64,000 bases of DNA, taken from Alphaproteobacteria bacterium. Lineage in GTDB: Bacteria > Pseudomonadota > Alphaproteobacteria > SP197. The position numbers were made by a program, and so were the translations under genes. The stretch is from positions 288,001 through 352,000 of the forward strand of contig OZ219920.1 of assembly GCA_964291415.2 (NCBI GenBank), read 5' to 3'. Shown one piece after another: positions 1 through 64,000 of the stretch. Position 1 is the first letter of the stretch, and the number at the start of each line of letters is the position of its first letter. Below the pieces are notes generated by a model, which made no database searches, had not been told where the DNA came from, and saw only the letters and a list, made by a program, of their open reading frames with translations.

Positions 1-305
1 GGCGCCACGAACTCATCGGAGATGTCCGGGGCAGGGGCCTTGCCATCGGCATCGAACTGGTGACGGACCGCCGGACGAAGGAGCCGGCGACCAGGGAGGC
101 GGCGAAGGTGGTGCTGCGCTGCTACCAGCTCGGCGTCTTCATCACCTATGTCGGCATGGCGTCCAACGTCCCGGAACTGACCCCGCCGCTGACCCTGACC
201 GCCGACGAGGCCAGTGAGGCCCTCGCCGTGCTCGACCAGGCCATCGGCGATGTCGCGGCCGGGCGTGTCAGCGATGACGAGGTCTCGGCGTTCGCCGGCT
301 GGTGA
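1..305 (+). CDS. Class III PLP aminotransferase, C-terminal part (truncated by window edge)
   Basis: Frame from nt 3 reads RHELIGDVRGRGLAIGIELVTDRRTKEP...LTPPLT, the typical class III aminotransferase C-terminus. Confidence 0.85.
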   Translation, partial: RHELIGDVRGRGLAIGIELVTDRRTKEPATREAAKVVLRCYQLGVFITYVGMASNVPELTPPLTLTADEASEALAVLDQAIGDVAAGRVSDDEVSAFAGW

Positions 306-1084
306 GAATGCTCCAGGCATCAGACCCGCCGCCGTTCACATGGTTCAACCGGGAGGGCAGGGGGCCCTGTCTCATCGTCTGCGATCACGCCTCCAACACC
401 ATCCCCCTCGCCCTGGAGAACCTCGGCCTCGACGCGCATCACCTCGAACAGCACATTGCCTGGGATATCGGCGCCGCGTGGATCGCACGGCGACTGGCCA
501 CGTGCTTCGATGCGCCGCTGCTGCTCGCCGGCTATTCGCGCCTGGTGGCCGACTGCAACCGCTACCCCGACGATCCGGCCGCCATCGTCGAGGTGAGCGA
601 TACCATCCCGGTCGGCGGCAATCGCGGTCTTGCCAGGGAAGACCGCCAGCGGCGCCTGGAGGCGGTCTGGCATCCCTATCACGATGCCATCGAAGCCGCC
701 CTCGCAGACTGTGCCTTGCCTCCGGCTTTCATCTCGGTCCACACGATGACACGGTGCATGCGCGGTCACGAACCGCGCCCCGAGGCGTTCACCGTGTGCT
801 GGAGCCGGGACGACCGCATCGCGACCCCGCTCCTCGAGCGCCTGCGCGCCCGCGGCGATATCGTCGTCGGGGACAACCAGCCCTACGGTCTCGATATCGG
901 AGAGGACTACACGGTGCCCGAGCACGCGATGCGCCGCGGCCTCGCCCACCTCCAGTTCGAAGTGCGCCAGGACCTCGCCTCAACCCCTGACGATGCGGCA
1001 CGGTGGGCCGACCTCGTCCACGACCTCGCCGCCGATCTCGTGGCCGATGCCAGCCTGCGCCGGGAGCACCACGTCTGGCCCTGA
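302..1084 (+). CDS. N-formylglutamate amidohydrolase family protein
   Basis: CDHASN, HIAWDIGA, YSRLVADCNR, ISVHT, DNQPY and EVRQDL motifs; GTGA overlap with upstream gene. Confidence 0.9.
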   Translation: MRMLQASDPPPFTWFNREGRGPCLIVCDHASNTIPLALENLGLDAHHLEQHIAWDIGAAWIARRLATCFDAPLLLAGYSRLVADCNRYPDDPAAIVEVSDTIPVGGNRGLAREDRQRRLEAVWHPYHDAIEAALADCALPPAFISVHTMTRCMRGHEPRPEAFTVCWSRDDRIATPLLERLRARGDIVVGDNQPYGLDIGEDYTVPEHAMRRGLAHLQFEVRQDLASTPDDAARWADLVHDLAADLVADASLRREHHVWP

Positions 1085-1131
1085 CGCTTCCCTCCGGCAA
1101 ATGAATGACGCAAGACCCGCCTCTCCCACGT

Positions 1132-1419
1132 TCACAGATGCCTTTCCGCATCCATCTGTTGATGGAGCACACGGATGACAGCGATCCCTTCATCCGTTCG
1201 AACAAAGAAGACGAAGTGTCGTCCGACGGCGTACTTCAAATATCCGTCACGGACGCTGACCGTGCGACCCTGCTTCTTGCCTTGCGCCAGATCCTCACAA
1301 GCGTCGCGGATGCCGTCCGTGTACCGGTCAGCCTGATCGGGATTCCACGTCTCGGCGGTATAGTTCCAGATGCCATCGATATCTGAGATAGCGGCAGGTG
1401 AAAAGGTGGCCCGGTTCAA
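1132..1419 (-). CDS. parE: Type II toxin, ParE/RelE family
   Basis: FSPAAISDIDGIWNYTAETWNPDQADRY...IRVLHQQMD; ATGA overlap with antitoxin. Confidence 0.9.
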   Translation of the reverse strand: MNRATFSPAAISDIDGIWNYTAETWNPDQADRYTDGIRDACEDLAQGKKQGRTVSVRDGYLKYAVGRHFVFFVRTDEGIAVIRVLHQQMDAERHL

Positions 1420-1670
1420 CGTGCTGCTCGACTGAGCTCCGCTCTCTTGCGTTCCTTGAACTCTTCAAAGTCGAATGGCTGCGGCTTTCCCGATTGCTCA
1501 CCCGCGATCAAGGCCTCCTGCAGCGCTTTTACCCTCGTCTCGCGTTCCTCGAGCATGCGAAGGCCCGCCCGCACAACTTCGCTGGCCGACCCGTAGCGGC
1601 CTGACCGCACTTGCGTGTCGATAAAGTCGGCAAAGTGGTCGCCCAGCGACATGGATGTGTTTTTCGCCAT
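1416..1670 (-). CDS. parD: Type II antitoxin, ParD (CC2985-like RHH) family
   Basis: MAKNTSMSLGDHFADFIDTQVRSGRYGSASEVVRAGLRMLE; GGAGG RBS upstream. Confidence 0.92.
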   Translation of the reverse strand: MAKNTSMSLGDHFADFIDTQVRSGRYGSASEVVRAGLRMLEERETRVKALQEALIAGEQSGKPQPFDFEEFKERKRAELSRAAR

Positions 1671-1693
1671 GACACACCTCCCGCGAACAGCGT

Positions 1694-1710
1694 ATACCAA
1701 TCCTTGGTAT
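1694..1710. promoter_or_regulatory. Inverted repeat, probable ParD operator
   Basis: ATACCAA-tcc-TTGGTAT, a perfect 7-bp inverted repeat about 24 nt upstream of the parD start. Confidence 0.6.
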
Positions 1711-1865
1711 CTTCAAACATGATTCGGTTGTTCAAGAGCTGAAGCAAGCGAAGGAACGCAGACCATCTTCGCCGGATCCGGTGAGATGGTGCAGCAGTCG
1801 GGGCGTTGCCAAAGGGGAGGTGGCAGGGGAATACTGTCTCCATCACTTGCCAAGCGGAAGATTCC

Positions 1866-2417
1866 ATGTCCCGGAAGGAAGAACGCGATCGGGCGATCGC
1901 CGAAACACTTGAGAAGGTGCGCGCCGTGGAAGGCGTCACGCGCCAGTCGCTGGCGACGATCCGCGATCACATGATTGCCCTGGCACAGCGTCGAGATCTG
2001 TTTCCGGAAGAGGACTTTCCGCTTCCGGCAGATGGGACCGGCGAGGTCTTCGACGTCCTTTCGCGCGACGAAGACGGGCGCCACGAACTCTACATCGAGG
2101 TCGCCAACAAGCATGTCTGGACGCCTCCCCACAACCACACGACATGGGCCGTCGTGGTCGGCATCCAGGGCGTGGAACTCAACCGGATCTGGGAGGGGGC
2201 CGGCGGGCCGGCAGGCGAGGCGCCGCTCAGGCTTGCCCGCGAGGTCGAGGTCCGCAGTGGCGCCGGTGTCTGTCTCATGCCGAACGACTTCCACTCGATT
2301 CACATGGAAGAGGGGGTGCACAACATGCACCTTCATCTCTACGGACTGGGATTTGCCCATCTCAAGGGGCGGCTCATGTTCGATCAGGAAGCCGGCTCGT
2401 ATCGCAGTTTCGACTGA
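1866..2417 (+). CDS. Cysteine/thiol dioxygenase-like cupin
   Basis: TPPHNHTTWAVVVGIQGVELN, DFHSI and HLHLYG (3-His thiol dioxygenase motifs). Confidence 0.85.
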   Translation: MSRKEERDRAIAETLEKVRAVEGVTRQSLATIRDHMIALAQRRDLFPEEDFPLPADGTGEVFDVLSRDEDGRHELYIEVANKHVWTPPHNHTTWAVVVGIQGVELNRIWEGAGGPAGEAPLRLAREVEVRSGAGVCLMPNDFHSIHMEEGVHNMHLHLYGLGFAHLKGRLMFDQEAGSYRSFD

Positions 2418-2424
2418 AACGATC

Positions 2425-3975
2425 GTGACGGCATCCATCGACAGCACGGAGCTTCGCGAACGGATCATCGCCGGAGGCGAGTTCGCGCTCATCGATGTGC
2501 GCGAATCCGGTTCGTTTTCCCACGGTCATGTTCTGACCGCCTGCAATCTCCCTCTGTCGCGCCTTGAACTCGACGTCGTCACCCTGCTCCCGCGCAAGGC
2601 CACCTTTGTTGTCCTCACCGACGGCGGTGATGGTCTGGCAGGGCGCGCCGGGGGTGTGCTGCAGACCATGGGCTACGGCGACGTTGCCGTCCACGAGGGC
2701 GGGATCGAGGCCTGGCGGTTGGCGGGCGGCGAGGTCTTCGAAGGCATCAACGTTCCATCCAAGGCGTTTGGTGAGTGCGTCGAAAGCGCCTGCGCCACCC
2801 CGGCCCTGGATGCCGCCGAGGTCCATCGCCGGATTGCCGCAGGCGACGACATCATCGTCCTCGACGGACGTCCCTTCAGCGAGTACGCAGACTTCGCCAT
2901 CCCGGGTGCGCTCAGTTGTCCCAACAGTGAACTGGCGCGCCACGTTGCGGATCTCGCGCCTTCGCCCTCGACCACGGTTGTCGTCAACTGTGCGGGAAGG
3001 ACCCGTTCGATCATCGGGGCGCAGACACTGAGGAACACGGGCCTTGCCAATCCCGTCCATGCCCTTGAGAACGGCACCATCGGCTGGGAGTGGGCGGGCC
3101 ATTCACTCGAGTTCGGAGCCAGCCGGCGCCCAGGCGGCACGACGGAGTCATCGCGCGCATGGGGGCTTGAGGCATGCCGGAACATGGCATCGGCGACCGG
3201 GCTGGACGAGATCGATGACGCGACACTCGACGACTGGCTCCAGGATGATTCGAGGACCCTCTACCGGTTCGACGTCCGCTCGCCCGAGGAACACGCGCGG
3301 GGTGTCCTTGCCGGCATGACTGCGATCGAGGGAACGCAGCTGGTCCAGCAGACCGACTCCTGGATTGCAGTGCGCGACGCCCGCATCGTGCTTGGTGACG
3401 ACTGTGGCACCCGATCGAGGTTTGCCGGTCACTGGCTGAGACAGATGGGCTTTCGCGACGTTCATGTGCTGGACACCGACCAGGTGTTGCCGGTCCCGTC
3501 GGCCCCGCCGGATGCACCGATGGTCCATCCCGTCGACGCGACGGCTGACGGATGGACGATTCTCGACCTCTCGTCGTCGCTGCAGTACATGTCATGCCAC
3601 CCTGAGGGGGCTTTGTGGGCCTTGCGGTCCAGGCTGGCGGGGTGTGCGTCGGCGGCGGATCGCGGCCTCGCCGTACTCGATGACGAGGGCGGTCACCTTG
3701 CGGCCCTCGCCGTGGCGGACCTTGCCGGTCTCGGCATCGGGGCTCGTGTCGTGGAAGGCGGTCTCGAGGCCTGGATCGCCGCCGGACTGCCGGTGGCGTC
3801 TGGCTACGAGGGAGCATTGTGCGCCATGGATGACCAGGGCGAGGCGCCGTTCGAGATTTTCGACGATCCCGATGGCGCCAAACGCCGGTACATTGCCTGG
3901 GAGAAGGGTCTCCCGGCCCAGATTGAAAGGGACGGGCTGTTGTCGTTTCGTCCCGTCACCGTCACAACATCATGA
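2425..3975 (+). CDS. Multi-domain (about 4x) rhodanese/sulfurtransferase
   Basis: LIDVRE...HGH, LDGRP...IPGA, VNCAGRTRS (catalytic Cys) and FDVRSPEE repeats; C-terminal YIAWEKGL; start estimated at GTG 2425. Confidence 0.88.
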   Translation: MTASIDSTELRERIIAGGEFALIDVRESGSFSHGHVLTACNLPLSRLELDVVTLLPRKATFVVLTDGGDGLAGRAGGVLQTMGYGDVAVHEGGIEAWRLAGGEVFEGINVPSKAFGECVESACATPALDAAEVHRRIAAGDDIIVLDGRPFSEYADFAIPGALSCPNSELARHVADLAPSPSTTVVVNCAGRTRSIIGAQTLRNTGLANPVHALENGTIGWEWAGHSLEFGASRRPGGTTESSRAWGLEACRNMASATGLDEIDDATLDDWLQDDSRTLYRFDVRSPEEHARGVLAGMTAIEGTQLVQQTDSWIAVRDARIVLGDDCGTRSRFAGHWLRQMGFRDVHVLDTDQVLPVPSAPPDAPMVHPVDATADGWTILDLSSSLQYMSCHPEGALWALRSRLAGCASAADRGLAVLDDEGGHLAALAVADLAGLGIGARVVEGGLEAWIAAGLPVASGYEGALCAMDDQGEAPFEIFDDPDGAKRRYIAWEKGLPAQIERDGLLSFRPVTVTTS

Positions 3976-3990
3976 AGGAGGACACTGACC

Positions 3991-4772
3991 ATGAGTGATC
4001 TGAGATCTATCCGTTACAGCAACCAGGGCCCTGAAGGTACCGGACTCCAGCCGTGGGATCCCATCCCCAGGGAGTCTCTCATTTCCGGGGATCCCGTGCA
4101 GTCCGGCCATGTCTACCACAGCGACGACACGGGCCAGCTGACCTCCGGAGTCTGGCATTGCACGCCCATGGTGGCGAAGCCGGGGCCCTACGACGTCAAC
4201 GAGTTCATGCTGGTGCTCGATGGCGCCATCACCCTCGTGTACGGCAACGGGAACGAGGAGACATTCAGCGCCGGGGAGTGCTTCGTCATCCCCAAGGGGA
4301 CGCCGCTCTCCTGGAAGCAGACCGGGGACGTCCTCAAGTACTGGGTCATCTTCGAGGACAATTCGGGCGAGGAACTCGAGGCTGCCGAAAGGGTGGCGCG
4401 GCGCATCGATCCCGGCACGGCCTCGAGCCGGTCGGTGAGCAGGACACGTCACGCTACATCGGCGGTGTGCCGGAGCAGGGAATCCGGATTCTGTTCCAGG
4501 ATGCCACCCGCCAGATGGTGTGCGGGGTCTGGCAGACCAGCGAGATGCACACGAAACCGGCGCCGTTTCCGAGAAACGAACTCATGCACATCCTGGAAGG
4601 AGAGGTGACGATCACCGACGGTTCCGGTCATGCCGAGACCTATTCTGCGGGTGACACGTTCATGGTTCCCAAGGGCGCCATCTACCAGTGGGACAGCACG
4701 GGAACCGTCCGCAAGATCTTCTGCATCTTCCAGGCGAGGGAGGTGGCTGCGGTCGAGCAGGCCGCAGAGTAG
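3991..4772 (+). pseudogene. Tandem DUF861/EutQ-like cupin protein, frameshifted near 4415
   Basis: Domain 1 (GVWHCTP...NEFMLVLDG, ORF 3991) and domain 2 (GVWQTS...NELMHILEG, ORF 4053 frame) lie in different frames. Confidence 0.75.
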
Positions 4773-4832
4773 GCTGACAGTCGCCTGACGATTGCCTATT
4801 CTTGCTGCGTTCCAGACCTTGAGGATACAGAC

Positions 4833-5123
4833 ATGGCACAAAGCAAGATTGTGAGTTTTGCCGTGGCGGGCGCCGTCGCCGCGGCGCTCTCGGCCCACAC
4901 CGCCGGGACCGTTCAGGCGGCAGAGGAGAAGTGCTACGGCGTGGCGCTGGCCGGCGAGAACGACTGTGCGGCGGGTGAAGGCACGACCTGTGCAGGCACC
5001 TCCACGGTCGATTACCAGGGCAATGCCTGGTCGCTGGTTCCGGAAGGAACCTGCCTGACCATGGAACTCCCCGGTGATCGCAACGGGTCCCTCGAAGAGC
5101 TCGATCGCGACCTGCCCGGATAA
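4833..5123 (+). CDS. bufA1: DUF2282 bufferin (BufA1-type) RiPP metallophore precursor with Sec signal
   Basis: Signal peptide, then [26 protein letters not shown]...W..VPEGTC (4 Cys); adjacent to DUF692. Confidence 0.92.
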
Positions 5124-5132
5124 GTGCGGCGG

Positions 5133-5158
5133 CGACCCCGGCCACCTGGCCGGGGTCG
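5133..5158 (+). other. Perfect 12-bp stem-loop between precursor and MNIO gene
   Basis: CGACCCCGGCCA-cc-TGGCCGGGGTCG. Confidence 0.7.
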
Positions 5159-5166
5159 AATCGCGG

Positions 5167-6021
5167 ATGCCCGCGGAAACTCCGGCCCTTCCGCCGGACG
5201 TCGGCGTCGGCTTCAAGCTGCGGCACCTCGAGGACGCCCTGGCAGCGCCCGGACCGGTGACGTGGCTGGAGGTCCACGCGGAAAACTACATGGTCGATGG
5301 CGGACCGAGGATGGCTGCGCTGCGGCGCGTCGCCGAACGGTTCGCCATTTCCTGTCACGGAGTGGGCCTTTCCATCGGCTCAGACGAGCCGCTTGACCGC
5401 GAGCATCTCGATCGTCTCGCCGGTCTCGTGAATCGGTTCGCGCCGGCCATGGTGTCGGAACACCTGGCCTGGTCGCGGCACGGTCATCACTGTTTCAACG
5501 ACCTTCTTCCCGTGGCGTACGACGAGGTCGCCCTGAACCGGGTGTGCGGCCACGTCGACGAGGTGCAGGAGCGCCTCGGCCGGCGAATCCTCATCGAGAA
5601 CCCGGCGAACTACCTCATCTGGGCCAGCAGCACCCTGGAAGAGACCGCATTCCTGGAGGAGATGGCCAGACGCACCGGGTGCGGTCTCCTCCTCGATCTC
5701 AACAACGTCCATGTCTCGGCCGTCAACCTGGGATTCGATGCGCGCGACTGGCTGGAGTCCTTCCCGCTCTCCGCCGCCGCCGAGATCCACCTTGCCGGTC
5801 ACCACGAAGACCGGGACGACGACGGTTCGCGGTTGCTCATCGATTCCCATGGTGCTGCAGTCGTGGATGACGTGCTGGCGCTCTACGGCGACGTCTGTGC
5901 GCGTACCGGTCCCCTGCCGACTCTCATCGAATGGGACAGCGACGTTCCGCCATGGTCCACACTGGTCGCCGAGGCCAGCCGTGCCGGCGCCATCCTCGAG
6001 GCGGCGCGTCGACATGACTGA
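5167..6021 (+). CDS. bufB: DUF692 multinuclear non-heme iron oxidative enzyme (MNIO), bufferin maturase
   Basis: LEVHAENYM, CHGVGLSIG, SEHLAW, DLLP, IENP, LLLDLNNV, EIHLAGH, IDSH and IEWD motifs. Confidence 0.95.
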   Translation: MPAETPALPPDVGVGFKLRHLEDALAAPGPVTWLEVHAENYMVDGGPRMAALRRVAERFAISCHGVGLSIGSDEPLDREHLDRLAGLVNRFAPAMVSEHLAWSRHGHHCFNDLLPVAYDEVALNRVCGHVDEVQERLGRRILIENPANYLIWASSTLEETAFLEEMARRTGCGLLLDLNNVHVSAVNLGFDARDWLESFPLSAAAEIHLAGHHEDRDDDGSRLLIDSHGAAVVDDVLALYGDVCARTGPLPTLIEWDSDVPPWSTLVAEASRAGAILEAARRHD

Positions 6022-6790
6022 CAGTCAGGGCGTGTTCGCGAAGGCGCTTCTCGATCCCTCGGCGCGGATTCCGGAGGGCCTGCGGCGCCCCGACGGCGCG
6101 CCGGCTGCCCGGCGCTTCGACATCTACCGCAACAATGTCGTCGCCTCTCTCGTCGATGCGCTGGCCGATTCCTTCGGTGTCACCCATTCCATTGTCGGCA
6201 GGGCGTTCTTCCGCGCCATGGCGGGAGAGTTTGTCCGAGCCCATCCTCCGCGCACGCCCTGCGTGATCGACTACGGAGACTGTTTCCCCGATTTCATCGA
6301 CGGCTTTGACCCGGCCGGCGGATTGCCCTACCTGGGCGACGTGGCGCGTCTCGAGGTGGCGCGCCGACGATCCTACCACGCCGCGGACGACGGCATCGCC
6401 GATCCCGGCTGTCTCGCCGGCCTCGACGAGGAAGCGCTGCTCGGAACCCGCATGAAGTTCAGGGCGTCCACGGCCATCGTGCGGTCGTCACACCCCTTGT
6501 GGTCCATCTGGCGTCACAACACGACGGACGAGTCATCGCCCGTTCCGGTCCGCTCCGAGGACGTCCTGGTGTCACGGCCCGCTGACAGCGTCCTTCTTCA
6601 CAGGCTGCCGCCAGGGAGCGCCGATCTTCTCGAGAGTCTCTCGAGAGGCGACTCCCTGGGAGACGCTGTCCGCACGTGCGAAGGCGTCGTCGACCTCGCC
6701 GCCAGTCTCACCGTCGTCCTCGATGCCCGCGCCATCAAAGAGATTGCTCCTCCTGGTTCTGCGCCGGAATCTGTTGGCCGATCCACCTGA
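6014..6790 (+). CDS. DUF2063 (HvfC/BufC-like) MNIO partner protein
   Basis: RFDIYRNNVVASLVDAL, VGRAFFRAMA, YG..FPDFI, PYLGDVARLE...YHAAD. Confidence 0.9.
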   Translation: MTDSQGVFAKALLDPSARIPEGLRRPDGAPAARRFDIYRNNVVASLVDALADSFGVTHSIVGRAFFRAMAGEFVRAHPPRTPCVIDYGDCFPDFIDGFDPAGGLPYLGDVARLEVARRRSYHAADDGIADPGCLAGLDEEALLGTRMKFRASTAIVRSSHPLWSIWRHNTTDESSPVPVRSEDVLVSRPADSVLLHRLPPGSADLLESLSRGDSLGDAVRTCEGVVDLAASLTVVLDARAIKEIAPPGSAPESVGRST

Positions 6791-6910
6791 GCGCGCGGAC
6801 CGAGCGAAGAACCAGGATGTGGGTTCCCGGGCGCCAACGCGCGGCAACACGATCGCTGATCTTCCGTCTCCGCCCGGTGACAAAGTCCTCGTTGCTCGAT
6901 TCACGTCGGT

Positions 6911-6961
6911 TTGCAGTCAGTCCACAAATGTACTATTCTGTCCATAGGAACCATTTGTGGA
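6911..6961 (+). promoter_or_regulatory. Sigma70-like promoter with overlapping 10-bp inverted repeat (probable antitoxin operator)
   Basis: TTGCAG(6911)-N17-TATTCT(6934); TCCACAAATG(6921-6930)...CATTTGTGGA(6952-6961). Confidence 0.6.
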
Positions 6962-6968
6962 GTCGACC

Positions 6969-7373
6969 ATGGTTGAACAGGCACGTCCGGCAACCGCGTT
7001 GGACCGGAGGAGTCTCTCTGGACCGGCGTTGCGCACGTTCTTTCGCATCGCGGTTCTCTGGGGCCTTTCGGTCGAGGAACAGATGACTCTGCTTGGACTG
7101 ACGGCTCGATCGACTTTCTTCAAGTGGAAAAAGGAACCGAACACCGTTCTGCCAAAGGATACGCTGGAGCGCGTGTCCTACATTCTCGGCATCTACAAGG
7201 CACTTCAGCTTCTGCTTCCCGACGAACAGGCGGCCGATGAATGGGTGAGACGTCCGAACGCAGCGCCGCTGTTCGCCGGTCAGTCGGCACTCGAGCGCAT
7301 GCTCTCCGGCCAGGTCGCAGATCTCTTCGTCGTGCGGCAGTACCTCGACGCACAACGGGGTGGCTGGGCATGA
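6969..7373 (+). CDS. Xre/MbcA/ParS family antitoxin (DUF2384)
   Basis: ALRTFFRIAVLWGLS...STFFKWK...DTLERVSYILGIYKALQLL...WVRRPN..PLF.GQSAL...VRQYLDAQRGG. Confidence 0.92.
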   Translation: MVEQARPATALDRRSLSGPALRTFFRIAVLWGLSVEEQMTLLGLTARSTFFKWKKEPNTVLPKDTLERVSYILGIYKALQLLLPDEQAADEWVRRPNAAPLFAGQSALERMLSGQVADLFVVRQYLDAQRGGWA

Positions 7374-8047
7374 CGCTGCCGGTTGTCCAGGTCCAGTGGA
7401 AGCCATGCTGGCGGATCATCCCCAGCCGTTTTCCCCCAATTCAGCTCTTCGAGCGGGTGACCGATCCGGTCGATCTCGAAGCAGTCTTCGAGTTGGAGGC
7501 GTTGACCAATCCCCGGCTTCGCGACGAGGCTGGCGATATTCGGCTTGTGCCGCCGGAAGATCGCATCAGTGGACCCGGGACCACCGTCATCATGGCAGCC
7601 TTCACCCATCTGAGCCCCGACGGCAGCTGGTTCTCGGATGGCACGTACGGTGTCTTCTATGCCGCGAGAGACCTCGTCACGGCCATTTCCGAGACCAAGC
7701 ACCATCGCGAGCGGTTCCTGAGTGCCACGGCCCAGGCGCACATGGAACTGGACATGCGGGTCTATCGGGTTGACCTCGACGGAAACCTGCATGACCTGCG
7801 TGGCCTGAAGGAGGCAGAGCCGCTCGTCTACCACAGAGACAGTTACGTCGCGGGCCAGCACCTGGCGAGAACGCTTCGCAAGACCGGGTCGAACGGTATC
7901 GCCTATGACAGCGTTCGTCGGACGGACGGCCAATGTGTCGCCGTGTTCCGACCGCCACTTCTCTCCAACGCCCGCCAGGAGCGGCATCTCTGCTACGTGT
8001 GGAACGGCCACGCGGTTGAAACCGTTTACGAGAAGCGCGAAATCTGA
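7370..8047 (+). CDS. RES-domain toxin (NAD+ phosphorylase family)
   Basis: RIIPSRFPPI, LEALTNPR, FSDGTYGVFYAA, TAISET and YDSVR (R-E-S residues); ATGA overlap. Confidence 0.92.
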   Translation: MTLPVVQVQWKPCWRIIPSRFPPIQLFERVTDPVDLEAVFELEALTNPRLRDEAGDIRLVPPEDRISGPGTTVIMAAFTHLSPDGSWFSDGTYGVFYAARDLVTAISETKHHRERFLSATAQAHMELDMRVYRVDLDGNLHDLRGLKEAEPLVYHRDSYVAGQHLARTLRKTGSNGIAYDSVRRTDGQCVAVFRPPLLSNARQERHLCYVWNGHAVETVYEKREI

Positions 8048-8443
8048 CGTGACGGCCCGGTCCAATGATGTTGCAAGGCAGCTCTCGCAGGCATCGGGGA
8101 GCGCGTCTTTCGCAGACCGGCAGATTCGGGAGACACCGTGTCGCGATCATCGCTCAAGAGAGAGAACAAGGCCGCGCTTGAGGAAACGATCCAGGCGGGA
8201 CGGCGGCTCGACGAGGCTGCCGGCATTTGAATGACCTCTCTGCGGGACACGGGATGTTGCGTCATCCCGGACGCCCGCGCCGCGCGGGTGATCGATCTTC
8301 CTCCACCTGGTGCCGGTGTTGCCCACGGGCTCGACTGAGTGGCGCAGAACCTGTCAGGGGGCGTGCGGTGGCGCACCGGCCGGCGAATCACGTATCATGG
8401 TCTCCACGGAAGTGGCCACGCCAAGGCAACGGGGAGGACGACA

Positions 8444-8504
8444 TGAACCCTCTGCATTCCCTGGAAATGTCGTGGGGCTGTGAACCCTCTGCATTCCCTG
8501 GAAA
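8444..8504 (+). repeat. 24-bp direct repeat duplicating the DoxX gene start
   Basis: TGAACCCTCTGCATTCCCTGGAAA at 8444-8467 and 8481-8504, separated by 13 nt. Confidence 0.9.
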
Positions 8505-9031
8505 ACCGGATCATCGGACCGCTGGGCGATCTGCTCGGCGGCGCCGTTCTCACCACCCTGGCGCGTCTGGTCTTTCTGACCACGCTGGCAACCTTCTTCT
8601 GGACGTCAGCCACCACCAAGCTCGGTGAGGGAATCGTGGGCATTGTTTCGCCTTCGACCGGCGCCTATGCGCAGATCCTGCCGGTGCAGATCGAGGCTGT
8701 AGGCTACGATGTCTCGCAACTCGGTGTGATCTCCTGGCTGATTGTGGTGGCGGGAATGTGGGCGGAATTCCTGCTGCCCTTCCTCATCGTCATCGGCCTC
8801 TTCACGCGCTCGGCCGCTCTCGGAATGATCGGCTTCATCGTCGTCATGAGCATCGTTGATATTGCCGGCCACGGTGCCGGGGCGGTGACCATCGGAGCCT
8901 GGTTCGACAATGTTCCCGATGCGAAGATTCTCGATCAGCGCGCTCTGTGGATTCTGCTGCTTCTCATTCCCCTGACCAAGGGAGCGGGGCCGCTGTCGGT
9001 CGATGCCTTCTTCCTGCGCCGTCGATTCTGA
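8480..9031 (+). CDS. DoxX family membrane protein (bufferin BufD-like); start region disrupted
   Basis: LARLVF...FFWTSATTK, AEFLLPFLIVIGLFTRSAALGMIGFI, DQR and GAGPLSVD. Confidence 0.88.
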   Translation: MNPLHSLENRIIGPLGDLLGGAVLTTLARLVFLTTLATFFWTSATTKLGEGIVGIVSPSTGAYAQILPVQIEAVGYDVSQLGVISWLIVVAGMWAEFLLPFLIVIGLFTRSAALGMIGFIVVMSIVDIAGHGAGAVTIGAWFDNVPDAKILDQRALWILLLLIPLTKGAGPLSVDAFFLRRRF

Positions 9032-9034
9032 GCG

Positions 9035-10084
9035 TCAGATGAAACCGGTCAGGGCCTGAACGCACCAGCCCATGAGGACGGCCGCGCCAAGTCCCAGCCC
9101 GAGGTAGAGAGCGAAGACCTTGCGGCGAACGACGACGTAGACGGCCATGGCCGTGGGGATGCTGGTGATCTCGCCGCCGATGAGAAAGGCGATGGCTGCA
9201 CCCTGCTCCATGCCCAGTTGCAACAACCCGTCGATGACCGGCACTGCGGCATAGCCGTGAAGGTACGTGGGCATGCCGATGAACGCAGCCACCGGCACCG
9301 TCCACCAGGCGCCCGATCCGAGAACGCTGGCGGCGGCGTCCGGCGGCACCCAGGCGAGAAGCAGGCTTTCAATGACGAATGCGAGGGTCAGCCACTTCAC
9401 CATGAAGAGACCGATGGCGCGGGCCTGACCGACGAAACGGCTCCACCGCTCGGGGTCCCGCCAGAATGCCAGCATGACGGGTCTGGTGCTGTCGAGATCG
9501 CATCCCGTGCCGTAGACCGTGCCCAGGTCCGCGAATGGGATGTCGGGCTTGAGGGGTGATTGGACCCAGGCAAGACGGGCGAGTGCAAGCGTCGCAAAGC
9601 CGGCGAGAAGTCCGGAGACGATCGCCGTGCCCGTGCGCACGAGAGCGAACGGGAGGTCGATGATTCCTGCGGTAAGGACGAACATTTCCGGGTCGATGAG
9701 CGGAGAGCCCACCCAGAAGGCCATGACGGGCGCCAGTGGTACGCCCGCGGCCAGCAGCCCGGCCACGAGCGGCACTACGCTGACCGAGCAGAAGGGGGAG
9801 AGGGCGCCCAGCACACCGGCGATGACCACGGCTTCCCCGGCGCGCCGCCGCAGGGATTCCCCGAGAGGGCGGTCGAGGGCCGTGGCGGCAATCGATGCCG
9901 CGAGCACGGCCGAGACAAGGACGAAGGGCAGGGTCCAGAGCCAGCTGGTGGCGAGGAACTCCAGCGAGACAAGGAACAGGTCCCTGTCAAGGACGAGGAC
10001 ACCGAGCAGGATGAGGGCGGATGCCGCCCACACCCTGTCGATGCGTCGAAGATGCGTCGATGCCTGGCCGGTGGCGACGGTCAT
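9035..10084 (-). CDS. DUF318/ArsP-like permease
   Basis: Multi-TM protein with SPFCSVSVVP, PLAPVMAFWVGSPLIDP, PTYL.GYAA.P and AFLIGG.ITSIP. Confidence 0.85.
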   Translation of the reverse strand: MTVATGQASTHLRRIDRVWAASALILLGVLVLDRDLFLVSLEFLATSWLWTLPFVLVSAVLAASIAATALDRPLGESLRRRAGEAVVIAGVLGALSPFCSVSVVPLVAGLLAAGVPLAPVMAFWVGSPLIDPEMFVLTAGIIDLPFALVRTGTAIVSGLLAGFATLALARLAWVQSPLKPDIPFADLGTVYGTGCDLDSTRPVMLAFWRDPERWSRFVGQARAIGLFMVKWLTLAFVIESLLLAWVPPDAAASVLGSGAWWTVPVAAFIGMPTYLHGYAAVPVIDGLLQLGMEQGAAIAFLIGGEITSIPTAMAVYVVVRRKVFALYLGLGLGAAVLMGWCVQALTGFI

Positions 10085-10085
10085 G

Positions 10086-10250
10086 TCAGCGAGTGTAGCG
10101 ATCGAAGGGTCCCCGTGTCATCAGGAGGACCCGGTCGGACGTGTCGGCATGGCCATCAAGACCGATGTCCCGAAGCAGGTGGTGGTCGAGACGCCTGATC
10201 TCGTCGATGGTCCGGCGACGCACGAGGGACTTGCGGATGCGATCAAACAT
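10086..10250 (-). CDS. DUF1127 small Arg-rich protein
   Basis: RRRTIDEIRRLDHHLLRDIGL signature; divergent from a LysR gene. Confidence 0.8.
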   Translation of the reverse strand: MFDRIRKSLVRRRTIDEIRRLDHHLLRDIGLDGHADTSDRVLLMTRGPFDRYTR

Positions 10251-10345
10251 TTCTTGATCTCCGATCTGAACTGTGACCTTGATATTGTGTCTGAATTGGC
10301 CGCATGCAAGCGAGATGTGTTGCACAGATCTTCAAGTATTTCTCA

Positions 10346-11275
10346 ATGAATGAACGTTTGCCCTCGCTCAACGCCCTGCGAGCACTCGACGCCGCCGGAA
10401 GACACCTGAGCCTCACCCGGGCCGCCATTGAACTCAACGTGACGCCGGCGGCAGTCAGTCACCAGATCCGCCTTCTCGAGAAGGATCTCGGTGTCACCCT
10501 TCTCGAACGCGAGGGACGCGGGATCAGGCCGACACCCGCGGCCCTGGCCGGCATGGCGGAACTGCGCCGGGGATTCGACCATGTGGCAGAAGCTGTCCGC
10601 CGCATGCGCGATACCCGGACCGAGCCGCTCCTGCGGGTCACGTCCGAGACCACCTTTGCCGGCAACTGGCTGGTTCCGCGGCTCGCCCGTTTCCGCGAAC
10701 GCTGTCCGCATCTCGATGTTCTCATCGATGCCTCGGACCGCCTTGTCGACTTTGATCGAGAGGACTTCGACATCGGTGTCAGGTGGGGTGGCGGCGACTA
10801 TCCCGGGCTGGCCGCCGAAAAGCTCTTTGATGATGAGGAGGCCTTTGCGGTCTGCCATCACTCCCTGCTGCACGGTCGCCATCCCATCACCGAACCCCGG
10901 GACCTCGTTCACCACACGCTGATTCACCTCGATTGGCCCACCGGCAAGGGATACTGGCCGACCTGGGACGAGTGGTTCGACGCGGCCGGAGTCTCCAGCG
11001 TCGACACCACGCGGGGACTGCGCTTCACGGTTCACAGCCACGCCCTCCGGGCCGCCGTGGAGGCCCAGGGAGTGGTTCTGACGACACCGTTGCTGGTCGA
11101 TGCCGATCTGCGGTCCGGGTTGCTCGTGGAGCTCTTCGATCTTCGTCTGCCCACCGGGACGCAGACCTATGTCGTCAATCACCGCAAGAGGTCGGACGAA
11201 ACGGCGATCCAGGCATTCAGGAACTGGCTGCTTGAAGAGGCAGGGACGACCCTTGCCGGCATGGCGGAGCGCTGA
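10346..11275 (+). CDS. LysR transcriptional regulator (GcvA-like)
   Basis: LPSLNALRALDAAGRHLSLTRAAIELNVTPAAVSHQIR HTH; WLVPRL. Confidence 0.95.
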   Translation: MNERLPSLNALRALDAAGRHLSLTRAAIELNVTPAAVSHQIRLLEKDLGVTLLEREGRGIRPTPAALAGMAELRRGFDHVAEAVRRMRDTRTEPLLRVTSETTFAGNWLVPRLARFRERCPHLDVLIDASDRLVDFDREDFDIGVRWGGGDYPGLAAEKLFDDEEAFAVCHHSLLHGRHPITEPRDLVHHTLIHLDWPTGKGYWPTWDEWFDAAGVSSVDTTRGLRFTVHSHALRAAVEAQGVVLTTPLLVDADLRSGLLVELFDLRLPTGTQTYVVNHRKRSDETAIQAFRNWLLEEAGTTLAGMAER

Positions 11276-11280
11276 GGAGG

Positions 11281-12544
11281 TCAGCTCACGATATCAAGCA
11301 GGCGGAACCATGCGCCCGCCAGGGGGAGAAGGGCAGAGCGGGTGGCATGTCCCGGCAGTGCCGGCCACGTGAGATCGCGCCAGGGATTGGCTTCGGCATC
11401 TCCCGCCATCACCCTCGCCATGACCTCGCCCATGTGGACGGACATCTGGACACCGTGGCCGCTGTAGCCCATGGCGTGGTGGCAGCCGTCGAAGACTCCT
11501 GCCCGGGGCAGCCGATCCATGGTCATGTCAAGCATGCCGCCCCAGCAGTAGTCGACACGGACATCGTCGAGGACAGGAAAGATCTGTTTCATCGAGCGGG
11601 CAAGGAGGCGTCCGCTCTTCCTGTCCGAGCCCGGATCCGAATGGGCGAAGCGGGCCCGCCCGCCAAAAATCAGCCGGTTGTCCGGCGCCATGCGGAAGTA
11701 GTGCCCGGTGTGTTTCGTGGTGACCGCCGTGCGGCGTGTCGGCATGATCGCATCGACAAGATGCTGTGCCAGCGGTCCGGTCGCGATGATGACACTGCCG
11801 ACGGCCAGGATTCGACGATTGAGATGGGGAAAGGCGGGACCGGTTCCGGCTCCGGTGGCCACGAGGACCTCTTCTGCTTCAAGCGTACCCATGGCTGTCT
11901 CGAGTTCGTGGCCGCCCCCGCCGGGTGACGCCGGTGTTCTCCCAGATCCTGGCGCCGTGGCGATGTGCAGCCCGGGCGAGCCCGTTGCCAAAACGCCCGG
12001 GGTGGAGCGTCGCGCTCCGGTGGTAGACCAGGCCGCCGTGAAACCGTGCCGAGCCGATTTCCCGGGTAAGGTCCCCGGGGCCAACCAGGCTGGTCTGCGG
12101 ATCGATCCCGGATGCCAGGAGCGCGTGGGTCCGGGAGAGCGAGTCGAGGTGGGAGGGCTTTGCCGCCAGCTGGGTCTTGCCGCTGCGCCGGAAGCCGCAG
12201 TCTATGCCTTCGCGCGCGACGACCCGTTCGACAGTCTCGACTGCCCGATCGAAGGTCCGGTAGAAGGTCCGCGCCCGTTCCAGGCCGAACGCGTCGGCCA
12301 CCGTCGCGACCTGTCGGACCAGACCGTTGTTGCAGTGTCCGCCATTGCGCCCGGAAGCGGCGCCGGCCACGCGTCCGGCTTCGAGGACCACGACGTCGAT
12401 TCCGTCGCGGGCCATGGCCAGTGCCGCCGACAGTCCGGTGAAACCCCCACCGATCACCGCCGTCTGGCATCGTGCCGGCAGGCTTGCGGTCTCAGCGCAA
12501 CGGAACGCCGGCGCCGTGTCGAGCCAGCAGGAGAGGGGCTTCAT
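11281..12544 (-). pseudogene. FAD-dependent oxidoreductase (DAO/PuuB family), frameshifted near 11920
   Basis: N-half has IGGGFTG...GAASGRNGG; C-half (YFR...FGGR, WGG, GYSGHGV) is in another frame. Confidence 0.8.
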
Positions 12545-12568
12545 GGCCCGCGGGCCTTCCCGCCTCGA

Positions 12569-13546
12569 TTATGTCTGCGGGCGCCCGAAGAGGCGAAGCC
12601 TGTTGACGCCGCCGTCGGGAATCATGTTGAAACGCACATGGCTGACGGTCCCGAGGTCCGCCACTTCGCTCTCGAACAGGTGAACCTGGTCCATGGCGAG
12701 CTTCTGTTCCCCCAGAAGGTCGCTCCAGTAGAGGGATGAGGCGACGGCCGACGAATCGTCGGCTTCATGCAGGGCCGCCTGGATGGAACAGCGATCGGGG
12801 TAGTTGCCCTTGAAGTGCGTGGTGTCGACCACGACCCGCGAGATGACGCCGGGGCAGGCCAGTCGGAAGAGCGCCCATTCGTTGCCGGGCACCCGCCGCC
12901 GGCTGGTTTCCCAGCCCTCCGCCATGGTGGCGCCGGTTCCGGGGTAGAGAATGTTGGCGGGCGAGCCGTAGTGCCGGTCGCTGCAGGCCACCAGCCAGCC
13001 ACCATTCTCGATGGCGACGAGGTCCGCCTCGCCGACTCCCGTCCAGTCACGGGCGAAGGGACCATGGACCCGCAACCGGGCGATGCCGCCATCGGGGTAG
13101 ATGTTGAGACGGACGTGGGTCCACGGGCCGTCATGCGCAACACCGTGGAGATGATGGGAATCTCCCGTGAGCGGTACCGGTGAAAGGATTTCGCGCCACT
13201 CGGTCGCCTCGTCGGGATCACCGTCGGCCCGGCAGGCATCGATGGAGGCCGACGGCGGATAGTTTCCCGTGAAGTGGCTGGTGTCGATATCGACACCCTT
13301 GATGTACCCGCACCCGGCGAGCCTGACGATGCAGCAGTCGTGACCCGTTGTCCTCTTGCGCCGTGTTTCCCAGCCGTCCATCCACTTGCCGTGATCGTCG
13401 TACCGCCCGGCATGAAACTCGGCGGGCGTGGGCTGCAGCATGCGTTCGGCGGGCGCGAACCATGCGTCGCTGGCATGAAGAGCCACGGCGCCGAGGCGGC
13501 TGTCCGCCAGATTCGGCCAGCGAGAGGTGAAGTCGTCGTTCATCAC
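12569..13546 (-). CDS. alc: Allantoicase
   Basis: [23 protein letters not shown] and [13 protein letters not shown], repeated in two domains. Confidence 0.95.
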
Positions 13547-14050
13547 TCAGCTCACCAGAATGTCGTTGCCGGAAAGCGACATGGTCTCGCAGTCCTCGTC
13601 GAAGGTTGTGCCCCTGTCGATCACCAGGAAATCACTGGCATCGAGGGCAATGAGAGGGTGGTGCCAGACCCCCGGATGGAGATTGATTCCCGTGCCATCG
13701 CGCGCCACGAAGCACCGCATGGCGTCGATTTCCGCCTTCGGGCCCGGCGGCGCCACGGCGACGAGATAGGTTGATCCGGCGAGCGGCACGAAGGCCTGAC
13801 TCGACAGGAGATGGCGTTCCATGAGGCGCAGCCGGAAAGGAAGCGTGGCCGGTTTCAGCACCTGGAAGATGCTGATGACGGGTCTGCCGCCATCCGCCGT
13901 CACGTCCACATTCGCGAGGTCGTGATGGCGCAGCACATCGCCGCTGTTGATGGCCACCGAAGCATCGGGATCGCGTTCGATCACGTCACCGAAGGCAGCA
14001 AAGCCCTCCGACGTCAACTCCTCCGCCTTGATCTCGCAGCGTGCCATCAC
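13547..14050 (-). CDS. allA: Ureidoglycolate lyase
   Basis: LTSEGFAAFGDVI, MERHLLSSQAFVP and GINLHPGVWHHPL; next to alc. Confidence 0.92.
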   Translation of the reverse strand: MMARCEIKAEELTSEGFAAFGDVIERDPDASVAINSGDVLRHHDLANVDVTADGGRPVISIFQVLKPATLPFRLRLMERHLLSSQAFVPLAGSTYLVAVAPPGPKAEIDAMRCFVARDGTGINLHPGVWHHPLIALDASDFLVIDRGTTFDEDCETMSLSGNDILVS

Positions 14051-14178
14051 CGTCCGTCATGTCGCCAAGGCAGCATTAACCCTTCCGCGGTCTGTCCGGT
14101 CAAGGTCTCCGCGTTGCAGGATTCGTCCCCCGTCCATAGACTTCAACGGCACGGGCCCGCAAGGGGAGCGTGAAGGGC

Positions 14179-15099
14179 ATGGGCATCAGGATTGTCGTCG
14201 CACCAACGGATGGCCACTGGTTCGATTTCCTGCGCCAACGCTCCGACCTCGGTGAGGTCAACTTCTGGAGTCCCTCCGGCCAGAACTTCGGGAAGGTTCA
14301 GAGCGGAGAACTCGTTCTCTTCAAGCTGAAGGGGCGGGTCAACAAGATTGCTGGTGGAGGCGTCTACACCCATTTCAGCAAGATGCCGTTGTCTCTGGCC
14401 TGGGAAGCGTTCGGGGAAGCGAATGGCGCAGCCTCGCTCGAGCAGGTGCGGGCCATCATCAGCAGCTATCACAAGGTTGACTCTCAAACGAAGGCTGACT
14501 TCCCCATTGGCTGCCGCATCCTCACTCGGCCCTTCTTCTTCGAAGAGGCACAGTGGATGCCTCCCCCTGACAGCTTTTCACCCAACATCGTCACGTCCAA
14601 GAGCTACGATACCAGCGATGCGGATGGGCGAGCCCTGTGGGACCAGGTGATCGAACGCATGGGTTTGTTTGCCGGGTCCGGTTTGCCGGAGGAGAACGCC
14701 CGATTCGGCAAGCCGCAGATCATCCAGCCGCGCCTCGGACAGGGGGCATTCCGCGTTGTCGTCACCGATGCCTATCGGCGCCGCTGCGCGGTGACGGGGG
14801 AACGCACGCTGCCGGTGCTCGATGCGGCCCATATCCATCCTTACAGCGAGGGCGGTCCGCACAGGGTGAGCAACGGGCTGCTGCTGAGGCGCGATCTTCA
14901 CAAGCTCTTCGACGACGGCTACGTGACGGTGTCGCCGGACCTGCGCTTCGAGGTGAGCCGCCGCATCAGGGACGATTACGAGAACGGCCGTGCGTACTAC
15001 GCGCTGCAGGGCAGGAAGCTTCGTCTTCCCGTCAACGCCCATGAACGACCGAACGGCATTGCCCTTGCCTGGCACAACGACAACCGCTACCTCGGATGA
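14179..15099 (+). CDS. HNH endonuclease, putative restriction/defence nuclease
   Basis: RLGQGAFR...AYRRRCAVTG...LDAAHI...HRVSNGLLLRRDLHKLFD; N-terminal TD..WFDFL...EVNFW domain. Confidence 0.9.
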   Translation: MGIRIVVAPTDGHWFDFLRQRSDLGEVNFWSPSGQNFGKVQSGELVLFKLKGRVNKIAGGGVYTHFSKMPLSLAWEAFGEANGAASLEQVRAIISSYHKVDSQTKADFPIGCRILTRPFFFEEAQWMPPPDSFSPNIVTSKSYDTSDADGRALWDQVIERMGLFAGSGLPEENARFGKPQIIQPRLGQGAFRVVVTDAYRRRCAVTGERTLPVLDAAHIHPYSEGGPHRVSNGLLLRRDLHKLFDDGYVTVSPDLRFEVSRRIRDDYENGRAYYALQGRKLRLPVNAHERPNGIALAWHNDNRYLG

Positions 15100-15344
15100 C
15101 TAGGACCGAGTGATCAGACAACGCCCTGGAGGTAAGCCGATGTTCAGAATGTTGGCGGTCATGATGCGCCTACTCGCACTCTTCAGCGCCGCAGGCAAGG
15201 GACCCGCCGGTATCGCCCGGTATGGCGTGCGCCGCGCCGCACACCGGGGACTGCGCCGGGGCATGAGGAAGTTCAGGCTTTGATCGCGGGGCATCTCGCG
15301 GCTGCCCCGGGAGTTCGTGGCAGCGGCTGCGGGGCAACAGGGAC

Positions 15345-17084
15345 ATGAGTTTCAGCGTCAAAGACATCGAAATCCGGTTGCGGTCAGGGGAAGACAGCGG
15401 CTGGGAGTTCAAGCAGGTCGAGTTCGTCGGTGATCGTCCGAAGCGGCCGACACGCGGCGACTGGGCTGACGAGATTGCGGCCTTTGCCAATGCTGCCGGG
15501 GGGGTGTTGCTCGCTGGCGTTGCCGACGACGGCAACGTCATCGGCATATCGCGCACGCAGATAGCCAGCCTGGATTCCCTTCTCGTGGAGGTGAGCACCG
15601 ACACGATCAAGCCGCCTGTTCGCATCCGTACACATCACAAGGAATTGTCCAACGGCAAACTTGTTCTGCTGGCCGAAGTGCCGGAGAGCGACTCCGTGCA
15701 CGAGAGTCCTGGCGGATGCTACATCCGTGTGGGCGCCTCGAAGAGGCTCCTGGCCGGTGATGAGCGGCTGCGATTGGCACAAAGACGGTTGCAGGCGCGA
15801 TTCCTGTGGTTCGACAAGCAGCCGGTGCCTGAAACCGGATTCAGGACATTGACCGAAGCGCTCTGGAAACCGTTGCTGAGCGCTGAGGGTGCGGCCGAAC
15901 CGGAGGCAGCGCTCGGGAAGCTGGCGCTCCTTGAAGACGACGAGGCAGGGGTTCTTCGTGCTACTGTTGCAGGTGTTCTGTTGTGCACTCCAAATCCGGA
16001 ACGATGGCTCCCGAACGCCTGCATCACGGCGACCAGGTACCGTGGCGGAGACCGTTCATCGGGCCAGATCGATTCCCAGGAGATTACCGGACCCCTGAAC
16101 CAACAGATCGCCGGCGCCGTTGCCTTTGCCTCGAGAAACATGCACGTCGCGGCATTGAAGGAACCGGCTCGTTCAGATCTGCCCCAGTACAGTGAAAAGG
16201 CGTTGTTCGAAGCCTTGGTCAATGCGGTTGCCCATCGCGACTATTCCATGAGGGGAAGCAGGATTCGTCTATCCATGTTCGATGACCGTGTGGAGATTCA
16301 GTCTCCCGGTGCCTTGCCGAACAATCTGACGGTAGAGAGCATGGCTTCGCGGCAGTCCACCCGCAACGAGGCCCTGACTTCCGTCTTGGCGCGAATGCCT
16401 GTCGGCGGAACCCATGGCGGCGAAGAGAGACTGTATTTCATGGAGCGCCGAGGCGACGGCGTTCCCATCATTCGACGCGAGACATGGAACCTGTGTGCGA
16501 AGTATCCCGAGTACACGGTTGTCGACGATTCGGAGGTCCTGCTGGTCATTCCCGCGGCGTCACAAGAACGCAGCCCTGCCCGTGCCGTCATTTCGGCGCG
16601 GTCTGATGGCAGATCCCTGCCTGGCACCGATCTGCTTCTCCTGTTTCCGAACAAGACCTGGAAGCGGGCTACCACGGACATGCAGGGCGAAGCAGAGATC
16701 GATCTGCATACGACCCGGCTACCCATGACCGTATTCGCATCCGCGCCGGGACATGCCGCGTATCTGGAACGGAGTTGGACACCGAGCGAACGAGCGCTCG
16801 CGATCGATCTGGAGGCCGTGCCGGCAGGTGGAAGCGTCATATTCCCGGAGGCAACCGGCCATGTTCCAGGATTGAAGGGCAGGCTCAATCCCATTCGTGA
16901 TACCCATGACCGGACCTATCTCTATGCGTCGAACATCGCGATTGATGGAGGCAAGCAACAGCCGGTTCACTTTGTTCCCGGTGAGATTCTGCATTTGACC
17001 GATGCGGAAGGTACGGAACTGAGTGTGCGGATTATCGACATTGTCGGCCGGTCAGTTCTTGTCGAATACTTCGACACCCGGTGA
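15345..17084 (+). CDS. Schlafen/AlbA_2 + HATPase_c_4 (RecG C-terminal-like) protein with extra C-terminal domain
   Basis: GEDSGWEFK...IAAFANAAGG.LLAGVADDG; EALVNAVAHRDYS...FDDRVEIQSPG...RN...MERRGDG. Confidence 0.88.
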   Translation: MSFSVKDIEIRLRSGEDSGWEFKQVEFVGDRPKRPTRGDWADEIAAFANAAGGVLLAGVADDGNVIGISRTQIASLDSLLVEVSTDTIKPPVRIRTHHKELSNGKLVLLAEVPESDSVHESPGGCYIRVGASKRLLAGDERLRLAQRRLQARFLWFDKQPVPETGFRTLTEALWKPLLSAEGAAEPEAALGKLALLEDDEAGVLRATVAGVLLCTPNPERWLPNACITATRYRGGDRSSGQIDSQEITGPLNQQIAGAVAFASRNMHVAALKEPARSDLPQYSEKALFEALVNAVAHRDYSMRGSRIRLSMFDDRVEIQSPGALPNNLTVESMASRQSTRNEALTSVLARMPVGGTHGGEERLYFMERRGDGVPIIRRETWNLCAKYPEYTVVDDSEVLLVIPAASQERSPARAVISARSDGRSLPGTDLLLLFPNKTWKRATTDMQGEAEIDLHTTRLPMTVFASAPGHAAYLERSWTPSERALAIDLEAVPAGGSVIFPEATGHVPGLKGRLNPIRDTHDRTYLYASNIAIDGGKQQPVHFVPGEILHLTDAEGTELSVRIIDIVGRSVLVEYFDTR

Positions 17085-17137
17085 TGATGCCGTGCGCCTC
17101 TGTCAATGCCGCGACCGCCTGAACACAGCGAAGGCCG

Positions 17138-18026
17138 TCAGGTCATGGAGGCCTGAAAGATGCTGGCGATGGAGGAATCGAGCATGGCGTCGAACTCGCC
17201 GGCGCTCTGGGAGGCGTTGAGACCTTCGGTGAGGGCGCGGGAAAAGCTCGCGACGACACCGGGATTGAGTGCCAGGCGGCGGTTGGCCTCCTCGCGGGTG
17301 TAGCCGCCCGACAGCGCCACCACCTTCAGGACCTTCGGATGATCGACAAGGGCACGATGGAAACCGGGCTCCTCGGGAAGCGTGAGCTTGAACATCACCT
17401 TGCCGCGGTCGCCGAGGCGCTCGAGACCGGCGAGGAGAGCGTCCTTCAGGAGGGTTTCGGCGGCCGCCTTTCTCGGGGCTGTCGATGGCGACCTCCGGTT
17501 CGATGATCGGCACGAGGCCGCTGCCAAGGATCTCTTCGGCGATGGTGAACTGCTGCGAAACCACCGAGGCGACGCCTTCATCATCGGCAAGCCTGATGAC
17601 AGAGCGCATCTTGGTGCCGAAGACTCCGTTGGTCCGGGCGCGGGCGAGGAGCGGGTCGAGACCAGGAATCGGCTTCATGAGTTGAACGCCTGAGGATTCG
17701 GCCTCGAGACCCTTGTCGACCTTGAGGAAGGGCACGATTCCGTTGACGTCCCAGAGATAGCGGGCCGAGGGCTGTCCCCCGATCGTCCGGTCCATGGTGT
17801 TCTCGAAGAGTATGGCGCCGAGGATGCGCAAGCCGTCGAAGGACGGACTGGTGATGATTCTCTCACGCATGCCATGAATGATGGAGAACATGTCCTCGTC
17901 GCTCTCCCAGGCATCGTCCCCGATGCCGTAGAGCCGCAGGGCCTTGGGCGTACTGCCGCCACTCTGGTCGAGTGCCGCCAGAAATCCCGGTGCACGTTCC
18001 ATTCTCGCGAACTGTTCCGTCGTCAT
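17138..18026 (-). pseudogene. Class I fructose-bisphosphate aldolase, frameshift near 17470
   Basis: FLAALDQSGGSTPKAL, PFLKVDKGL, GTKMRS and PIIEPEV, then MFKLTLP, VALSGGY and ASFSRAL in another frame; one extra base in an A-run. Confidence 0.85.
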
Positions 18027-18107
18027 CGCCGATGTCCGGGGTTGGTCCCTCACCATCAATACCAACAGGGGCGCCGGGCGGAAATGGCAGCCCTGTGGAT
18101 GGGCTCT

Positions 18108-19283
18108 TCAGACGCGTTGAAAGCGGGTGCGGTAGGCGCGGGGACCGCTGCCGCTCTTCGGGAAAGGTCCTTCCTCGAGGAAGCGCTCATGGCACCGCTG
18201 CAAGGCCCTGGAATCGAGCGTGACTCCGAGACCGGGTCCTTCGGGCACCGGCACGAAGCCATCCCTGGGCACCGGAGTGCCCTCCTGTGTGACATCGTCG
18301 GCATACCAGCGGAACAGGGTCTGGCTGGGTTCCCGTACGTGCTCCATGGCCGCCGAGACCTGCAGGTAGGCGGCGCTCGCCACCCCGGTTTCGCCGCTGT
18401 GAAAACGGAAGCCGATGTCGAATTGCTCGCAGGCGCGGATGAATCCGACCGTGCGGGCGATCCCGCCGAGTTCGACGAGGTTGGTGACAAGCGTATCCGG
18501 TGCGCCCAGCTCGACGGCCAGCGGCAGGTCGAGAACATGGGTCGAGAAGCTGGCCCGGGTGACCGGACGCAGTTGCGCCATTTCGCGGTAGGTCTCGACC
18601 GGATCCTCGTAGTAGTGGATGACGTACTCGTCGAACCGCCGCATTGCCTCGCGGGCCGTCTGGACGGTCCAGCCGCCGTTGGCATCGAGCTTGAGCGGAC
18701 GGTCGCCGATGGCCTCGCGTATGAGGCGAACCATCCTGACCTCCTCATCGAGCCCTACCGTCGCCACCTTGCCTTCGAAGTTCGTGGCGCCATGCTCGTC
18801 GATCATGCGGGCACAGTAGGCGGCGATCTCTTCCGGTGTCTGCTCGCCCTGTTCGGTGACGCCGGGGAGGCGAAAACCGAAGTACTCGGAGAGTTCGATC
18901 CGCGATCTCGACGCACCGCCCAGCAGCACATGGAGCGGCACGTTCTCGCCGCGCGCCCGCGCATCCCACATCGCCATCTCGATCCCGCCGAACGCGCGGG
19001 TCTGTCCCTGGACATCGCCCCAGGGCGAATAGCGAATGCCGGGCAGGCAGAGACGTTCGGCGGTTCCCGTCTCGCGGACATCGACCCCGCCCAGCGCCTC
19101 GCCCATGGCCTCCACGTCGCGGGCCCGGTCACCATCGGCGACCTCGCCCAGTCCGGTGATCCCGGCGTCTGTCGTCAGCTCGACGATGGTCTTGGTGAGC
19201 GACCTCACCGATCCGTGGCTGAAGACGTAAGGGGCGGTGAAGGGGATGTTGACCGGGGTCGCCCGCACTCCGGTGATCTTCAT
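18108..19283 (-). CDS. Enolase superfamily, mandelate racemase/muconate lactonizing (glucarate dehydratase-like) enzyme
   Basis: TDAGITGLGE, IEMAMWD.RAR, LDANGGW, YYEDP and HSGE. Confidence 0.85.
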   Translation of the reverse strand: MKITGVRATPVNIPFTAPYVFSHGSVRSLTKTIVELTTDAGITGLGEVADGDRARDVEAMGEALGGVDVRETGTAERLCLPGIRYSPWGDVQGQTRAFGGIEMAMWDARARGENVPLHVLLGGASRSRIELSEYFGFRLPGVTEQGEQTPEEIAAYCARMIDEHGATNFEGKVATVGLDEEVRMVRLIREAIGDRPLKLDANGGWTVQTAREAMRRFDEYVIHYYEDPVETYREMAQLRPVTRASFSTHVLDLPLAVELGAPDTLVTNLVELGGIARTVGFIRACEQFDIGFRFHSGETGVASAAYLQVSAAMEHVREPSQTLFRWYADDVTQEGTPVPRDGFVPVPEGPGLGVTLDSRALQRCHERFLEEGPFPKSGSGPRAYRTRFQRV

Positions 19284-19297
19284 GGGGTCCAGCCTCG

Positions 19298-20320
19298 TCA
19301 GCGTGTCGGGTCGTCAGAGACCCTGACGAGCTGCTTGCCGAAGTTGCGCCCCTCCATGAGACCGGCAAAGGCATCGGGCGCCTTCTCCAGGCCATCGACG
19401 ATGTCCTCGCGGTACCTGATCTCTCCCGACTGCACCCAGCGCTGCAGGCGAACCAGTCCTTCCTGGTAGCGATCCCGCCAGTCGAAGACGAGAAGGCCCT
19501 TCAGGGAGGCGCGCTTGACGAGGAAGTGACGCAGGTTGCGCGGACCGGTGGCCACGCTCGTGTCGTTGTACTGCGCGATCTGGCCGCAGATTGCGACACG
19601 CCCGCCCAGGGCGAGGTTCTCGATGGCGGCGTCGGTGATGGGTCCGCCGACATTGTCGAAGTAGCAGTCGATCCCATGGGGACAGGCGTCGGACAGCGCG
19701 ACGCTCATGTCGGCGGTGGTGCGATGGTTGATCGCACGGTCGAATCCGAGTTCGGTCGTGATGTAGGCGCACTTGTCGTCGGACCCGGCGATGCCGACCA
19801 CCCGGCAGCCGCCAATTCTGGCGATCTGCCCCACCACGGCGCCAACCGCGCCGGAGGCGGCGTTGACCACCAGCGTGTCGCCGGGCCTGGGCTGCAGCAC
19901 CTCGAGGGTTCCGAAATAGGCCGTCAGTCCCGGCATGCCGAGGACGCCGAGCGCGGTCGAGATGGGAGCGGCATCGGGATCGAGTTTCCGCAGTCCGTCG
20001 CCGCGGATCACGCCATGGGTCTGCCAGCCGATGTCTGCGGTGACAAAATCGCCGGCGGCGCACCGGGCGTGGCGCGAAGCGATGATCTCGCCCACGGCTT
20101 CCCCGACCATGACCTCGCCGATCTTCTGGGGTTCGGCGTATGAGGGGCCTGGGCGCAACCGGCCGCGCATGTAGGGATCCACCGAAAGGTAGATGGAGCG
20201 TACCAGCACCTCGCCCTCGGCGGGTTCCGGCACCGGAGTTTCGATGAGCCTGAAGTGACGAGCTTCGGGAGCGCCCGAAGGGTAGTCCTCGAGGACGAGT
20301 GCGCGGTTGATTGACGTCAT
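19298..20320 (-). CDS. NADP-dependent oxidoreductase (CurA/PTGR family)
   Basis: YLSVDPYMRG, LGMPGLTAYFG, AASGAVG, YFDNVGG and GRNFGK. Confidence 0.93.
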   Translation of the reverse strand: MTSINRALVLEDYPSGAPEARHFRLIETPVPEPAEGEVLVRSIYLSVDPYMRGRLRPGPSYAEPQKIGEVMVGEAVGEIIASRHARCAAGDFVTADIGWQTHGVIRGDGLRKLDPDAAPISTALGVLGMPGLTAYFGTLEVLQPRPGDTLVVNAASGAVGAVVGQIARIGGCRVVGIAGSDDKCAYITTELGFDRAINHRTTADMSVALSDACPHGIDCYFDNVGGPITDAAIENLALGGRVAICGQIAQYNDTSVATGPRNLRHFLVKRASLKGLLVFDWRDRYQEGLVRLQRWVQSGEIRYREDIVDGLEKAPDAFAGLMEGRNFGKQLVRVSDDPTR

Positions 20321-20346
20321 GGTCGTGATGCCTCGCGTTTGTCTGA

Positions 20347-21302
20347 TCAGGGCGTGGTTCCGGTGACCGCGCGGTAGTGCCTGAGGAAACCCACGAGGGC
20401 CTCGTCGCGCAGCGCTGCGAGGTCCTCCATGGTGCGATCACCCTGCAGCCTTGCGCATCCGGCCACCATCGTCTCGGTGAGTTCCGGTGTGATGGGCGGC
20501 GAGGGCAGGCGTGTCCAGGCATCGGCCACGGCCGGATCGAAGTGCTCCAGAAAATGCCGCATGCCGCCTTCGCCGCCGGCCATGTGAAAAAGCAGGCAGT
20601 AGCCCATGATGGCGAGGCGCGGGCCGAAACCGTGAACGATCGAGGCATCGATCTGTTCGGGTGTGGCCTCGCCGGCAGCGATCATGTGGAGAATCTCGTT
20701 CCAGATTGCCTGCTGCAGCCTGTCCGCGACGTGACCCGGCACCTCGCGGTCCAGCTTGAGCGGGTGCTTGCCCGCCGCCTTGTAGAAGGCACAGGCCCAG
20801 TCGACGGCTTCCGCGGCGGTCTGCCGGCCTCCCACCACTTCGACCAGCGGCATGAGGTAGGGCGGATTGAAGGGATGTCCCAGCACCATGCGCGCGGCGT
20901 TGCCGGCGCCGGCCTGGATTTCGCTCATGAGAAGTCCGGATGTGGAGGATGCGATGACCACGTCGTTCGCCATGGCCGAATCGAGGCGGGCATAGAGGTC
21001 CTGCTTGATGTCGAGTCGCTCGGGCGCGCTTTCCTGGACAAAGTCCGCTTCCAGAACCGCTTCGTCGAGATTCGTGGTGAAGCGTGGCTCCCTCGCTGCC
21101 GAGGCGTCGGTGCCCATGGCCACGAGGCTGGGCCAGGCCGTCTCGATGATGCGGTGCAGCGTCTCCTCGGCTCCGGGATCGGGATCGTGGACGATGACGT
21201 CGTACCCGGCGGCCAGGAAACCTGCGGCCCAGCCGGAGCCGATGAGCCCCCCGCCTATGCAGGCAACGCGCCTGACATCCCCGGGGTCGGGGCGGTCGAA
21301 AC

Positions 21303-21306
<4 letters not shown>
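20347..21306 (-). CDS. L-carnitine dehydrogenase-like 3-hydroxyacyl-CoA dehydrogenase
   Basis: IGGGLIGSGWAA, VQESAPERLDIK, SSTSGL, GHPFNPPYLMPLVE, FHMAGGEGGMRHFLEHF. Confidence 0.85.
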
Positions 21307-22994
<1,688 letters not shown>

Positions 22995-23126
22995 TGTCAG
23001 TGTCCAGGTCTTCTTTGCCGCTTGTCCCGGTTCTGTCAATGCCTGATCAGCAGCGGTTCCATCGGCGGCGGAATTGTGCAGTATCGAGGATGAGCGGACC
23101 CCGCACCCGCGGTGGAAGGAATCCTC

Positions 23127-24098
23127 ATGAGCGCCGGTGTTCGAGGCATTCTCTTCATGGTGGCGGGCTGTGCGCTCATCGTCTTCAACGATGTCATCGT
23201 CAAGCTCTTGACCGAACAATATCCGGTGGGTCAGGCGATGTTCGTGCGCTCGCTGTTCGTCATCCCGCCGGTGCTGCTCTTCGCTCTCCACGAAGGGCGG
23301 CTCAGCAATCTCCGGGTGCACAACGTCAAGGGCCAGGCCCTGCGCTCGGCGATCGTGGTGACGGGCATGTTCCTGTTTCTGACGGCCATCACCTTGATGC
23401 CGATCGCCGACGCCCTTGCCATCGCCTTCGCTGCTCCCCTGATGGCCACGGCGCTGGCCGTGCCCCTTCTCGGCGAACGGGTCGGATGGCGTCGTTGGTC
23501 GGCGGTCGTCGTCGGCCTTGCCGGTGTCATCCTGGTTCTCAGGCCGACAGGAGAGGGCATCGCCGCCGTGGCGTTGCTGCCCCTTGGCAGCGCGGTCACC
23601 CTCGCCCTGCGCGACATCCTGACGCGCCGGCTCAGCGTTTCGGACTCATCCTCCTCGATCCTCATGTTCACGACCCTGGCGGTCATGGGTGCCTCCCTTG
23701 CCTCGTCCCTGGCGGATCCGCTGCTGGGCTGGACGTCAGCCGCATGGCAGCCCATGACGGTGGGACATGTCGCCATGCTCGCCGCCGCCGGCGTTCTGCT
23801 GGCCGGCGCCCAGTATGCGATGATCGAGGCCGTGCGCCTCGCTGAAATCGGCCTTGTCGCGCCGTTCAAGTACACGAGCATGGTGTGGGCCGTGCTCACC
23901 GGATACCTGGTCTTTGGCACGGTACCGGACATCTGGATCATTTCCGGATCAACCCTGGTCGTGACCAGCGGTCTCTACATGCTGCACCGGGAGGCAACCC
24001 TGAAAAAGGACCGGCGGACCGTGCCGCAAAGACCCGAGACCACCGTGCCCCAGCGGGCGGCCGCCAGGGCCAAGAGACCGGCAGACAGGACGGCGTGA
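23127..24098 (+). CDS. DMT/EamA family transporter
   Basis: About 10 TM segments; LLGERVGWRRWSAVVVG and VAPFKY. Confidence 0.9.
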   Translation: MSAGVRGILFMVAGCALIVFNDVIVKLLTEQYPVGQAMFVRSLFVIPPVLLFALHEGRLSNLRVHNVKGQALRSAIVVTGMFLFLTAITLMPIADALAIAFAAPLMATALAVPLLGERVGWRRWSAVVVGLAGVILVLRPTGEGIAAVALLPLGSAVTLALRDILTRRLSVSDSSSSILMFTTLAVMGASLASSLADPLLGWTSAAWQPMTVGHVAMLAAAGVLLAGAQYAMIEAVRLAEIGLVAPFKYTSMVWAVLTGYLVFGTVPDIWIISGSTLVVTSGLYMLHREATLKKDRRTVPQRPETTVPQRAAARAKRPADRTA

Positions 24099-24109
24099 GC
24101 CGCGGTGAT

Positions 24110-24270
24110 GACGATGTGCCCGTCCTCCGCAGCGCCACCACCTCGCGGATGCAGCGATCCTCGATCTCGCGCCGCTCTCCATCGCCGGTCTCGCCGCGCT
24201 GGTGGGCCTCCGGCGCGCGCATGACGCTGCCGACGAGGCCGGCGCGGAACGGCGGCCTTCCCGGTCGCAT
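24110..24270 (-). pseudogene. Degenerate N-terminal remnant of cobalamin-independent methionine synthase II-like gene
   Basis: PPFRAGLVGSVMR...REIEDRCIREVVAL resembles the PPFRADHVGSLLR...IEDxAIxEVV N-terminus; similarity then stops. Confidence 0.55.
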
Positions 24271-24407
24271 GGCGCTGTCTTCCCCGGGTCCCGGCATTCG
24301 TCAGTCGTCCGGCCTGACACCCGGGACTGGGTGGGCAAGCTCGTCGGCGGCGGTCGCGCGGTTCCCGTGCTAGCATCGGAGCGTCACGGCTTCCCCCGGA
24401 TCGAGAC

Positions 24408-25244
24408 ATGCCGGAGTTCATCAGCGCATACGAACCAGCGATCAGGGTCGGCTGCTTCCTCGGCATCTTCGCCGCGGTCGCGCTGTGGGAGCTGGCGGCG
24501 CCGCGCCGCGCGCCCTCCCAGCCGCGCTGGCTGCGCTGGTACGCCAATATCGGGGTCGTCGTCTTCAACACCGTGGTGGCGCGGCTGATCTTTCCGTTCT
24601 TGCCCGTCGCGCTGGCGGCGGTCGCCGCGGAGCGCGGCTGGGGCGTCCTCAACCTGATCGCGCTGCCGCTCTGGCTGGACATCGTCATCGCGGTCCTCGT
24701 CCTCGACCTGGTCATCTATCTGCAGCACGTCATGTTCCATGCCGTGCCGGCGCTCTGGCGGCTGCATCGCATGCACCACGCCGACCTCGACTTCGACGTG
24801 ACGACCGGATCGCGATTCCACCCCATCGAGTTCTTCCTGTCGGTCCTCCTGAAGCTCGCCGCCGTCGCGCTGCTCGGCCCGCCTGCCGTGGCGGTCCTGG
24901 TCTTCGAGGTGCTGCTGAACGGCACCTCGATGTTCAACCACGGCAATCTGCGCCTGCCGACGGGCCTCGACCGGGTGCTGCGCTGGGCGATCGTCACGCC
25001 CGACATGCACCGCGTGCACCACTCCGACATCCCGGCCGAGACCAACAGCAATTTCGGCTTCAACCTGCCTTGGTGGGACCGCCTGTTCGGCACCTACCGG
25101 GCGCAGCCCGGCCTCGGGCACGAGGACATGACCATCGGCCTCGACGCGTTCCGCGACGGCGCCGAACTGCATCTGCACAACATGCTGATCCAGCCCTTCC
25201 GGCGCGGCGAAGGCGAGTACGCGATCAACCGCCGTCCCCGGTGA
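24408..25244 (+). CDS. Sterol desaturase/fatty acid hydroxylase family
   Basis: His boxes YLQHVMFH, LWRLHRMHH, RFHP.E, FNHGN and MHRVHHS; NFG..L.WWDRLFGT. Confidence 0.92.
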   Translation: MPEFISAYEPAIRVGCFLGIFAAVALWELAAPRRAPSQPRWLRWYANIGVVVFNTVVARLIFPFLPVALAAVAAERGWGVLNLIALPLWLDIVIAVLVLDLVIYLQHVMFHAVPALWRLHRMHHADLDFDVTTGSRFHPIEFFLSVLLKLAAVALLGPPAVAVLVFEVLLNGTSMFNHGNLRLPTGLDRVLRWAIVTPDMHRVHHSDIPAETNSNFGFNLPWWDRLFGTYRAQPGLGHEDMTIGLDAFRDGAELHLHNMLIQPFRRGEGEYAINRRPR

Positions 25245-25646
25245 GGCGTCCTCCGACAGGGGCTTGTCCGGATCACGTGACGGACGGGTGACCCACGACG
25301 TTTCTGCCGTCGTGCCCGGACCTCTTCCCGGCGCCCGTGATGTCGGCGATCGGCCGTCCACGGAACCAGGGCAAGGATCTGCCTGGCGCAGCAGCTTCGG
25401 TAAACCACGAAAGTCCGCGGCTTCCGATTCCGTGCGTGTCGATGAAGCACCTCTTCGGCGACGACCTCGAACACGAGCTCCACCGGTGCAGCTGGAGCAC
25501 TGCATCCGGATGCGGCAAGCATCGCCCGCGCGCATCGCCGCCGATCCTCCAGATCCGCTTTCCTTGGATTCCCCTTGCCTTGAGTTGCAGATGCGGGAGA
25601 ATCCGATACGGAATCGTCCCGCAGTTGAAGTGGAGAGAGGGAAGAA

Positions 25647-26441
25647 GTGGCTTTAAATCAGTCGTTTGGCATCTCTGGTGCGTCGGGACGGTGTGACGGC
25701 AAGCGGGCGCTCGTCACCGGTGCCGCCTCGGGAATCGGTGCGGCGACAGCCCGTCTCCTCGCCGGTGAAGGCGCCAGGGTCATGCTGGCGGATGTCGACG
25801 AGGCCGGTGCCGCGCGTGTCGCTGGAGACATCGGCGAAGCGGCTTCGTCAACCTTTCTGGACGTCTGCCGGGCCGACTCCTGGTCCGCTGCCGCTGCCAC
25901 CACCGTTGCGCGCCTGGGCGGCTGGGATGTGCTGGTGAACTGTGCGGGCATCCTGCGCCGTGGCACCATCGAGACGACGACCCTGGCGACATGGCACGAG
26001 GTGCTGGACGTCAATCTCCGGGGCACATGGCTTGGCGCCAGGGAGGCGGTAAGGCACATGCAGGGCACCGGGGGCGTCATCGTCAATCTCTCTTCGGTTT
26101 CGGGCATCGTCGGCGACCAGGACCTGTGCGCCTACGACGCCAGCAAGGGGGGTGTCAGGCTGCTGACCAAGGCGATCGCCGATCATGCGACCCGCCATGG
26201 CCTCGGTGTCCGCTGCAACTCCGTCCATCCGGGCGTCATCGAAACGCCCATGGTGGCGAACTACATCGCCGAATCCGATGATCCGGTGGCCGAGCGCGCC
26301 CTGTGGGACAGCTACACGCCAGAGGGTGTGACGGGGCATCCGGATGATGTCGGTCATCTCATCGTCTTCCTGGTCAGCGACGAATCCCGGCTTGTCGACG
26401 GTGCGGAACTCGTCATCGACGGCGGGGGAACGGTGGAATGA
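25647..26441 (+). CDS. SDR family oxidoreductase
   Basis: [13 protein letters not shown] and CNSVHPG. Confidence 0.92.
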
Positions 26442-27199
26442 CACGTCGGCTCCGCCACAAGACGGCGCTCGTCACCGGGGCTGCCTCCGGAATCGGACGC
26501 CAGAGCGCCATCCGCATGGCCGAGGAAGGGGCGCTGGTGTGCATCACCGACATCGATGACGAGGGCCTGGCCGGGACACTCGACCTGCTGTCCGGACGCG
26601 GGTTCAGCCTGCATCATGATGTCACCGACGAAGACTCCTGGCGTTCCACCATTGCCGTTGCGCTGGAGCGATTCGGCAAACTGCAGATTCTGGTCAACTG
26701 CGCCGGAATCGGCGTACGCCACGACAACATCGCGGAACTCGAGGAGGAGGGCTGGGACCGGCTCATGGCCGTCAATCTCCATGGCACGTTCATGGGGTGC
26801 CAGCAGGCGATTGCCTGCATGAGGCAGGCAGGAGGCGGTTCCCTCATCAACATCTCGTCGGTTCTCGGTATCAGGGGATCGGCCGACGCCCTCTCCTACT
26901 GCGCCAGCAAGGGCGCCGTGCGTCTTCTGACGAAGTCGATCGCCGTCCATTGCGGCCGTCAGGGATACAACATCCGCTGCAATGCCATCTGCCCCGGCTA
27001 CATCGCCACGCCCCTGGGTCTCTCGGTGAGAGAGTCCCTGGGTGATGAGGAGTTCCAGCGCCTCGTCGACAAGCACGTGGTCGGCCGCATGGGCGTTGCG
27101 GACGACGTTGCCGGCATGGTGGTCTACCTCGCCAGCGACGAATCGTCGTTCGTGACGGGAACGGAGATGGTTGTGGACGGTGGCTACACGGCCGGATGA
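26438..27199 (+). CDS. SDR family oxidoreductase
   Basis: [20 protein letters not shown] and VDGG. Confidence 0.93.
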
Positions 27200-28602
27200 T
27201 GACGAGGACCCAGCAGGCAGCAGCTGATGCCTGGGTGACGGTCGAGCCCGAGGTGTGGTCCATGTACCGCCGCATCTGGGACGAACCGGAACTCGGCATG
27301 ATGGAGTACAACGCCGAAGCATGGCTTTCGGCCTGGCTCGCCGATCACGGTTTCAGCGTCGAGCGCGGCGTGTGCGGCATGCCCACGGCATTCCGTGCGG
27401 TATGGTCATCCGGTGACGGGCCTCGACTGGGCTTTCTGGCGGAGTACGACGCGCTTCCAGGGCAGGGCAACCGCCTCGAACCTCTCAAGGCACCGGACGG
27501 CAAGCGGGCAGGCCATGCGTGCGGCCACAACCTGATCGCCGGCACCGGCGCCGGCAGCGCCATCGCCGCGCGCCACGCCATGGAAGAAGGCGGGCTCGAA
27601 GGCACCATCGTCTGTCTTGGCACGCCGGCCGAGGAAATCCTCTGGGGCAAGATCGCGATGCTTCGCCGTGGCGCATTCGAGGGCATCGACATGCTGTTTG
27701 CCAACCATGCCGACTACCAGAACGGCGCCGTCTCCAGACCCTGCCTTTCCTGCGTGTCGTTCGAGCTCCTGTTCGAGGGCACGGCCTCCCATGGCGGGGC
27801 GCGGCGTTCGGGCAATGCCCTCGACGGTGCGGAACTCTTCGTGCAGTCGATGGAGCGCCTGCGCGCCCACCAGTTCGGCGATGTCGTGATCGGCCATGTC
27901 CTGCGCTTTGCCGGCTACATGCCGTCGATCACGCCTGACGAGGCACGCCTGTGGATCACCGTGCGGCACGAGTCCTTCGAGAGAGCCCGGGATGTTGCCC
28001 GCCAACTCGTTCCCCTGGCCGGTGACTGCGCCCGCCATACGCACACGCGGGTTGTCGACATGCTGATTTCGGCGTCCCGGGGCTACCTGGCGAACGACGC
28101 GCTGGGCGGGGTCCTGTACCGCCACATGCGGGAGATCGGACCGCCGGCGTGGGATGAGGAGGACACCGCCTACATGCGGTCTCTCGCCGAGGCCTGCAGC
28201 CCGGACGCGGACTTCGAGTGGGATCGTGACATTGGCTTCCATACGGAAGGCTGCGACCCCTACGGTCAGGACGACGGGGAGGCGAGCTGGTCCATTCCCC
28301 TGGCGCGGGCCAACTGGTCATGTCCCTCAGGTGTCCTGCTTCACAACTGGGCCATGACCTCGGCCTCGGGTCACGCCAGCCAGATCAAGGGCGCGTCCTT
28401 TGCCGGGAAGGCGATCGCCATGGCGGCGATCGACCTCGTTGAAGATCCGGGCCAGATCGACGCTGCGAAAAAGGAGCTGACCCACCGGACCAAGGGATAC
28501 GTCATCAGCGAACCGCGCTGCGGCGGGTTCGAGGTGATGACGACGTGCCCCGAGACCTTCTGGGACGGCACCTGGTCGGGGCGTGACCGGGTCGATCCGT
28601 GA
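27196..28602 (+). CDS. M20 amidohydrolase (AbgB-like)
   Basis: PELGMME, PTAF, LAEYDALPG, GHACGHNL and GTPAEE. Confidence 0.88.
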   Translation: MMTRTQQAAADAWVTVEPEVWSMYRRIWDEPELGMMEYNAEAWLSAWLADHGFSVERGVCGMPTAFRAVWSSGDGPRLGFLAEYDALPGQGNRLEPLKAPDGKRAGHACGHNLIAGTGAGSAIAARHAMEEGGLEGTIVCLGTPAEEILWGKIAMLRRGAFEGIDMLFANHADYQNGAVSRPCLSCVSFELLFEGTASHGGARRSGNALDGAELFVQSMERLRAHQFGDVVIGHVLRFAGYMPSITPDEARLWITVRHESFERARDVARQLVPLAGDCARHTHTRVVDMLISASRGYLANDALGGVLYRHMREIGPPAWDEEDTAYMRSLAEACSPDADFEWDRDIGFHTEGCDPYGQDDGEASWSIPLARANWSCPSGVLLHNWAMTSASGHASQIKGASFAGKAIAMAAIDLVEDPGQIDAAKKELTHRTKGYVISEPRCGGFEVMTTCPETFWDGTWSGRDRVDP

Positions 28603-29564
28603 CCGTCATCGTTCCCGATGCCGCGAGACTTCCGGTCATCGTGGTGACGGGGTTCCTGGGAAGTGGCAAGACCACCCTGCTGCGGCATCTGTTGCGTGCG
28701 CCGGAGTTCGCCGACACGGCGGTGATCATCAACGAATTCGGTGAAACCGGTCTCGACCACGTGCTCGTCGAGACGAGCGAGGACAGCATCCTCCTGCTCG
28801 AGAACGGCTGTCTGTGCTGTGGTCTGAGGAGCGATCTCGTCTCCACCCTCCTTGATCTCCTCGCAAGGCGCGAAAGGGGAGAGGTGCCGGCCTTCCGGCG
28901 GGTCGTCGTCGAGACCTCGGGCCTGGCCGATCCGGTACCGCTGCTGCAGACCTTCATCAGCGATCCCCTGCGACTCTCCCTCTACGATCCGGGGGGTGTG
29001 GTGACCTGTCTCGATGCCGTGAACGGTTCCGCCGCCATCGACCGCCACCGGAATGCCGGACGCCAGCTGGCCCTTGCCGATACCATCGTCGTCACCAAGG
29101 GTGATCTGGCGTCCACCGGCGACGTCACGGATCAGGCGAAACGTCGCAACGGGCGGGCCCGGATTGTCGAGGCGCGGATGGGGAGGGCGGATCCCCGGGA
29201 CGTGCTGCGCCAGCCGGTTGCCATGGACCTCGACGACATGCCGGGCGGGAGCGGCCACGGGTCCATCGTCTCGGTCACGTGGAAGGACATCCGTCCGCTG
29301 ACATGGCTCGAGGTGGAAAGGGCTGTCGGCTCCCTCGTGGCACGCCATGGCGAGCGCCTGCTCAGGCTCAAGGGCCTGCTCGATGTCGAGGGCGAGGCGG
29401 GCCCGGTGGCGATCGACGGCGTGCAGCACCTCTTCCACAGGCCACGGGTGCTGGAGTCGTGGCCAGGGAGCGTGACGTCGCCGGTTCTCGTGGCCATCGC
29501 CGAGGAGACAACGCGCCTGGAACTCGAGGGCTGGCTCAGGAAGGCTTGTAGCTCACAGGCTTGA
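28599..29564 (+). CDS. CobW/COG0523 metallochaperone GTPase
   Basis: GFLGSGKTT, NEFGE, GCLCC, ETSGLADP, TKGD and LRLKG. Confidence 0.93.
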   Translation: MTVIVPDAARLPVIVVTGFLGSGKTTLLRHLLRAPEFADTAVIINEFGETGLDHVLVETSEDSILLLENGCLCCGLRSDLVSTLLDLLARRERGEVPAFRRVVVETSGLADPVPLLQTFISDPLRLSLYDPGGVVTCLDAVNGSAAIDRHRNAGRQLALADTIVVTKGDLASTGDVTDQAKRRNGRARIVEARMGRADPRDVLRQPVAMDLDDMPGGSGHGSIVSVTWKDIRPLTWLEVERAVGSLVARHGERLLRLKGLLDVEGEAGPVAIDGVQHLFHRPRVLESWPGSVTSPVLVAIAEETTRLELEGWLRKACSSQA

Positions 29565-30918
29565 AGCGCAGCCAGAAACGGGTCAACGGTCCCGGTTCCC
29601 GGCCTTCGTGGTCGAGACGGTCCTTGCGCTCGATGGCGGCACGCACCGCGTGGCCGCCAATCCAGCGGAAGGGCTCCCGGGGGAAGGCCCGTTGCGGTTG
29701 CGTCACCAGGGGCGAGCGGCTCCATGCGTCATCCCTTTCCTGGACCAGCGAGGCGAGGATGTGGCTGCCGACCCGCGACGGCACGATGCCGGCGCCGGAG
29801 TATCCGCAACCGAAGACGATATCGGGCGACGTCCCGAGGTGTCCGAACATGGGAAGCCCGTCACGGGATCTGTCGATGGGACCGCACCAGGTCCCTTCGA
29901 TGGCGACGTCGGCGAGGGCCGGGTGATAGGCGGCCATGATGGCGCGCAGCTCCCTGGTGCTGCGGCGCGTACGCTTGAGCGAGGCATCGATCCGGTCTCC
30001 GAAGGGAAGGGCGCCGCCCGACTTGGTGACGACAATGCGCCCGTCCGCCGTCGGCCGGCAGGACTCGATGAAGGTGCGCGAATCGGTGAAGCCCGGCGCA
30101 CCGGCAAGACCGAGGGAGTCGAGGAGACCCGGAACGGGCACGGTCATCGCCGCATCGGTGACCATCACCATGAGAGCCGGCCGGATCTCCGGCAAGGAGA
30201 GCGACCACCCGTAGAGGGCCAGCACGACCTTGCGTGCGGTGAGAGTACCGCGGGGGGTGATGACGCCAGGCGGGGTCGAGCGCTTGAGGCGTGTCATCTC
30301 GGTCTTCTCGAAAACACGGACCTCCAGGGAGAGCGCTTCGCGTCTCAGGGCACGGACCAGATGGCCGGGGTGGAGGGTGGCGCTCGCGGTATCGACGACG
30401 CCGGCAACGAGCGCGTCGCTGCCCGTCAGAGACCGGATGTCGTCGGTCCCCAGAAGGCGGAAGCTGTGGATCTGACGGGATTCCATCAGGTCCAGCATGT
30501 CGTCCCAGTGGCCTGACTGTCTCTGGCAGGTCGCCGCCCAGACCGTCGGCGCGGAACTCAGGGCAATGTCATTGCCCCGCTTGCCGGCAAGGGCCCGGAT
30601 ATCGTCGATGGCTTCGATGGAAGCCCTGCCGATGTGGAGAGCGGCTTCGGTCCCTGCGGCACGTTCCAGCGCCGGAACCTGAAGCCACATGGGCAGGGCA
30701 AAGCCGGCATTGGCGCCGCTTCCTCCGGCGCCGCACACATCGCGTTCGATGACGGCGACATCGAGGGAGGGATCACGCCTCTTGAGTTCGATGGCGGTCC
30801 AGAGGCCGGTGTAGCCGCCGCCGACGATGGCGACGTCGACCGCAAGATCGCCCTCGAGCGGCGTGATGCGGGCAGCGGCATCCGCCGCCATCGCCTGGGT
30901 CAGCCAGACGCTCCGCAT
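29536..30918 (-). CDS. FAD-dependent oxidoreductase (DAO/PuuB family)
   Basis: VAIVGGGYTGLWTA, GGSGANAG, W.GPID and GYSGAG. Confidence 0.9.
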   Translation of the reverse strand: MRSVWLTQAMAADAAARITPLEGDLAVDVAIVGGGYTGLWTAIELKRRDPSLDVAVIERDVCGAGGSGANAGFALPMWLQVPALERAAGTEAALHIGRASIEAIDDIRALAGKRGNDIALSSAPTVWAATCQRQSGHWDDMLDLMESRQIHSFRLLGTDDIRSLTGSDALVAGVVDTASATLHPGHLVRALRREALSLEVRVFEKTEMTRLKRSTPPGVITPRGTLTARKVVLALYGWSLSLPEIRPALMVMVTDAAMTVPVPGLLDSLGLAGAPGFTDSRTFIESCRPTADGRIVVTKSGGALPFGDRIDASLKRTRRSTRELRAIMAAYHPALADVAIEGTWCGPIDRSRDGLPMFGHLGTSPDIVFGCGYSGAGIVPSRVGSHILASLVQERDDAWSRSPLVTQPQRAFPREPFRWIGGHAVRAAIERKDRLDHEGREPGPLTRFWLRFKPVSYKPS

Positions 30919-30919
30919 G

Positions 30920-31261
30920 TCACGACCGGCGCCGCGCCGGTGCCACGGCAAGGGGGGCGACCGTCGATGTCGTGCGCGGAGGTGGATGAGTTTCCAGGTG
31001 CTGGCGGATGATGGCGAGTTCCCTTGCTTCGCCGAAACCCCGGGCAACGAAGAGGCGCTCGGCAGCCGCAAGCCAGCGCTCATAGTAGTCATGGCCATCC
31101 GCCGAGCCGTGACTCGCGATCTCGTCGATCAGCAGTTCCTGGAAGGCGCTCCATTCATAGTGACCGGCGCCGTGCATCGCATTGACCAGGGCGAAGATGC
31201 GCGCCTGCCACGGCTCTTCGAACGTGCGTTCGTCTCCCGGTCCGTTTCGATCACTTGCCAC
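30920..31261 (-). CDS. Nitrile hydratase accessory protein-like (NHase beta N-terminal-like)
   Basis: FEEPWQARIFAL...YEWSAFQELLIDEI...YYERWLAAAERL; start estimated at GTG 31261. Confidence 0.82.
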   Translation of the reverse strand: MASDRNGPGDERTFEEPWQARIFALVNAMHGAGHYEWSAFQELLIDEIASHGSADGHDYYERWLAAAERLFVARGFGEARELAIIRQHLETHPPPRTTSTVAPLAVAPARRRS

Positions 31262-31419
31262 CAGGCATTCTCCCCAGACGAGACCGCCAGCGTAACGCAC
31301 CGCGTCATCCGGGCAAGGGACACGACGGGCCGCCGGAGTCGGGCCTGGCCGGCGGGCATTGTCCCGGCAGACCGGCCGGCCTACCCTCGACGCTTCACGA
31401 GGCAATGCGGCACACAACC

Positions 31420-32154
31420 ATGGACGACACTCTTTCGATCCCTTCACCCGATGGTCCGATACCGGCGTTCCTTGCCCTGCCCGAAGCAGATGAGCCGGCC
31501 CCGGCCGTGATCATGCTCATGGATGCCCCGGGAATTCGCGAGGAACTCCATCGATTCGCGAGACGTGTCGCCTCCGCCGGCTTCGTCTGCGTGCTTCCCG
31601 ACATGTATTACCGGCTCGGCACCCTGCGCTTCGATCTTTCCCGCCGGGATGACAGGATGGCCGCAGTCTTCGGTGCGGCCATGGCGAGTCTCGATCACGA
31701 GAGGGTGGCTGCGGACTGCCGCGCCGTTCTCGATGCCCTCGACGCGGATGATCGCGTGGCGGCGGGGCCGCGGGGACTTGTCGGCTACTGCATGAGCGGC
31801 CAGTACGTGCTGGCTGCCGCCTGCCGGTTCCCGGAACGGGTCGCGGCGGTTGCCGCGTTTCACGGCGTGCGCATGGTGACAGAAGAGCCCGATTCACCGC
31901 ATCTCGGGGCGGCGGCGATCCGCGCCGAGATGTTTCTGGGTTTCGCCTCGGACGATCCCCTGGTCCCCGACAATGTCATTCCCACGTTGCGAGACACCTT
32001 CACCACGCACGCCATCCCTCACCGCATCGAGATCCTTCCCGGAACGCGCCACGGCTATTCCTTTCCCGAACGCGACGCGTACGTCGAGGAGGCGGCTGAA
32101 GCGGGCTGGAAGGGCATGCTCGATCTCTTCTCACGGCGCCTGCATCCCCAATAA
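31420..32154 (+). CDS. Dienelactone hydrolase family protein
   Basis: MDAPGIR, PDMYYR, GYCMSG nucleophile motif, D in ASDD and HGY. Confidence 0.92.
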   Translation: MDDTLSIPSPDGPIPAFLALPEADEPAPAVIMLMDAPGIREELHRFARRVASAGFVCVLPDMYYRLGTLRFDLSRRDDRMAAVFGAAMASLDHERVAADCRAVLDALDADDRVAAGPRGLVGYCMSGQYVLAAACRFPERVAAVAAFHGVRMVTEEPDSPHLGAAAIRAEMFLGFASDDPLVPDNVIPTLRDTFTTHAIPHRIEILPGTRHGYSFPERDAYVEEAAEAGWKGMLDLFSRRLHPQ

Positions 32155-32254
32155 CCATGGCCGCATGATGCGCTGTGGTCTGCAGACAACCACATCCAGG
32201 GCCGCGCCGGCGGTACATTCCTGAACCTGTAGGCACGATCATCCATAGTTTCTA

Positions 32255-32284
32255 TTGATATGTGCCTGGCACTACCCATATCAT
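32255..32284 (+). promoter_or_regulatory. hicAB promoter with palindromic operator; probably leaderless mRNA
   Basis: TTGATA-N18-TATCAT ending 5 nt before ATG 32289; GTGCC-t-GGCAC palindrome at 32262-32272. Confidence 0.55.
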
Positions 32285-32288
32285 CCAT

Positions 32289-32471
32289 ATGAAGCGCAGG
32301 GACGTCGTCAGGAAGCTGGCCAAGGCCGGGTTCGTGGCCAAGGAAGGCGCGAACCACACCAGGATGGTCCACGCTGACGGGCGCTGGACGGTGATCGGCC
32401 GTCATGCCGAGATACCAACCGGAACAGTTCGTGCGATAGAGCGGCAGACCGGCGTCAAGCTGCGCGATTGA
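32289..32471 (+). CDS. hicA: HicA mRNA interferase toxin
   Basis: MKRRDVVRKLAKAGF...GANH...RHAEIPTGTVRAIERQ. Confidence 0.92.
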   Translation: MKRRDVVRKLAKAGFVAKEGANHTRMVHADGRWTVIGRHAEIPTGTVRAIERQTGVKLRD

Positions 32472-32484
32472 GAGAGGATTGACG

Positions 32485-32877
32485 ATGCCCCGCAGACATT
32501 ATCCCGCGATCGTTCGCACCGACGATGGCAAGACCTTCGGCGTCTCGTTTGTCGACTTTCCGGTCCATGCCGGTGGCAATTCGGTCGAGACCGCCATCGC
32601 TGACGCCGAGGTCGTGATTGCCGAAGTTGTTGAGGACCAGTTGCGGTCCAAGGCGTCAATTCCGACTGCTACCGCTGTTGCTGCGATCCCGAAGGAGGAA
32701 CTGGCCGACGCCGAACTTGTCACCTTGGTGCCGGTTCATCTTCCAGGGAGGTCCAAGGTCATTTCCATTACCATGGACGAGGAACTGGTTGCTCGGATCG
32801 ACGCCGTGGCCTCGAACCGTTCCGGCTTCCTGACCGAGGCCGCGAGAGCGCAATTGGGACGCCGCTCGGCGGAGTAA
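32485..32877 (+). CDS. hicB: HicB antitoxin with C-terminal RHH
   Basis: YPAIV...FGVSFVDFP...GNSVETAI; ISITMDEELVARID...NRSGFL. Confidence 0.92.
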   Translation: MPRRHYPAIVRTDDGKTFGVSFVDFPVHAGGNSVETAIADAEVVIAEVVEDQLRSKASIPTATAVAAIPKEELADAELVTLVPVHLPGRSKVISITMDEELVARIDAVASNRSGFLTEAARAQLGRRSAE

Positions 32878-32901
32878 GCATCCATGTTTGGTTGCCAGTC
32901 C

Positions 32902-33272
32902 GCTACTGCATGAGCGGCCAGTACGTGCTGGCTGCCGCCTGCCGGTTCCCGGAACGGGTCGTGGCGGTCGCCGCGTTTCACGGCGTGCGCATGGTGACCG
33001 AAGAGTCCGATTCACCGCAGCTCGGGGCGGCGGCGGTCCGCGCCGAGATGTTTCTGGGTTTCGCCTCGGACGATCCCCTGGTTCCCGACAATGTCATTCC
33101 CGCGTTGCGCGACGCCTTCACCACGCACGCCATTCCTCACCGCATCGAGACCTTGCCCGGAACGCGCCACGGCTATTCGTTCCCCGAACGCGACGTTTAC
33201 GTCGAGGAGGCGGCTGAAGCGGGCTGGGAAGGGATGCTCGATCTCTTCTCACGGCGCCTGCATCCCCGATAG
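32902..33272 (+). pseudogene. 3' half duplicate of dienelactone hydrolase gene
   Basis: YCMSGQYVLAAACRFPERV...LDLFSRRLHPR with no N-terminal half. Confidence 0.88.
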
Positions 33273-33638
33273 CCTAGGCCTCGTGACGGGCCGCAGCGTG
33301 CAGGCGACCACACCCACCCGGGGCCGGTGGTATTGGTGTTCTGGATCAACGTCTCTGGACAGTTGTCATGCCACCAAACCATGCTGTATGCCATGCGCAG
33401 ACTGCGGATCAATCTGGACACAACTACGCCCTGACCAGCAGGCATTCCGGGAGCCGGCCCAGGCGATGCTCGTTGCATCCAGACGAGATTCTTCGTTGTC
33501 ACCGGTGGAGATCTTGCTCGAAGTCGCCGCCGCCGATGTGCATGGCAGAAGTTGGAACTTAAGGACGCTCGCCGTCAATCGAGACTGCTTCGCCAACCAG
33601 TATCTGGAGTATCGCCTCGGGAAGAGACGGGAGATGGC

Positions 33639-34880
33639 ATGGAATTCTGGCTGTTTGTCCTGCCTGCGCTGGCAGGGGCGGCGCTGGTTTGGTTCGTCTT
33701 CGCCGCACCGGCCCGAAGCCGGGCCGACAGGGCGGAGGCGCGTCTGGCAGAAATCGATAACGCAGCCGGGAGCCGCTTCGCCGAACTTGCCGCCGGGGTG
33801 CTCAGGAACAACAGCGAGTCTTTCCTGCAGCTGGCAAGTGAACGATTACGCTCGCACCAGGTTGAGGCGGACAAGGACTTGAAAGCACGCGAGGAGGCTG
33901 TTGCCGCGTTGATCAAACCGATCCGGGAGGAATTGAAGAAGGTCGAGGAGCGGGCGCAGGAGTTGGAAAAGTCACGGGTGGACGCCTACCGGGGAATCAG
34001 TGAACAGGTAAAGCACCTGGCCGAAGGGCAGGTTCGGCTGCGCACGGAGACAGGGCGCCTGGCGCAGGCATTGCGCCGGCCGGGAACGCGCGGCAGGTGG
34101 GGCGAGTACCAGCTCCGCAATGTGCTCGAAATGGCGGGCATGACGAAACACGTGGATTTCGTCGAGCAGAAGACAACACAGGGGACCGACGGCGCTCAGC
34201 GCCCCGACGTCATCCTGCGGCTGCCGGGCGGCAAGTCGATTGTCGTGGATGCGAAGGCGCCGCTGGACGCCTATCTCGCGGCCATCGAGGCGGAGGACGA
34301 GACGAAACGCGGCGAATTCATGACGGAGCATGTGCGCCATATGCGCAGCCACGTACGCACGCTGGCGTCGAGGGAGTACTGGCAGGCACTGGCAAACGAT
34401 ACGCCGGACTTCGTGGTGATGTTCATTCCGGGGGAGGCATTCGTTTCAGTCGCACTGGAAAACGATCCGGACCTTTTCGAGGATGCGGTTTCGAACCGGG
34501 TGCTGATCAGCACACCGACCACGTTGATCGCGCTCGTGAAGGCCGTGGCTTACGGCTGGCAGCAGGAGAAGCTGACGCAGAACGCCCGCACAATCGCGGC
34601 AGCAGGCCGGGAGCTCTATGGGCGCATCTCGGTGTTCGGAGAACATATGTCGGGCCTTGGCCAGTCGCTGAAGCAGGCGACAGAGCGCTACAACCGAAGC
34701 GTCGGCTCGCTCGAGGGGCGGGTGTTGCCATCAGCCCGCCGCTTCGAAGAGCTGGGCGCGGCGCCGGATGGAGCGGCACTTCCGAATCTTGATCCGGTCG
34801 AAACGGAACCTCGCTGCGTGCAGGCGCCGGAGCTGAAGGGGCCGGTCGCGGAGGCGGAGTCAGACAAGGACACGGTGTGA
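33639..34880 (+). CDS. rmuC: DNA recombination protein RmuC
   Basis: N-terminal TM, coiled coil, RGRWGEYQL, RPD...VDAK, PDFVVMFIPGE and TPTTLIAL. Confidence 0.93.
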   Translation: MEFWLFVLPALAGAALVWFVFAAPARSRADRAEARLAEIDNAAGSRFAELAAGVLRNNSESFLQLASERLRSHQVEADKDLKAREEAVAALIKPIREELKKVEERAQELEKSRVDAYRGISEQVKHLAEGQVRLRTETGRLAQALRRPGTRGRWGEYQLRNVLEMAGMTKHVDFVEQKTTQGTDGAQRPDVILRLPGGKSIVVDAKAPLDAYLAAIEAEDETKRGEFMTEHVRHMRSHVRTLASREYWQALANDTPDFVVMFIPGEAFVSVALENDPDLFEDAVSNRVLISTPTTLIALVKAVAYGWQQEKLTQNARTIAAAGRELYGRISVFGEHMSGLGQSLKQATERYNRSVGSLEGRVLPSARRFEELGAAPDGAALPNLDPVETEPRCVQAPELKGPVAEAESDKDTV

Positions 34881-35151
34881 CCGGCATCCCGCCGTCCGTG
34901 GGTACCTCTCCTGAGGCATCTTTCGCGCTGTGCTGTTTCGTTCGGCACCACATCACGCCAGCCTTGGGTTTCAACATGGTCCTGACCGCACCCCGTCGAG
35001 GGCGGCGATGTCCGGATTGATCTTCGATGTGGCACCTTGCATCGTGGTGATCTGCATCCAGGGCCAGACAACACCTTCGCCTTGATCAACGGCCATCAAA
35101 CGAAACTGCGTCATCCACAGGCACGTTTCATTGAATCGGCAGGGGAAAGTC

Positions 35152-36345
35152 ATGAACCGCAAGCCAGACGTGATGCGGACGTTTCCTGCAGCACAGGGCG
35201 AACAGGTCACGCTCGCCAACTTGCTGTCTGGCCCCTACAACCGTTGGGCGTTCCGCAACATGCGCCGTTTGTTGCCCACGGCGAATGTCTGGCGCGGAAA
35301 TGGCCCGGCACCTGTCCCGCTCGTCGAACCTGTCCATCTGGGTGACGTCGAATTCTTGGACCGGGACGGCGCCCCGCACACCGTCGCGGAGAACATCGTC
35401 GATGGGTATACCGATGGCCTGGTGATACTGCACCGCGGCAAGATCGTGACGGAGTACTATGCCGAAGGCGTTGAGCCGCACGAACCCCATCTTCTCATGT
35501 CCGTGACGAAGTCATTCGCGGGATCACTCGCGGGCATTCTGGTGGAACAGGGCCGGTTGAAGCCGGACGATCGTGTCACGGACATCGTCCCTGAGGTGAA
35601 GGGCTCCGCCTATGACGGAGCGCTCGTGCACCATGTCCTGAACATGACTGTCGGCATCGATTTCGACGATGATTATGACAACCCTGACAGCGACAACGTG
35701 CTTCTTGATGTCGCTTCAGGATGGCGCCCGCCGCGTGACGGTGCACCGGACAATCTTCGTGACTACATCACGACGATGCGACCTGCAGGGGAACACGGTT
35801 CGACCTTTCACTACGTGTCGACCAACACGGACCTTCTTGGATGGATACTCGAGCGGGTCTCAGGCACCGATTTCGCAACGCTTCTCAGCCGGGAAGTCTG
35901 GCAACCCATGGGCGCCGCGCATGACGCTTACGTGACTCTCGACAGGCTCGGCGCTCCCCAGACCGATGGCGGCCTGTGTGTCACCACGAGGGATCTTGCG
36001 CGCTTCGGCCAACTCCACCTGCAGAACGGCATCATGAATGGCCGCCGCATAGTTCCAGAGTGGTGGATTCGGGATTTTCGCGACAACGGCGATGCGGATG
36101 CGTGGGACCGGGGCAGTTTCGCGGACCTCTTTCCGGGTTGCCACTACCGTTACCAATGGTTCACGGACCTGAAGTGTGAACGCCGGCCGTTCTTCGGCAT
36201 CGGCATTCATGGACAGATGCTGTTCGTCGATTCAGTTGCAGGCGTCGTGGGCGCCAGACACTCGAGCCACCCGATGCCGGTGGACGACAAGTATCTCGAC
36301 GACATGGAACGCGCCTTCGGGGCCGTTGCGGATATCCTTCAATAG
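35152..36345 (+). CDS. Serine hydrolase, beta-lactamase/NylB (6-aminohexanoate-dimer hydrolase) family
   Basis: HLLMSVTKS (SxxK), FHYVSTNTD, TTRDLARFG and GIHGQ. Confidence 0.9.
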   Translation: MNRKPDVMRTFPAAQGEQVTLANLLSGPYNRWAFRNMRRLLPTANVWRGNGPAPVPLVEPVHLGDVEFLDRDGAPHTVAENIVDGYTDGLVILHRGKIVTEYYAEGVEPHEPHLLMSVTKSFAGSLAGILVEQGRLKPDDRVTDIVPEVKGSAYDGALVHHVLNMTVGIDFDDDYDNPDSDNVLLDVASGWRPPRDGAPDNLRDYITTMRPAGEHGSTFHYVSTNTDLLGWILERVSGTDFATLLSREVWQPMGAAHDAYVTLDRLGAPQTDGGLCVTTRDLARFGQLHLQNGIMNGRRIVPEWWIRDFRDNGDADAWDRGSFADLFPGCHYRYQWFTDLKCERRPFFGIGIHGQMLFVDSVAGVVGARHSSHPMPVDDKYLDDMERAFGAVADILQ

Positions 36346-36560
36346 AAGAGAGCCCGCGGCACCGTTTCCTGATGACACCGCGGTCGATCCTCAGAGCAGG
36401 CATGTACATGTCCGCCCGTCTCGCTGTTCCACCACGCCTCGAACGTCCAGGCGCTTGCTGGCAGTCGTGCTTCGATGATCGACTCGATCTCGCGAAACCG
36501 CAGCTTGCACGACTCCCCCTCGATGCCTCGAAGATAGTCTTCAAGCGTTGCCAACTGCTC
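36339..36560 (-). pseudogene. Small conserved domain remnant (DUF7662-like)
   Basis: LEDYL...LRFREIESII...LPASA...AWWN...H pattern; no good start codon and decayed C-terminus. Confidence 0.45.
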
Positions 36561-36607
36561 AAAGGCAAGAACGCCAGAGGGGCAACTGCCGGGCACAAAG
36601 GTCCGCA

Positions 36608-37099
36608 TCATGACGCCGATGTGAACAAACGCAGATCCCACCAAACCGGCGTTTCCAGCGACACCTCCATGTTCCCGAATTCAGGGTGTCGGCTGTTGAT
36701 GATGACATTGCGTTCCATGCGCGCGACAAGTGACGGAACGAAGAGGATCGCACTGCGCGTTTCCTCGTACCACGCGTTGGCGAAGCTGCGCGAGACCTTG
36801 CAGTCCTGACTGTCCCAACCCGGCAAGGCGTCGGACGTTGCAACCTCGTAGGATGTCCCCCGAGGAATCGTGATCTCCACGAAATGCTGATTGTCCGGGA
36901 CGATGCCGTTCCAATGTGCCAGCTTCTCGAGCATCGCTGTCGAATAGGCTTCGCTGGCGTAAATCACGGCAGCGCCCACCTCATGCCACCGGCCCGCGAC
37001 TCGTCGAGCGCCTTCGGGACTCCAGACGGGAAACCTGCCGTGCGGATCACCAATTCGGTAGGCAGATTTGGTCTTCGGAAGTTGACGAACAGCGGTCAG
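36608..37099 (-). CDS. RES-domain toxin (probable CTG start)
   Basis: YRI...GRWH...IYASE..STAMLE...VPS...ERN.IIN..HPEF...WDLRLF. Confidence 0.88.
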   Translation of the reverse strand: MTAVRQLPKTKSAYRIGDPHGRFPVWSPEGARRVAGRWHEVGAAVIYASEAYSTAMLEKLAHWNGIVPDNQHFVEITIPRGTSYEVATSDALPGWDSQDCKVSRSFANAWYEETRSAILFVPSLVARMERNVIINSRHPEFGNMEVSLETPVWWDLRLFTSAS

Positions 37100-37590
37100 G
37101 GTGAGACGCCCGCCTCTGCACGGCGAATGAGATTGAGGACCGCATCCGCGCCAGCCGAACTGGAACACGCCATCTCGAGAGGGGTCTCTCCTGCCAACAG
37201 GGGATGAGGGCGTGTCAGAAATGCCTCGAACCGGTCCCGATCACCCCGGTAGGCTAGGATGACGGCAATCAAAACGCGGCCGATCTCGTAGAGCCGTTCA
37301 CTATGTTGTTTCGACAGCTTGCCGGCTTTCTTCGCGCGTCGGAACGTCGCTTCCGGCACTATCGGGCCTACGATGCGGTTTGTGTTTCCTCCGAACACTT
37401 TGGCCATAGCCGTCACGGCGGATGGGCGGAGGCCACTGGCAACACGCTGTGCCAGACGTACGTCACTGCAGGTACTGGGGTTGGCAACATCAAGAAGCTT
37501 CGCCAACCGCGTCGATTCACTCTCGGTGTGCGAGAGGAAGACGAAGGGTATGTTCTCCGGACTTGTTGTCCGGAGGGCGCCGTTTGGCAT
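37096..37590 (-). CDS. Xre/MbcA/ParS antitoxin
   Basis: IVPEATFRR...LSKQHSERL...FLTRPHPLLAGETPL...GADAV. Confidence 0.9.
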   Translation of the reverse strand: MPNGALRTTSPENIPFVFLSHTESESTRLAKLLDVANPSTCSDVRLAQRVASGLRPSAVTAMAKVFGGNTNRIVGPIVPEATFRRAKKAGKLSKQHSERLYEIGRVLIAVILAYRGDRDRFEAFLTRPHPLLAGETPLEMACSSSAGADAVLNLIRRAEAGVSP

Positions 37591-37868
37591 GGTGCGCTCC
37601 CTGAATGAATCGTCGCATGACGAAACATAGGGGATCAGATGGCGCCCGGCAAGAATAGGATGGAACGAAGTGGCAAAGCCATCGCGTCGCACAGTATCGG
37701 GTGGATCAACCCACCGGAGTCATTCTACCGTACGAGCGGTCACCTGGGTCTCGTCATGCATTCGTCGGCACCACCAGCATGTCGCGGCTGATGGTTGCGA
37801 CAGCCGGACCGTTGACCGTTCCAGCCCGAATGGAAATCCGGCGAAGGTGGCGGACGCGGATGCCGGAA

Positions 37869-37912
37869 GGGCCGTCGCCTGGCGACATCCCGGTCGCCGG
37901 CTGACGGCCCCC
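37869..37912 (-). terminator. GC-rich stem-loop immediately 3' of tRNA-Asn
   Basis: GGGCCGTC...GGCGAC-atcccg-GTCGCC...GACGGCCC imperfect inverted repeat. Confidence 0.5.
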
Positions 37913-37919
37913 CGAACAA

Positions 37920-37995
37920 TGGCTCCGCGAGCAGGACTCGAACCTGCGACCCAGTGGTTAACAGCCACTTGCTCTACCAACTGAGCTATCGCGGA
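37920..37995 (-). tRNA. tRNA-Asn (GTT)
   Basis: TCCGCGA-TAGCTCAGTTGGTAGAGC...CTGTTAA...GGTTCGAGTCC...TCGCGGAGCCA; 76 nt with encoded CCA. Confidence 0.97.
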
Positions 37996-38116
37996 TCAGG
38001 TTTGACCTGATGTTTATGCCAAGTGCCGGCGAGGGTCAATGTTGACCGCAACCGGATTGCGGCCCCTCGGCAACCCCCGTAGGGTCGGGGACCATCCGTC
38101 TGGGGAGTGTGTCACG

Positions 38117-39754
38117 ATGAATGGCGCCGATCTCATTGCCCGCATCCTGGCCAGGGAAGGTATCGAAATTCTTCCCGCCTTTCCGCACAGCGATCTCATC
38201 GATTCCGCGGCCAAGGTGGGCATCCGGCCCGTGATCGTGCGCCAGGAACGCCAGGCCCTCCACATTGCCGACGGCTATGCCCGCGTCACGGGAGGCCGCA
38301 GGATCGCCTGCACCACCGTGCAGTACGGGCCCGGATCGGAGAACGCCTTCGGAGCCGTCGCCCAGTGCCATGCCGACAACGTGCCCGTGCTCCACATTCC
38401 CTTCGGCTACGACCGCATGAGACAGCCGCTCGATTCCCACTTTCAGGCCAGCCAGAGCATGCAGCATGTCGCCAAGTGGTGCGCCATGGTGCCGGATGTG
38501 GAGCGCATTCCGCAGATGATGCAGAACGCCTTCGCCATGCTGCGCAATGGCCGTCCCGGGCCGGTGGTCCTCGAGGTGCCCAAGGACGTGGCCAACACCG
38601 TTGCCGATCCCGGCCTCGAGGAGAGCTACCGCCCCCAGAAGGCGTCGCGGCCCGTGGCTGCCGATGCCGAGATCCGCGAAGTCCTTGCCTGTCTGAAGAA
38701 GGCCTCGTCGCCTGTCATCGTGGCGGGGCAGGGCATTCTCTACGCCGGAGCATCGCAGGCGCTGACAGAGTTCGCCGAAAGCACCGGCACTCCGGTTCTC
38801 ACGACCCTGAACGGCAAGAGCGCCTTTCCGGAGAACCACCCGCTCTCCCTGGGATGTGCGGGCCGCACGCGGCGCGGCGAAGCGGCTCATTTCCTCGCAA
38901 GCTCCGACCTCATCCTCGGTCTCGGCACAAGCTTCACGAAGTCGGAGTACATCACGCCATTTCCGACGGGCCGCCGCTGCTTCATCCAGCTGACGAACTG
39001 GGAAGGTGACGTGTCCAAGGACTATCCGGTCGACATCGGCATCATCGGCGATGCCCGCGCGACCCTGGAGAGGATGGTGGAGATAGTCGGCAAGGATCCC
39101 GGCGTCCGGCGCGACGCGGTGGCCGACGAGGTGGCAAGCCGCCGCAGGGCCTTCATGGATCTCTGGGAGCCACGGCTGCATTCCGACGAGGTGCCCGTCA
39201 ATCCCTACCGCATCGTTCATGACCTCATGAGAACGGTCGACCGCGAAACGACCATCGTCACCCATGATGCCGGATCGCCGCGCGACCAGATGACGGCCTT
39301 CTACGAGACGCTCGTGCCTCACGGGTACATCGGCTGGGGCAAGACAACGCAGCTCGGTCTCGGCCTCGGCCTTGTCCAGGGCGCCCGGCTGGCGCGGCCT
39401 CATCACCACTGCATCAACGTCATGGGCGATGCGGCGATCGGCATGGTGGGAATGGACCTCGAGACCTCGGTGCGCAACCGCCTCGCCACGGTCACCATCG
39501 TTCTGAAGAACGCGGTCATGGGTGGCTATGTCAACCATCATCCGGTGGCGGCGCGCGATTACGGCATTCATGAACTCGGTGGGGACTATGCCGGTGTGGC
39601 GGCGGCTCTTGGCGCACACGCCGAACGGGTGAGCGCTCCGGCGGATTTCGTGCCGGCTCTCGAACGGGCGCTGGCACTGACCGATCGCCCGGCGCTGATC
39701 GAGGTCGTCAGCTCCGAAGAGAAGCACTTTGCGGACGATCCCGTGGAAGGTTGA
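38117..39754 (+). CDS. Thiamine pyrophosphate-requiring enzyme (acetolactate synthase-like family)
   Basis: RQER...ADGYAR, GPG.EN, GRPGPV, HDAGSPRDQ and MGDAAIGM...N TPP motif. Confidence 0.92.
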   Translation: MNGADLIARILAREGIEILPAFPHSDLIDSAAKVGIRPVIVRQERQALHIADGYARVTGGRRIACTTVQYGPGSENAFGAVAQCHADNVPVLHIPFGYDRMRQPLDSHFQASQSMQHVAKWCAMVPDVERIPQMMQNAFAMLRNGRPGPVVLEVPKDVANTVADPGLEESYRPQKASRPVAADAEIREVLACLKKASSPVIVAGQGILYAGASQALTEFAESTGTPVLTTLNGKSAFPENHPLSLGCAGRTRRGEAAHFLASSDLILGLGTSFTKSEYITPFPTGRRCFIQLTNWEGDVSKDYPVDIGIIGDARATLERMVEIVGKDPGVRRDAVADEVASRRRAFMDLWEPRLHSDEVPVNPYRIVHDLMRTVDRETTIVTHDAGSPRDQMTAFYETLVPHGYIGWGKTTQLGLGLGLVQGARLARPHHHCINVMGDAAIGMVGMDLETSVRNRLATVTIVLKNAVMGGYVNHHPVAARDYGIHELGGDYAGVAAALGAHAERVSAPADFVPALERALALTDRPALIEVVSSEEKHFADDPVEG

Positions 39755-41358
39755 TGACGGCATTTGATTACATCATTGCCGGCGGTGGCACCGCGGGCTC
39801 GGTGCTCGCGGCGCGTCTGACCGAAGATCCGGCGGTCCGCGTTCTCGTGCTCGAAGCCGGCACCGGCAAGAGGTCCCTGATGCACCGCATCCCGGCAGGC
39901 GTCCTGGCTCTCTATCAGTCGGGCCGCTACCACTGGGACTACAGGTCGGAACCCGAAGGACTGGCCGGAGGCAGAACCTATCCCTACAAGATGGGCAAGG
40001 GTCTTGGAGGATCCTCCTCGATCAATGCCCTGCTGTGGGTGAGGGGCGCGCCCGGTGTCTTTGACAGCTGGGCAGAGGACGGCGCCGTCGGTTGGTCCTG
40101 GCGGGATGTCGAGCCGTTGTTCCGGCGCATCGAGACCTTCGACGATGCCGACGATCCCCACATGGGGCAATCGGGTCCCATCGCCGTCGCGCGCGGCAAT
40201 CCCCGATCCTCGATGTTCAACGAGGCCTTTCTCGAGGCGGGAGTCGAGGCCGGTCTGGCCTTCAACGGCAACTACAACGGCCCGGATCAGGAAGGGATCG
40301 CCGTCCTGCACCGCAACACGCGCGGTGGCGAGAGGAGCGACGTTTGGACCGAGTATCTCAAGCCCTGCCTCAGCCGGCCCAATCTTGTCATCCGCTGCGA
40401 TACCCCTGTCGATCGTCTCGTCATCGATGGGGGCCGGGTTACCGGCGTTGCTGTCAGAAGGGGCGGACGCCAGGAGGTCATTCAAGCGGCGAGGGAAGTC
40501 CTGCTCTGTGCCGGCGCGATCGCTTCGCCGCAGCTGCTCATGCTGTCGGGGATCGGTGATCCCGATGCACTCGCGCCGCACGGAATCGAGGTACGCCACG
40601 AGCTTCCGGGCGTTGGCGCCAACCTCCACACCCACCCGACCATCCGCTGCGGCTACACCGCCACGAAAGCGGAGAGACTGGCCTCGTGGACAAGGCCACC
40701 CAAGAAGTGGCTGGCAGGTGCGCGATGGCTTGCCGACCGCAAGGGTGTCGCCTCCACCAACCACATGGACGTCGGCTGCTTCCTGCGATCCGGCGCCGAT
40801 GCCCCCTGGCCCGATATCCAGATGACCTTCACGCCCATGCTGGTGGGCATGACCTATGATGATGCGCTGACGGACGGTTTCGGGGTCTACACGGAACTCG
40901 TCGGCATCAAGAGTCGTGGAACCGTAAGGTTGCGTTCGGCCGACCCGCAGGCCCTGCCGCGGTTCGGTTTCAACTTTCTTGCCGAAGAGCGCGACCGCGA
41001 AACGTTCCGTGCCGGCGTCGGCGTGATCCGCGACATCGTCTCGCAGCCGGCATTCGACGGGCTGCGGGGGCGCGAGATCGGGCCTGGCGCGAGCGTGACG
41101 TCACCGAGCGACCTCGACCGGTGGGTGAGCGGGAACATCGGCATAACCCACCACCTCGCCGGCACCTGCCGCATGGGTGCTCCCGGTGATCCGCGCTCAG
41201 TCGTCGGCCCCGATCTGAGGTTCCTGGGTCTCGACGGTCTTCGCATTGCCGACAACTCGATCATGCCCTGTGTCACCAGCGGCAACACCCACGCCCCGGC
41301 CATCATGATTGGCGAAAAGGCGAGCGACCTCATCACCGGCGAGCGCAACGTTCCATGA
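39754..41358 (+). CDS. GMC oxidoreductase (choline dehydrogenase-like)
   Basis: GGGTAG, GKGLGGSSSIN, SPQLLMLSGIG, HLAGTCRMG and GNTHAP. Confidence 0.92.
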   Translation: MTAFDYIIAGGGTAGSVLAARLTEDPAVRVLVLEAGTGKRSLMHRIPAGVLALYQSGRYHWDYRSEPEGLAGGRTYPYKMGKGLGGSSSINALLWVRGAPGVFDSWAEDGAVGWSWRDVEPLFRRIETFDDADDPHMGQSGPIAVARGNPRSSMFNEAFLEAGVEAGLAFNGNYNGPDQEGIAVLHRNTRGGERSDVWTEYLKPCLSRPNLVIRCDTPVDRLVIDGGRVTGVAVRRGGRQEVIQAAREVLLCAGAIASPQLLMLSGIGDPDALAPHGIEVRHELPGVGANLHTHPTIRCGYTATKAERLASWTRPPKKWLAGARWLADRKGVASTNHMDVGCFLRSGADAPWPDIQMTFTPMLVGMTYDDALTDGFGVYTELVGIKSRGTVRLRSADPQALPRFGFNFLAEERDRETFRAGVGVIRDIVSQPAFDGLRGREIGPGASVTSPSDLDRWVSGNIGITHHLAGTCRMGAPGDPRSVVGPDLRFLGLDGLRIADNSIMPCVTSGNTHAPAIMIGEKASDLITGERNVP

Positions 41359-42518
41359 CACTCGACAGGCGGTTCCCCTCGATCCACGCGATGCAGGAGT
41401 GCGCAGCCCGGCGGGTGCCGCGCTTCGCCTTTGGCTATCTGGAGGGAGGCATCGACAGGGAAGTCTGCCTGGCTGCCAACATGAATGCCTTGCGCCGGGT
41501 CGTTCTCGCACCCCGTGCAATCGTTGACGAGGCCTTTGAACCGGATCTCTCCGTCACCCTGTTCGGCCGCACCTGGCCGCTTCCCTTCGCTCCCGCCCCG
41601 CTGGGACTGACGGGGCTGATCTGGCCGAACGCCCCGGCGCTCATCGCACGCGCCGCCATTGGCCATGGCCTGCCTGCGTGCCTGAGCAGCTTTGCCACCA
41701 TGTCCGTCGAGGAAATCGGCGCCATCGCCGGGAGCAATCTCTGGTTCCAGCTCTACTGCACCGTGGATCCCGCCATCGAGAACGACATCGTGGATCGGGC
41801 TGAAGCCGCCGGCGCCTCGGTGCTCATCGTGACGGTCGACGTCCCCACGCGTACCAGACGCGAACGCGACATCGCCAGCGGCCTTTCCGTGCCTCCGCGG
41901 ATCGATCGCACGACGCTCACGGACATCATCGCCCGCCCTGCCTGGGCCGTGGCCATGCTGCGGGCTGGCACGCCACGGTTCCGCACGCTCGAGCGCTACC
42001 TGCCCAAGGGGCTGCCTCTGTCGGCCATGGGGGAGCATCTGGCGAGCATGACGGACGGCCGGGTGACGGCGGGAAAGCTCGAACGTCTGCGGAATCGCTG
42101 GAAGGGCTCCATGATCGTCAAGGGACTCCTCGATCCCGATGATGCCGTGAGGATGCGTGACATGGGCGTTGATGCCGTGGCGGTCTCCAACCATGGCGGC
42201 CGCCAGTTCGATGCGGCGCCGGCTCCGGTCGAGGTGCTGACGGCCATCCGCGAGGCCGTTGGCCCAGACTACCCCCTGCTGGCCGACGGTGGCGTACGCT
42301 CGGGAATTGACGTCGCCCGCATGATCGCCTGTGGCGCCGACTTCGTTCTCTTGGGCCGGGCCTTCGCCTATGCGGTCGCTGCCGGGGGCGAGGCCGGGGT
42401 CGACCATGCCATCAGCATCATGCGGGCAGACCTGAGGCAGGGGATGATGCAGGCCGGGACACCACGCCTCGATGGTCTCGCCGCCTGCCGGGCGACGGGG
42501 GTACGCCGCGGCGCCTGA
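41355..42518 (+). CDS. FMN-dependent alpha-hydroxy acid oxidase/dehydrogenase (LldD-like)
   Basis: WFQLY, TVD, RRERD, IVKG, VSNHGGRQ and DGGVRSG. Confidence 0.92.
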   Translation: MTLDRRFPSIHAMQECAARRVPRFAFGYLEGGIDREVCLAANMNALRRVVLAPRAIVDEAFEPDLSVTLFGRTWPLPFAPAPLGLTGLIWPNAPALIARAAIGHGLPACLSSFATMSVEEIGAIAGSNLWFQLYCTVDPAIENDIVDRAEAAGASVLIVTVDVPTRTRRERDIASGLSVPPRIDRTTLTDIIARPAWAVAMLRAGTPRFRTLERYLPKGLPLSAMGEHLASMTDGRVTAGKLERLRNRWKGSMIVKGLLDPDDAVRMRDMGVDAVAVSNHGGRQFDAAPAPVEVLTAIREAVGPDYPLLADGGVRSGIDVARMIACGADFVLLGRAFAYAVAAGGEAGVDHAISIMRADLRQGMMQAGTPRLDGLAACRATGVRRGA

Positions 42519-42521
42519 GGG

Positions 42522-44057
42522 TCAGTTGTCGTGGACGCCGCCTTCGGCCTTGCGGCGGGCGACAAAGTCCTCGAGCTCCTCGCGTATTGCAGGATCGAGA
42601 GGCGGCTCCTGGAAGTCCGCCAGAAGCTTCTTCCAGACGCGGTTGGCGCGCCGGGTGGCATCGGGGCTTCCCGCCTCGACCCAGGTCTCGAAGTTGCGCC
42701 AGTCCGAGAGAAGCGGCGCATAGAAGGCGGTCTCGTAACGCTCCAGGGTGTGGCCGGTGCCGAAGAAGTGACCGCCCGGACCGACGTCCTCCATCGCTTC
42801 CATGCCGATTTCGGCGTCGTTGACGACGATCGGCTCCATGATCTCGAACATGCCCTGGATCATTTCGGCATCGACGATCATCTTTTCGAAACTGGCCACC
42901 AGACCGCCCTCCATCCAGCCGGCGCCGTGATGGATGAGGTTGCCGTGAGCGAGGAAGGCCGCCCACAGGGACATGCCGCTCTCGTAAGCCGCCTGGGCGT
43001 CCACGGCGTTGGACGCGCTGACGTTGCTGGTCCTGAAGGGGATGTTGTAGCGGCGCGCCAGTTGTCCGCTGGCAAGGGTTGCCCTGACGTATTCCGGGGT
43101 GCCGAAAGCCGGCGCTCCCGACTTCATGTCGACGTTGCTGGTGAACCCGCCGTAGACGGATGGAGTGCCGGGCCTGACGATCTGAACCAGCGTCAGGGCG
43201 GCCAGGGCTTCGGCGTTCTGCTGCACGAGGGACCCGGCAAGGGTGGAGGGCGCCATGGCGCCCTGCAGTGTGAACGGCGTGATGGCGACCGCCTGACCGG
43301 CCCGGGCCATCTCGATGAGACCCTGGCTCATGGGTTCGTCAAGGCGTAGCGGCGAGTTGGTGTTGATGAGCGTGATGAGGCCCGGCCGGGCGATCATCTC
43401 GTCCATGTCGATGCCCCGGGCAATGCGGTTCATCTCGATGCCGTCCCGGCTGCGTTCGGCGCCCAGGGCATAGGTCCGCCAGACACGGTCGGTCTCGGTG
43501 ATGAAGGTCATGTAGCAGTCGAGATGCCTGGTGGGCACCGGCAGATCGATGGGTTCCACCGGATATCCGGCGAAGAAATGCACGGCGTTGAGACCGCTGG
43601 CCACTCTCACCAGGTTGCGGAAGTCCTGAAAGCTGCCGGGACGCCGGCCGTTGTCAAGATCGGAGACGTTCGGGGGACTCGACACCGCCGTGGTAACGAT
43701 GTGGTTGCCTCCAAGCGTGATGGAGCGCTCCGCGGTCCGGCTGTGGAGGGTGAACTCAGGCGGCACCGTCGCCATCGCCTGCTCGACGAGACCACGGTCG
43801 AACCGCACGCGCATGGAGCTGTCGTCGACATCGGCGCCTGCCTCGCGGTAGAGCTGCCGCGCGTCTCCGCCCAGAATCTCCATGCCGAGTTCCTCGAGAA
43901 CGTCGAGGGATGCGTTGTGGACATGTTCGATCTGGTCTGCCGAGAGAATGTCGAGCGGGGGAAAGGGATTGTGGACCTCGCGCCAGGGAAGCTGGCGGGG
44001 CGCAGCCGAGCGCGATCGCTCACTGCCCCTGCGTCGGGACCGGGTACGGCGTGCCAT
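42522..44057 (-). CDS. Trimethylamine methyltransferase (MttB) superfamily, non-pyrrolysine
   Basis: NTNSPLR, TPFTL.GAMAP, YGGFTSNVDMKSGAPAFGTPE, HGAGWMEGGL and VGPGGHFF. Confidence 0.93.
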   Translation of the reverse strand: MARRTRSRRRGSERSRSAAPRQLPWREVHNPFPPLDILSADQIEHVHNASLDVLEELGMEILGGDARQLYREAGADVDDSSMRVRFDRGLVEQAMATVPPEFTLHSRTAERSITLGGNHIVTTAVSSPPNVSDLDNGRRPGSFQDFRNLVRVASGLNAVHFFAGYPVEPIDLPVPTRHLDCYMTFITETDRVWRTYALGAERSRDGIEMNRIARGIDMDEMIARPGLITLINTNSPLRLDEPMSQGLIEMARAGQAVAITPFTLQGAMAPSTLAGSLVQQNAEALAALTLVQIVRPGTPSVYGGFTSNVDMKSGAPAFGTPEYVRATLASGQLARRYNIPFRTSNVSASNAVDAQAAYESGMSLWAAFLAHGNLIHHGAGWMEGGLVASFEKMIVDAEMIQGMFEIMEPIVVNDAEIGMEAMEDVGPGGHFFGTGHTLERYETAFYAPLLSDWRNFETWVEAGSPDATRRANRVWKKLLADFQEPPLDPAIREELEDFVARRKAEGGVHDN

Positions 44058-44140
44058 GAAACGCTCCCTTCAGGGGCAGGTTCCCATGCCCCTACTATGG
44101 AAGCAGGTCCCGCCCTGTGACAAGACACCCACGGCGTCGC

Positions 44141-45661
44141 TCACCCGCTCAGGATCTCCGCCTTGCGGCGGGAGACGAAGGCATCGAGTTCCGCTGCGGT
44201 GTCGGCTGAGAGCGCAGGCGCTTCCCAGGCGTCGATGAGCGTGCGGGCAAGGCCCGAGGCGCGTCCGGATGCGTCGATGCCGCCGGCATCACTCCAGCTC
44301 TCGAAATTCGTCCAGTCCGACACCATCGGTTCGTGGAAGGCCGTCTCGTAGCGCTCGAGTGTGTGGTCGGCGCCGAAGAAATGCCCCCCCGGACCGACGT
44401 CCGCCATGGCCGACATGCCGATTTCCTCGTCGGTCACCTTCACCGGCTCCAGAACCTGGCTGATCATCTCGATGGTATCCGCGTCGATCACCATCTTCTC
44501 GAAGCTGGCCACCAATCCGCCTTCAAGCCATCCGGCTGCGTGCAGCACGATGTTGGCGTGGCTCATCACGGCACTCCACAGGGAAATCTGGCTTTCGTAG
44601 GCGGCCTGGGCATCGACCGACGTGGAGGCGTTGACGTTGCTCGAACGATAGGGAACTCCGTTGAGACGGGCGAGCTGGCCACCGATCATCGTCGCCCGGG
44701 CGTATTCGGGCGTGCCGAAGGCGGGGGCGCCCGTCTTCATGTCCACATTGCTGGTGAATCCACCATAGACCACCGGAGCGCCCGGGTTGACGAGTTGCAC
44801 CAGTGTCATGCCGGCAAGCGCCTCGGCATTCTGCTGGGTGACGGCCCCGGCAACACTGGCAGGCGCCATGGCGCCTGCCAGCGTGAAGGGCGTGACGATG
44901 ACCGGCTGGTTGTGTTCGGCCATGGTCATCATGCCGTCGAGCATCGGTGTGTCGAACCTCAGGGGCGAGTTTGCATTGACCACGGTGACGATGCTCGGTT
45001 GTTCCTTCAGTTCCTGGCGCGACAGGTTTCTGGCGATGCAGATGATGGACAGCGCGTCATCGATGCGTTCAGTGCCGAGTGAATAGGCGTGCCACGCCCG
45101 GTCGGTGAGCGTGACAAAGGCGGCGAGACAGTCGAGATGGCGGGTGGCGGCCGGAAGGTCGGTCGGCTCCACCGGGTAGCCGCCGAAGAAATGCAGGCAG
45201 TTGAGCCCCTGAGCAAGGCGCAGGAAATCGCAAAAGTCCCGGAAGTTGCCTTCGCGGCGCCCCCTTTCGAGATCGTGGGCGAAGGGCGGGCTGGCAACCG
45301 GCGTGAAGGCGATGCGGTTGCCGCCGATGGTGAGCGAGCGTTGCGGATTGCGGGCATGGAGCGTGAAGGTGCGGGGTGCGGAGGCCATGGCATGCGCGAC
45401 GAGCTGCCGGGGCAGGCGCACTCTCGACGTGCCGCGGTCCACGTCGGCGCCCGCGTCATGGAACACCGCACGTGCCCGCTCGTGCAGGAACTCGATGCCG
45501 ATTTCCTCGAGAACGGCAAGGGACCGGTCCTGGATGTGGTCGATTTCATCCCGGGACACCGCCTCGAGGGGCGCAAAGGGATTGACCGGCAGGCGCCAGG
45601 CCGGTTGTTGACGGGCGCCCTTCGTGCGTCGCTGACGGCCTCTTCGTGACACTCGTGCCAT
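44141..45661 (-). CDS. Trimethylamine methyltransferase (MttB) superfamily, non-pyrrolysine (paralogue 2)
   Basis: NANSPLR, GAMAP, SNVDMKTGAPAFGTPE and HAAGWLEGGL. Confidence 0.93.
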   Translation of the reverse strand: MARVSRRGRQRRTKGARQQPAWRLPVNPFAPLEAVSRDEIDHIQDRSLAVLEEIGIEFLHERARAVFHDAGADVDRGTSRVRLPRQLVAHAMASAPRTFTLHARNPQRSLTIGGNRIAFTPVASPPFAHDLERGRREGNFRDFCDFLRLAQGLNCLHFFGGYPVEPTDLPAATRHLDCLAAFVTLTDRAWHAYSLGTERIDDALSIICIARNLSRQELKEQPSIVTVVNANSPLRFDTPMLDGMMTMAEHNQPVIVTPFTLAGAMAPASVAGAVTQQNAEALAGMTLVQLVNPGAPVVYGGFTSNVDMKTGAPAFGTPEYARATMIGGQLARLNGVPYRSSNVNASTSVDAQAAYESQISLWSAVMSHANIVLHAAGWLEGGLVASFEKMVIDADTIEMISQVLEPVKVTDEEIGMSAMADVGPGGHFFGADHTLERYETAFHEPMVSDWTNFESWSDAGGIDASGRASGLARTLIDAWEAPALSADTAAELDAFVSRRKAEILSG

Positions 45662-45727
45662 GGATTGCGGCCCCATCACTGTCTTGTGTTCATAGGCCAT
45701 GCGGCGGTTGCGGGCAAACCGGAGCTC

Positions 45728-47098
45728 TCATCGGGCCATCGAGTGCATCACCGCCGCGAAGTCATGGGCAATCCGGTCTTCCATGGCGTGGTGGCCCCCG
45801 TTGATGACGTGACGGCCACGGACGAACACGTCGCGAACGGGGTTGCCGTTGCCGGAAAGGATGAAGCTGTCGAGAAGCTGGCCGTGTCTGCGGGCGACGA
45901 GCGCCGGGTGATCGGCATCCAGGACCACGACATCCGCTGGCGCGCCGGGCTGCAATCCGGCGACCGTCTGCCCCAGCGCCCGGGCGCCGCCGACAAGGCC
46001 CGACCGCCACAGGGCCTCGCCGGTGTGAGGAACGTCCCGGGTCGAGACCACGCAGCGCCGCCTGCGGCGCAGCCGTTGCACATACTCCAGCCACCGCAGT
46101 TCCTCGACCGGGCTCGTCGACACGTGGCTGTCGGAGCCGATGCCGAAGACGCCGCGCTGCTTCAGATATGACCCCAGGGGGAACATGCCGTCGCCCAGGT
46201 TCGCTTCGGTCGTCGGACACAGGCCGACCACGGCCCCGCTTGCCGCCATCCGGGCGACCTCGCCTGCTGTCACGTGGGTTGCGTGGACGAGGCACCATCG
46301 CCTGTCGACAGGGACATGCTCGAGGAGCCAGTCGACCGGCCGTTTTCCCGACCAGGCGAGACACTCCTCCACTTCACGCCCTTGTTCGGCGATGTGGATG
46401 TGGACGGGCATGTTGTCGTCAACGAACGCCAGTACCTCCGTCAGTCCGGTCCTGCCGACGGCGCGCAGGGAATGAGGTGCGATTCCCAGCCTGACTCCAC
46501 TGTCGCGGGCACGGCCAAGCGTCTGCATGAGCCGCAGGTAGGCATCGCTGTCATGGACGAACCGGCGCTGGCCCGGTTCCGCAGGGGCTTCGCCAAACCC
46601 GCCGAAGGTGTAGAGGACCGGGAGCAGTGTCAGCGCGATTCCGGTATGGCGCGCGGCGTCGACGAGGCGCCAGGAGATTTCAGCGGGATCGTCGTAGGGC
46701 ATGCCGTCCTGCTGGTGGTGCAGGTAGTGAAACTCGCCAACCGCCGTGTAGCCGGCCTTGAGCATCTCGAGGTAGAGCTGGGCGGCGATGGCGCCGACGT
46801 CGTCGGGTCCGAGGCGCGCCAGAAAGAGATACATCGCCTCGCGCCAGCTCCAGAAGCTGTCCGCTGTTCCCGATCCCGCCCTTTCCCCCAGTCCCGCCAT
46901 GGCCCGCTGGAAGGCATGGCTGTGGAGATTGGCCATTCCCGGAAGAACCGGTCCCGCAAGGCGAACCGATCCGGGCGGCGCAGGCGTACCGGTGCCCACG
47001 GACTCGATCATCCCGTCGGCGTCGATGGTGATCTGGACATCATCGGCCCAGCCGTCGATCAGCATCGCCGACGGCGCGTGAAGGACGGTACTGGGCAT
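45728..47098 (-). CDS. hutF: Formimidoylglutamate deiminase
   Basis: NLHSHAFQRAMAG, DSFWSWR, EFHYLHH, APHSLRAV, HIHIAEQ, CPTTEANLGDG and GSDSH. Confidence 0.95.
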   Translation of the reverse strand: MPSTVLHAPSAMLIDGWADDVQITIDADGMIESVGTGTPAPPGSVRLAGPVLPGMANLHSHAFQRAMAGLGERAGSGTADSFWSWREAMYLFLARLGPDDVGAIAAQLYLEMLKAGYTAVGEFHYLHHQQDGMPYDDPAEISWRLVDAARHTGIALTLLPVLYTFGGFGEAPAEPGQRRFVHDSDAYLRLMQTLGRARDSGVRLGIAPHSLRAVGRTGLTEVLAFVDDNMPVHIHIAEQGREVEECLAWSGKRPVDWLLEHVPVDRRWCLVHATHVTAGEVARMAASGAVVGLCPTTEANLGDGMFPLGSYLKQRGVFGIGSDSHVSTSPVEELRWLEYVQRLRRRRRCVVSTRDVPHTGEALWRSGLVGGARALGQTVAGLQPGAPADVVVLDADHPALVARRHGQLLDSFILSGNGNPVRDVFVRGRHVINGGHHAMEDRIAHDFAAVMHSMAR

Positions 47099-47463
47099 GC
47101 CGGTCGCTCCTCGAACACCAGGCGACAGCAATAGTCGGCACAGTCCGGCGTGCGCAAGTCTCCCGTCGCTCACCGGGCAAGAACGCATGCACCGCCATGC
47201 AGGCGTCAACGGCGTCCCACACGCGACTCTCGCCCTTGGCCCAAGTGTCGAACAGAGCGCAGGTCCTTGCATGACCGGGCTCCGCTCCCGGCATGTCGCA
47301 GGGAAGGGTGGTTCGAAACAGTCGGAGCCGGTCTGGACGGGTCACTCCCAATCGGCACACTGGATCACCTGCCTCCTAGGGGATCCCGGGCCGGCCATCG
47401 AAACGGCGTCCCGGAAAATCGGGGACATCGTCGCAACGAAACGCCGCGGGGAGCTGAACACTC

Positions 47464-48009
47464 GTGAAGGACACGATCCGCACCGGCACAGTCGAACTCG
47501 TCGAGGCGACACGCGACGACATTCCCCTCGTGCAGGACCTGGCGCGCTTCTACCTCTACGACATGGCGCGCCAGATCGGTCCCCGTGAAGAGTGGGTCGC
47601 CAACGCCACGTGGCGGTGCGAGCAGATGGATCTCTCGTACGCGTGGAACGAAGGCAACCACCCGTTTCTCATTGAAGTTGACGGCAACATCGCGGGTTTC
47701 TGCCTGATTGATCGCTACCGCCTCGTGCCCGGCGTCGACTGGAACATGAGCGAGTTCTACGTGTCGGGCCCCTGGGCGGGACGCGGCGTGGGGCGCCGGG
47801 CCGCCGAAGCCGCCTTCGATCGCTTCACGGGATGCTGGCAGGTGGTGCAGTTCCCTCAAAACAGGGCTGCCGTGCTCTTCTGGCGGCGGGTGATCGAGAC
47901 CTATTCGGGCGGAGCCTTCACGGAACGTCTCATTCCGGATCCGGATGGAGACGGTGCCCAGCTCAACGTCATGACCTTTGCCGTATCGGACATGAAGCCC
48001 CGATCATGA
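47464..48009 (+). CDS. GNAT family N-acetyltransferase
   Basis: FYLYD, IAGF.L, MSEFYV...GRGVG and N.AA..FW. Confidence 0.85.
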   Translation: MKDTIRTGTVELVEATRDDIPLVQDLARFYLYDMARQIGPREEWVANATWRCEQMDLSYAWNEGNHPFLIEVDGNIAGFCLIDRYRLVPGVDWNMSEFYVSGPWAGRGVGRRAAEAAFDRFTGCWQVVQFPQNRAAVLFWRRVIETYSGGAFTERLIPDPDGDGAQLNVMTFAVSDMKPRS

Positions 48010-48070
48010 AGAACCGCTTCAACTCTAGGTCGACTTTCCGTTCATCGCTGATGATGCGAAAGTGACATCC

Positions 48071-49297
48071 ATGTGGGATACGCTCTGGCTGGACGTTCGC
48101 CTCGCCACCATGGAGGAGGGCCGTGGCGCCTATGGCGTGATCGATGACGGTGCGCTCGGCGTCAGCGACGGTCGCATCGTGTTCTGCGGCAGGCGCGATG
48201 CCTTGCCGGGTCACGCCGGAGCGCTCGCCCGCGAGGTGTACCGCCTTGACGGACGCTGGATGACGCCTGGCCTCATCGATTGCCACACCCATCTCGTCTA
48301 CGGCGGCGACCGGGCCGACGAGTTCGAGGCCCGTCTCGAAGGCGCGTCCTACGAGGATCTTCTCAAGGCCGGGCACGGCATTCTCTCCACGGTCCGCGCG
48401 ACGCGTGCAGCCGATTGCGAAGCACTGGTCAACGCGGCCCTGCCGCGGCTCGACGCGTTGCTGGCCGAGGGTGTGACCACAGTCGAGATCAAGTCGGGCT
48501 ACGGCCTCGACCTCGACACGGAATGCACCATGCTGCGGGCGGCAAGGCACCTCCAGACGATGCGTCCGGTCAGCGTCGTGACCACGTTCCTGGGCGCCCA
48601 TGCCCTGCCGCCCGAGTTCAACGACAGAAGGGACGACTACGTGGAATTCGTCTGCGCAACGGTGATGCCGGAGGTGGTCGCCTGCGGACTGGCGGATGCC
48701 GTCGACGTCTTCTGTGAACACGTTGCCTTCACGGCCGCGGAAACGGATCGCATCCTTGCCAGGGCCCGCCATCTCGGTTTGCCGGTCAAGCTCCACGCCG
48801 GACAGCTCTCGGAGTGCGGCGCCGTCGAGGTCGCCGCCCGCCATGGCGCGCTCTCATGCGATCATCTCGAGTATCTCTCGCCGGACGGCGCTCAAGCCAT
48901 GGCGCGCGCCGGAACCGTTGCGGTGCTGCTTCCCGGTGCGGCCTACGTGCTGCGCGCCGACACCATGCCATCGATCGATCTCATGCGCCGCCACGACCTT
49001 GCCATGGCCGTGTCGACAGACTGCAATCCGGGCAGTTCCCCGGTGACGTCGCTGCTGCTCATGCTCAACATGGCGTCGACCCTCTTTCTTCTCACTCCCG
49101 AAGAGGCTCTCGCCGGTGCGACAAGACAGGCCGCAAGGGCGCTCGGTCTCCTGGGCGACCGCGGCACGCTCAGTGTCGGCAAACGGGCGGATCTGGCCGT
49201 CTGGGACATCAACCACCCCAATGTCCTTGCCTATCAGGTGGGATTCAATCCGCTCCACGCCGTCATCAAGGGCGGCAACGTGGCAACACGGAATTGA
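48071..49297 (+). CDS. hutI: Imidazolonepropionase
   Basis: [43 protein letters not shown] and TDCNPG. Confidence 0.95.
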
Positions 49298-49347
49298 CAA
49301 ACTCCCTTGCGTGATCTGCTACACTCCACGGACCTGACAAACGGGAG

Positions 49348-49878
49348 ATGGTCATGACACGCTGCAAGACCCTGAGTGCCGTCCTGGTCGTGTTCAGCCT
49401 CGCTGTGGGCGGTCACGCTGCGGCGGAGATGCAGACATCGGTCAACATCACTCCTCAGGGGGTGGCGATCGGCGGCTGGGACACCGTTGCCTACTTCACG
49501 GAGAATCGCGCCGTCATGGGATCGGCGGAATTCTCACACGACTGGCAGGGAGCCACCTGGCATTTTGCCTCGGCTGCCAACCGCGACCTCTTCGCGGGCG
49601 ATCCCGAAGCCTACGCCCCGCAGTTCGGCGGCTGGTGTGCCTATGCCCTGACGCAGGGCGAGTACGCGGCAGAGGTCGACCCCCAACAGGCCTGGACCGT
49701 TCACGAGAACCAGCTGTTCCTCAACTGGAATGCCAAGATTCGCAAGAAATGGGTCAACAATGGCATCGAGGACGGTGTGACCGTCGGCCGCGAGAACTGG
49801 GTTGAGGTCGAGCAGCAGATCCTCGACGGCGAAGCGGAGTATTCGCGCAAGGGGAATTCCCCGTGGAACGATTTGTAA
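49348..49878 (+). CDS. Exported YHS-domain protein (Cys form of YHS selenoprotein family)
   Basis: Signal peptide; AIGGWDTVAYF...W.FASAANRDLF..DPEAYAPQFGGWCAYA. Confidence 0.88.
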   Translation: MVMTRCKTLSAVLVVFSLAVGGHAAAEMQTSVNITPQGVAIGGWDTVAYFTENRAVMGSAEFSHDWQGATWHFASAANRDLFAGDPEAYAPQFGGWCAYALTQGEYAAEVDPQQAWTVHENQLFLNWNAKIRKKWVNNGIEDGVTVGRENWVEVEQQILDGEAEYSRKGNSPWNDL

Positions 49879-49888
49879 TCATCGCGCC

Positions 49889-50629
49889 ATGACGACGCCT
49901 CGCGTCCTCGTCTTCCAGCATATCGCCATCGAACATCCCGGCGTATTCCGGGACTTCCTTGCGGAGGACGGAATCCCCTGGACTGCCGTTGAGCTCGACG
50001 AGGGGGCGGCGATTCCGGACCTCTCGGACTTCGACGTGCTGTGGGTCATGGGTGGTCCCATGGACGTCTGGCAGGACGATCTCCACCCCTGGCTCGAACC
50101 CGAGAGGCAGGCCATTCGCGAGGCCGTTGTGTCGCGCAGGATGCCGTTCCTGGGCTTCTGCCTGGGTCATCAGCTCCTGGCCCAGGCGCTCGGCGGCGAG
50201 GTGGGACCGGCTGCCGAGCCGGAAATCGGCATCCTCGAGGTGGAGCTTGAACCGGCCGGCATCGCAAGTCCCCTCTTCGCGGGCCTCCCGGCGGTTCATC
50301 GCACCCTGCAGTGGCATGGCGCGGAAGTCCTCGACGTTCCGCCCGAAACGCAGGTGCTGGCGAAGTCCGGCGCCTGTGCAACGCAGTCGCTCGGGTACGG
50401 CGATCACGCCTTCAGTATCCAGTACCACATCGAGATCACGTCCGAGACGGTGAGCCAATGGGCCAGGGTGCCGGAATACAAGCGCGCCCTCGAGGACAAC
50501 CTCGGCTCCGGAGCCCTGCCCCGGCTCGAGACCGAGGCGGCGGCCGCGATGGCCGAGTTCAACGCGAGCGCCCGCATCGTCTACGACAACTTCATGGGCA
50601 TGGTCCGCAGCCGCCTGCAGGCTCCGTGA
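49889..50629 (+). CDS. Type 1 glutamine amidotransferase
   Basis: MGGPM, LGFCLGHQ, QWHG and QYHIE (Cys-His-Glu triad). Confidence 0.92.
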   Translation: MTTPRVLVFQHIAIEHPGVFRDFLAEDGIPWTAVELDEGAAIPDLSDFDVLWVMGGPMDVWQDDLHPWLEPERQAIREAVVSRRMPFLGFCLGHQLLAQALGGEVGPAAEPEIGILEVELEPAGIASPLFAGLPAVHRTLQWHGAEVLDVPPETQVLAKSGACATQSLGYGDHAFSIQYHIEITSETVSQWARVPEYKRALEDNLGSGALPRLETEAAAAMAEFNASARIVYDNFMGMVRSRLQAP

Positions 50630-50761
50630 ATCCCTGCTTCGCGCCGCCCTGCCACTGGCAACTGGATAGGGCATGACCCAGGGTTGATCAGACGTGATCG
50701 ATGAAGCCGGACCGGTCACGTTGCCAGGTCGGTCAGACCGCCTGTGTCTTCCCGGGGGTGG

Positions 50762-51100
50762 TCAGAGCAATCCGGCCGGGATGGCGAAGGCATCTCGCGT
50801 AAGTCTGGTTCCGGTTTCCTTCAGGCAAACCACGGCTCCCGTTCCGAGTGGCCTGCCCAGCCTGGTCAGGGTCGAGAGGTTCCTCGCGGCGGCGAGTCCC
50901 GGGGATGCCGTCTTCTTGAACTCGAAGGGATGAATTCTGTTGTCGCGCTCGACCAGCAGATCCACTTCCCGGTTGTCCCGGTCCCGGTAGAAGCGAACAG
51001 CGGCGTGCAATCCGCCATGCCAGTAGCTCTTGAGAATCTCGGCGAACATCCAGGTCTCCAGGATGGCGCCGGACATCGCACCGGTCACCGCGTTGATCAC
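50762..51100 (-). pseudogene. C-terminal remnant of AAA_14/DUF4143 ATP-binding protein
   Basis: GAILETWMFAEILKSY...FYRDRDNREVDLL...PFEFKK; ATPase domain absent. Confidence 0.75.
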
Positions 51101-51245
51101 CAGTCGCCCGGACGTTTCTCAAGCACCCATGTCCAAGCATCGACATTTCCGCGAGGCGTGCCTGACGAAGACTCCCGTGCTGTACGGCCTGCCGCTGCGC
51201 ATCGATCGCCAGCGAGGCCGGGAGTGCCCCGAAGTCGCCGGGAAT

Positions 51246-51959
51246 TCAGCCCGCAATGGTGCGCAGGCGGGCGATCTGGCTTTCCACCGAGATACCCTCC
51301 TGCGAGGTGATTTCCAGTTTCTTGTCCTGGAAGGTGTCTCCGGGATGAGCCTGCCTCCATTCCTCGACGACCCTGTCGCGTTCGCGCACCAGGTCCTTCA
51401 CCAGCGGTCGAAACAGGCGCAGCATGCCGGTGATCCAGCGGTTGACGGGCCAGGATGGCCGGGCGTGATCGATCACGAAGTCGTCGACCATCTCGCAGAC
51501 ATCGTCGGCCGCATACCAGGCTTCTCCCGTGACCCACCGATTGACGGTGAAGAGGCCTATGGCGAATCCCTTGGAATCCATCGAGATGGCGATGAGGTGA
51601 CTGAGCGCGTCGTTGCCCGTCGGCCACTCCGCTTCGCCGTCGTAGGCCACCGGAACGACGCCCGGCTTCATGCCCTTGGTGCGCATGAAGGTGTGAAAGT
51701 GGCCGTGTTCTCCAGGCCTCTGTGCCTTGGGATGGGCATGGTAGTAGTACTGGCTGTGGCTCGTGCGGTCGAAGACATCGCCCTTGGGATAGTGCCGCCA
51801 CTGGTAGAACGTGCCGGCGTCCCGCAGCAGTTCGCCAACGATGTTGTCATTGGTCCGGCGCAGGACGCGATGGCATTCGAGAACGTCGTTGCCTGCCGCG
51901 ATCATCGCCTCGAGTTCGTCATGCGGGAGATCTTCAAGGCGGGTCCGTTCTGTCGTCAT
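51246..51959 (-). CDS. His-rich conserved protein (DUF6969-like)
   Basis: W.HYP.GDVFD...QYYYHAH...EHGHFHTF...HLIAISMD..G...LFTVNRWVT.E. Confidence 0.7.
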   Translation of the reverse strand: MTTERTRLEDLPHDELEAMIAAGNDVLECHRVLRRTNDNIVGELLRDAGTFYQWRHYPKGDVFDRTSHSQYYYHAHPKAQRPGEHGHFHTFMRTKGMKPGVVPVAYDGEAEWPTGNDALSHLIAISMDSKGFAIGLFTVNRWVTGEAWYAADDVCEMVDDFVIDHARPSWPVNRWITGMLRLFRPLVKDLVRERDRVVEEWRQAHPGDTFQDKKLEITSQEGISVESQIARLRTIAG

Positions 51960-51993
51960 GGCGAGCCCTCTCGGGTGGATGTCCGGGCCATGG

Positions 51994-52887
51994 TCAGTCG
52001 TCTTCCAGGGCGAGTCTGAAGCCGATGAGGATGTGGCGGATGTCCTCGGGCCGGCCGTGCCGGTCAGCCGGGCGGCAGACACCGCAACCGCGATCATCCC
52101 AGGAACCACCCTTGACCCAGTATCGCCCGGGGCGCTGCTCATCGGCGGTCCACTCGAACACCTGTCCGGCGGCATCCAGCATGCCGAAGGGACTCGTCCC
52201 TTCCGGAAACGAGCCCACCGGCATCGTCGAGAAGGGGCCGCGGTCATGGGTGTTGAGTTTCGTGGCGTCCCACGCGTTGCCCCAGGGGAACATCCGGCCA
52301 TCCGTGCCGCGTGCGGCCTTCTCCCACTCGAGCGCCGTCGGCAGGCGCCACAGGCGCCCTGTTTCCCCGGACATCCAGCGGGCATAGGCCATCGCGTCGG
52401 CATGGCTCACGAGAACAACCGGATGGTCGAGCCTGTCGGCCGGTGGTACGCCATCAGTCCAGGCATAGGGCCGTGTGCGGCGGTAGGGATGGATCAGTCC
52501 ATAGCCGTCCCAGGTCTCATTGTCGACGTCGGGCGCGGCGTGGCCCGTGGCCTCGACAAACAGGGCGTAGTCGGCCTGGGTGACGAGGTTCTTCATGATG
52601 AAGAAGGTGCCAAGCTCGACGACGTGACGATCCATGTCATCGTCATACCAGCCCCATTGCCTGGTCCGCGAATGACCATAGGCTTCCTCGTCGAGACGAT
52701 AGGCCCATTCCCTCTCATCCGCGTCGGACCCGGCGATGAAGGATCCCCCGTCGATCCTGACGACCTCGGGGTGAGGCGTATCGTCTGCCGCGGATGAAGC
52801 GTACTGCGACAGAACAAGGAGAGTGACGCAGAGAAACGTGCGCAAGGGACCAGGAACCTTCCTGACAACACCCATAGTGGACCGCAT
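51994..52887 (-). CDS. Exported formylglycine-generating enzyme (SUMF1/FGE-sulfatase) family protein with CxxC
   Basis: Signal peptide; [50 protein letters not shown] and GFRL; start uncertain (52911/52887/52875). Confidence 0.88.
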
Positions 52888-53019
52888 ACCATGGGAGCGC
52901 CACAGCGTCATTTCCAGCTTACCATCCTGCCGGGATCAGGGTATCATGGTGGTTTACGTGCGGTGCGCTCCATGAGCGCACTCCCTTCAAGATCTCGAAA
53001 CCGGAGGGTCTCTAACTCC

Positions 53020-53931
53020 ATGGGCAAGCTGAGAAGGAAACTGTTGACGACCACCATGATTCCGGCGGTCGTTGGTCTCGGGAGCGTCATGGCATTCGAT
53101 GCGTCGGCCTGCATGTGCCAGCGCAAGGCGGCTGCCAAGGCCTACACCATGGCCCTCGAAAACCCGGAGGCCGTGGCAGATCCCGCAACGGGCCTGGCTG
53201 CCGGCTGTGATGCCTGCGGCGGCTGTGGAGCGGGCTGCGGCGCTTGCGGTGGCTGTGGTGCCTGTGGAGCGGGCTGTGGAGCCTGCGGCGGTTGCGGAGC
53301 CTGCGGAGCGGGCTGCGGGGCCTGCGGCGGTTGTGGAGCCTGCGGAGCGGGCTGCGGGGTCTGCAATCCCTGCGCGGCCGAGTGCGAGGAGGATCCGTGC
53401 AATCCGTGTGCGGTCTGCGAGGATCCGTGCGGCGCCAGCCTTGAGACGGCGACGGGCCTGGCTGCCGGCTGCGGAGCCTGCGGCGGCTGTGGTGCCTGTG
53501 GAGCGGGCTGCGGAGCTTGCGGCGGCTGTGGTGCCTGTGGAGCGGGCTGTGGAGCCTGCGGCGGTTGCGGAGCCTGCGGAGCGGGCTGCGGGGTCTGCAA
53601 TCCCTGCGCGGCCGAGTGCGAGGAGGATCCGTGCAATCCGTGTGCGGTCTGCGAGGATCCGTGTGGCGCCAGCCTTTGGCAGCCCGATGACGAAACCAGG
53701 GTTGCCTGGAGTGTCCTGACGGGCGAGCCGAGCGCTGCCTATGTTGCCGGACTGCTGCCCCAGGGTGATGTGCCGGCGATGCTTGACGGGAACGTGGAGC
53801 ATGTTGCCGGACTGGCCGACGAGGGCATCGGTGCGGTTGGCACGGGCGCCACAGGTTCTGGCTCACGGTTCGTTCCGGACGATGCGGCGTCCGACATCGG
53901 CTACTGGCGTTACACACTGCTGGTGTCCTGA
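53020..53931 (+). CDS. Secreted Cys/Gly-rich repeat protein (45 Cys), unknown function
   Basis: GGAGG RBS; signal-like N-terminus ending ASA; repeats vary mainly at third codon positions in this frame, indicating coding selection. Confidence 0.8.
53185..53676 (+). repeat. Nested coding repeats: 39-nt units (CGACGGCGACGAG) inside two larger modules (53185-53442 and 53449-53676)
   Basis: Each module reads ATGLAAG-(CGACGGCGACGAG)[31 protein letters not shown]. Confidence 0.95.
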
Positions 53932-53945
53932 TTACCGGGCGCTCC

Positions 53946-54446
53946 GTGCCTGGTGGTGACAGACTCCGTCGTCGCGGCCACGCCGCTGGATACCATGACA
54001 AGGGCCGGATCGGCATCGCTGCCGGCTCGGCCCTTGTCGTTCTTGTGCTCTTCATGGCGCTGGGCCGTGCCGGAGACGGGACGTTGGCAGCCGACAGCGC
54101 CTGGGCGCTGGCTGGCGGTGATTCCCTTCTCGTCATCGACGTGAGAACCGTCCGCGAATGGCGGACCACCGGTCTGCCGGAAAAGGCGGTGGGCATCAGC
54201 CTTGCCGGTCAAGGTGTTGCCTCCTTTGTCGACGCGGTGCTTGAAGCGGTTGACGGCGACCGCTCGCATCCCCTTGCGACGATATGCGCCTCCGGTGTGC
54301 GTTCGGCTCGGGCAGCCGATATCCTGCAGCGTCACGGGTTTGTGGACGTTTACGACATTGCCGAGGGCATGATGGGGAACGGGCACGGCCCAGGCTGGAT
54401 CGGACGCGGACTGCCGCTTCGTGCCATGGACGGCAGCGATTCATGA
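53946..54446 (+). CDS. Exported/membrane-anchored single-domain rhodanese
   Basis: Hydrophobic N-terminus, VIDVRTVREW..TG.P, ICASGVRS, EGM.G...GW...LP; start uncertain. Confidence 0.82.
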   Translation: MPGGDRLRRRGHAAGYHDKGRIGIAAGSALVVLVLFMALGRAGDGTLAADSAWALAGGDSLLVIDVRTVREWRTTGLPEKAVGISLAGQGVASFVDAVLEAVDGDRSHPLATICASGVRSARAADILQRHGFVDVYDIAEGMMGNGHGPGWIGRGLPLRAMDGSDS

Positions 54447-54523
54447 TCACGTCTCCCGCTGCCTCCCTTCATACTCCATGTCCGCACCTGTTCACTGACT
54501 GAATTCAAGAGAGGAGAATCAGT

Positions 54524-55663
54524 ATGTTTCGCAAGTCCAAAGCCACGCGTCTCGTGGACGACCTTGTTGGCGGTGAGATGTCCAGGCGGGAGTTTCACCG
54601 CACCCTCGCTGCCACAGGCATCGGTCTCGGCGGGACAACCCTGCCATTGTCCGGGGCTTCGGCGAACACCGATCCCGCGGCGCTCAGCGTCTTCGAGTGG
54701 GCGGGGTACGAACTGCCCGAGTTCTATCCGGGATACACCGAAAAGCACGGTGTCCCTCCGACATTCACGCTCTTCGCCGAAGAGGAAGAAGCCCTTCAGA
54801 AGCTGCGCTCCGGGTTCCCGTCGGACATCTCGCATCCGTGCAGCGGTTCGGTGGCGCGCTGGAGGGACGCGGGCGCATTGCGTCCGCTCGATATCGCTCG
54901 CATCGAGGCCTGGGACGACATCTTCCCGACCACCAAGGAGATCCGTGGCGTCAAGATCGAGGACGAGTACTATTTCCTGCCCTGGGACTGGGGGAACAGT
55001 TCCATTCTCTACAGGCCCGACCTGCTTCCGCTCGGCGAGGACGAACAGTCCTACGACGTCCTGCTGAGGCCGGAGTTGCAGGGCAAGATCGCGATGTTCG
55101 ATTCGGTCGACTCGACCTTCGCGGTCGGTGGTCTCCTGACCGGGGCTGAGAACATCTTCGCGATGACAGACGACGAAATCGAAGCCGCCGCCGAAGTTGT
55201 CCGTGCCCTTCACCACAACATGAGGTTCTACTGGTCGTCTCCAACCGAGTTCGAGCAATCCATGGCCGCAGGGGAAGTGGTGGCAGCATGGTCGTGGAAC
55301 AGTTCGATCATCGAGATGAAGAACCAGGACATCGAGGTCGTCTTCATGAATCCCAAGGAGGGGATCATGACCTGGATCTGCGGATTCACGGTCATGTCGA
55401 GCGGCGAGTCGGTAGATGACCTCATATACGACTACCTCAACGCCGCCATGGAACCGCGCGTCGGCAAATACCTCATCGAGGCTTATGGTTACGGTCACTC
55501 GAACGAGCACACCTATGGTCTGGTGGCCCAGGACGTGCTCGAAGCCCTCGGTATCGTCGACCCTGTCGCGCTCATGGCCCAGGGCAACTTCTACGATGAG
55601 ATCCCTGCCGATATCCGGGAAAAGATGATCGTCAAGTTCGACGAGATCAAAGCCGGTTTCTGA
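54524..55663 (+). CDS. PotD/PotF-like ABC substrate-binding protein with Tat signal
   Basis: SRREF Tat motif, FEWAGY, P.DWG, WSW and PKEG..TW. Confidence 0.88.
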   Translation: MFRKSKATRLVDDLVGGEMSRREFHRTLAATGIGLGGTTLPLSGASANTDPAALSVFEWAGYELPEFYPGYTEKHGVPPTFTLFAEEEEALQKLRSGFPSDISHPCSGSVARWRDAGALRPLDIARIEAWDDIFPTTKEIRGVKIEDEYYFLPWDWGNSSILYRPDLLPLGEDEQSYDVLLRPELQGKIAMFDSVDSTFAVGGLLTGAENIFAMTDDEIEAAAEVVRALHHNMRFYWSSPTEFEQSMAAGEVVAAWSWNSSIIEMKNQDIEVVFMNPKEGIMTWICGFTVMSSGESVDDLIYDYLNAAMEPRVGKYLIEAYGYGHSNEHTYGLVAQDVLEALGIVDPVALMAQGNFYDEIPADIREKMIVKFDEIKAGF

Positions 55664-55668
55664 TGATC

Positions 55669-55711
55669 ACGAGTGGAGACGCCGGTTACAGTCGCCGGTG
55701 TCTCCACTCGT
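55669..55711. terminator. Stem-loop between convergent genes
   Basis: ACGAGTGGAGAC(G)CCGG...CCGG(T)GTCTCCACTCGT. Confidence 0.6.
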
Positions 55712-55908
55712 CCAGCTGATCCCCTTGTCGCCCGCCCCTTGCCATCGCGTCTGCTCGAATGGCAGGTGTCGGCGCCGTGACGTTCGCAGACCGGATGCGC
55801 TGTCACGGCGGTCCGGCGGGCAGACGGAACACGTTCGTGCGGTTTGCACCGGACGCCCTTGTCCTCCGCCCAGGGCGATGCCGTTCGCGAGAATGGAGAA
55901 TTCGGCGC

Positions 55909-57099
55909 TCAGGCGGCGTGGCGCAGAACCTCGTCGCGGGTCTCCTGGAGGAGGTCGAGGTCGAACCCGAAGAGTTCTGCGGCGTTGGCGCAGAGCACCC
56001 GGTGGGCCGCTTCGGGATCGAGTTCCGAACGGATCCGGTTGATGAAGGGCTGGCTCTTCGGCCAGGACCCCTCGTCGTGGGGGTAGTCGTTGCCCCACAT
56101 CAGGATGTTGCTGCCCGTGAACGTCACGTTGTTCAGAGCCACCGGATCGTCAGTGATGGTGATGGCGCCCTGGCGCAGGAAGTACTCGCTGGGACGTAGG
56201 TTGAGTTTCTTCATGCCGAGGTGACGCTGTCTCTGCATCTGGTCCATGGCGTGGAGAACCCAGGCCAGCCAGCCGCATTCCGCCTCCGTGACGACGACCC
56301 TGAGGTTCGGGTGATTCTCGAGGACGCCGGCGCCCGTCAATTCGACGATCGGCGCCATGCCCGCGGCCATGCCCAGCACCGTGGAATTGAGCATTTCCGG
56401 CCAGTCGCGCTGTCGCTCCACGACTCCTGAGTAGGCGGCGAATCGGTCCGCGTCCATGGCGCCGAGATCGGCGAAGTCCGCGTGCAGGGCGAGGTTGCCG
56501 CTGAAGACGTGGAAGTTGAGCGGTATGCCCGCTTCCTCGGCCAGCGACCACAGGGGTTCGTAGTCGGGCATGCGGTAGGGCCGCCAGGGAACGTTGGCCG
56601 GCAGGAAGAGTGTGCAGAATCCGAGCCCGATGGCGCGTTCGGCTTCCCTCATCATCTCGTCGATATCGTCGACGGCGATCATGGCCACGGGCTTGAGGCG
56701 GTGCTGCCAGGGACCGAAGGTATCCCGCATGAAGTCGTTCCAGGCCCGTGCCCAGGCGTGGTGGAACTGAGTGGGCCCCCTGCCGCCGGAGAGCGAAAGT
56801 CCGATGTTGGGGAAGAGCACGGCGGCATCGACCCCCTCCAGCGCCATGTCGCGCAGGCGCCTGTCGATATCGGTGCCTTGCGAAGGATCGGTGCGAAACT
56901 CCTTCATAAGGTCGATCTCGCCGAGCGATTCGGCGGTGGAGTTCCTGAGATCCTCTCCGGCCAGCGTGACCTTGAAATCGCCGTTCACGTCGCTCTCGAG
57001 GCGCGGCAGCAGATCGCGGTAGCGTTCCGGAAGCCTTTCCCGCATGGCATCGGGTTCACCCACGTGGGCATCGGCGGAAATGATCACATCATGCAGCAT
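55909..57099 (-). CDS. Amidohydrolase_2 family protein
   Basis: ISADAHV, FHV, EAECGW and MWGNDYPHDEG. Confidence 0.9.
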   Translation of the reverse strand: MLHDVIISADAHVGEPDAMRERLPERYRDLLPRLESDVNGDFKVTLAGEDLRNSTAESLGEIDLMKEFRTDPSQGTDIDRRLRDMALEGVDAAVLFPNIGLSLSGGRGPTQFHHAWARAWNDFMRDTFGPWQHRLKPVAMIAVDDIDEMMREAERAIGLGFCTLFLPANVPWRPYRMPDYEPLWSLAEEAGIPLNFHVFSGNLALHADFADLGAMDADRFAAYSGVVERQRDWPEMLNSTVLGMAAGMAPIVELTGAGVLENHPNLRVVVTEAECGWLAWVLHAMDQMQRQRHLGMKKLNLRPSEYFLRQGAITITDDPVALNNVTFTGSNILMWGNDYPHDEGSWPKSQPFINRIRSELDPEAAHRVLCANAAELFGFDLDLLQETRDEVLRHAA

Positions 57100-57222
57100 G
57101 AGCAGAGTGGCCTTCCATGTGCTGGCGCCATTCTTGCATCTGGCCGGCGCCGGGTAAAACACTGTCGGCCAGTGCACCAGACACTATAGTGGCGGCCGGT
57201 GATGCCGGTGACGGGAGGAGAC

Positions 57223-58011
57223 ATGACGAACAGGGGACTGCTGGACGGACGACGGGCCCTCGTGACAGGAGCGGCCCGGGGAATCGGTCTTGCCATCGCC
57301 AGGGCCTTCCATGACGAGGGGGCACAGGTGGCGCTGAGCGACATCGACGGCGGGGCGGCCGTCACCGCGGCCGCGGATCTCGGATCACGGGCTCGCGGCT
57401 ACGCTCTCGATGTCACCGATGCCGTCGCCACCGAGCGAGTCTTCAACGAAGCTGCGCAATGGACGGGAGGGCTCGATCTCGTCGCCGCCAATGCCGGCAT
57501 CTCCACCATGAATGCCGTCAGGGATCTGACGGAAGAGGAATGGGCAACATGGACGTCAACGCCAAGGGTGTCTTCCTCACCAATCGCGAGGCTGTCCGGC
57601 ACTTTCGCGAGGCTGTCCGCCACCGGGACCGAGGGCGTCATCGTCAACACCGCCTCGCTCGCCGCCAAGATCGGAGCGCCCTACCTCGCCCACTATGCCG
57701 CCAGCAAGTTTGCCGTCATCGGTTTCACGCAGTCACTGGCCAGGGAGGTCTCCGACCGAGGCATCCGCGTCAACGCCGTGTGCCCCGGTTACGTCAGGAC
57801 GTCGATGCAGGAGCGGGAGGTCGAGTGGGAAGGCAGGCTGCGAGGCATGACGCCCGAGGCCGTGCGCGATGAGTACATTGCCGCCACACCGCTGGGCCGT
57901 CTCGAGGAGCCCGACGATGTCGCCTCGATCGCCGTCTTCCTGGCGAGTGATCTCTCCCGGTTCCTGACCGGGGAATCGATCAATGCCAGCGGCGGCGTCC
58001 TGATGGACTGA
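57223..58011 (+). CDS. SDR oxidoreductase (sugar-alcohol/acetoin type) with two compensating frameshifts (about 57545-57620)
   Basis: TGAARGIG, ANAG, YAASKF and VCPG; the conserved NMDVNAKGVFL segment sits in an alternative frame. Confidence 0.8.
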   Translation: MTNRGLLDGRRALVTGAARGIGLAIARAFHDEGAQVALSDIDGGAAVTAAADLGSRARGYALDVTDAVATERVFNEAAQWTGGLDLVAANAGISTMNAVRDLTEEEWATWTSTPRVSSSPIARLSGTFARLSATGTEGVIVNTASLAAKIGAPYLAHYAASKFAVIGFTQSLAREVSDRGIRVNAVCPGYVRTSMQEREVEWEGRLRGMTPEAVRDEYIAATPLGRLEEPDDVASIAVFLASDLSRFLTGESINASGGVLMD

Positions 58012-58032
58012 ATTTGACCGGGAGACCAGGAA

Positions 58033-58839
58033 ATGGGTTGGCTTGCGCAACAATTGGGAAGCAGGAAACCGGTGATCGCCATGGCGCATCTTCCGGCGTT
58101 GCCGGGATCACCGTTGCATGATGCCGCGGGAGGCATGGCCGCCATCATCGAACATGTGTCGCGCGACATCGAGGCCCTTCAGGCGGGAGGTGTCGACTGC
58201 ATCATGTTCGGCAACGAGGGCGACAGGCCCTACCTGCTCGAGGCCTCGCCGGAATCGCTCGCCGCCATGACCGCCGCCGTCGAAGCGGCCAAGGAATGCA
58301 TCACCGTCCCCTTCGGTGTCGACTACCTGTGGGACCCGGTGGCAACCGTGGCTATTGCCGTGGCCACGAACGCCGTCTTTGCCAGGGAGATATTCACCGG
58401 AGTCTATGATTCCGACATGGGCCTGTGGCAACCGGATGCCGCCCGGGCACTCAGAATGCGTCACGACCTGGGCCGGGACGACCTCAAACTCCTCTTCAAC
58501 ATCAATGCAGAATTCGCGTCACCGGTGGGCGCGAGATCGATCGAGTCACGCGCCGAGAGCGCCGTCTTCTCCTCTCTGGCCGACGCCGTCCTGGTCTCGG
58601 GCCCCATGACCGGACAACCTGTCGATGCATCCGAACTCTCGCGGGTCAAGGACGCTGTCGGCGAGACGCCGGTCCTTGCCAACACCGGCTGTACGGCGGA
58701 GAACATCGCCGGCATCCTCGCCGTGGCGGACGGCTGTATCGTCGGCACGCATTTCAAGGTGGGGGGCGACACCTGGAATCCGGTCGATCGCGACCGGGTT
58801 GCCCGATTCATGGAGGTCGTGTCCAGGAGCCGTTCCTGA
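58033..58839 (+). CDS. BtpA/SgcQ family TIM-barrel protein
   Basis: IAMAHLPALPG.P, ALQAGGVD.IMFGNE.D.PY, VSG..TG, ANTG and DG.IVGT.FK. Confidence 0.92.
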   Translation: MGWLAQQLGSRKPVIAMAHLPALPGSPLHDAAGGMAAIIEHVSRDIEALQAGGVDCIMFGNEGDRPYLLEASPESLAAMTAAVEAAKECITVPFGVDYLWDPVATVAIAVATNAVFAREIFTGVYDSDMGLWQPDAARALRMRHDLGRDDLKLLFNINAEFASPVGARSIESRAESAVFSSLADAVLVSGPMTGQPVDASELSRVKDAVGETPVLANTGCTAENIAGILAVADGCIVGTHFKVGGDTWNPVDRDRVARFMEVVSRSRS

Positions 58840-60362
58840 TGAGCGTTCTGCTTGGTCTCGACATCGGCACCACGTCAACAATCGGCATCCTTGCCGACTG
58901 CAGAGGCGGTGTTCTCGCCCTGGCCTCAAGGCCCAGCGAGCTTCTGTCGCGCCATCCCAACTGGGCCGAGGAGGACCCGGACCTGTGGTGGGCCAATGTC
59001 TGCGCCATCGTGCCGGAGCTGATCACCGCCGGCGGCATCCACGCGAGCGACATTGCCGGTGTCGGTGTGACGGGCATGGTTCCCACCCTCATCCTTCTCG
59101 ATGACGACGGTCTGGCTATTCGTCATTCGATCCAGCAGAACGATGCCCGGGCCATCGACGAGATCGCCGCGATGGCGCGGGACGTGGATGCCGACGCGTT
59201 CCTTGCCCTGACGGGTGGCAGCATCAACCAGCAGATCCTTGCACCCAAACTGCGCTGGCTTGAACGTCATGAACCCGGCAATCGGGATCGCACGCACACC
59301 ATCACGGGCTCCTACAGCTACATCACCGCCAGGCTGTGCGGATCCCTGACCATCGAGCGGAACTGGGCCCTGGAAGCGGGATTCATGGATCTTGCCACCG
59401 GTGCCCTTGACGACCGTCTTCTCGCTCACGCCGGCCTGGTGCCGGGCGCTCTCCCGCCGCTCCACGCCTCCCATGACGTCGTCGGGGAGGTGACATCCCA
59501 TGCCGCGTCACAGACGGGGTTGGCCGCCGGCACGCCCGTCGTGGCGGGGTGTGCCGATCACATCGCCTCGGCTTTCGTTGCAGGGGCATCGCGGGACGGC
59601 GATCTGGTCGTCAAGTACGGGGGAGCAGGGGACATCCTGCTGTCATGCACCAGCCCGGTGACCGATCCGCGCATGTTCATCGATTACCACATTGTCCCCG
59701 GTCTCCACTTCTCCAATGGCTGCATGGCTGCCAGCGGCAGCGTGCTGAACTGGATTGCCACCCACCTGGCAAAGGCCGAGGCAGGACAGGCAGCGCAGGA
59801 GGGACGGTCCGTCCATGCCTTGCTGGACGCCATGGCCGCAATCCTGCCGCCGGGGGCCGGCGGCGTTCTCCTGCTTCCCTACTTTCTGGGCGAGAAGACA
59901 CCTCTCAACGACCCCCATGCGCGTGGCACCCTGACCGGTCTCGGGCTGCACCACGGGCTGGCTCACGTCTGGCGTGCGGCTCTGGAATCGGTGGCCTTCG
60001 GTTTCCGGCACCATGCCGATGTGTTCGACGACATGGGTCTGGAGATCACCAGGATTGTCGCCTGCGACGGAGGCGCGGCAAGCGATCTGTGGGTCCAGAT
60101 CACGGCCGATGTTCTCGAGCGGCCCATCGAGAGGCTGCTCGACCACCCGGGGTCGTGTCTCGGCGCCGCCTTTGTCGCCGGCATGGGAGTCGGAGTCATG
60201 GACGACTGGGCCGACATCAAGGCCTATGTCGCGACGGACCGAGTCTTCGAACCGGACGGTGTTGCGTCATCGGTCTACCGGGAGGCTTACGGCCTCTACA
60301 GGGAACTCTACGAACGCCTCGAAACCCTCTACCCACGTGTCGGCCAGCTTCCGGTGGCCTGA
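58839..60362 (+). CDS. FGGY family carbohydrate kinase (xylulokinase-like)
   Basis: LGLDIGTTS, NDAR, PKLRW, LPYFLGEKTP and GGAAS. Confidence 0.92.
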   Translation: MSVLLGLDIGTTSTIGILADCRGGVLALASRPSELLSRHPNWAEEDPDLWWANVCAIVPELITAGGIHASDIAGVGVTGMVPTLILLDDDGLAIRHSIQQNDARAIDEIAAMARDVDADAFLALTGGSINQQILAPKLRWLERHEPGNRDRTHTITGSYSYITARLCGSLTIERNWALEAGFMDLATGALDDRLLAHAGLVPGALPPLHASHDVVGEVTSHAASQTGLAAGTPVVAGCADHIASAFVAGASRDGDLVVKYGGAGDILLSCTSPVTDPRMFIDYHIVPGLHFSNGCMAASGSVLNWIATHLAKAEAGQAAQEGRSVHALLDAMAAILPPGAGGVLLLPYFLGEKTPLNDPHARGTLTGLGLHHGLAHVWRAALESVAFGFRHHADVFDDMGLEITRIVACDGGAASDLWVQITADVLERPIERLLDHPGSCLGAAFVAGMGVGVMDDWADIKAYVATDRVFEPDGVASSVYREAYGLYRELYERLETLYPRVGQLPVA

Positions 60363-60376
60363 CACCGTGTCACCGT

Positions 60377-61318
60377 TCAGCCGGCGTCGAGGGCGGCGAT
60401 CGGAGAACCCGAGATCAGTCGGGAGAGGGTGCCGTCGATTCCGCGGCGCGGTTCACCCAACAGCGTGACGCGGTAGAGCTGCCGGTCGAAATCGAGATCG
60501 AAGATATCGGGCGTCGCGAGATGCAGGCAGGACCGGTTGTCCCAGAAGGCCACGCTGCCCGGTTCCCACCTGAACCGCACCATGAACTCGGGCCTGAGGG
60601 CATGTTCGTAGAGCAGCTCGAGGAGTCTGTCGCTCTCGAAGGGCGACAGTCCGACCACATTCCGGACGAACTCCGGATTGACATAGAGAACGCGCTTGCC
60701 GGACTCCGGATGGACCACCACCATGGGGTGTTCGGCCATCAGCGCGGCGTGTTCCACGCGCTGATCATACTGGCGGCTGACGTCGGCGCCCGATGGCGGT
60801 TCGAACCGGTGAATGCAGCTCAAGTGATCGATGAACCCGCGGAGAACAGGTGACAGGGCCTCGTAGGCCCGGGTCATGTCGAGCCACAGGGTGTCGCCGC
60901 CATGGGGAGGAATGATGTCGCCCCTCAGGATCGTGGCAAACGGCGGATTGACCGCCGGCGTGACGTCGGCATGCCAGCCCTTCCAGGCGCGGCGCGGTTT
61001 TTCGCCTCCCCGGGTGATGGCCACGCGAAACTTGGTCACGGGATAGATTTCCGGGGGCAGGCCTTCCCTTGTGCCGAACACCACGTGGGCCGGCGTCAAT
61101 TCGCCGAACTGCCGGGCAAAGCGGCTGTGCTGTTCGTGGTCCAGTGACTGGTTTCTGAAGAAGATCACCTTCCATGTGACAAGCGCTTCGCGTATCGCCG
61201 TCACCGCGTCCGCCGGCAACGGCCGGGAAAGATCGACACCGGCAATCTCGGCGCCGATATGCGCCGTCATGGGGCGAACGTCGGGCCGGACGGCGGAAGA
61301 ATGCTTGCGACGTGTCAC
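60377..61318 (-). CDS. TauD/TfdA alpha-ketoglutarate-dependent dioxygenase
   Basis: IGAEI.GVDL, WHADVT, GGDT, HP.V..HPESG, WDNR..LH.A and R. Confidence 0.93.
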   Translation of the reverse strand: MTRRKHSSAVRPDVRPMTAHIGAEIAGVDLSRPLPADAVTAIREALVTWKVIFFRNQSLDHEQHSRFARQFGELTPAHVVFGTREGLPPEIYPVTKFRVAITRGGEKPRRAWKGWHADVTPAVNPPFATILRGDIIPPHGGDTLWLDMTRAYEALSPVLRGFIDHLSCIHRFEPPSGADVSRQYDQRVEHAALMAEHPMVVVHPESGKRVLYVNPEFVRNVVGLSPFESDRLLELLYEHALRPEFMVRFRWEPGSVAFWDNRSCLHLATPDIFDLDFDRQLYRVTLLGEPRRGIDGTLSRLISGSPIAALDAG

Positions 61319-62496
61319 ACGGGGGTTCCCGGACTGGGTGCGTCTTCCTTCAGATAGCTGCCGAGGTCCGGGCGAACCGGTCCGCTCGCCCCGCCATGGA
61401 GGATGGCGAGTCCACTGTCGGCTTCAAAGAAGTGAAGCTGCTCAAGGTCGATGTAGAGAGGAATTCGGGCCCCGGGAACCGCCTGGAAGGTTGGCCCCTG
61501 CCTCACCGAGATTTCCTGTCCGTCGCCAAGGTCAGCGACGAGGATGACCTCCGGTCCGAGGACTTCGACAGCAACCACGCTGATATCGACCCTGTGATGG
61601 GTGCCGTCGGCAGGCTCCTCCGTGTGGACGTCCTCGGGTCGGATGCCGACCACGATCTCGGAACCGGCATGCCGTCTCAGCGGCGCCTGTCGGTGGCGCG
61701 GAATGGGCAGGTTGATCGCTGACAGTCCGACCTCGTCGACGCCGTGATGGCCTGTCAGCCGCGCCTTGAGGAGATTCATCGGCGGGCTGGCGAGGAAACC
61801 GGCGACGAAAGAGTCCGCCGGGTGCCGATAGACTTCGAGGGGTGGTCCGACCTGGATGATCCGGCCTTCCCGCATGATGCAGATACGCTCTCCCATGGTC
61901 ATGGCCTCGACCTGATCATGGGTGACATGCACGACGGTCTTGCCGAGCATGCGATGGATCTTGATGAGTTCCGTGCGCATGGCGGCGCGCAGTTTGGCGT
62001 CGAGGTTGGACAGGGGCTCGTCGAGAAGGAAGGCCTCGGGGTCACGGACCAGTGCCCGGCCCAGCGCCACCCGCTGTTGCTGGCCGCCGCTCAATTCACT
62101 GGGGCGGCGGTCCAGCAGGTCGTCGATTCCGAGCATGGCCGTGGTGTCGCGGATGCGCCTGTCAATGACGTCCCTTGGCGTCTTGCGGAGCTTCAGGCCA
62201 AAGGCAAGATTGCGTTCCACCGTCATGTGCGGATAGAGCGCGTAGTTCTGGAACACCACGGCAAGGTCGCGGTCTGCCGGATCGACGTCGTTGACGATCT
62301 CGCCATCGATCTTCAGGTTGCCCGCGGTCACTTCCTCGAGGCCGGCGATCATCCGAAGCGTGGTTGACTTGCCGCAGCCCGAAGGACCCAGCAGGACCAT
62401 GAACTCACCCTCACGGATTTCGAGATCGATGTTGTCGACCGCGAGAATGTCCTGGCCGTAGACCTTGGTCACACCTTCAAGAACGATGTTGGCCAC
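61315..62496 (-). CDS. Carbohydrate ABC transporter ATP-binding protein (MalK/UgpC-like)
   Basis: GPSGCGKST, VFQNYALYPH, LSGGQQQR and LDEPLSNLD. Confidence 0.95.
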   Translation of the reverse strand: MANIVLEGVTKVYGQDILAVDNIDLEIREGEFMVLLGPSGCGKSTTLRMIAGLEEVTAGNLKIDGEIVNDVDPADRDLAVVFQNYALYPHMTVERNLAFGLKLRKTPRDVIDRRIRDTTAMLGIDDLLDRRPSELSGGQQQRVALGRALVRDPEAFLLDEPLSNLDAKLRAAMRTELIKIHRMLGKTVVHVTHDQVEAMTMGERICIMREGRIIQVGPPLEVYRHPADSFVAGFLASPPMNLLKARLTGHHGVDEVGLSAINLPIPRHRQAPLRRHAGSEIVVGIRPEDVHTEEPADGTHHRVDISVVAVEVLGPEVILVADLGDGQEISVRQGPTFQAVPGARIPLYIDLEQLHFFEADSGLAILHGGASGPVRPDLGSYLKEDAPSPGTPV

Positions 62497-62509
62497 GGGT
62501 GAGGTCCTC

Positions 62510-63406
62510 CTACTTCAGCGAGTTCATGTACCGGTAGAGATAGGCCGTCAGGGCCAGGATGATCACCAGGAGGCCGGCCGCCATGGCGGAGGCGCGCCCG
62601 ATATCGAGCCCGAAGAACGCGGCCCGGTAGATGTAGTAGCTGATGAGATCGGTGGCCGTGCCCGGTCCACCCTTGGTCATGATGAAGACGATGTCGAAGG
62701 TCTTGATGGCAAAGATCAGCCGCAACAGGACCGCCACTGCGATCACCGGCCGCATCAGGGGCAGGGTGATGTGGATGAAGCAGCTGATGGTCGAGGCGCC
62801 ATCCATGCGCGCCGCTTCGTAGGGTTCCCGTGGCAGTGCGGCCAGCCCGGCGACCAGCAGGATGGCCATGAAGGAGACCTGGTGCCAGATATCGGTCAGC
62901 ACCACGGTCCAGAAGGCGACATCGGCATCGCCGAGCCAGCTCACCGGCGAGATTCCGACGAGGCCGATGGCGTAGTTGACGATGCCGAGTTCCGAATGGA
63001 GCAGCATGCGCCACAGGAGACCGACGACGACGGGATTGATGAGAAGGGGGGCGAGCAGGATGAGGTAGTAGATCGATTGAAAGCGCCGGGTGGCATGAAG
63101 TGACAGGGCCACCGCAAAACCGATGATGAACTCGATGACGACGGATGCCAGGACGAACTTCGTCGTCACCCAGAGCGAGCCTGGCAGATACTCCTCGTCG
63201 AGCGCCTCCTGGTAATTCTCCAGGCCGACAAAGGTGTCGTAGTTGGGCGTCAGGAGCGTGTAGTCGTGGATGCTCGTGAACAGGGTGAAGAACAGCGGGA
63301 ACGTGATGACAAGGAGAAGGGCCAGGAGACCCGGCGCCGTGAGCAGAAGCCCGAAGCGCCGGTCTCTCCCGGCAAGTGTCAGTCCGCCAGCCGAGGCCAC
63401 GGACAT
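62510..63406 (-). CDS. Carbohydrate ABC transporter permease (MalF-like)
   Basis: FVGLENY, EAARMDGA EAA loop, TKGGPG.AT. Confidence 0.93.
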   Translation of the reverse strand: MSVASAGGLTLAGRDRRFGLLLTAPGLLALLLVITFPLFFTLFTSIHDYTLLTPNYDTFVGLENYQEALDEEYLPGSLWVTTKFVLASVVIEFIIGFAVALSLHATRRFQSIYYLILLAPLLINPVVVGLLWRMLLHSELGIVNYAIGLVGISPVSWLGDADVAFWTVVLTDIWHQVSFMAILLVAGLAALPREPYEAARMDGASTISCFIHITLPLMRPVIAVAVLLRLIFAIKTFDIVFIMTKGGPGTATDLISYYIYRAAFFGLDIGRASAMAAGLLVIILALTAYLYRYMNSLK

Positions 63407-63424
63407 GATACGATGTCTCTGGGC

Positions 63425-64000
63425 CTACTCCTCGATCTTGCCGTCCTTGACGAGCAGGGCGTGCAGCTTCTCCTGGGCCGCGGCCATCGCCTCGGCAACC
63501 GGCTTTTCGCCGGTGGCCGCAAGATTGAGTTCCAGACCCACCTGTTCGACGAACTCCGTGGTGTACGTGAACACCGGGAAGTCCTTCGTTCCGGCAAGGA
63601 TCTCGCCCAGGATCGGGTAATAGGGCCGCGCGGCCATGACATCGGGATCGGTGAAGATCTGGGCCTGGGTCGGCGCTCCGCCGAGCATGGCCCGTTCCTT
63701 GGCCACCGCCGGTGATTCGGCCCACTTCATGAAGGTCCACGCGGCGTCCTTGTTCGGGCTGGAATTGGGAATCGCCCAGCCCCATCCACCATTCAGGCCG
63801 CCGCCCGGATTGGGCGTGATGCCGACCTTGCCGGCGACTTCGGAGGATTCAGGATCCTCGAAACCGGCATAGAGGATGTTGAAGGTCACGAAGCTGTAGG
63901 CCCGGCCCTGCGCCATCACGTTGAAGGCCTCATCGAAGCAGTACGCTTCGGAACCGGCCGGACTGTAGTTCTCCACGGCCTCCCGGTAGTACTCCATCGC
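63425..64000 (-). CDS. Carbohydrate ABC substrate-binding protein, C-terminal part (truncated by window edge)
   Basis: SEVAGKVG, GGWGWAIP..S.NKDAAWTF; upstream of permease. Confidence 0.85.
   Translation of the reverse strand, partial: AMEYYREAVENYSPAGSEAYCFDEAFNVMAQGRAYSFVTFNILYAGFEDPESSEVAGKVGITPNPGGGLNGGWGWAIPNSSPNKDAAWTFMKWAESPAVAKERAMLGGAPTQAQIFTDPDVMAARPYYPILGEILAGTKDFPVFTYTTEFVEQVGLELNLAATGEKPVAEAMAAAQEKLHALLVKDGKIEE

Follow-up and report, generated by a model that had tools for sequence, protein, structure and literature searches.

An initial annotation of this DNA proposed that four neighbouring genes form one system of periplasmic thiol or metal chemistry. The question raised by the locus is whether these genes belong together and, if so, what is done with the cysteines of the protein that one of them encodes. 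We analyzed a window of 64,000 nt from Alphaproteobacteria bacterium (SP197), comprising positions 288,001 to 352,000 of the forward strand of OZ219920.1 (assembly GCA_964291415.2). All four open reading frames are present at 51246–54446 of this window, where the annotation had placed them, and the features of the region are as follows.

51246–51959, minus strand: DUF6969 gene; 237 aa; Pfam PF22308, E = 7.2e-84; predicted cytoplasmic
51994–52911, minus strand: FGE-fold gene; 305 aa; Pfam PF03781, E = 2.4e-40; hydrophobic N-terminus; motif SWDDxGCGVCR
52912–53019, no strand: divergent intergenic region of 108 bp between the FGE-like and Cys-repeat genes
53020–53931, plus strand: Cys-repeat protein gene; 303 aa; signal-peptide-like N-terminus; CGxC runs and CNPC/EDPC motifs; 85-aa tail
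53233–53676, plus strand: tandem duplication inside the Cys-repeat gene (Tandem Repeats Finder: period 234 bp, 1.9 copies, 93% matches)
53677–53928, plus strand: tail of the Cys-repeat protein; probable cytochrome P460 domain remnant, CxxCH haem motif lost
53946–54446, plus strand: rhodanese gene; 166 aa, GTG start; Pfam PF00581, E = 5.9e-8; N-terminal hydrophobic segment; loop CASGVRS

The locus and its Cys-repeat protein

On the minus strand, the FGE-like gene is upstream and 34 nt separate its stop from the DUF6969 ATG, as initially reported; a ribosome-binding-like sequence (GAGAGGG) precedes this ATG. On the plus strand, the rhodanese start is located 14 nt past the Cys-repeat stop. The intergenic region contains one sigma-70-like site (52919–52947, plus strand), which is a consensus match only, with 0.3 such sites expected from shuffles. 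We judged export from N-terminal hydrophobic segments, using the best 15-residue Kyte-Doolittle mean. The means were 1.6 for the FGE-like protein, 1.81 for the Cys-repeat protein, 2.64 for the rhodanese and 0.66 for DUF6969, and by this measure the first three products appear to be exported, as had been suggested. The rhodanese matches PF00581 at 33.5 bits (cut-off 22.2), with weak matches to rhodanese-type families of NCBIfam, and is a predicted single-domain sulfurtransferase that is probably membrane-anchored or exported. Within the genus, its gene stays beside the Cys-repeat gene. A Pfam scan of nine neighbouring ORFs across 47–57 kb detected only YHS, GATase, DUF4143, DUF6969, FGE, rhodanese, SBP and amidohydrolase domains. 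The YHS-domain gene is 1.4 kb off the locus, and its synteny is limited to the genus.

In an RNA-library run, all four genes of a relative with 95–97% identity were covered by contigs, a weak hint of their expression. Parts of the stretch (52871–53538) had no cover in this run. Relatives of the locus were also found in runs labelled sponge metagenome.

The Cys-repeat protein contains 45 Cys (14.9%), 28 CxxC and 4 NPC motifs, with acidic residues between the motifs, and had no family match in Pfam or NCBIfam searches. The two 234-bp units of its gene are 93% alike, and the protein ends in an 85-aa tail terminating in WRYTLLVS. A six-frame scan of the 4.44-Mb assembly found one Cys-repeat ORF only. 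Because this sole ORF falls 108 bp from the FGE-like gene, the arrangement of the genes exceeds chance. One further short Cys-dense ORF, lacking the repeat motif, passed the filter of the same scan. We take the Cys-bearing frame to be the coding frame because orthologues conserve the signal peptide, the N-terminal region and the tail, and because the length variants of the gene in a metagenome run (X4; 315, 60 and 9 nt) are all in frame. The GC3 frame test was uninformative inside the repeats, owing to their composition.

Relatives of this protein share a general architecture, in which (C)NPC or CGxC units are arrayed in tandem behind a signal peptide. The larger unit that is duplicated in the window's gene is present in one to four copies in relatives, and copy number varies in metagenomes too. 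In many homologues the units have a single Cys, as in (NPCAA)n, CxxC is absent, and the protein is rich in Lys instead of acidic. Thalassospira encodes short stand-alone repeat precursors of ~105–140 aa. There were 1402 clusters of NPC-repeat/P460 proteins at E = 1e-5 or better among 8000 candidates scored. A reading of the repeats and of a preceding LAAC motif as pentapeptide repeats or a lipobox was dropped because the repeats recur every 3, 5, 6 or 8 residues, with no fixed period, and LAAC is far from the signal peptide. Weak Pfam matches to Cornifin in the repeat regions were taken as compositional.

Distant homologues either end in a cytochrome P460 domain or contain an embedded haem domain of the SoxA/TsdA type, and database sources label homologues as cytochrome P460 family proteins. 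Pfam detected full P460 domains with CxxCH at five loci (L021, L022, L023, L035 and L117), including PF16694 matches with E-values of 1.8e-10 (L023) and 3e-10 (L117). The SoxA-TsdA_cyt-c domain (PF21342) is embedded in the repeat proteins of three other loci (L050, L078 and L114; E = 1.8e-11 to 5.7e-7); that of L078 has a conserved Cys 39 residues past the CxxCH His. In contrast to these homologues, the tail of the window's protein has no CxxCH and no Pfam match. In BLASTP it was weakly similar, and collinear, to two P460 domains, those of L021 (E = 3e-4) and L035 (E = 0.01), and both matches end at WRY(T/S). It is probably a haem-less P460 remnant, the repeat protein of this lineage having lost its haem part. 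To our knowledge, described P460 proteins do not include such a long N-terminal stretch of Cys repeats.

DUF6969 as the constant partner of the repeat proteins

We determined how often the genes occur together in 401 alphaproteobacterial genomes, tabulating the counts by hand. Repeat genes were sought with a triple-NPC DNA pattern, for which a reversed-pattern control matched five genomes. As the genomes include relatives that do not count as independent cases, the counts make the associations look more significant than they are. DUF6969 was present in 91 genomes, among them one unpublished genome (G262) that is negative for both the repeat and the FGE-like gene, and the triple-NPC pattern was present in 56. 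At least two pattern matches were found in 43 genomes from 31 family codes, and every one of these 43 encodes DUF6969. The eight genomes that were pattern-positive but DUF6969-negative had a single match each, and three of the five listed ones read as non-coding repeats. Conversely, there was no pattern match in 43 of the 91 DUF6969-positive genomes. The FGE-like subfamily was found in 33 of the 401 genomes. DUF6969 is encoded in 32 of these, and only 22 of the 43 genomes with repeats have the subfamily. Where it is present, the FGE-like gene is apart from DUF6969 in about one genome in four. It is DUF6969, and not the FGE-like protein, that constantly accompanies the repeat proteins.

The genes are also close to one another in many genomes. 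Where places were listed (22 DUF6969-positive genomes), the repeat was <3 kb from DUF6969 in 12 and 5–8 kb away in three more. At 80 DUF6969 loci from named genomes, there was an FGE-like gene within 3 kb in 49 and a Cys-repeat ORF within 5 kb in 40, with two others (L039 and L090) missed by the filter; P460 was found in 16, SoxA/TsdA in six, and a rhodanese in 13, from only two or three lineages. The initial annotation had held that a failure of the homologues to co-localise would count against a system, and they do co-localise. Its proposal of a system of four genes stood in part: the link between the Cys-repeat protein and DUF6969 held in 43 of 43 genomes, but 21 of these have no FGE-like gene, and the rhodanese is linked only in some lineages.

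NPC-repeat genes were present elsewhere in five of five genomes that have FGE-like and DUF6969 genes without an adjacent repeat gene. Adjacent arrangements occur in alpha-, beta- and gammaproteobacteria, and on a tree of DUF6969 adjacency changes state many times, with 12 changes for Cys-repeat adjacency. It is well supported that a multi-gene module recurs in distantly related bacteria and is not a local accident. Among the neighbour genes of the loci there was no recurrent metal transporter, metal regulator, protease or exporter.

DUF6969 is the His-rich protein of the initial annotation. It matches PF22308 at 280.8 bits (cut-off 27) over profile positions 2–199 of 201, and contains 12 His, including those of the YYHAH and EHGHFH motifs that had been noted. 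H55, H73, H75, E83, H86, H88 and H120 form a conserved cluster, invariant in 41 sequences. An AF2 model (pLDDT 95.2) had no match among solved folds (best Foldseek E = 0.23; best VIA-align Z = 3.4 over 48,161 chains), which is no proof of a new fold; a PDB profile search gave a best E of only 0.31, and the ESM Atlas gave no usable match. The N-terminus is not hydrophobic, and we predict that DUF6969 is a stand-alone cytoplasmic protein. Two fusion proteins consist of DUF6969, a coiled coil, one transmembrane segment and then SH3. As a cytoplasmic protein it could not be a periplasmic chaperone, as had been suggested. The FGE-like and DUF6969 proteins may be maturases of the Cys-rich protein.

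The family comprises 1241 representative clusters at E = 0.001 or better. Because DUF6969 occurs without repeat genes and a DUF2336 gene follows it in 40 of the 80 loci, its role could be a general one that has nothing to do with the repeats. Azospirillum lipoferum, for example, has DUF6969 and no pattern match, and A. soli has only matches that look non-coding. When a complex of DUF6969 (41-row alignment) and residues 29–146 of the Cys-repeat protein was predicted, the scores were 0.00 and 0.01, the mark being 0.32; no controls were folded, and these scores speak neither for nor against an interaction.

The FGE-like protein and the sulfatases

The FGE-like protein covers profile positions 3–254 of the 255 in PF03781 and shares its fold with FGE (SUMF1). 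It contains a 14-residue stretch, not spelled out here, and its subfamily alignment has a G-C-G-V-C loop in which C276 is invariant and C279 is present in 90% or more of the sequences (C279 is Tyr in L023). This Cys pair is in the C-terminal loop region, ahead of a conserved R-x-x-x-R/GFR segment. By sequence, its C-x-x-C spacing appears to differ from the C-x4-C of the FGE catalytic cysteines. Solved FGEs bind Cu, Ag or Cd, according to their entry titles.

The closest solved relatives of the FGE-like protein are ToxD (7spq), of the toxoflavin pathway, and CalU17 (6vqp), of the calicheamicin pathway. ToxD ranked first in Foldseek (E = 1e-20, 34% identity) and had E = 3.5e-39 in a PDB profile search; CalU17 had 30% identity. 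Bacterial FGE structures matched at E of about 3e-16 (27–28% identity, probability 1.00). With the 70-aa C-terminal part as the query, ToxD, SUMF2, PorK and PvdO were retrieved, but no FGE. ToxD and CalU17 are cytoplasmic proteins of small-molecule pathways, unlike the exported-looking FGE-like protein, and the GCGVC loop is missing from ToxD where the two sequences align. Pfam detected no toxoflavin or enediyne genes among the scanned ORFs of the locus. From these comparisons, the FGE-like protein seems to belong to a separate, exported branch within the FGE fold, nearest to ToxD and CalU17. At one locus (L068), the FGE-like gene has two in-frame stops and the repeat gene is intact.

The absence of a sulfatase from the window, as initially described, was confirmed, with all six PF00884 matches of the genome lying outside C4:288001-352000. 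Five of the six are of the Cys type (CCPSR, CAPAR twice, CGPSR and CSPSR), so the argument from sulfatases required a separate test. Their presence is what favours the view that the genes are coincidental neighbours, with an ordinary maturase of these sulfatases next to unrelated Cys-repeat and rhodanese genes; the genome also has no radical-SAM sulfatase maturase and only one full-length FGE-family gene. However, a signal-peptide-like N-terminus is present in the FGE-like protein but in none of the five Cys-type sulfatases. Of five near-complete genomes with the subfamily, three (G409, G071 and G322) gave no match to PF00884 at a threshold of E = 1e-20. Unlike FGE, the subfamily tracks DUF6969 and the repeat genes, which it adjoins across classes, and its Cys spacing and nearest relatives in structure and sequence also argue against the role. 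The FGE-like protein is unlikely to be a plain sulfatase maturase, and we consider mere coincidence of the four genes very unlikely.

Possible functions of the module

The recurring partnership points to an undescribed thiol-based system. In the literature searched, we found no description of such a system, and no paper on DUF6969, the NPC-repeat/P460 proteins or the exported FGE branch. Its chemistry, whether that of a sulfur carrier, a metal buffer or a modified protein, we infer with differing degrees of probability. Our preferred reading, to which we give a probability of roughly 40%, is that the locus is an instance of a widespread module built around an exported poly-cysteine repeat protein whose cysteines are carriers of sulfur or redox equivalents.

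Under this reading the cysteines would be the working part of the protein. The precursor would be made in the cytoplasm, where a metal-dependent DUF6969 would modify it or keep it export-competent until Sec export. In the periplasm, the FGE-fold protein could act on the repeat cysteines through its own Cys pair, by copper/O2-type or thiol-disulfide chemistry. After this, the cysteines might carry sulfane sulfur or thiosulfate-type species covalently, or act as a redox buffer for them, with the rhodanese loading or unloading the cysteines and, in relatives, the fused haem domain moving electrons. The SoxA/TsdA-type fusions and the recurrence of a rhodanese led us to rank sulfur handling over metal binding. 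The known chemistry of P460 domains concerns nitrogen oxides, not sulfur, which counts against the sulfur reading. Also against the preferred reading are the DUF6969-positive genomes without repeats, the repeat-bearing genomes without the FGE-like gene, the linkage of the rhodanese in so few lineages, the interrupted FGE-like gene of L068 beside an intact repeat gene and the Tyr at C279 in L023.

Two described systems resemble this scheme. Bufferins are Sec-exported Cys-containing peptides that are modified by a cytoplasmic MNIO iron enzyme and bind periplasmic copper. The logic is the same, with a Sec precursor bearing key cysteines encoded beside a cytoplasmic metal-dependent partner and destined for the periplasm. 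However, there was no MNIO (DUF692) or DUF2063 among the nine ORFs scanned at 47–57 kb, the partner here is DUF6969, and the substrate is a long tandem repeat that is often haem-fused in homologues. Thiosulfate oxidation by Sox uses the SoxAX haem enzyme and a carrier cysteine on SoxY. Some repeat proteins embed PF21342, and Cys-bearing flexible segments and a rhodanese are present as well, but no SoxY, SoxZ, SoxB or SoxX was found among the scanned ORFs, the window's protein has no haem domain, and most fused homologues carry P460 rather than SoxA.

The repeat protein could instead be a metallothionein-like periplasmic sponge that buffers Cu(I), Cd, Zn or Hg, with the Cys pair of the FGE-like protein as a copper site or chaperone and DUF6969 as a cytoplasmic metal sensor or store. 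Its Cys content and CxxC number, shared with metallothioneins and copper storage proteins, and its acidic spacers fit this view, as do the invariant His/Glu cluster of DUF6969, the metals bound by solved FGEs, the nearby YHS-domain gene and the sponge-metagenome relatives. Unlike those proteins, the repeat proteins are exported, at least 303 aa long and made up of N-P-C units in tandem; they are often haem-fused and have no family match. We regard the sponge as unlikely: the many Lys-rich homologues with single-Cys units lack CxxC altogether, the YHS gene is conserved only within the genus, metal transporters and regulators never recur among the neighbours, thiols are unusual metal ligands in the oxidising periplasm, and the SoxA/TsdA fusions and rhodanese are left unexplained. 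We regard as equally unlikely a modified product, in which DUF6969 would act on the cysteines before export and the FGE-like enzyme would do so afterwards, yielding formylglycine, for example, or some other oxidised or cross-linked residue in a protein or in peptides, as in ribosomal natural products. Cys oxidation is known for the FGE fold, and ToxD and CalU17 come from biosynthetic pathways; the repeats co-occur in a strictly one-way manner with a metal-cluster protein of unmatched fold, their short motifs vary in number as repeated enzyme recognition sites would, and Thalassospira encodes the stand-alone precursors. However, in the motif that stays constant, N-P-C, Cys comes after Pro, whereas FGE substrates have the order C-x-P-x-R. 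Neither a protease nor an exporter recurs at the loci, the FGE-like gene is absent from 21 of the 43 repeat-bearing genomes, and repeats that are fused to folded haem domains look like parts of a working protein and not of a precursor.

A bolder combination, which we consider quite unlikely, is that a DUF6969 metalloenzyme modifies the N-P-C cysteines before export and the FGE-fold CxxC protein adds an O2-dependent periplasmic step. The repeat proteins would then be a new class of ribosomal, heavily modified exported carriers of sulfur or electrons in hundreds of proteobacterial lineages, many of them haem-wired. Three sizeable uncharacterised families are now linked: DUF6969, the NPC-repeat/P460 proteins and the exported FGE-fold branch. 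If the cysteines are carriers or are modified, the module would be a new bacterial route for sulfur, electrons or metals outside the cytoplasm, and would give a first function to DUF6969 and to the cytochrome P460 family proteins with long Cys-repeat extensions. Carriers include the culturable and harmless Thalassospira, Aestuariispira and Oceanibacterium.

The divergent locus and its surroundings

An initial annotation proposed a four-gene divergent thiol/metal system at 51246-54446, in which FGE-like and DUF6969-like genes are divergent from a gene for a Cys-repeat protein and one for a rhodanese. All four genes were present as described, as judged by open reading frames and, for the FGE-fold (formylglycine-generating enzyme fold), DUF6969 and rhodanese genes, by matches to Pfam.

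Genes of the locus
51246-51959, minus strand, DUF6969 gene (PF22308, E = 7.2e-84), 34 nt past the FGE-fold gene
51994-52911, minus strand, FGE-fold gene (PF03781, E = 2.4e-40)
53020-53931, plus strand, Cys-repeat gene (303 aa)
53946-54446, plus strand, rhodanese gene (PF00581, E = 5.9e-8), starting 14 nt beyond the Cys-repeat stop codon

The divergent gap between the FGE-fold and Cys-repeat genes is 108 bp long and contains one promoter-like site. A hydrophobic N-terminal segment was found in the FGE-like, Cys-repeat and rhodanese proteins, and was not found in the DUF6969 protein. The flanking genes encode a YHS-type protein, a glutamine amidotransferase, a DUF4143 fragment, a solute-binding protein and an amidohydrolase, and their synteny with the module is limited to the genus.

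Flanking features
49348-49878, plus strand, exported YHS-domain protein (NCBIfam NF041384, 'YHS domain-containing (seleno)protein', E = 1.6e-38)
50762-51100, minus strand, 112-aa ORF matching only positions 104-159 of 160 (the last third) of the DUF4143 profile

The 112-aa ORF, which lies between the amidotransferase and DUF6969 genes, looks like a gene remnant. In the related locus L032, the DUF4143 ORF is present as a split copy. The amidotransferase ORF (49802-50629) overlaps the 3' end of the YHS-domain gene in the coordinates as listed.

Relatives of the locus were found mainly in sequencing runs labelled sponge metagenome (X3, X4 and others), and in the two such runs examined the DNA was 90-97% identical to the locus. 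Contigs from one RNA-library run, with 95-97% identity, covered the DUF6969 and FGE-like genes and then, from the 3' part of the repeat gene onward, the rhodanese gene and the one after it. Because DNA can contaminate such libraries, we regard this coverage as a mere hint that the genes of the locus are expressed in a relative.

The Cys-repeat protein and its relatives

The Cys-repeat protein of the window has 45 cysteines, 28 CxxC motifs and four Asn-Pro-Cys (NPC) motifs, and its gene includes two 234-bp units with 93% similarity to each other. The protein had no family match in Pfam or NCBIfam. An ORF scan of the 4.44-Mb assembly identified no other ORF of this kind; the filter also passed one short, Cys-dense ORF that lacks the repeat motif. 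Alternative long frames across the repeats were rejected as shadow ORFs, and GC3 was of no help within the repeats. Orthologues in the genus have kept the signal peptide, the pre-repeat region and the tail, and carry one to four repeat units. In a relative sampled in metagenome run X4, the region corresponding to 53221-53547 was a net 315 and 60 nt shorter and 9 nt longer, each difference being a multiple of three. These differences show in-frame length polymorphism of the Cys-repeat region in natural populations.

Beyond close kin, the product of the FGE-like gene's divergent neighbour has three parts: an initial signal peptide, a stretch of tandem (C)NPCAA(K) or CGAC units, and a C-terminal domain that ends in FC(x)(x)CH. 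Pfam identified this domain as cytochrome P460 at three DUF6969 loci from other genomes (L023, E = 1.8e-10; L117, E = 3e-10; L021, E = 2.3e-7), with weaker matches at L022 and L035. CGAC(K)-type runs without NPC were also found fused to P460 beside an FGE-DUF6969 pair (L062:5580-6881 and L090:4114-5310). A second form, found for example in Thalassospira, is short and consists of a signal peptide and repeats alone, and in a third form a SoxA/TsdA-type cytochrome c domain has repeats on both sides (PF21342; L078, E = 1.8e-11; L114, E = 1.2e-9; L050, E = 5.7e-7).

The 85-aa tail of the window's protein aligned weakly and collinearly with the middle part of P460 domains (E = 3e-4 and 0.01), ending just past WRYT. 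Based on this alignment, we read the tail as a probable haem-less remnant of P460. The full domain is still present in two more distant congeneric species (L029 and L035). A search with the L117 protein gave 1402 clusters at E = 1e-5 or better, with the best 8000 candidates scored, and the only source names among the matches listed were 'cytochrome P460 family protein', 'hypothetical protein' and 'LysM repeat protein'. Some of the repeat/P460 homologues (P0042, P0058, P0065, P0066 and P0070) have an extra LysM domain (PF01476), which suggests that they may be attached to peptidoglycan. In the alphaproteobacterial metagenome-assembled genome L068, the FGE-like gene (6987-7841) has two in-frame stops, and the adjoining repeat/P460 gene is uninterrupted, with a very long frame of 577 aa that has 62 N/S-P-C motifs.

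DUF6969 is the constant partner of the repeat proteins

The distribution of these genes defines a conserved module around exported poly-cysteine repeat proteins, whose constant partner is DUF6969; an apparently exported FGE-fold CxxC protein often accompanies them, and haem domains or rhodanese are optional. No description of such a module was found in the literature searched. A scan of species-representative genomes gave at least 587 DUF6969 relatives, from which 80 loci were kept, with neighbours taken within 3-5 kb. Near DUF6969 there was an FGE-like gene in 49 of the 80 loci, a Cys-repeat ORF in 40 (not counting L039 and L090, which the filter overlooked), DUF2336 in 40, P460 in 16, rhodanese in 13 and SoxA/TsdA in six. 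Among the 56 loci with sufficient flanking DNA, both an FGE-like and a repeat gene were neighbours in 25, only the FGE-like gene in eight, only the repeat gene in five, and neither in 18. In five loci without an FGE-like gene (L048, L058, L069, L078 and L099), the repeat gene is immediately upstream of DUF6969. DUF2336, where present (e.g., L092:8527-10056), lies directly 3' of DUF6969 in the same orientation; this was seen in 24 of 26 repeat-less loci, compared to 12 of 30 repeat-bearing loci, and DUF2336 was not found in the window's own genome. In Thalassospira, a culturable and harmless carrier, the NPC-repeat, FGE-like, DUF6969 and DUF2336 genes are clustered. On the DUF6969 tree the contexts are scattered and adjacency to a Cys-repeat gene switches state 12 times, indicating that the arrangement has been repeatedly kept or rebuilt.

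We cross-tabulated three features by hand in an independent sample of 401 alphaproteobacterial genomes, and give the results as counts rather than probabilities because related genomes are not independent. DUF6969 was present in 91 genomes, including the unpublished G262 (negative for the other two features), and the FGE-like subfamily in 33 (E = 1e-40 or better, best six candidates per genome scored). The proxy for repeats, a DNA pattern of three closely spaced N-P-C codons, was found in 56 genomes and the reversed control pattern in five; the repeat counts are lower bounds, since the pattern misses CGxC-type repeats such as CGAC(K). All 43 genomes with two or more matches, spanning 31 family codes, had DUF6969, and 22 of them had the FGE-like subfamily. 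The eight pattern-positive genomes that were negative for DUF6969 had a single match each, which looked like a non-coding repeat in three of the five with listed matches. DUF6969 was present in 32 of the 33 FGE-like-positive genomes. The repeat was within 3 kb of DUF6969 in 12 of the 22 genomes with listed places, and at 5-8 kb in three more. Where the FGE-DUF6969 pair had no adjacent repeat gene, NPC-repeat genes were found elsewhere in all five genomes checked. Among five genomes with DUF6969 alone, two had convincing repeat genes, two had only non-coding-looking matches, and one had none.

Partner proteins and possible functions

Seven residues are invariant in DUF6969 (H55, H73, H75, E83, H86, H88 and H120; 41 sequences). 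Its predicted structure is confident (pLDDT 95.2, pTM 0.92), and the best matches of the model were at E = 0.23 against solved structures (Foldseek) and Z = 3.4 in a scan of 48,161 chains, which is no proof of a new fold. Nearly all members of the family (1241 representative clusters at E = 0.001 or better) are stand-alone proteins of 220-290 aa. Rare fusions of approximately 630 aa (P0141 and P0188) combine DUF6969, a long charged coiled coil, one hydrophobic or transmembrane segment and a bacterial SH3 domain, an order that places DUF6969 on the cytoplasmic side. The FGE-like subfamily is well conserved around SWDDxGCGVCR, with C276 invariant and C279 in at least 90% of sequences, and among solved structures it is closest to ToxD and CalU17, with true FGEs ranking behind them.

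The FGE-like protein could instead be a plain sulfatase maturase. Of the six PF00884 genes in the window's own genome, five have the Cys-type CxPxR motif; there the FGE-like gene is the sole full-length member of the FGE family and no radical-SAM sulfatase maturase was found.

Cys-type (CxPxR) sulfatases without signal peptide in the window's own genome, by contig
C1:632428-633933
C2:260764-262308
C4:170695-172254
C4:1534453-1536102
C4:1559338-1560873

However, these sulfatases have no signal peptide whereas the FGE-like protein has a hydrophobic N-terminus, and three of five near-complete genomes with the FGE-like subfamily had no sulfatase match at E = 1e-20. Given this apparent mismatch of compartments and the genomes without a sulfatase match, plain sulfatase maturation seems unlikely; it is possible as a side activity.

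We favor a role for both partners on the repeat protein, whose cysteines would be its working groups. DUF6969 may act on the precursor ahead of export, and the FGE-like protein may act on the repeat protein in the periplasm. Carriage of sulfur or redox equivalents ranks first among the possible functions, because some repeat proteins are fused to SoxA/TsdA-type domains and a rhodanese recurs. Next are metal buffering and covalent modification, and the three are mutually compatible.

Follow-up and report, generated by a model that had tools for sequence, protein, structure and literature searches.

A two-module poly-cysteine protein related to a marine family of cysteine-repeat/cytochrome P460 fusions

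The window, a 64,000-nucleotide stretch of DNA from an alphaproteobacterium, encodes a poly-cysteine protein, P0001, which we identify with high confidence as an exported, intrinsically unstructured, two-module and haem-less descendant of a widespread marine family in which cysteine-repeat arms are fused to a cytochrome P460 domain. The arms have been retained after loss of the haem domain and lie next to the two partner genes that recur beside the fusions.

P0001 is built of two cysteine-rich modules and a cysteine-free tail

P0001 is encoded by a single gene in its genome, and the gene and its start signals are laid out as follows.

52919..52947, + strand: sigma-70-like promoter match (TTACCA, 17 nt, TATCAT) in the 108-nt divergent intergenic region
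53003..53007, + strand: ribosome-binding site GGAGG, read from the sequence, 12 nt before the P0001 ATG
53020..53931, + strand: poly-cysteine arm protein P0001, from the open reading frame and its translation, stop codon included; homologues are conserved at both ends
53020..53109, + strand: signal-peptide-like N-terminus (aa 1-30), read from the sequence and near-invariant in relatives
53110..53184, + strand: post-signal segment (aa 31-55) with the ENPEAV linker motif; conserved, the motif recurring between modules in relatives
53185..53448, + strand: module 1 (aa 56-143, 23 Cys), with an ATGLAAG head, 3.8 CG[AG] units, an 8-Cys core, CGASL and ET
53449..53676, + strand: module 2 (aa 144-219, 20 Cys), built like module 1 with 3 units
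53677..53928, + strand: tail (aa 220-303) with no Cys, a P460 remnant without CxxCH, from hhalign and alignment with same-genus full-length relatives

The frame comprises 303 codons plus the stop and specifies 45 cysteines (14.9% of residues), two of them (Cys31 and Cys33) ahead of the modules, 23 in module 1, 20 in module 2 and none in the tail. The initial annotation had read this as a real gene with 45 cysteines, and the open frame, the GGAGG, the homologues and the conserved start (all close homologues begin MGKLRRK or MGDFRRK) confirm it. The residue count likewise bears out the two ATGLAAG-led modules and the Cys-free acidic tail, which spans 84 residues with 12 D/E against 3 K/R. Upstream, the sigma-70-like site, which is a match to the consensus only, occurs once against 0.2 expected. 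The N-terminus combines a basic n-region with a hydrophobic run of ~19 residues, and ASA occupies positions 28-30; it could be either a signal peptide or a signal anchor. Tat export, prompted by the RR at residues 5-6, was dropped because the fused relatives have no RR and their c-type haem implies Sec export and haem attachment in the periplasm. A lipobox, prompted by Cys31 and Cys33, was also dropped, Cys31 being not conserved, as was Fe-S binding, which had been considered in view of the CxxCxxCxxxC spacing.

ATGLAAG opens the modules at nt 53185 and 53449 and is followed by CG[AG] tracts with a cysteine at every third residue, made up of one partial 10-residue copy and three full 13-residue units in module 1 and of three units in module 2. 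Both modules finish in an identical 8-Cys core, up to CGASL, that holds two CNPC motifs. Tandem Repeats Finder describes the array as 1.9 copies of a 234-nt period, with 93% matches and no indels. When the modules are compared in register (codons 71-141 against 149-219, a 78-codon offset), all 14 of the 14 codon differences are synonymous; the only 4 non-synonymous differences fall where the ATGLAAG head of module 2 overlaps the repeat units of module 1. Among close relatives the number of modules ranges from 1 to 4. Linkers of the form CGASL...ENPEAV...TGLAAGC bound every module in three genera, and ENPEAVP, DNPDALP or NPAAV stands ahead of the modules in three genera as well as in the P460 fusions; the modular build proposed at the outset, with a conserved linker motif ahead of each Cys-rich unit, is real and conserved across genera.

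Logan short-read contigs of X1, the best holder run, cover the region, seven of the eight listed pieces without mismatch; none of the X1 contigs spans the repeat, and they break inside it. Close relatives in two further assemblies (L003, 293 aa; L002, 284 aa) likewise have two modules. One contig in a sponge metatranscriptome run, 307 nt long, covers 53550-53856 and shows 11 differences; libraries of this type may also contain DNA. The structure predicted for P0001 from a 12-row alignment has a pLDDT of 30.4 throughout, and the best score in the ESM Atlas, 0.79 to unnamed clusters, is below a usable level.

The tail is the remnant of a cytochrome P460 domain

A homologue search returned 24 homologues, nine of which carry PF16694. 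P0001 is not an orphan: it belongs to a large family of P460 fusions with two recurrent partner genes, a relationship that the initial annotation had missed. When the P0001 family alignment (A1) was compared with the fusion alignment (A2) using hhalign, the two matched with a probability of 99.6% and an E-value of 1.2e-24 across 113 aligned columns, which begin at the last CNPC core, take in the tail and end at WRYTL. Judged by these alignments, the tail descends from the P460 domain. Relative to same-genus full-length relatives, it is shortened by two internal deletions and by the absence of the final ~45 residues, those with the CxxCH haem attachment site; in the multiple alignment, the FCxxCH of G015, G023, G001 and P0012 falls past the end of P0001. 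Since the tail (pLDDT about 30) has neither CxxCH nor any cysteine, the last one in P0001 being residue 215, and about half of the domain is missing, P0001 cannot bind haem c.

The fused relative P0012 is recognised as Cytochrome_P460 (30.4 bits, cut-off 27), whereas P0001 matches 0 Pfam families and hence does not match PF16694 above its cut-off. A PF16694 profile search of the genome that holds the window gave no match, and the positive control found the domain in 4 of 4 relatives. With 0 matches in NCBIfam as well, the original remark that no described family could be recognised stands.

Complete fusions with an FCxxCH occupy the same locus in two genomes of the same genus (G015 and G023) and two of a sister genus (G001 and G002), flanked by DUF6969 on one side and a rhodanese on the other, with an FGE-like gene also present in G015 and G023. 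The fused form was detected on at least 493 marine metagenome stretches, and most members of the family carry their arms within a folded haem protein of 400 to >1000 aa. A second arm-only lineage (P0010, P0014, P0016 and P0017) has lost the domain differently, keeping only its last ~9 residues; arm-only forms have arisen at least twice and are selected without the haem domain. The same arms are also found on the SoxA/TsdA-like cytochromes P0021 and P0023, in the latter of which they flank the cytochrome c domain.

A profile search with A1 over 1.84 billion representatives gave 7 matches only and did not recover the fusions, probably owing to composition filters, and a metagenome scan with the arm-only group (A3) produced 448 pattern matches, 0 of them confirmed. 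In literature searches we found no paper on the arm module or on a cytochrome P460 combined with a cysteine-rich region, and the P460 papers that turned up describe no repeats. The arm module corresponds to no curated family, and the class of Cys-repeat/P460 fusions was not found described in the literature.

Two partner genes recur beside the arms

Three genes adjoin P0001 in the window.

51246..51992, - strand: DUF6969 protein without signal peptide, with a His/Glu cluster (PF22308, E 8.5e-84)
51994..52911, - strand: secreted FGE-sulfatase-family protein with a C276-G-V-C279 pair (PF03781, E 2.4e-40), divergent from P0001
53946..54446, + strand: rhodanese-domain protein with an N-terminal hydrophobic segment (PF00581, E 5.9e-08), starting 14 nt after the P0001 stop

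Of 80 fusion loci in metagenomes, 38 have the FGE-like gene and 35 have DUF6969. Restricting the count to the 31 loci flanked by at least 2.5 kb upstream and at least 1.5 kb downstream gives 21 and 19, with either gene in 23, both in 17 and neither in 8. The FGE-like gene is the commonest neighbour of the fusions and yet is missing from 10 of the 31. FGE-like orthologues next to fusions share 54-65% identity. In genus g1, 15 of 23 genomes have the arm gene, all 15 together with both partners, and the FGE-like orthologue is absent from the remaining 8; these are adjacent genes in related genomes, and one block deletion could account for their co-occurrence. In genus g2 the FGE-like orthologue is absent from all three genomes, two of which retain the arm-P460 gene and DUF6969.

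The FGE-like protein has exactly two invariant cysteines, a C-x2-C pair near its C-terminus, in 22 of 22 sequences. Active FGEs have a C-x4-C pair (Cys-263/268 and Cys-272/277; PMC2459300), and FGE is reported to use a bis-thiolate Cu(I) site that binds a substrate cysteine (PMC12123546). The best solved relatives of the neighbour are ToxD and CalU17, not FGE, and a search of solved structures with its C-terminus (a 68-residue query) brought up only SUMF2, PorK and ToxD, at E >= 0.1, and no active FGE. Complex prediction for FGE-like aa 40-304 with module 1 (aa 44-143) scored 0.01, against a mark of 0.32, a result that speaks neither for nor against an interaction. Judging from its sequence and distribution, the FGE-like partner is not indispensable, nor does it look like a working FGE for the arms.

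The DUF6969 partner is cytoplasmic and His-rich, with H67, H85, H87, E95, H96, H98 and H100 invariant. Its structural model has a pLDDT of 85.5; Foldseek found nothing in the PDB at E <= 0.001, the wide VIA-align search reached a best Z of 7.0 to helical hairpins of about 55 residues only, and the ESM Atlas returned DUF6969 clusters only, so that none of these matches is informative about the fold. A literature search found no paper on DUF6969.

The arms remain under purifying selection

In nine pairwise comparisons each, dN/dS over the N-terminus (aa 1-56) amounts to 0.00-0.13; the core yields 0.00-0.17, the tail 0.23-0.41 and the neighbouring FGE-like gene 0.11-0.21 (9 pairs). The signal region and the core are under strong purifying selection and the tail under weaker selection, and these low values, together with the exclusively synonymous in-register differences between the modules, uphold the earlier suggestion that the protein sequence is selected. 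The P0001 gene is live and not decaying.

These data bear on the idea that P0001 is a decaying relic, left over from the loss of the haem domain and with no function of its own. In favour of this idea, P0001 lacks the haem site and a P460 domain is found nowhere else in the genome; the tail also changes faster than the other parts of the protein, and P0001 has no predicted fold. Such a relic would nevertheless be hard to reconcile with the intact tail-bearing frame shared by 10 genomes of the genus (that of the window included), with the constraint on N-terminus and core, with modules that diverge in register by synonymous changes alone and with the independent appearance of an arm-only form in another lineage; the metatranscriptome contig over P0001 is a weak hint in the same direction. 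We consider a relic highly improbable. That the arms were retained and selected after the haem was lost indicates a role for the cysteine arrays that does not depend on the haem domain.

Possible functions of the cysteine arms

Our tentative best guess is that the arms of P0001 are putative periplasmic thiolate metal binders. After export, the thiolate arrays (the CG[AG] tracts plus the invariant 8-Cys core of each module) would bind soft metal ions, with Cu(I) as the first guess. One module may correspond to one binding unit, with the conserved ENPEAV...TGLAAG linker keeping successive units apart, and fast changes in module number through unequal recombination would tune the capacity. The FGE-like partner, as a relative of a Cu(I)-thiolate enzyme, could handle the same metal or the arm cysteines. 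We lean towards metal on account of the high cysteine content in CxxC spacing and of the failure to predict a fold when no ligand is present, and also of the bis-thiolate Cu(I) site reported for FGE, the two invariant cysteines of the partner and the cluster of six His and one Glu in DUF6969. Among the 25 largest neighbour clusters of the 80 loci, four of which were named, no copper-resistance or metal-regulator genes stood out. Counted against a metal are the rhodanese immediately downstream, the Sulf_transp and DUF302 neighbours and the arms on SoxA/TsdA-like cytochromes, all of which are sulfur signals. In an oxidising periplasm, free thiols would also tend toward disulfides.

The main rival takes those signals at face value: the arms would carry sulfane sulfur, as persulfide or polysulfide, or would switch between dithiol and disulfide states. 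The adjacent periplasmic rhodanese would load or unload them, and their cargo would be oxidised or reduced by the haem domain of the parent family. SoxY has a Gly-flanked carrier cysteine, and the arms would resemble many copies of it. The rhodanese has a catalytic-type cysteine, no terminator-like site lies in the 14 nt that separate it from P0001, and it is syntenic throughout family f1; the SoxA/TsdA-type cytochrome c domain of P0023 is flanked by the same arms, and Sulf_transp (PF04143, YeeE-type) and DUF302 genes occur in 13 and 9 of the 80 fusion loci, respectively. However, those two are minority neighbours, sox, dsr and sqr did not appear among the 25 largest neighbour clusters (four of them named), and the rhodanese is linked only within f1: its presence in only 2 of the 80 metagenome loci places it outside the conserved module. 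That the arms carry sulfur or act in redox cycling is possible but, on this evidence, doubtful.

Alternatively, the arms could be a substrate for modification, with the FGE-like enzyme altering their cysteines in the periplasm, to formylglycine or another product, or with the modules being cut at the linkers as in a multi-core RiPP. The frequency of FGE-family genes beside the fusions speaks for this, as do the constant-sequence linkers around every module and the C-x-P that CNPC shares with the FGE target motif, CxPxR. But the arms have no Arg at +4, arms devoid of any NPC in G006 still adjoin an FGE-like gene, and the enzyme carries C-x2-C rather than the C-x4-C of active FGEs. Nor is there an MNIO or YcaO gene linked to P0001: the only MNIO gene of the genome, at 5200-5997 in the window, is 46 kb away in its own DUF2282-MNIO-DUF2063 operon, and the only YcaO gene is on another contig (C1). 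No protease or exporter was seen in the 25 largest neighbour clusters of the 80 loci (four named through Pfam). Arms that mostly form part of large folded haem proteins are moreover not precursor-like. We regard modification as quite unlikely, and the RiPP precursor put forward in the initial annotation is disfavoured by the distant MNIO with a precursor of its own, by the separate YcaO and by the haem-protein context of most arms.

Implications

Whether or not the arms are metal binders, the window offers a natural dissection of the family, in which they have been kept, duplicated and selected after haem loss with the same two partners adjacent, and P0001 yields a small haem-free construct of about 270 residues, accompanied by one partner enzyme. 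More speculatively, the arms, the FGE-like C-x2-C protein and DUF6969 may form an unrecognised periplasmic thiol system, with expandable cysteine arrays that the FGE-like partner loads or alters (with copper, sulfane sulfur or a new Cys modification) and that are wired to a P460 haem in the parent family. We hold this to be rather unlikely; if true, the arms and not the haem would be its functional heart. If the arms turned out to be copper binders or sulfur carriers, marine and sponge-associated bacteria would have a periplasmic store or carrier of a new kind, and should the FGE-like protein modify the arms, this would be a new reaction for the FGE family.

Comparison with known systems

The closest relatives of P0001 are the Cys-repeat/P460 fusions, whose N-terminus, NPxAV linker, CxxC/CNPC modules and FGE-like and DUF6969 neighbours match its own, although P0001 has no intact haem domain. 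The arms themselves differ too, being uncharged CG[AG] tracts plus an acidic core in P0001 as opposed to Lys-rich CNPCAAKK units in the A2 fusions. With the cytochrome P460/cytochrome c'-beta family (PF16694) P0001 shares a signal sequence, a periplasmic location and a tail that aligns up to and including the ...WRYTL strand, but it differs in having no Pfam match, no CxxCH or tail cysteine and only about half of the domain. To our knowledge, no characterised P460 protein has cysteine-repeat arms.

Metallothioneins and copper storage proteins (Csp) resemble P0001 in their very high cysteine content and CxxC spacing, and Csp1 is a precedent for the storage of Cu(I) by an exported Cys-rich protein. 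P0001 is unrelated to either in sequence, as the empty Pfam and NCBIfam searches indicate; it is far larger than metallothioneins, modular and, with its signal-like N-terminus, exported, and neither a four-helix bundle nor any other fold is predicted for it. The bufferins (DUF2282, MNIO-modified), a complete operon of whose type lies in the window at 4833-6787, are exported and Cys-bearing like P0001, which is unrelated to them in sequence and remote from an MNIO that already has a DUF2282 precursor. The comparison with the aerobic formylglycine-generating enzyme concerns the neighbouring gene, which falls in the same PF03781 fold family and has two invariant cysteines, as well as the arms, whose CNPC contains C-x-P. 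The pair in the neighbour, which may or may not occupy the FGE site, is C-x2-C and not C-x4-C, CNPC is followed by A instead of the R of CxPxR, and no sulfatase is involved.

Modular build of the arm protein

The arm gene, whose start is preceded by a GGAGG 12 nt on the 5' side, encodes a poly-cysteine protein with 45 Cys in total, two of which are residues 31 and 33. Its layout and immediate surroundings are as follows.

53020..53931, + strand: arm gene, open frame of 303 codons
Residues 56-143: module 1, 23 Cys
Residues 144-219: module 2, 20 Cys
Final 84 residues: tail, 0 Cys, acidic (12 D/E against 3 K/R)
Upstream of the arm gene, divergent: predicted secreted protein of the FGE-sulfatase family (PF03781, E 2.4e-40), here called FGE-like
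Beyond the FGE-like gene: DUF6969 (E 8.5e-84)
Starting 14 nt 3' of the arm gene: rhodanese gene, with an N-terminal hydrophobic segment

The N-terminus (a basic n-region, a hydrophobic segment roughly 19 residues long and ASA at positions 28-30) would be compatible with a signal peptide for Sec export as well as with a signal anchor. Both modules open with ATGLAAG, continue with 13-residue CG[AG] units (3.8 in module 1, 3 in module 2) and end in an eight-cysteine core that contains two CNPC motifs and has CGASL last. Tandem Repeats Finder assigned the gene a repeat period of 234 nt with 93% identity and no indels, and all 14 codon differences between the in-register parts of the two modules are synonymous. 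The structure prediction has a pLDDT of 30.4. The description given in the initial annotation is therefore accurate. Its idea of a linker also holds as anatomy: the boundaries are constant in three genera, where every module is delimited by CGASL, then (E/D)NP(E/D)A(V/L)P, then TG(L/M)AAGC, including in arms that lack NPC (genome G006).

Origin of the tail from a cytochrome P460 domain

Neither Pfam nor NCBIfam gave a match for the arm protein. Of 24 proteins recovered when 5.8 billion clusters were searched, nine carry the cytochrome P460 haem domain (PF16694; confirmed in P0012 as Cytochrome_P460 at 30.4 bits, cut-off 27). When the window's group was compared with these arm-P460 fusions profile to profile, the match (probability 99.6%, E 1.2e-24) extended over 113 aligned columns, beginning at the last CNPC core, crossing the tail and ending at a shared ...WRYTL strand. 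Full-length proteins with 3 to >6 modules, 42 to >160 Cys and an intact FCxxCH haem site occupy the same locus in G015 and G023 (same genus) and in G001 and G002 (sister genus), where they lie between DUF6969 and the rhodanese gene, accompanied in G015 and G023 by the FGE-like gene. Aligned with these relatives, the tail retains the region of the first helix and the segment LAxxxxxVxGxG...F...WRYTL, carries two internal deletions and ends about 45 residues early, ahead of the haem site. The window's genome (100% complete by markers) yielded no P460 domain to a PF16694 search, which recovered the domain in four of four relatives serving as positive controls. These comparisons give good support to the tail being a remnant of a P460 domain. 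A second arm-only group keeps just the last ~9 haem-domain residues (...FLPREYRLN, against ...FLPEAFRIN in G001), and because its domain was lost in a different manner, haem loss must have taken place at least twice. Truncation of a third kind would be represented by short arm-only frames in L020 (G017) and L030 (G022), which have 24 Cys but lack both the WRYT tail and any haem domain; their 148 residues are counted from the start motif in L020 and in L030 make up the entire frame.

Module number and sequence vary among relatives

Seven of the 24 homologues (P0002-P0008) are near-identical to the arm protein, residue by residue, in N-terminus and tail, and vary chiefly in the length of the cysteine tract and in module number (one or two). 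A second group (P0009, P0010, P0014, P0016 and P0017) shares its signal region and ENPEAV motif and has two or three CNPC-repeat modules. Within the window's order (33 genomes, one family) the arm profile matched 19 genomes; the tail-bearing, haem-less form is intact in ten genomes of the window's genus, its own included, with one, two, three or four modules.

Larger and rearranged copies were also observed. At L034 (G023:C1, ~8460-11430, minus strand) a giant orthologue is split into two overlapping frames of 440 and 752 aa, with 70 and 162 Cys and at least ten modules followed by an intact P460 domain; the break falls within the repeats, where a frameshift or faulty assembly may account for it. 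The orthologue at L023/L036 (G006:C1, minus strand) has at least 669 aa and 145 Cys, with eight near-identical modules in succession and more after them, each preceded by a DNPDALP linker and containing CDAC, CSAC and CGAC but no NPC. Because these modules lack NPC, the constant feature of the arms is the CxxC spacing, not CNPC. At a second site in the genome of L006 (L009/L039), an extra one-module copy of 192 aa precedes a rhodanese gene cut off after its first ~55 codons. This copy lies among integrase-like fragments, distant from the FGE-like and DUF6969 genes, and resembles a part of the arm locus that had been moved by transposition or recombination. The arm profile also matched 22 stretches of P0028, a protein of 5401 residues (E 2.3e-05).

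Arms are not confined to P460. In P0023, a cytochrome c domain of SoxA/TsdA type has CNPCAAKK repeats before and after it, and P0021 has the same arms around a cytochrome c domain with only a sub-threshold CCP_MauG match, so that the module is mobile between periplasmic haem proteins.

Partner genes and selection

Ten genome loci are too closely related for their synteny to be telling; the informative test of the partner genes is the distant fusions. A metagenome scan yielded 493 confirmed stretches, of which 80 loci were kept. FGE-like orthologues (54-65% identity) occur in 38 of these, DUF6969 orthologues in 35 and rhodanese in two; the other neighbours that recur are a small cytochrome c in 16 loci, Sulf_transp (YeeE-type) in 13, a secreted, unnamed protein of 161 aa in 12 and DUF302 in nine. 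Among the 31 loci whose flanks reach 2.5 kb or more upstream and 1.5 kb or more downstream, the FGE-like gene is found in 21, mostly divergent and immediately upstream as in the window, and DUF6969 in 19; 17 have both and eight neither. This tally drew on 79 of the 80 loci; the omitted one, L119, has flanks too short to qualify. In genus g1, the 15 of 23 genomes with the arm gene are the same 15 that have an FGE-like orthologue and a full DUF6969, and the other eight have neither partner, save one DUF6969 fragment (G010), a pattern that a single block deletion could yield since the genes are adjacent and the genomes kin. An obligatory FGE-like partnership is counted against by genus g2, where none of three genomes has an FGE-like orthologue, yet two retain the arm-P460 gene and DUF6969. 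A predicted secreted YHS-domain protein (49348-49878, + strand; PF04945, E 4.4e-07, slightly below cut-off) keeps synteny with the arm locus across several of the family's genera; the 3' end of its gene overlaps the start of a GATase gene.

FGE-like orthologues share an invariant KGGSWDDxGCG[VI]CR, in which C276 and C279 are the sole conserved cysteines (22/22 sequences). PMC2459300 describes a C-x4-C spacing for the two cysteines that active FGEs require (Cys-263/268 in M. tuberculosis, Cys-272/277 in S. coelicolor), and PMC12123546 describes the pair as a bis-thiolate Cu(I) site with the substrate cysteine as third ligand. The window's protein has C-x2-C instead, and the solved structures closest to it are ToxD (E 5.2e-32) and CalU17, with true FGEs at only ~1e-11; it therefore belongs to the FGE fold family, with FGE activity putative. 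DUF6969 has no signal peptide; its confident model (pLDDT 85.5) gave no informative neighbour in a structural search, and six His and one Glu form an invariant cluster.

Across nine genome pairs, dN/dS is 0.00-0.13 in the N-terminal 56 codons of the arm gene, 0.00-0.17 in its 27-codon core and 0.23-0.41 in its tail, against 0.11-0.21 in the FGE-like gene, figures that are rough because the regions are short. The arm gene is not decaying. A weak hint that a relative expresses the gene is a 307-nt contig from a sponge metatranscriptome run, which covers 53550-53856 and shows 11 differences. The results show a predicted-exported, unstructured, modular, poly-cysteine protein that is under selection and has a conserved FGE-like and DUF6969 context.

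Possible functions of the arms

We infer that the arms work through their thiolates. Our tentative preference is that they would bind soft metals, Cu(I) first, since their CxxC motifs are dense, the family of the FGE-like partner uses Cu(I)-thiolate chemistry and DUF6969 has its His cluster. A role as a carrier of sulfane sulfur or of dithiol/disulfide equivalents, to which the adjoining rhodanese, the fusions of SoxA/TsdA type and the presence of Sulf_transp and DUF302 near some loci would point, strikes us as rather unlikely, and it is improbable that the arms are a substrate to be modified or cut. The initial annotation, whose interpretation is borne out in part, had also proposed a multi-core RiPP precursor; this reading is weak. 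The genome's sole YcaO gene is on a different contig, no protease or exporter was seen among the 25 largest neighbour clusters of the 80 fusion loci, four of them named through Pfam, and the sole MNIO gene sits in its own operon, a complete bufferin-type RiPP operon 46 kb from the arm gene:

4833-6787, + strand: DUF2282-MNIO-DUF2063 operon
First gene: DUF2282 precursor, 96 aa (E 1.6e-24)
5200-5997: MNIO enzyme (PF05114, E 3.1e-99)
Third gene: DUF2063 partner (E 1.2e-25)

That the gene is a functionless relic is very hard to credit, with the haem-less form intact in ten genomes of the genus and dN/dS at 0.00-0.17 in the N-terminus and core.

Comparison with known systems

We found no description of the repeat module, its P460 fusion or DUF6969 in the literature covered, most subscription journals and supplements lying outside its scope, and we rate the arm protein as the haem-less, arm-only form of an undescribed class. 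This identity is well supported. The bufferin of the same window is unrelated to it. The arm protein descends from P460 fusions but is not itself a P460, because it has neither a profile match nor a haem site, and it resembles metallothioneins and copper storage proteins in composition only.
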